NCBI GenBank assembly: GCA_050049995.1 | Contig: JASFVE010000054.1 | Coordinates: 1 to 13,138, forward strand | Reading direction: 5' to 3' | Source: Chlamydiota bacterium | GTDB lineage: Bacteria; Chlamydiota; Chlamydiia; Chlamydiales; SM23-39 | DNA length: 13,138 nucleotides | Shown: positions 1 through 13,138 of the stretch, piece by piece | How the letters are laid out: each line of letters starts with the position of its first letter | Position numbering within the stretch: the stretch's first letter is position 1 | Notes under the pieces: generated by a model | Databases searched by the model: none | Seen by the model: the letters and a program-made list of their open reading frames with translations, nothing else | Told to the model about the DNA's origin: nothing | Translations under genes and position numbers: made by a program

Positions 1-264
1 TTCCGAAAAGCTATAGTGAAAAAAAGGTAAATTTTCGTTTAACTTTCTAAATGTTTTCTCTAGAAGGTGAATGTTAGTATTTTGTTGTAGCTCTTCTAAA
101 ATATGAGGGGGAAAAATTTTTTCAATTAATTGCTCTAAAGAAATAAGAAACAAATCAAAACTTGGGTCATCCATACCTGGTGGAGTAAATGTAGGCTGGA
201 TTTGAAGCGCACCACCATCATTAAAATAAGTAGGTTTTAATGTTGCTATTTGGCGCGAAGTCAT
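1..264 (-). CDS. Hypothetical protein, N-terminal 88 aa only (runs off the left edge); absent from the ORF track
   Basis: ATG at 264-262 overlaps the oppA TGA (ATGA) and is preceded by AGAGGT. Manual translation is open to base 1: MTSRQIATLKPTYFNDGGALQIQPTFTPPGMDDPSFDLFLISLEQLIEKIFPPHILEELQQNTNIHLLEKTFRKLNENLPFFHYSFSE. Hydrophilic, so not OppB-like. Confidence 0.75.
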   Translation of the reverse strand, partial: MTSRQIATLKPTYFNDGGALQIQPTFTPPGMDDPSFDLFLISLEQLIEKIFPPHILEELQQNTNIHLLEKTFRKLNENLPFFHYSFSE

Positions 265-1844
265 AGTACCTCTTGGTCTAGTTGAGCAAAGTGAAAATGA
301 ATGTCACCGACTTCCCCTATGATAACATTTTTAAGCTGTTTTTGATTCATCATTAAATAGTTTAAATGATAAAGAGGAGTTACAGGCAAATCATCCATGA
401 AAATTTTCTCAGCATCCAATAAGGCTTGATATCTTTGCTTCTGGTTAGAAAGATTATTAGCTCTATCTAATAAGGTTACAAAGTCATTATTAACCCATTG
501 TGAATAATTAACAGGGTCACTTTCCTGACTAAATCGGGCATAAATATTCATCATATCGTTGTATTGAAAAATCCATCTAGCTATAGCCATTTGATGCTTG
601 TGAGCTCTTACTTTGCCCATATGAGAAACAAAGTCTTGCTCAACAATTTTAATCTCTAGTCCAATAGAATCTTTAATTTGCCTTTGTATTGCTTCGGAAG
701 TTTTTTTATCTAAATCATTATTAGGATAGTTTAGAGTGATAGAAATATCTTCTTTTTTTAAATTTAACTCCTCTAGTCCTTTCTGTAGAAACTTTTGCGC
801 CAACTCTTTGTTGTGATTAGGGATTAAATAGTCTCCAAGGTTGTCTTCAAGTGGGGGAGGTATAAGTCTCTTAGCAGGAGTTTGGTTAGAATAAGTAATA
901 GTTTTTACCAACAAATCCCTATCAATGGAGTAAGAAATGGCCTTTCTGATGTTGCTGTTGCTTAAAGGGTGATATTTTGTATTAAATGTTATGAAAGCTG
1001 TCCCTGCTATTGGCATTTTCTTTAAGCGCTCATTGTTACTATAAGCAGCCTCTGCATGAAAGGGCATTGGTGATACTGGAGTACCGATCAAGTCCAACTC
1101 ATTTTGCTCAAACATCTGCAAAGCAGTATTTTGATCATTAACAATGTAAATTCTAATTTTTTCCAGTTTAACGTTGTCCTTATCCCAGTATAACGGATTC
1201 TTTTCTACGATGATTTCCTTTTTTGGAGTCCACTTTATCATCTTAAAGGGACCTGAACAGACAAAATCTTCTTTAGGGTTTTGAGCCCATGTAGGGTCTT
1301 TTTCTACGATATGGCTAGGAGCTGGATAATACGCGCAAAAAGCAGTCAAACTAATAAAATAAGGAGTCGGATATTCCAGTTCCACTCGAAGCGTTTTTTC
1401 ATCAAGGGCATTAATTTTAACTTCATCTATAGAGACTTTACTGTTGGCAGCCTTTTCAGCATTTTTGATGCAAAAAAATAATTTGCTCGTTAAAGATGGA
1501 AAAGTTGGATCAATAATTTTTTTCCAGGATTTTTCGAAGTCGTATGCAGTAATTGGAGTATTGTCAGACCATACAGCATCTCTTAAATGAAATGTATAAA
1601 CAGTTCGGTCTTTATTCACCTCATAAGATTTTGCAAGGCCTGGACCAACTGAGCCATCTTTTCGTATCGAACTTAGTCCTGCAAAAAGTTTAAACGACAT
1701 TGTTGAATCTACAAAGTGCCCGGTTTTTCTAGGGTCAAATGTAGGAGGGTCGATAGAGTAGCTTATGTTTAAAGTGTTTTTGTTGGGAGTTTTGCCGCAT
1801 GAGACCATGGTAAGGACTAGTATTAAAGTTAGTAATTTTTTCAT
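261..1844 (-). CDS. oppA: Oligopeptide ABC transporter substrate-binding lipoprotein (SBP family 5, OppA-like)
   Basis: Lipoprotein signal MKKLLTLILVLTMVS-C; family-5 motifs DPPTFDP, PGLAKSYEVNKDRTVYTFHLRDAVWSD..PITAYDF, SGPFKM, KNPLYWD, IRKAISYSIDR, AEKIFMDDLPVTPLY. ATG at 1844 is preferred over the track's TTG at 1865 because it begins the signal peptide. Confidence 0.95.
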   Translation of the reverse strand: MKKLLTLILVLTMVSCGKTPNKNTLNISYSIDPPTFDPRKTGHFVDSTMSFKLFAGLSSIRKDGSVGPGLAKSYEVNKDRTVYTFHLRDAVWSDNTPITAYDFEKSWKKIIDPTFPSLTSKLFFCIKNAEKAANSKVSIDEVKINALDEKTLRVELEYPTPYFISLTAFCAYYPAPSHIVEKDPTWAQNPKEDFVCSGPFKMIKWTPKKEIIVEKNPLYWDKDNVKLEKIRIYIVNDQNTALQMFEQNELDLIGTPVSPMPFHAEAAYSNNERLKKMPIAGTAFITFNTKYHPLSNSNIRKAISYSIDRDLLVKTITYSNQTPAKRLIPPPLEDNLGDYLIPNHNKELAQKFLQKGLEELNLKKEDISITLNYPNNDLDKKTSEAIQRQIKDSIGLEIKIVEQDFVSHMGKVRAHKHQMAIARWIFQYNDMMNIYARFSQESDPVNYSQWVNNDFVTLLDRANNLSNQKQRYQALLDAEKIFMDDLPVTPLYHLNYLMMNQKQLKNVIIGEVGDIHFHFAQLDQEVL

Positions 1845-1940
1845 GTAGAAACCTGTATATGACAATGAATGTATATAAATCTTAAAGATTAGATTAAAGA
1901 ACTTTTTAACAAAGACCTGTCTTTTTTGACAAAAACTTTA

Positions 1941-1963
1941 ATTTTCTAAGGTTTTTAGAAAAT
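1941..1963. promoter_or_regulatory. Inverted repeat ATTTTCTAA-N5-TTAGAAAAT in the divergent oppA / membrane-protein promoter region (candidate operator)
   Basis: Perfect 9-bp arms just downstream of TTGACA (1926-1931). Function is inferred only. Confidence 0.35.
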
Positions 1964-2031
1964 CCTTTTGCAAATTTTGCCTCTAAAGTAAGGTAAAGCA
2001 AGGCGGGGAGTAGTTAAAGGGCAGGGGCTAG

Positions 2032-2448
2032 ATGACTTATTTTAAAAGTTTATTCTTTAATTTCCTTACAGTTTTTTTTGTGAACCACATTTTACCAGGG
2101 ATTGAGATCGATTATTATTCTAAGTTACCTCAAATCAAAGGAGATCTAATTTTTGCTTTTTCCTTGGGGTTTTTAAATTCATTAGTATATCCGATCTGCA
2201 GATTTTTATACCCTAAGGCTACTCCTTTTAAAATTGGAATGTTTAGTTTTATCTTTAGTTTTGGAGCATACTCTATTGTTAACATTCTTCCCCTCGGCAT
2301 TCATGTGATGACCCCAGGGGCGTTTGTATGGAGTGGTCTTATTGTTTGGTTTGCTAGCTACTTAACTAATTATTTAGAGTTTAAGCACTATCAAAAACTA
2401 AAAGAGCTAGAGAAAGAAATTGCAAAGAGAGGGGGAAATAAGCAATGA
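2032..2448 (+). CDS. 4-TM membrane protein, phage holin superfamily IV / YvlD-like (paralogue 1)
   Basis: 138 aa, four hydrophobic segments, pattern ILPGIEI...LGFLNSLVYP...G typical of YvlD/Phage_holin_4_2 proteins; G-rich RBS-like sequence upstream; basic C-terminal tail. Confidence 0.75.
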   Translation: MTYFKSLFFNFLTVFFVNHILPGIEIDYYSKLPQIKGDLIFAFSLGFLNSLVYPICRFLYPKATPFKIGMFSFIFSFGAYSIVNILPLGIHVMTPGAFVWSGLIVWFASYLTNYLEFKHYQKLKELEKEIAKRGGNKQ

Positions 2449-2825
2449 GTTTTTTGATATCATTTTTTTTTAATTTTTTAGCTGTTTTTATAGTAAACCG
2501 GATGATTCCGGGAATAAAAATAGGGTATTTTGAAAACTTGCCCAATGTAGGAGCTGACCTATTTTTTTCGTTGGTTGTGGGCTTTTTAAATGCCTCTATT
2601 TATCCTGTCTTAGCTTCTTTTATGCAAAATGTTACTTTAAAATCCATAGCGGTTGTTTCGTTTATTATCAGCTTTGGGTCTTTTGTCTTGATTCACTATA
2701 TCCAGTTTGGTGTAAGAGCAACTACTGCTCCAGGCATTTTTGTGGGCGGTTCCCTAGTTTGGGCAGCTGCTGTTTTTACAAACTTTTTATTTATGAGAAG
2801 AAGACCGCAAAACCCTGAAAAATAA
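2445..2825 (+). CDS. 4-TM membrane protein, phage holin superfamily IV / YvlD-like (paralogue 2)
   Basis: 126 aa, ATGA overlap with the previous gene; aligns without gaps to paralogue 1 (FFNFL.VF.VN...PGI.I.Y...LP....DL.F....GFLN...YP). Confidence 0.75.
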   Translation: MSFLISFFFNFLAVFIVNRMIPGIKIGYFENLPNVGADLFFSLVVGFLNASIYPVLASFMQNVTLKSIAVVSFIISFGSFVLIHYIQFGVRATTAPGIFVGGSLVWAAAVFTNFLFMRRRPQNPEK

Positions 2826-4067
2826 TTATTCATCATTTTTAGGTTCGTCTGACCTGGGATCGAGTTCCCCGACAGCGGGAGTTGTTCTAGGTATGTTTGA
2901 ATAGGGTAACTTTTCCTCGACAGGGATAGGAGGTGCTTTTGTAAGTCTGTATAGTGTATAAATAGACAGGGTGCCAGAGATGGCAGCAAAAAAGAAAAAC
3001 AATCCTTTTGGTCCAAAAAATTTCATAGAAAGAGGGGCTATTACCGGTCCTAAAATAGCTCCGATACCATAAGAAAGTAGTAGTCCTCCTGTTGCAGCTA
3101 CAAAATCCTTTGGCTCCAAGTGGTCACAAGCGTGCGAGATGCATATAGGATATAAAGTGAAGGAAAACCCACCAAATAAAAAAATCAAGCTGTAGAGAAG
3201 GATAATATGTAAGTCTCCTATCCATGCAATGATGATACTTAATCCTACTGTGAGTAGGCCTGCTATAAGCAAAACTTTTCTTCTATCAATATAATCAGAC
3301 AAAGAACCCAAAGGCCATTGTAAAACAAGGCCACCAAAAATAGATAAACTCATAAAAAGAGCGATACCAGATATGTTCAACCCGATTTCTTGTGCATATA
3401 CAGGGTTTAATCCATATACACACCCTAAGAATATTCCTGATAAAAAACAGCCAATAACCCCTAAGGGTGATATTTTAAAAAGCTGCACTACATTAAGGTA
3501 AGACGGTTCTTCTGAATAGGGGGCTGTAGTTCTGGTGATGCTGACAGGTATCACAGATAAACTTGTTAGTATGGCAATTAGGATATAAGGAGTCCAGCTA
3601 ATAGGATCAGAAATATTTAATAAAAATTGACCTCCGGATTGAGCTGCATAAAGAGCTATCATGTAAAGAGATAAGATTTTACCTCTTGAATCTACGCTAG
3701 ATCTGACTAGAAGCCAACTTTCAATAGTAATGAAAAGCCCTGCCATTGTAATTCCATTAAAAAATCGTAAGATTGTCCAGCTCCAAGAGCTAATGTAAAA
3801 GCCTTGCAACAAAGTTAACACAGCAAGAAGGGACGCAAAAGTAGCAAAAGCTCTAATATGGCCAATCCGTTCAATAAGTCTGTTAGCTCTCAATGAGCCG
3901 ACAAACATGCCTGCATAATAGGCGGCAGAGACGATACCAATGATTAACGTCGAGTAGTCTTCTAATCGTAATCTTACAGTTACATAGGTCATAAAAAGCC
4001 CATTTCCAGCAACTAAAATAATAAGACTAGCGATAGGGGATATAATGCTTTTTAGTGTATCTCTCAT
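2826..4067 (-). CDS. Major facilitator superfamily transporter, YcaD-like
   Basis: About 12 TM segments; motifs LIERIGHIRAFA, LRFFNG, IESWL....RGKILSLY, LQWPLGSLSDYIDRRKVL, FTLYP, G.GAILGP. ATG at 4067 lies 7 nt after AAGGT (alternatives 4073 or the track's 4088). Confidence 0.92.
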   Translation of the reverse strand: MRDTLKSIISPIASLIILVAGNGLFMTYVTVRLRLEDYSTLIIGIVSAAYYAGMFVGSLRANRLIERIGHIRAFATFASLLAVLTLLQGFYISSWSWTILRFFNGITMAGLFITIESWLLVRSSVDSRGKILSLYMIALYAAQSGGQFLLNISDPISWTPYILIAILTSLSVIPVSITRTTAPYSEEPSYLNVVQLFKISPLGVIGCFLSGIFLGCVYGLNPVYAQEIGLNISGIALFMSLSIFGGLVLQWPLGSLSDYIDRRKVLLIAGLLTVGLSIIIAWIGDLHIILLYSLIFLFGGFSFTLYPICISHACDHLEPKDFVAATGGLLLSYGIGAILGPVIAPLSMKFFGPKGLFFFFAAISGTLSIYTLYRLTKAPPIPVEEKLPYSNIPRTTPAVGELDPRSDEPKNDE

Positions 4068-4165
4068 ATTCATTACCTTGTATATCAATCCTATGAATCC
4101 ATCAAGAGAGATTTTTTTATTTTTTTATTTGTAAATTATTGGATATTAATATGAATGTTAATTAA

Positions 4166-4194
4166 TTGATAATATAAATAACGTTTAATATAAT
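4166..4194 (+). promoter_or_regulatory. Sigma70/sigma66-type promoter for the 724-aa gene
   Basis: TTGATA (4166-4171) - 17 nt - TATAAT (4189-4194), with very AT-rich DNA upstream; 28 nt before the ATG at 4223. Confidence 0.65.
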
Positions 4195-4222
4195 TAAATT
4201 AAGGGAAAAAGTTTGGTTTTTG

Positions 4223-6397
4223 ATGGAACAAAGTGGTAAAGAACAAGATATTATCCATATACACGAGGCTTTAGAGAATCTTTCATCGATAGCAGAGCTT
4301 GATGTGAATAGTGAAAAAATGGTGGGAGTAGTAAAAAATCATAAATTTGTTCTTAGCGATGAAGAAAGCTCTTATAAAACTGTTCATTGGCTTACTCCAG
4401 AGACAGCGGAAGAAGTGATTGAAAACGTCAAACAAACTTTTAAAACTATTTTGGAGTATCTTAAAAACATCTATGAAAATGAGGGGTTTGACTGGGAGAA
4501 TCCTAATAATAGAAAGGGTCTTCAAGCAGTCATGACTCTATCAGGTGAGGCAGCTGCTAAGTTGGATGCATATATAGACAATCTCAATACACCCTTCGAG
4601 ATCCCTAGAATCACAGAGTCTAAGCAGTTTACAGATCTACAGGAGTTTTATACTAAAAATCTTTCTCAGAAAATGGATTTGAAATTGTCTGGAGATAGTG
4701 CTTGGTCGGAAGATTGGAGTGAAAATGAAAATATTCTAGCGGTTGATACAGAAAAAAAGGGGCTTAAAGACTTTGAAACTGTCAGAAGAGATAAAGAGTA
4801 TGAACTTTTTTATTTGAAAAATGAATATGGCCATCCTTTTTTTAATTCCTCATTAATGAGGAATATTAAACTGGTTTGTGATTTTGATGAAATGGTTGAT
4901 GTTTCGATAGAAGATGATCCTCTTTTAAAAATAAGGGCTATGCAAGATCGAGATTTACACGGTGTAGCTCAACAAATTCTTATGGGGTGTGAAAGTCTTA
5001 CGAAAGAGTTTTTTAAATTAGCCAGAGGCAAGACCCAGGAAGTTTTTCAATACGTACACAGAGCTATTATGGCTCTTATGTTAACTTCAAACCCTAAAAA
5101 TCTCATTCAAAATACCTTAGGAAAAAGCAGCCTTTTATATTTCAACGATTTTCAAACTTTTTTAAAAAAGGCGCTAAACTCCAAAGAATATAAAAGGTGG
5201 CTTTCTTACCCGCCCAAAGATTCTGACAAAGCTGCAAGCGTTACACTTAAATTGATTCATTTATTAATTCTTGTGTTTTTCACTCGAAAAGAATCAGTAA
5301 AAGAAGAGGTTATAGGATTAATTCACTATTTGATAGAAAAGGGAAATGAAATCAAACCGAAAAAAAAGGCAAAAGCATATAGTCAAACAATTTGGAATAA
5401 GTTTTTAACAAATGACGATAATATTAGAACTCTTTTGAAGTGCTATCCTAATGGTCCACTTTTTAAAGTTCTGGACATTATTAGATCAGATGAAGTTAGT
5501 GAAAAAGAGATAGCCTTTGATCCGATTCACCAAGAAAATTATCCTTATTCGCTATATAACCTAAATAGCAAAAAGAAAAGCTGTAGTTTTATAAGGTTGC
5601 CTAGTCCTACTCGACAAGCAATGATTAAGTCAGCAACTATTATAGAAGAGTTTCAAAATTTAATTAAGAACTTTTCAGATCAGGAAAAAACATACTTAAT
5701 CTTTAACTTTCAAGACAGATCTTCTTGGAAAGACATTGCTAGAGTCGATGCTTTAGAAAAGTTTTCAAGGCATGCTGAAATAAACCAAGCCCTTAAAGTG
5801 TACACTTTAACAAAAGATTCTGACTTTTACTATCAGACAGATATTTACTTTACTATGACTAAGGCTGAAGAGTTTATGCAAGCATTTCAGACTCAGCTGA
5901 TAGGAGAGCAGGAAAATGGATTTTATTTTGGAATGATTAAGAAAAAAGAAAATTTTTTCGAAAAACTTGAGCGCCTTATATCTTTTGTTCATGACGTTTT
6001 TTTTGATAAAGTTGACTCTCTCGACAGAAAGATGAGATTGGACTTTATAGAGATATTCTATCATTTATTTTATTTGGAAATGATGGAATATCATGATCCT
6101 TCCTATGTAAGCTTTGTTTGCAAAGACGCAGTAGATACTTCTAACGCAACAAATGCAAGTTTTTATGCTTTTATAAATCTTGTCAAAACAGGAAAACTAG
6201 AAAAAAAAGAAAAAGATATTCTTTTATGGCTTTATTATAGACCCGCTCTACTTGTAAGAGAAAGATCTATTACTCCTACAAGGCTTAATAGAACCCTTTC
6301 TTTTTTGGATTATGTTGACGTGACTTTAAAAGAGAAAAAACGAAAAAAACTCTTAGAGAAGTATCCACTATTGAATGAAAGTGATGTAATTAGTTAA
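4223..6397 (+). CDS. Large soluble hypothetical protein (724 aa); C-terminal half has a degenerate CX5R phosphatase-like loop
   Basis: Long intact ORF (ATG 4223; the track starts at TTG 4220), no signal peptide, acidic N-terminal half; C-terminal motifs LIFNFQDR, VYTLTKDSDFYYQ, RLDFIEIFY, SFVCKDAVDTS, PALLVRER. Stop overlaps the mlaD 3' end by 8 bp. Confidence 0.85.
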   Translation: MEQSGKEQDIIHIHEALENLSSIAELDVNSEKMVGVVKNHKFVLSDEESSYKTVHWLTPETAEEVIENVKQTFKTILEYLKNIYENEGFDWENPNNRKGLQAVMTLSGEAAAKLDAYIDNLNTPFEIPRITESKQFTDLQEFYTKNLSQKMDLKLSGDSAWSEDWSENENILAVDTEKKGLKDFETVRRDKEYELFYLKNEYGHPFFNSSLMRNIKLVCDFDEMVDVSIEDDPLLKIRAMQDRDLHGVAQQILMGCESLTKEFFKLARGKTQEVFQYVHRAIMALMLTSNPKNLIQNTLGKSSLLYFNDFQTFLKKALNSKEYKRWLSYPPKDSDKAASVTLKLIHLLILVFFTRKESVKEEVIGLIHYLIEKGNEIKPKKKAKAYSQTIWNKFLTNDDNIRTLLKCYPNGPLFKVLDIIRSDEVSEKEIAFDPIHQENYPYSLYNLNSKKKSCSFIRLPSPTRQAMIKSATIIEEFQNLIKNFSDQEKTYLIFNFQDRSSWKDIARVDALEKFSRHAEINQALKVYTLTKDSDFYYQTDIYFTMTKAEEFMQAFQTQLIGEQENGFYFGMIKKKENFFEKLERLISFVHDVFFDKVDSLDRKMRLDFIEIFYHLFYLEMMEYHDPSYVSFVCKDAVDTSNATNASFYAFINLVKTGKLEKKEKDILLWLYYRPALLVRERSITPTRLNRTLSFLDYVDVTLKEKKRKKLLEKYPLLNESDVIS

Positions 6398-7631
6398 TGC
6401 ACTCATTAACTTGATCTACTAGCTCTTCATTATATGCTTTAAGGGCATCTGAAAGATCATCTACTTGATAGAGAAGTTCTTTAAAGTCTTTAATAAAGGG
6501 TTCACTTTTCATAATTTTAGATTTTTCATCTTGGTCTTCTGCCTTTTCTAAAAGCATATTTAATCGAGATAATGCTGTAGAAATCTGGTCTACTTCACTT
6601 TCGAAATACTGCTTAAACTCTTTAGGAGTATCAACAGCCTCTAAAAGAGCTACTCTTTTCTTGCGAGTTCGTTGCCACTTTTTATCATATTGAAAGAGAA
6701 TACCATAATGGTTTACATCATTCATAAGCGTGTTCATTTTGCTCATAAGCGATACAATTCGTAAGTACATGTCATCTTTTGTTACGAGCTTACCAATAGT
6801 TCCTGAGCCATCGGCAATATCGTTGGTGATAATGTTTAGGTTTTTTAGTACTTGCTTACCATCGATATTAAAAGAATCGAGAGCAATATTGACATTTTCT
6901 AATACATTATTAAATTTGGTAATTGTCTGATCATCTTGAAACTCTTGGATAGAGCTACCTAAAAGTTCCATATTTTCTGTAAAACTATCAATTGCTTTTT
7001 TAGTTCTAATCACTATTTCTTGTTCATTCAGAGAGTTCAGAGCTAAATCTAGTTCATGCATAGAGCCGGCAAAGGATTGTATAGCAAAAGTGATGTCATC
7101 GCTATTTTCCATAAACCATTCATCGATATTGTTAACCACGCCATCTAAACTTTTTGCCAAAGTTGTAAGTTCATAGATCGCGTTTTCCAAAGGATCAACT
7201 GAATCCGCATAAATTATTTGATTTGTAATAAGTTTAGGTACTTTTCCAACAGGGGGAGCCTTAGGGATGATTGCTATTGCTTTTTCTCCCATTAGTCCCG
7301 CTGTAGCTATCGTAACTTCGTCTGTATTATACACATCCACGCTGGAATCCACTCTTAGCGTAAGTTGATAAAAATATACTCTTCCCAGTTCATCTGTCGG
7401 TTGTTCTCTTGCATTAGATACTTCTTGGATCTTCGTTACTTCTCCGACGGGTTTTCCTGCAAAAGTGACTCTTGTTCCTACATTTATACCTGCTATGTTA
7501 GAAAATCTTACCTTTAAGACTTTTTCACCATCACCAACTTTTGGTTCTAAAAAAAGGATAATGGAGATAGTTATTACAATAGCTGTAATGACAAAAACTC
7601 CAATTAAGACTGTTTTCAGTTTATCTGACAT
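6390..7631 (-). CDS. mlaD: MCE/MlaD family lipid-transport protein with long helical C-terminal extension
   Basis: N-terminal TM anchor (VLIGVFVITAIVITISIILFL); MCE domain (VRFSNIAGINVGTRVTFAGKPVGEV...GLMGEKAIAIIP); helical region with DGSGTIGKLV; RBS AAGGAG 5 nt before ATG; follows mlaE and mlaF. Confidence 0.92.
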   Translation of the reverse strand: MSDKLKTVLIGVFVITAIVITISIILFLEPKVGDGEKVLKVRFSNIAGINVGTRVTFAGKPVGEVTKIQEVSNAREQPTDELGRVYFYQLTLRVDSSVDVYNTDEVTIATAGLMGEKAIAIIPKAPPVGKVPKLITNQIIYADSVDPLENAIYELTTLAKSLDGVVNNIDEWFMENSDDITFAIQSFAGSMHELDLALNSLNEQEIVIRTKKAIDSFTENMELLGSSIQEFQDDQTITKFNNVLENVNIALDSFNIDGKQVLKNLNIITNDIADGSGTIGKLVTKDDMYLRIVSLMSKMNTLMNDVNHYGILFQYDKKWQRTRKKRVALLEAVDTPKEFKQYFESEVDQISTALSRLNMLLEKAEDQDEKSKIMKSEPFIKDFKELLYQVDDLSDALKAYNEELVDQVNECIN

Positions 7632-7633
7632 TC

Positions 7634-8401
7634 TTACTCCTTTTTAGCTCTGGGATGGTGGGTTAAATTTTCTTTTAAAAATGATATGATTGGATCGTCA
7701 ATATTTAAAAATTCTTCCGGTTCAGCAACATAAGCAATTTTCCCATCTTTGTGCAAAGCTAAGCGGTCGCCAATAAAAAGAGCAGAGTGCACGTCATGGG
7801 TAACTACTATACTGGTACTTTTAAGTTCACTTTGAATTTGCACAATTAGCTCGTTAATTTGCTGGGCTGTAATAGGATCTAATCCAGTTGTTGGCTCATC
7901 ATATAATAAAATAGACGGTCTATATACGATAAGTCTTGCCAATCCAGCTCTTTTCTTCATACCTCCAGATAAATCAGATGGCATTTTCTTTTCAATTCCT
8001 TCTAGTCCGACTTTAGCAAGAGAGGTCTGAACCATTTCCTGTATTTCTTCTTCTGAGTATGCTTCACCTGTTTCAGATTGGCCGTGTTGTCTGAGATAAA
8101 AAGCGGTATTATCTTCAATGTTCATAGAGTCGAAAAGAGCGGCTCCTTGAAATAACATGCCTGTATTTTTAACGGCCTTAAATAACTCCCTTTTTTTTAA
8201 TTCTGAAATGTTGACTCCATCAATTGCCACATATCCTTGATCGGGCTTTTCTATTCCAATTAACTGTCTTAATAGTACGCTTTTTCCCACACCTGACCTG
8301 CCTAAAATAACGACAGTCTCTCCTGTATTAACAGTTAAGTTGAGCCCCTTTAGCACTTGGTTGCCGTTATAAGATTTCCAAAGATCAACAACTTCTATCA
8401 T
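7634..8401 (-). CDS. mlaF: ABC transporter ATP-binding protein, MlaF/Mkl family
   Basis: Walker A GRSGVGKS, GMLFQGAALFDS, signature LSGGMKKRAGLAR, Walker B LLYDEPTTGLDP, H-loop VVTHD. Confidence 0.96.
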   Translation of the reverse strand: MIEVVDLWKSYNGNQVLKGLNLTVNTGETVVILGRSGVGKSVLLRQLIGIEKPDQGYVAIDGVNISELKKRELFKAVKNTGMLFQGAALFDSMNIEDNTAFYLRQHGQSETGEAYSEEEIQEMVQTSLAKVGLEGIEKKMPSDLSGGMKKRAGLARLIVYRPSILLYDEPTTGLDPITAQQINELIVQIQSELKSTSIVVTHDVHSALFIGDRLALHKDGKIAYVAEPEEFLNIDDPIISFLKENLTHHPRAKKE

Positions 8402-8402
8402 T

Positions 8403-9191
8403 TTATCCCCGGATTGTCAGTTCTTGGTGAATGGTATTTAATGCTATTGTCAGTAAAAAGTCCCATATTAATATTAGTACGTAGCTTATAACAACACTAT
8501 TGGTTGTAGCTTTACCTACACCAGCAGCACCTCCTGATGTTTTCATCCCTTTATAACAACATATAGTTACTAGAATTATTCCAAAAATAAATGATTTAAA
8601 CACCCCGGTAAATAAATCAAATAAAGTAATGTGAATGGGCATAGGGTCAAAATAGCTATTCGGGCTCATCCCAAAATAATGCACAGATATTAAATAGCCT
8701 CCAAAAATCCCCATGATCATACTAAAAATAGTAAGTAAAGGCATCATAACCGTGCCGGCCAAAAATCTAGGCGCTACCAGATAACTGTTGGGGTTAACTG
8801 ACATAGACCTTAAGGCATCGATTTGCTCGGTAACTTTCATGGTGCCAAGCTCTGCACACATGGCTGAGCCAACTCTCCCTGTAACCATGAGGGCTGTAAG
8901 GACAGGCCCTAGCTCTGTAATCATAGCCTTGGCCACTAAAATACCGGTAACAGCCGCAAGTCCTTTTTCTTGAAGTTGGTAAAAAGACTGAGCTGCCAAG
9001 ACAAACCCAGTGGTGAAACCAGTAATCGCTACCACTCCTAAAGAAAGCACACCAATAGAGTAAAGTTGCTCTCGAATCAAAGACCAGCTAGGAGGTTTTT
9101 TAAATACGGAGGAAAAAGTTTCAGAAATTAGTTGGACATATTCTCCAACAGAGCCAAATAAACGAAAAGCAATTTGAGTAAGCGTGCTCAC
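8403..9191 (-). CDS. mlaE: ABC transporter permease, MlaE family
   Basis: Motifs ELGPVLTALMVTGRVGSAMCAELGTMKVTEQIDAL, YLVAPRFLA, GGAAGVGKATTNSVV; GTG start with GGGAGGA RBS upstream. Confidence 0.96.
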   Translation of the reverse strand: MSTLTQIAFRLFGSVGEYVQLISETFSSVFKKPPSWSLIREQLYSIGVLSLGVVAITGFTTGFVLAAQSFYQLQEKGLAAVTGILVAKAMITELGPVLTALMVTGRVGSAMCAELGTMKVTEQIDALRSMSVNPNSYLVAPRFLAGTVMMPLLTIFSMIMGIFGGYLISVHYFGMSPNSYFDPMPIHITLFDLFTGVFKSFIFGIILVTICCYKGMKTSGGAAGVGKATTNSVVISYVLILIWDFLLTIALNTIHQELTIRG

Positions 9192-9216
9192 CTAAGTGAA
9201 TCCTCCCTTTTTTGCG

Positions 9217-9246
9217 ATTGTAAAGAAGAATGTTTTTTTAGGTCAA
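9217..9246 (-). promoter_or_regulatory. Sigma70/sigma66-type promoter for mlaEFD
   Basis: Minus strand TTGACC (9246-9241) - 18 nt - TACAAT (9222-9217), ahead of the GGAGG RBS of mlaE. Confidence 0.55.
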
Positions 9247-9271
9247 AGAAATGCCTGCAAAAAGCAGGCAT
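9244..9271 (-). terminator. Intrinsic terminator of the translocon operon
   Basis: Perfect 8-bp stem ATGCCTGC-N5-GCAGGCAT (9251-9271) followed on the minus strand by TTCTTT; begins 6 nt after the stop at 9278. Confidence 0.8.
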
Positions 9272-9277
9272 AGAAAG

Positions 9278-9916
9278 TTACACCTTATATCCGTCTCTTT
9301 CCACAGAAAGGCCAGCTTGTAAAGCTTGTCTAGAGTTGTTTTCAGAAGAATGTCTTTGACCTCTTCTTTGATCAACTTGATCTAGTTCTCTTTGAAGGAG
9401 TTGTAACAATTGATTGAGTCTTGTAGTTTGAGCATCGTAGTGAGTCTCACCAAATTTCCCACTAATAGAAGAAAGCTCAGTAATAGTGCGAGAGTAAACT
9501 TGACTTTGCTGGAGTTGAGGAATAGAGCCTACAAGAGCACCTAAAAACACTCCTACCCCTTGGGCGATGGCGATATAAGACTTATTATCTAAAGACTTCT
9601 TAGAGCTGTCGATTTGAGTCTTAATTAAATCTATTAGCTTGCTTCTCTCATGCATTTCACTGGCAGATAGTCGGTTGTTTAAGCCAGTTAACATGGACTC
9701 AAGAATAACCAAAAGTCTTGTAAGATTAATGTTTTCTAGTGGATGATTAGAGTCTATGCTAATTTCTTGAAGTAAACTTTCAGCAATATCTAGCCGTTGT
9801 TGTTCAGCCTCAGAAAGTTCTCTCATATTTTCAAGACCAAAGGGTCTTGGTTCTTGTAAAGGTTTATTATCAATTGGGTGGCTATTATAGGCCGTTGTAA
9901 TATTATTTACTTTCAT
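9278..9916 (-). CDS. Putative T3SS minor translocator (CopD/YopD/SctB-like), 212 aa
   Basis: Last gene of the chaperone operon; one hydrophobic segment (IAIAQGVGVFLGALVGSIP) between predicted helical/coiled-coil regions; polar N-terminus with PLQEP (LxxP); RBS AGAGGT. Assignment rests on position and architecture. Confidence 0.6.
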   Translation of the reverse strand: MKVNNITTAYNSHPIDNKPLQEPRPFGLENMRELSEAEQQRLDIAESLLQEISIDSNHPLENINLTRLLVILESMLTGLNNRLSASEMHERSKLIDLIKTQIDSSKKSLDNKSYIAIAQGVGVFLGALVGSIPQLQQSQVYSRTITELSSISGKFGETHYDAQTTRLNQLLQLLQRELDQVDQRRGQRHSSENNSRQALQAGLSVERDGYKV

Positions 9917-9925
9917 ACTAACCTC

Positions 9926-10780
9926 TTAAATTCTCGAGTTTTGTAAAATTAAAATAGCTCGTAGCTTTTCTTGAATAGCTTTTCGATCATCAGCTGTTTC
10001 TTCTATTTTTTGTGATAGAAAATTTGCACTAGCTTTGGTAGTGATTTCTAATTTTTTTAAATCTTCACAAACAGCATCCATTTTAGCTACCTGATACTTG
10101 CTTTTAGAAGCCATCACATTAGCAGTACCTGATGAAAGAGCTAATGCACCTGAGATAAGTTCATTTGCTCTATTGGAAATTTGCTGAAGGGCGCCAGTTG
10201 TATAACTGTAGCCTAAGGTTGCAAGGGACGCACCAGTTGTAAGATAAAAAACAGCATCATTAAAATAAGAAGCTAGCTGTTGCTTAGTTTTTTCATCTGA
10301 TGTTAAAAGACTAGCTAACTGATCCCAGCCTCCTAGGGAGTGGATTAAAGAATTACTAGCGCCCAGACCTGCTGAAGCAAGTATTAAGGACCCAGTTACA
10401 GTTCCTCCAGTTGTTAAGTCGCCAATTCCGAGTAATATTTCATAGGCTATAGAAAAGTTGTAGGCGACGTCTGACAACATGCCCCAGTTCTCAGCAGACT
10501 GTAGTTTCAAAGCTTTATCTCGAAGTATTTCTAAGCGCTCTTGCTTGGTCTTGCTAGTTTCTTTTTGTTGTTGAACGGTTCTTGCTCCATGCAGTTTAGT
10601 AATTTCTTGTGAGACTTTTTCATTTTTAAGATTTTCTCCAAGTAGCATGAAAACCACATTTGTGGCGCTGGAAGTGGTATCGGGAATAGCAGCAAGCCCT
10701 TGAGGTGTTTTTTTCTTATGTGTATCTTGAGGGCGGTGTTCGTTATTATGTTTAAAAGATACTTCATTAACTTTATTCAT
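9926..10780 (-). CDS. Putative T3SS major translocator (CopB/YopB/SctE-like), 284 aa
   Basis: Directly after the SycD-like chaperone (ATGA overlap); polar N-terminus, Q/K/E coiled coil, Gly/Ala-rich hydrophobic region ending in GGWDQLA, second hydrophobic segment AVFYLTTGASLATLGY, C-terminal coiled coil. Confidence 0.7.
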   Translation of the reverse strand: MNKVNEVSFKHNNEHRPQDTHKKKTPQGLAAIPDTTSSATNVVFMLLGENLKNEKVSQEITKLHGARTVQQQKETSKTKQERLEILRDKALKLQSAENWGMLSDVAYNFSIAYEILLGIGDLTTGGTVTGSLILASAGLGASNSLIHSLGGWDQLASLLTSDEKTKQQLASYFNDAVFYLTTGASLATLGYSYTTGALQQISNRANELISGALALSSGTANVMASKSKYQVAKMDAVCEDLKKLEITTKASANFLSQKIEETADDRKAIQEKLRAILILQNSRI

Positions 10781-11157
10781 AATGTTTCCAACTTAGATTC
10801 TAGGGATTTCATTTCTTCTAAAAGAACATGGTTTTGCTCAGGAATTTTCTTCTTAGCAAAGCGGATGGCTTTTAATCCTTCTTGAGGATTTTTGAGGTGA
10901 TAATAACAGAGAGCTGCAAAATAAGAAGGAAAGGGATCGCTCTCATTTAACAGTTCTGTCATGGCCCAAGCTTTTAAAGCAAGTTCATACTGACCAGTTT
11001 TTTGTAAACAGGAGGCTAGGCAGTACCAATAGTCTTTTTCATCGGGATATCGAATAACTAATGAGCGAAAGATATCAATAGCCTGTAGTAGGTCATTACT
11101 TTCAAGTGCTTGCATACCTTTGGAAAAAGTATGATTTTCTTCTAGCTGAGTACTCAT
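10777..11157 (-). CDS. Type III secretion class II (translocator) chaperone, SycD/LcrH/Scc family TPR protein
   Basis: Three TPR-like units with SycD-type motifs AIDIFRSLVIRYP...YWYCLASCLQ..GQYELALKAWAM..LLNESDPFPSYFAALCY....NPQEGLKAI; ATGA overlaps at both ends. Confidence 0.88.
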   Translation of the reverse strand: MSTQLEENHTFSKGMQALESNDLLQAIDIFRSLVIRYPDEKDYWYCLASCLQKTGQYELALKAWAMTELLNESDPFPSYFAALCYYHLKNPQEGLKAIRFAKKKIPEQNHVLLEEMKSLESKLETL

Positions 11158-12170
11158 GTCCTTTGGTTTTGTACCATTCTTTTTATAGCATCACCATATC
11201 GATTTAATGTTTGCTTTACAGTTTCAAAGCAGGCCATTTTATCTGTAAATTCCGTTTGAAGAGAAGTGAAATAGAGCTGATTAGAAGTTCTAAGTTCATC
11301 CATGCATGAAGATACACGGTCTAAAAGTACATTTATATCATCTGTGTCAGGAAGTTCAATGGCGCTGTCAGATCCCATTTGAGGAGAAGAGTGACAATTT
11401 TTAATTTTCCTTTTGCTTAAATCATTAAGCAAATCTTGTATCTCCTGTGAGGCTATTTCATCAAGTTCACTAATATAATTTTTGTTGGACTGGTTAGAAG
11501 ATTTCGCTTCTACTAGTCGATTATATAATTTTCTAGCGATATTGTTTGTTTTAGTATTGTAGGAAATGTCATTACCTTTATTTCTTATGGCGTTGTCTAA
11601 GGCTCTTTCTTTATCTAGAAAGATATCAATTACTACTTTATTAAGATTGTAATCTTTAATAGGTTCTTGATTTTCCGCAATTGATCGACATCTTTTAACA
11701 TCATCAACTTGCCTTTGTAGCTGTTCTAAAAAATTGTGAATAAGTTCGTCTTCAGGGTTCAATTTTAACTCTTTTGCCAGTGAGCTTAACTTCTCATATT
11801 CTTGGGGAATCAAATCAGCTTTAGCTTGCAGAAGATCTTCTAAGGAAATTGAGCCGTCGCTATTATCCATTAAATCTATAAGATAGTTGATTTCACGTTC
11901 TGTTAAAAATAAGGAATCGGGGTTCTCATCTTTTTGAGAAGAATTTTTGTGATTTGAGTTAGTATCTGCTTCTTGTAAATCTTTATTGGATGAGTTGATA
12001 TCCCAAGGGTTTTTAGGTAAATTTTGACTCGGATTTATATTTTTATCATCATGGTTAATTAACTGTTGCAATTTCTGAGAAGGAGATAGTTCCTCTTCAC
12101 TTTTCTCAACTGAACTGTTAGAAGTAGGTAAAATATTGGTAAAAGAATCGATATTGTTTTTTGCTGACAT
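11154..12170 (-). CDS. Hydrophilic helical protein heading the translocon operon; candidate T3SS needle-tip protein or secreted substrate
   Basis: 338 aa, no TM; S/N/Q-rich disordered N-terminus like T3S substrates; amphipathic C-terminal helix resembling that of LcrV/PcrV; RBS AAAGGA; ATGA-coupled to the chaperone. Confidence 0.6.
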   Translation of the reverse strand: MSAKNNIDSFTNILPTSNSSVEKSEEELSPSQKLQQLINHDDKNINPSQNLPKNPWDINSSNKDLQEADTNSNHKNSSQKDENPDSLFLTEREINYLIDLMDNSDGSISLEDLLQAKADLIPQEYEKLSSLAKELKLNPEDELIHNFLEQLQRQVDDVKRCRSIAENQEPIKDYNLNKVVIDIFLDKERALDNAIRNKGNDISYNTKTNNIARKLYNRLVEAKSSNQSNKNYISELDEIASQEIQDLLNDLSKRKIKNCHSSPQMGSDSAIELPDTDDINVLLDRVSSCMDELRTSNQLYFTSLQTEFTDKMACFETVKQTLNRYGDAIKRMVQNQRT

Positions 12171-12173
12171 AAA

Positions 12174-12198
12174 ATGTTCCTTTTGTCATTGGGAACAT
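12174..12198 (-). promoter_or_regulatory. Inverted repeat covering the Shine-Dalgarno of the first translocon gene
   Basis: Minus strand ATGTTCC-CAATGACAAAA-GGAACAT-TTT-ATG: a 7-bp stem whose 3' arm contains the GGA of the RBS. Confidence 0.45.
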
Positions 12199-12235
12199 AA
12201 AGTCTAGCGAATAATAAGTTAAAAGACTATAGCTA

Positions 12236-13138
12236 TTAAAAATTTCGGTTCCATTTTAAAGAAAATCTTCCTTGTTCTTGCTGCTGGATTGTTTGCGCTT
12301 CAAATAAAAATCCATGTGACAGGTCTACTTCTACGCTTACATTGCTACTTCCTTGTTCTATTCCTTGACTGAAAGTTACTAAAACACCTTTAGCGACATA
12401 CTTGCCTACTTGTACGGCGAAGTCTTCAGCTCCTTCACTTGTGGGAGCTGAAACAATAGCAAGTCGGTCAAATCCAAGTCTTCTTCGGGTAATTTCTAGG
12501 ATATCGGGACCTCCACCAGACAAACTTGCGGCGGTTGTAGCTAAAGAGACTGCTTGAAGGGCAGTTATTTCGGAGATATCGGAACCGAATAGCAAATAAG
12601 ATAAAATTGAGCTCATGGGAAGGGGAGGAAGTGAGGTAAACTGCAAGTTTGGTTCGTTAATTTGACCTGTCCATTTTGCTATTATATTAATTCCCTGAAT
12701 ATTTGTTTGAGCTGTAATATTTAAAAAGGGAAACTCTCCCTTATCGCCAGTAAATATAAGTTCTCCACTAGTTAAATCAAAATAGTGACCAGAAAAGTTA
12801 AACTCGCCTTTTACAAGATCAAGCCTTCCTTCTGCTTGCAAGTCATAATAAAGTCCGTCGAGCTTTATATCGCCTTTCCACTCAGAAGAAAGCCCTCTTC
12901 CTCTTACAAAAAAATTGCCATCTGCTTCCAGTTCGACATCTAAATACAAAGGGAACTTTTTTTTAGGTACAAATACTGGCCTTTTTTTAGGTTGGTTTTT
13001 GTATGTAACAGCAATAGTAGGTACTTTAGTAGCAATTTTTTCAGGAATGTCAAACTCTCCATAAGTAATGAAAGCCTTTCCTCTTGTTATTGCTGAATCG
13101 AAGTTGCCTTCAATGGTTATATTTCCAGTAGCTGATCC
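12236..13138 (-). CDS. tamB: Translocation and assembly module TamB (DUF490), C-terminal part; 5' end lies beyond the window
   Basis: Frame checked by hand and open from 13138 (GSATGNITIEGNFD...FPLYLDVEL). TamB C-terminal motifs FVRGRGLSSEWKG, FTSLPPLPMSSILSYLLFG, LGFDRL, VQVGKYVAKGVLV, SLKWNRNF. Confidence 0.92.
   Translation of the reverse strand, partial: GSATGNITIEGNFDSAITRGKAFITYGEFDIPEKIATKVPTIAVTYKNQPKKRPVFVPKKKFPLYLDVELEADGNFFVRGRGLSSEWKGDIKLDGLYYDLQAEGRLDLVKGEFNFSGHYFDLTSGELIFTGDKGEFPFLNITAQTNIQGINIIAKWTGQINEPNLQFTSLPPLPMSSILSYLLFGSDISEITALQAVSLATTAASLSGGGPDILEITRRRLGFDRLAIVSAPTSEGAEDFAVQVGKYVAKGVLVTFSQGIEQGSSNVSVEVDLSHGFLFEAQTIQQQEQGRFSLKWNRNF

Follow-up and report, generated by a model that had tools for sequence, protein, structure and literature searches.

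A coiled coil is conserved across the needle-tip proteins (SctA) of type III secretion systems (PMC10333785). Tip proteins of the SseB (SPI-2-type; NF052422) and EspA (PF03433) kind have a domain of about 150 residues, which comprises a long helix, a short helix with a loop, and a long C-terminal helix. The LcrV, PcrV and AcrV proteins are encoded in operons of the order lcrV-lcrH-yopB-yopD.

In chlamydiae more than one protein has been put forward as the tip. Elementary bodies of C. trachomatis carry a 28-nm needle, the tip of which was resolved by cryo-ET (PMC4682100). CT584/Cpn0803 was proposed earlier as the tip (PMC3260263, citing its ref. 19), and was rejected when its crystal structure showed neither coiled coil nor pore (PMC3260263); a 2026 review places CT584 among the class I chaperones, and its table names no chlamydial tip pair (PMC13466201). 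In our searches CT584/Cpn0803 (PF17435) was present in one of four genomes (G144) and was not found in the other three (G000, G004, G146). CPn1022 of C. pneumoniae was named a hydrophilic needle-tip protein in 2016, on the basis of hydrophobicity and operon position (PMC4760673); the same source places the lcrH-2 operon at mid-cycle in C. pneumoniae, and describes for the Chlamydiaceae a second operon with its own tip candidate, CPn0810. The N-terminus of the C. pneumoniae homologue of CT863 is reported to act as a secretion signal when tested in Shigella (ref. 21 of PMC3931295), while a lack of expression was reported for CT863 in a Yersinia secretion assay (PMC3931295). A 2026 model of the injectisome makes no mention of CT863, CT584 or the translocon (10.64898/2026.05.06.723290).

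A search of the open-access literature, which leaves subscription journals mostly uncovered, turned up no evidence from homology or structure that CT863 is SctA. In other pathogens the tip protein serves as a protective antigen. CT584 is reported to have failed as one (PMC11512284), and CT863 is therefore an obvious candidate antigen to examine.

The operon described here comes from a genome of the phylum Chlamydiota. The product of its first gene, and the CT863 family to which it belongs, are likely to be the chlamydial SctA needle-tip subunit, of the SseB/EspA rather than the LcrV type. What appears to be new is a homology-based tip assignment across the phylum, with the first homology support that we have found for CT863; the original prediction of an unrecognised tip protein did not hold in that respect, since CPn1022 had already been so named in 2016 (PMC4760673). 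The assignment would replace a one-line positional remark on CPn1022 by one with domain boundaries and open to direct testing in C. trachomatis, and would place the chlamydial tips with SseB/EspA.

Organization of the operon

The window is the whole stretch of DNA that was analysed, 13,138 nucleotides in length. The features of the operon, all on the reverse strand, are collected in Table 1.

Table 1. Positions in the window of the translocator operon genes and of the parts of the tip candidate.
Feature	Position	Strand	Basis
Likely SctA needle-tip / hydrophilic translocator, 338 aa, CT863 family, SseB/EspA-type	11154..12170	-	ORF call, hydropathy, profile searches
Conserved C-terminal domain, residues 175-338	11157..11648	-	leave-out profile E 2.3e-10; AlphaFold pLDDT 85.6, pTM 0.74
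Low-complexity N-terminus, residues 1-88, 60% N/S/D/Q/T/P	11907..12170	-	composition
Lineage-specific helical segment, residues 89-170	11661..11906	-	three helices, single-sequence model pLDDT 40
LcrH/SycD-like class II TPR chaperone, 126 aa	10777..11157	-	TIGR02552 below cut-off; Pfam TPR
SctE/YopB-type hydrophobic translocator, 284 aa	9926..10780	-	neighbour-gene profile; orthologues pass Pfam SseC cut-off
Likely SctB-type second translocator, 212 aa	9278..9916	-	position + one hydrophobic stretch

The first protein is hydrophilic, with a highest 19-residue Kyte-Doolittle mean of 0.25 and no membrane segment. The stop codon of its gene overlaps the ATG of the chaperone gene by four nucleotides (ATGA), and an overlap of the same kind joins the chaperone gene to the 284-aa gene. 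The chaperone matches TIGR02552 (LcrH_SycD) with E 1e-18 and 67 bits, below the cut-off of 104.8. A profile from 50 neighbour genes, a set seeded from the window's own protein, finds the 284-aa gene with E 2e-38 and YopB with E 3e-15, and SctE orthologues at three other loci (L019, L150, L156) lie above the Pfam SseC cut-off. The arrangement predicted originally, a soluble protein translationally coupled to a SycD-type chaperone and translocators, is thus borne out. The 212-aa protein has a single hydrophobic stretch (hydropathy 1.83) and matched no family in Pfam or NCBIfam; from its position only, we infer that it is SctB.

Residues 1-88 of the tip candidate would be its secretion-signal region. 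The segment of residues 89-170 is missing from the short homologues in the alignment, and a self-chaperone role for it is a guess. The source genome (G000) is 98% complete. Away from this operon it contains an injectisome core, with SctN (over its cut-off) and SctO, and it has one strong SctE-type gene; its needle gene is likely G000:C43:13548-13796, judged from a position between cdsE- and cdsG-like genes. Profile searches of this genome found neither a match to CT584 nor another tip candidate.

The tamB gene (12236-13138, reverse strand) ends 65 nt upstream of the 338-aa ORF, and a small lcrG-like ORF was not found upstream. On the same strand, mlaE-mlaF-mlaD (6390-9191) follows the operon. 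An upstream tamB recurs at many loci of the family, and mlaE/F-like genes lie downstream at L153, L156 and L157. On the forward strand the window also contains a 725-aa ORF (4220-6397) that matches nothing in Pfam or NCBIfam, and a neighbouring pair of short hydrophobic ORFs that resemble each other (2032-2448 and 2445-2825).

A chlamydial family encoded first in the translocator operon

The 338-aa protein alone found nothing in Pfam, NCBIfam or the PDB sequences. A single-sequence search of the protein database returned one relative, at 88% and annotated as a Chlamydiae hypothetical protein, and a single-sequence search of genomes gave matches in two of 41. The family was seeded by position: the chaperone was sought in the 41 genomes and the gene upstream was taken, which gave 15 genes that align at the C-terminus. 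The 15-gene profile reached 76 of 103 family genomes. A profile of 13 sequences, none of them from the window's genus, failed to recover the 338-aa protein. With 70 homologues, again without that genus, the protein was first of the 3246 ORFs of its own genome (E 2.3e-10, residues 175-337); for this test five of 75 rows were dropped, namely the window's protein, its twin and three broken or cut ORFs.

A 72-row profile of the domain matched 244 of 400 genomes of the phylum, mostly once each, and found no match in the remaining 156; it matched all 29 scored genomes of the Chlamydiaceae. Among 1.84 billion representatives the family search returned 2096 clusters at E up to 0.001. The lengths of 134 members range from 146 to 494 aa (median 202), with the shortest at 146-180 aa. 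Identity to the window's domain is 9-23%, and N-terminal extensions reach about 330 aa. Alignment A3 was built from 58 of the 71 near homologues and 58 of the 60 distant ones. By these profile matches, the window's protein is a member of a chlamydia-wide family that was unannotated before.

The order of family gene, class II chaperone, SctE and SctB-like gene is kept. By hand count, the next same-strand gene after 75 distinct near homologues is the chaperone in 52 cases, an SctE-type gene in 20 and neither in three; at the 20 loci the chaperone ORF was probably skipped by the overlap rule. The chaperone is the next gene at 48 of 60 distant loci, two of which are one place. The family gene is mostly single-copy and heads the translocator operon in more than a dozen families. 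At one locus (L158, genome G032) it has no chaperone after it, and in genome G023 (L024/L062) it has an internal TGA stop.

In the Chlamydiaceae, family genes of C. pneumoniae, C. muridarum, C. pecorum and C. avium were named by look-up. Their products are about 480 aa long. Each gene has xerD upstream and a SycD/LcrH gene downstream, after which come genes for about 505 and 495 aa. Position, order and sizes match CT863, CT861 and CT860, listed for C. trachomatis at 482, 506 and 493 aa (PMC1403754), and the family is accordingly taken to be that of CT863. This orthology runs through the four species above together with gene order and size, no C. trachomatis gene being among those named; AAD19159.1 is called CPn1022 on its position and on PMC4760673, not through assignment by a tool.

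The window's operon has the gene-chaperone-SctE-SctB order of that of CT863/CPn1022, which is the first gene of an lcrH-2/copB2/copD2-type operon. The resemblance goes beyond position. The C-terminal domain of CT863/CPn1022 is homologous to the window's (E about 1e-7 to 1e-11 per genome), and hhalign gives 97.8% for 13 CT863-type rows against 58 near homologues, so that the gene, predicted originally as a positional analogue of CT863, does share its position but is more than an analogue. The two differ in protein length (about 480 against 338 aa), in the upstream neighbour (xerD against tamB) and in the size of the translocators (about 505 and 495 aa against 284 and 212 aa). At loci of the Chlamydiaceae type (L143-L149, L152, L155, L162) the tip candidate has about 400-500 aa and the translocators about 500 and 300-500 aa.

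It is quite unlikely that the family derives from a tip protein and now acts as a secreted effector or secretion regulator outside the needle. The fast divergence and the variable N-terminal extensions would suit such a role, as would the ESM Atlas features, which rank a cluster of the CT620/CT621 effectors at 0.93, and the report of the C. pneumoniae operon as mid-cycle when the tip was seen on elementary bodies (PMC4760673, PMC4682100). A gene that is mostly single-copy and keeps its first place in the translocator operon in so many families argues against it, as does a source genome with one strong SctE-type gene in which the searches found no further candidate.

Relationship to SseB and EspA

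The reading of the family as a needle-tip subunit is carried by profile comparisons. When a 117-sequence chlamydial profile was run against 143 ORFs from 13 proteobacterial T3SS loci, all of the ten best matches were tip proteins, five of EspA/SseB type and five of LcrV type. The highest score, 42 bits (E 8e-10 on a scale of 177,635 sequences; profile positions 20-156), belongs to an SseB-like protein whose gene, like the chlamydial one, lies directly before a class II TPR chaperone, as in L251. The second-best tip protein is above the NCBIfam SseB cut-off.

In hhalign, the family and nine SseB/EspA rows aligned at 94.4% over 142 columns, collinearly over both long helices, the short helix and the loop; without the best row the value was 92.2%. 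Two chlamydial coiled-coil controls gave 0.1-0.5%, controls that are imperfect in being less diverse than the family and in that the SctE one weakly matches SseB-like paralogues (11.7 bits). Smaller family inputs gave lower values (77.5% with the 72-row profile, 56.8% with 13 CT863-type rows), and four Escherichia EspA sequences alone gave 8%; comparisons with a single EspA (1.6%) or a single LcrV (3.8%) are uninformative. The reference alignments are small (nine SseB/EspA and five LcrV rows), because all of the 120 matches listed for the EspA search were above 80% identity and the LcrV scan yielded two loci. Alignment A6 was made without one cut and one long paralogue, and A7 without L246.

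The reciprocal search agreed. The nine-sequence EspA/SseB profile was run against 4525 chlamydial ORFs that include 132 members. Family members took the top 12 places and 38 of the first 50, and the C. pneumoniae gene scored E 0.003; with the LcrV profile, 13 of the first 50 were members. The window's own protein was reported by neither profile at E up to 300. Its link to SseB is transitive, through the homology of its family.

Curated models stop short of the family. No member is above a Pfam or NCBIfam tip cut-off (PF03433 and NF052422 included), and the 25 families that were listed for 117 of the members include no tip family. Pfam EspA (PF03433) has no match above its cut-off in 300 chlamydial genomes; five matches lie below it, three of them on genes in the family position. 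Against the PDB sequences, the 117-row profile gave sub-threshold matches to EspA (E 0.03), PcrV (0.04), LcrV (0.052) and IpaD (0.11 and 0.14), all in the top 13, and the needle subunit YscF at E 0.035; augmin and a designed protein outrank the tips. The 72-row profile matched EspA at E 0.09, and the 15-row profile found no tip there. Profiles of chlamydial SctO and of the C-terminal region of SctE, run as controls, had no tip among their 9 and 19 PDB matches.

Taken over the whole domain, the profile evidence indicates that the family is a distant homologue of the SseB/EspA needle-tip proteins. The helix order of the two is the same, and the shortest chlamydial members are the size of SseB/EspA. 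The window's protein differs in about 170 extra N-terminal residues and in having no adjacent upstream chaperone gene.

In genome G457 the chaperone is preceded by a tandem array of four SseB/EspA-like paralogues (L251, L253, L256), and genome G436 (L249, L254, L247) has SseB-type paralogues together with an LcrV-type gene.

Comparison with LcrV and IpaD

The original prediction was of a tip protein like LcrV/PcrV. The SctA part of it is retained, on the operon and on the homology to SseB/EspA, while the LcrV type is not: against five LcrV rows hhalign gave 25.9%, compared with the 94.4% above, and over the last helix only, which is the level of EspA against LcrV (27.3%). A member of the LcrV/PcrV family proper would be dumbbell-shaped, its N-terminal domain globular, and would come with an LcrG-type chaperone; we regard this as improbable. 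The gene occupies the same operon slot as lcrV and the lengths are alike; LcrV-type proteins score 10-22 bits against the family profile, and for three of the five the match is split between an internal helix and the last one, where the weak likeness lies; by ESM Atlas features, clusters that contain LcrV take the first and third ranks (0.95 and 0.93). Nevertheless, the conserved core is half the size of LcrV, the shortest members have 146-180 aa, no lcrG-like gene was found in the 65 nt up to tamB, and Pfam LcrV (PF04792) matches in one of 301 chlamydial genomes, in a gene outside the family.

Pfam T3SS_TC also matches in one of 301 genomes, inside a 705-aa frame. IpaD/SipD (PF06511) appear among the PDB sequences as sub-threshold matches of E 0.11-0.9.

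The gap-free alignment with the C-terminal helix of LcrV, on which the earlier assignment drew, does contain the identities (S287, L293, T302, L304, E316, Y325 and R331; 7 of 56), and these are not significant. In shuffled sequences at least seven identities arose in the same register in 431 of 5000 cases, and anywhere in LcrV in 1000 of 1000; other registers give nine.

Genome G160 has a 358-aa ORF (L213:98-1174) outside the CT863 family, the last helix of which is weakly like Pfam LcrV (E 0.009); it is possibly a second tip-like family.

Predicted structure of the conserved domain

AlphaFold, given the 72-row alignment, modelled residues 164-338 with pLDDT 85.6 and pTM 0.74; from the single sequence pLDDT was 40, with residues 1-163 below 55. 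The model has helices at residues 176-225 (50 residues), 238-253 (short) and 279-337 (59 residues). The C-terminal helix that had been proposed is therefore supported as a prediction, with pLDDT above 90. The domain is predicted to have the paired-long-helix architecture of tip proteins.

The fold searches do not discriminate, and do not single out tip proteins for this model. Foldseek returned no match at E up to 0.001; a flagellin core reached TM 0.50, and EspA stood at rank 36 with TM 0.44 and E 1.4. The structural check proposed originally thus yielded the two long helices and not a specific match to the tip fold. In VIA-align, run against 48,161 representatives, flagellins were best (Z 10.7, 150 residues aligned, rmsd 3.8), below the discriminating level for helical models; the matches were flagellin, the IpaB coiled coil, ESCRT-III and prefoldin hairpins (Z 8-10.7), and both long helices of the model align to helical hairpins and flagellin cores. 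No tip protein was among its best 50 rows, a result that does not speak for another fold. Structures searched in the ESM Atlas reached TM 0.37 with no tip, and a four-copy complex prediction, scored at 0.00, yielded no verdict. It is very improbable that the protein is a helical hairpin of unrelated origin, such as a cytoplasmic chaperone, whose tip likeness arises from coiled-coil periodicity: these generic hairpins and the absence of any passed curated cut-off would fit it, and the collinear 142-column match that includes the short helix and loop, the reciprocal ranking and the negative controls speak against it.

Proposed role at the needle

For the SseB/EspA-type tip subunit favoured here, the two long helices would form the paired core, and the short helix with its loop a variable outer part. 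By analogy with the established biology of SctA, the protein would be exported as a middle substrate, assemble onto the end of the needle and act as a scaffold for the insertion of SctE and SctB.

A short cap is a safer reading than an EspA-like extension. We think it rather doubtful, though conceivable, that CT863 subunits polymerise into an SseB/EspA-like, stage-specific filament that bridges the needle to the inclusion or host membrane, with a minimal flagellin-like tip close to an ancestral SctA. The elementary body carries a needle with a tip, yet the lcrH-2 operon is reported as mid-cycle and a second operon contains the candidate CPn0810; CT863 may therefore serve only one stage in the Chlamydiaceae.

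Other helical genes

Six tandem helical ORFs of 165-282 aa, which match nothing in Pfam, lie beside clpX/clpP-like genes in genome G000 (L211; C76:2073-6339). One of them tops the list of its own genome for the SseB/EspA profile (E 0.08, not significant), and another gives 8.8% against the CT863 family, likewise not significant; they are possibly further secreted proteins of the axial type. Elsewhere, other chlamydial lcrH genes (L005:187-1332, L003, L004, L007, L013) are preceded by different hydrophilic ORFs with a long terminal helix, one of which is weakly DUF720-like (E 0.005).
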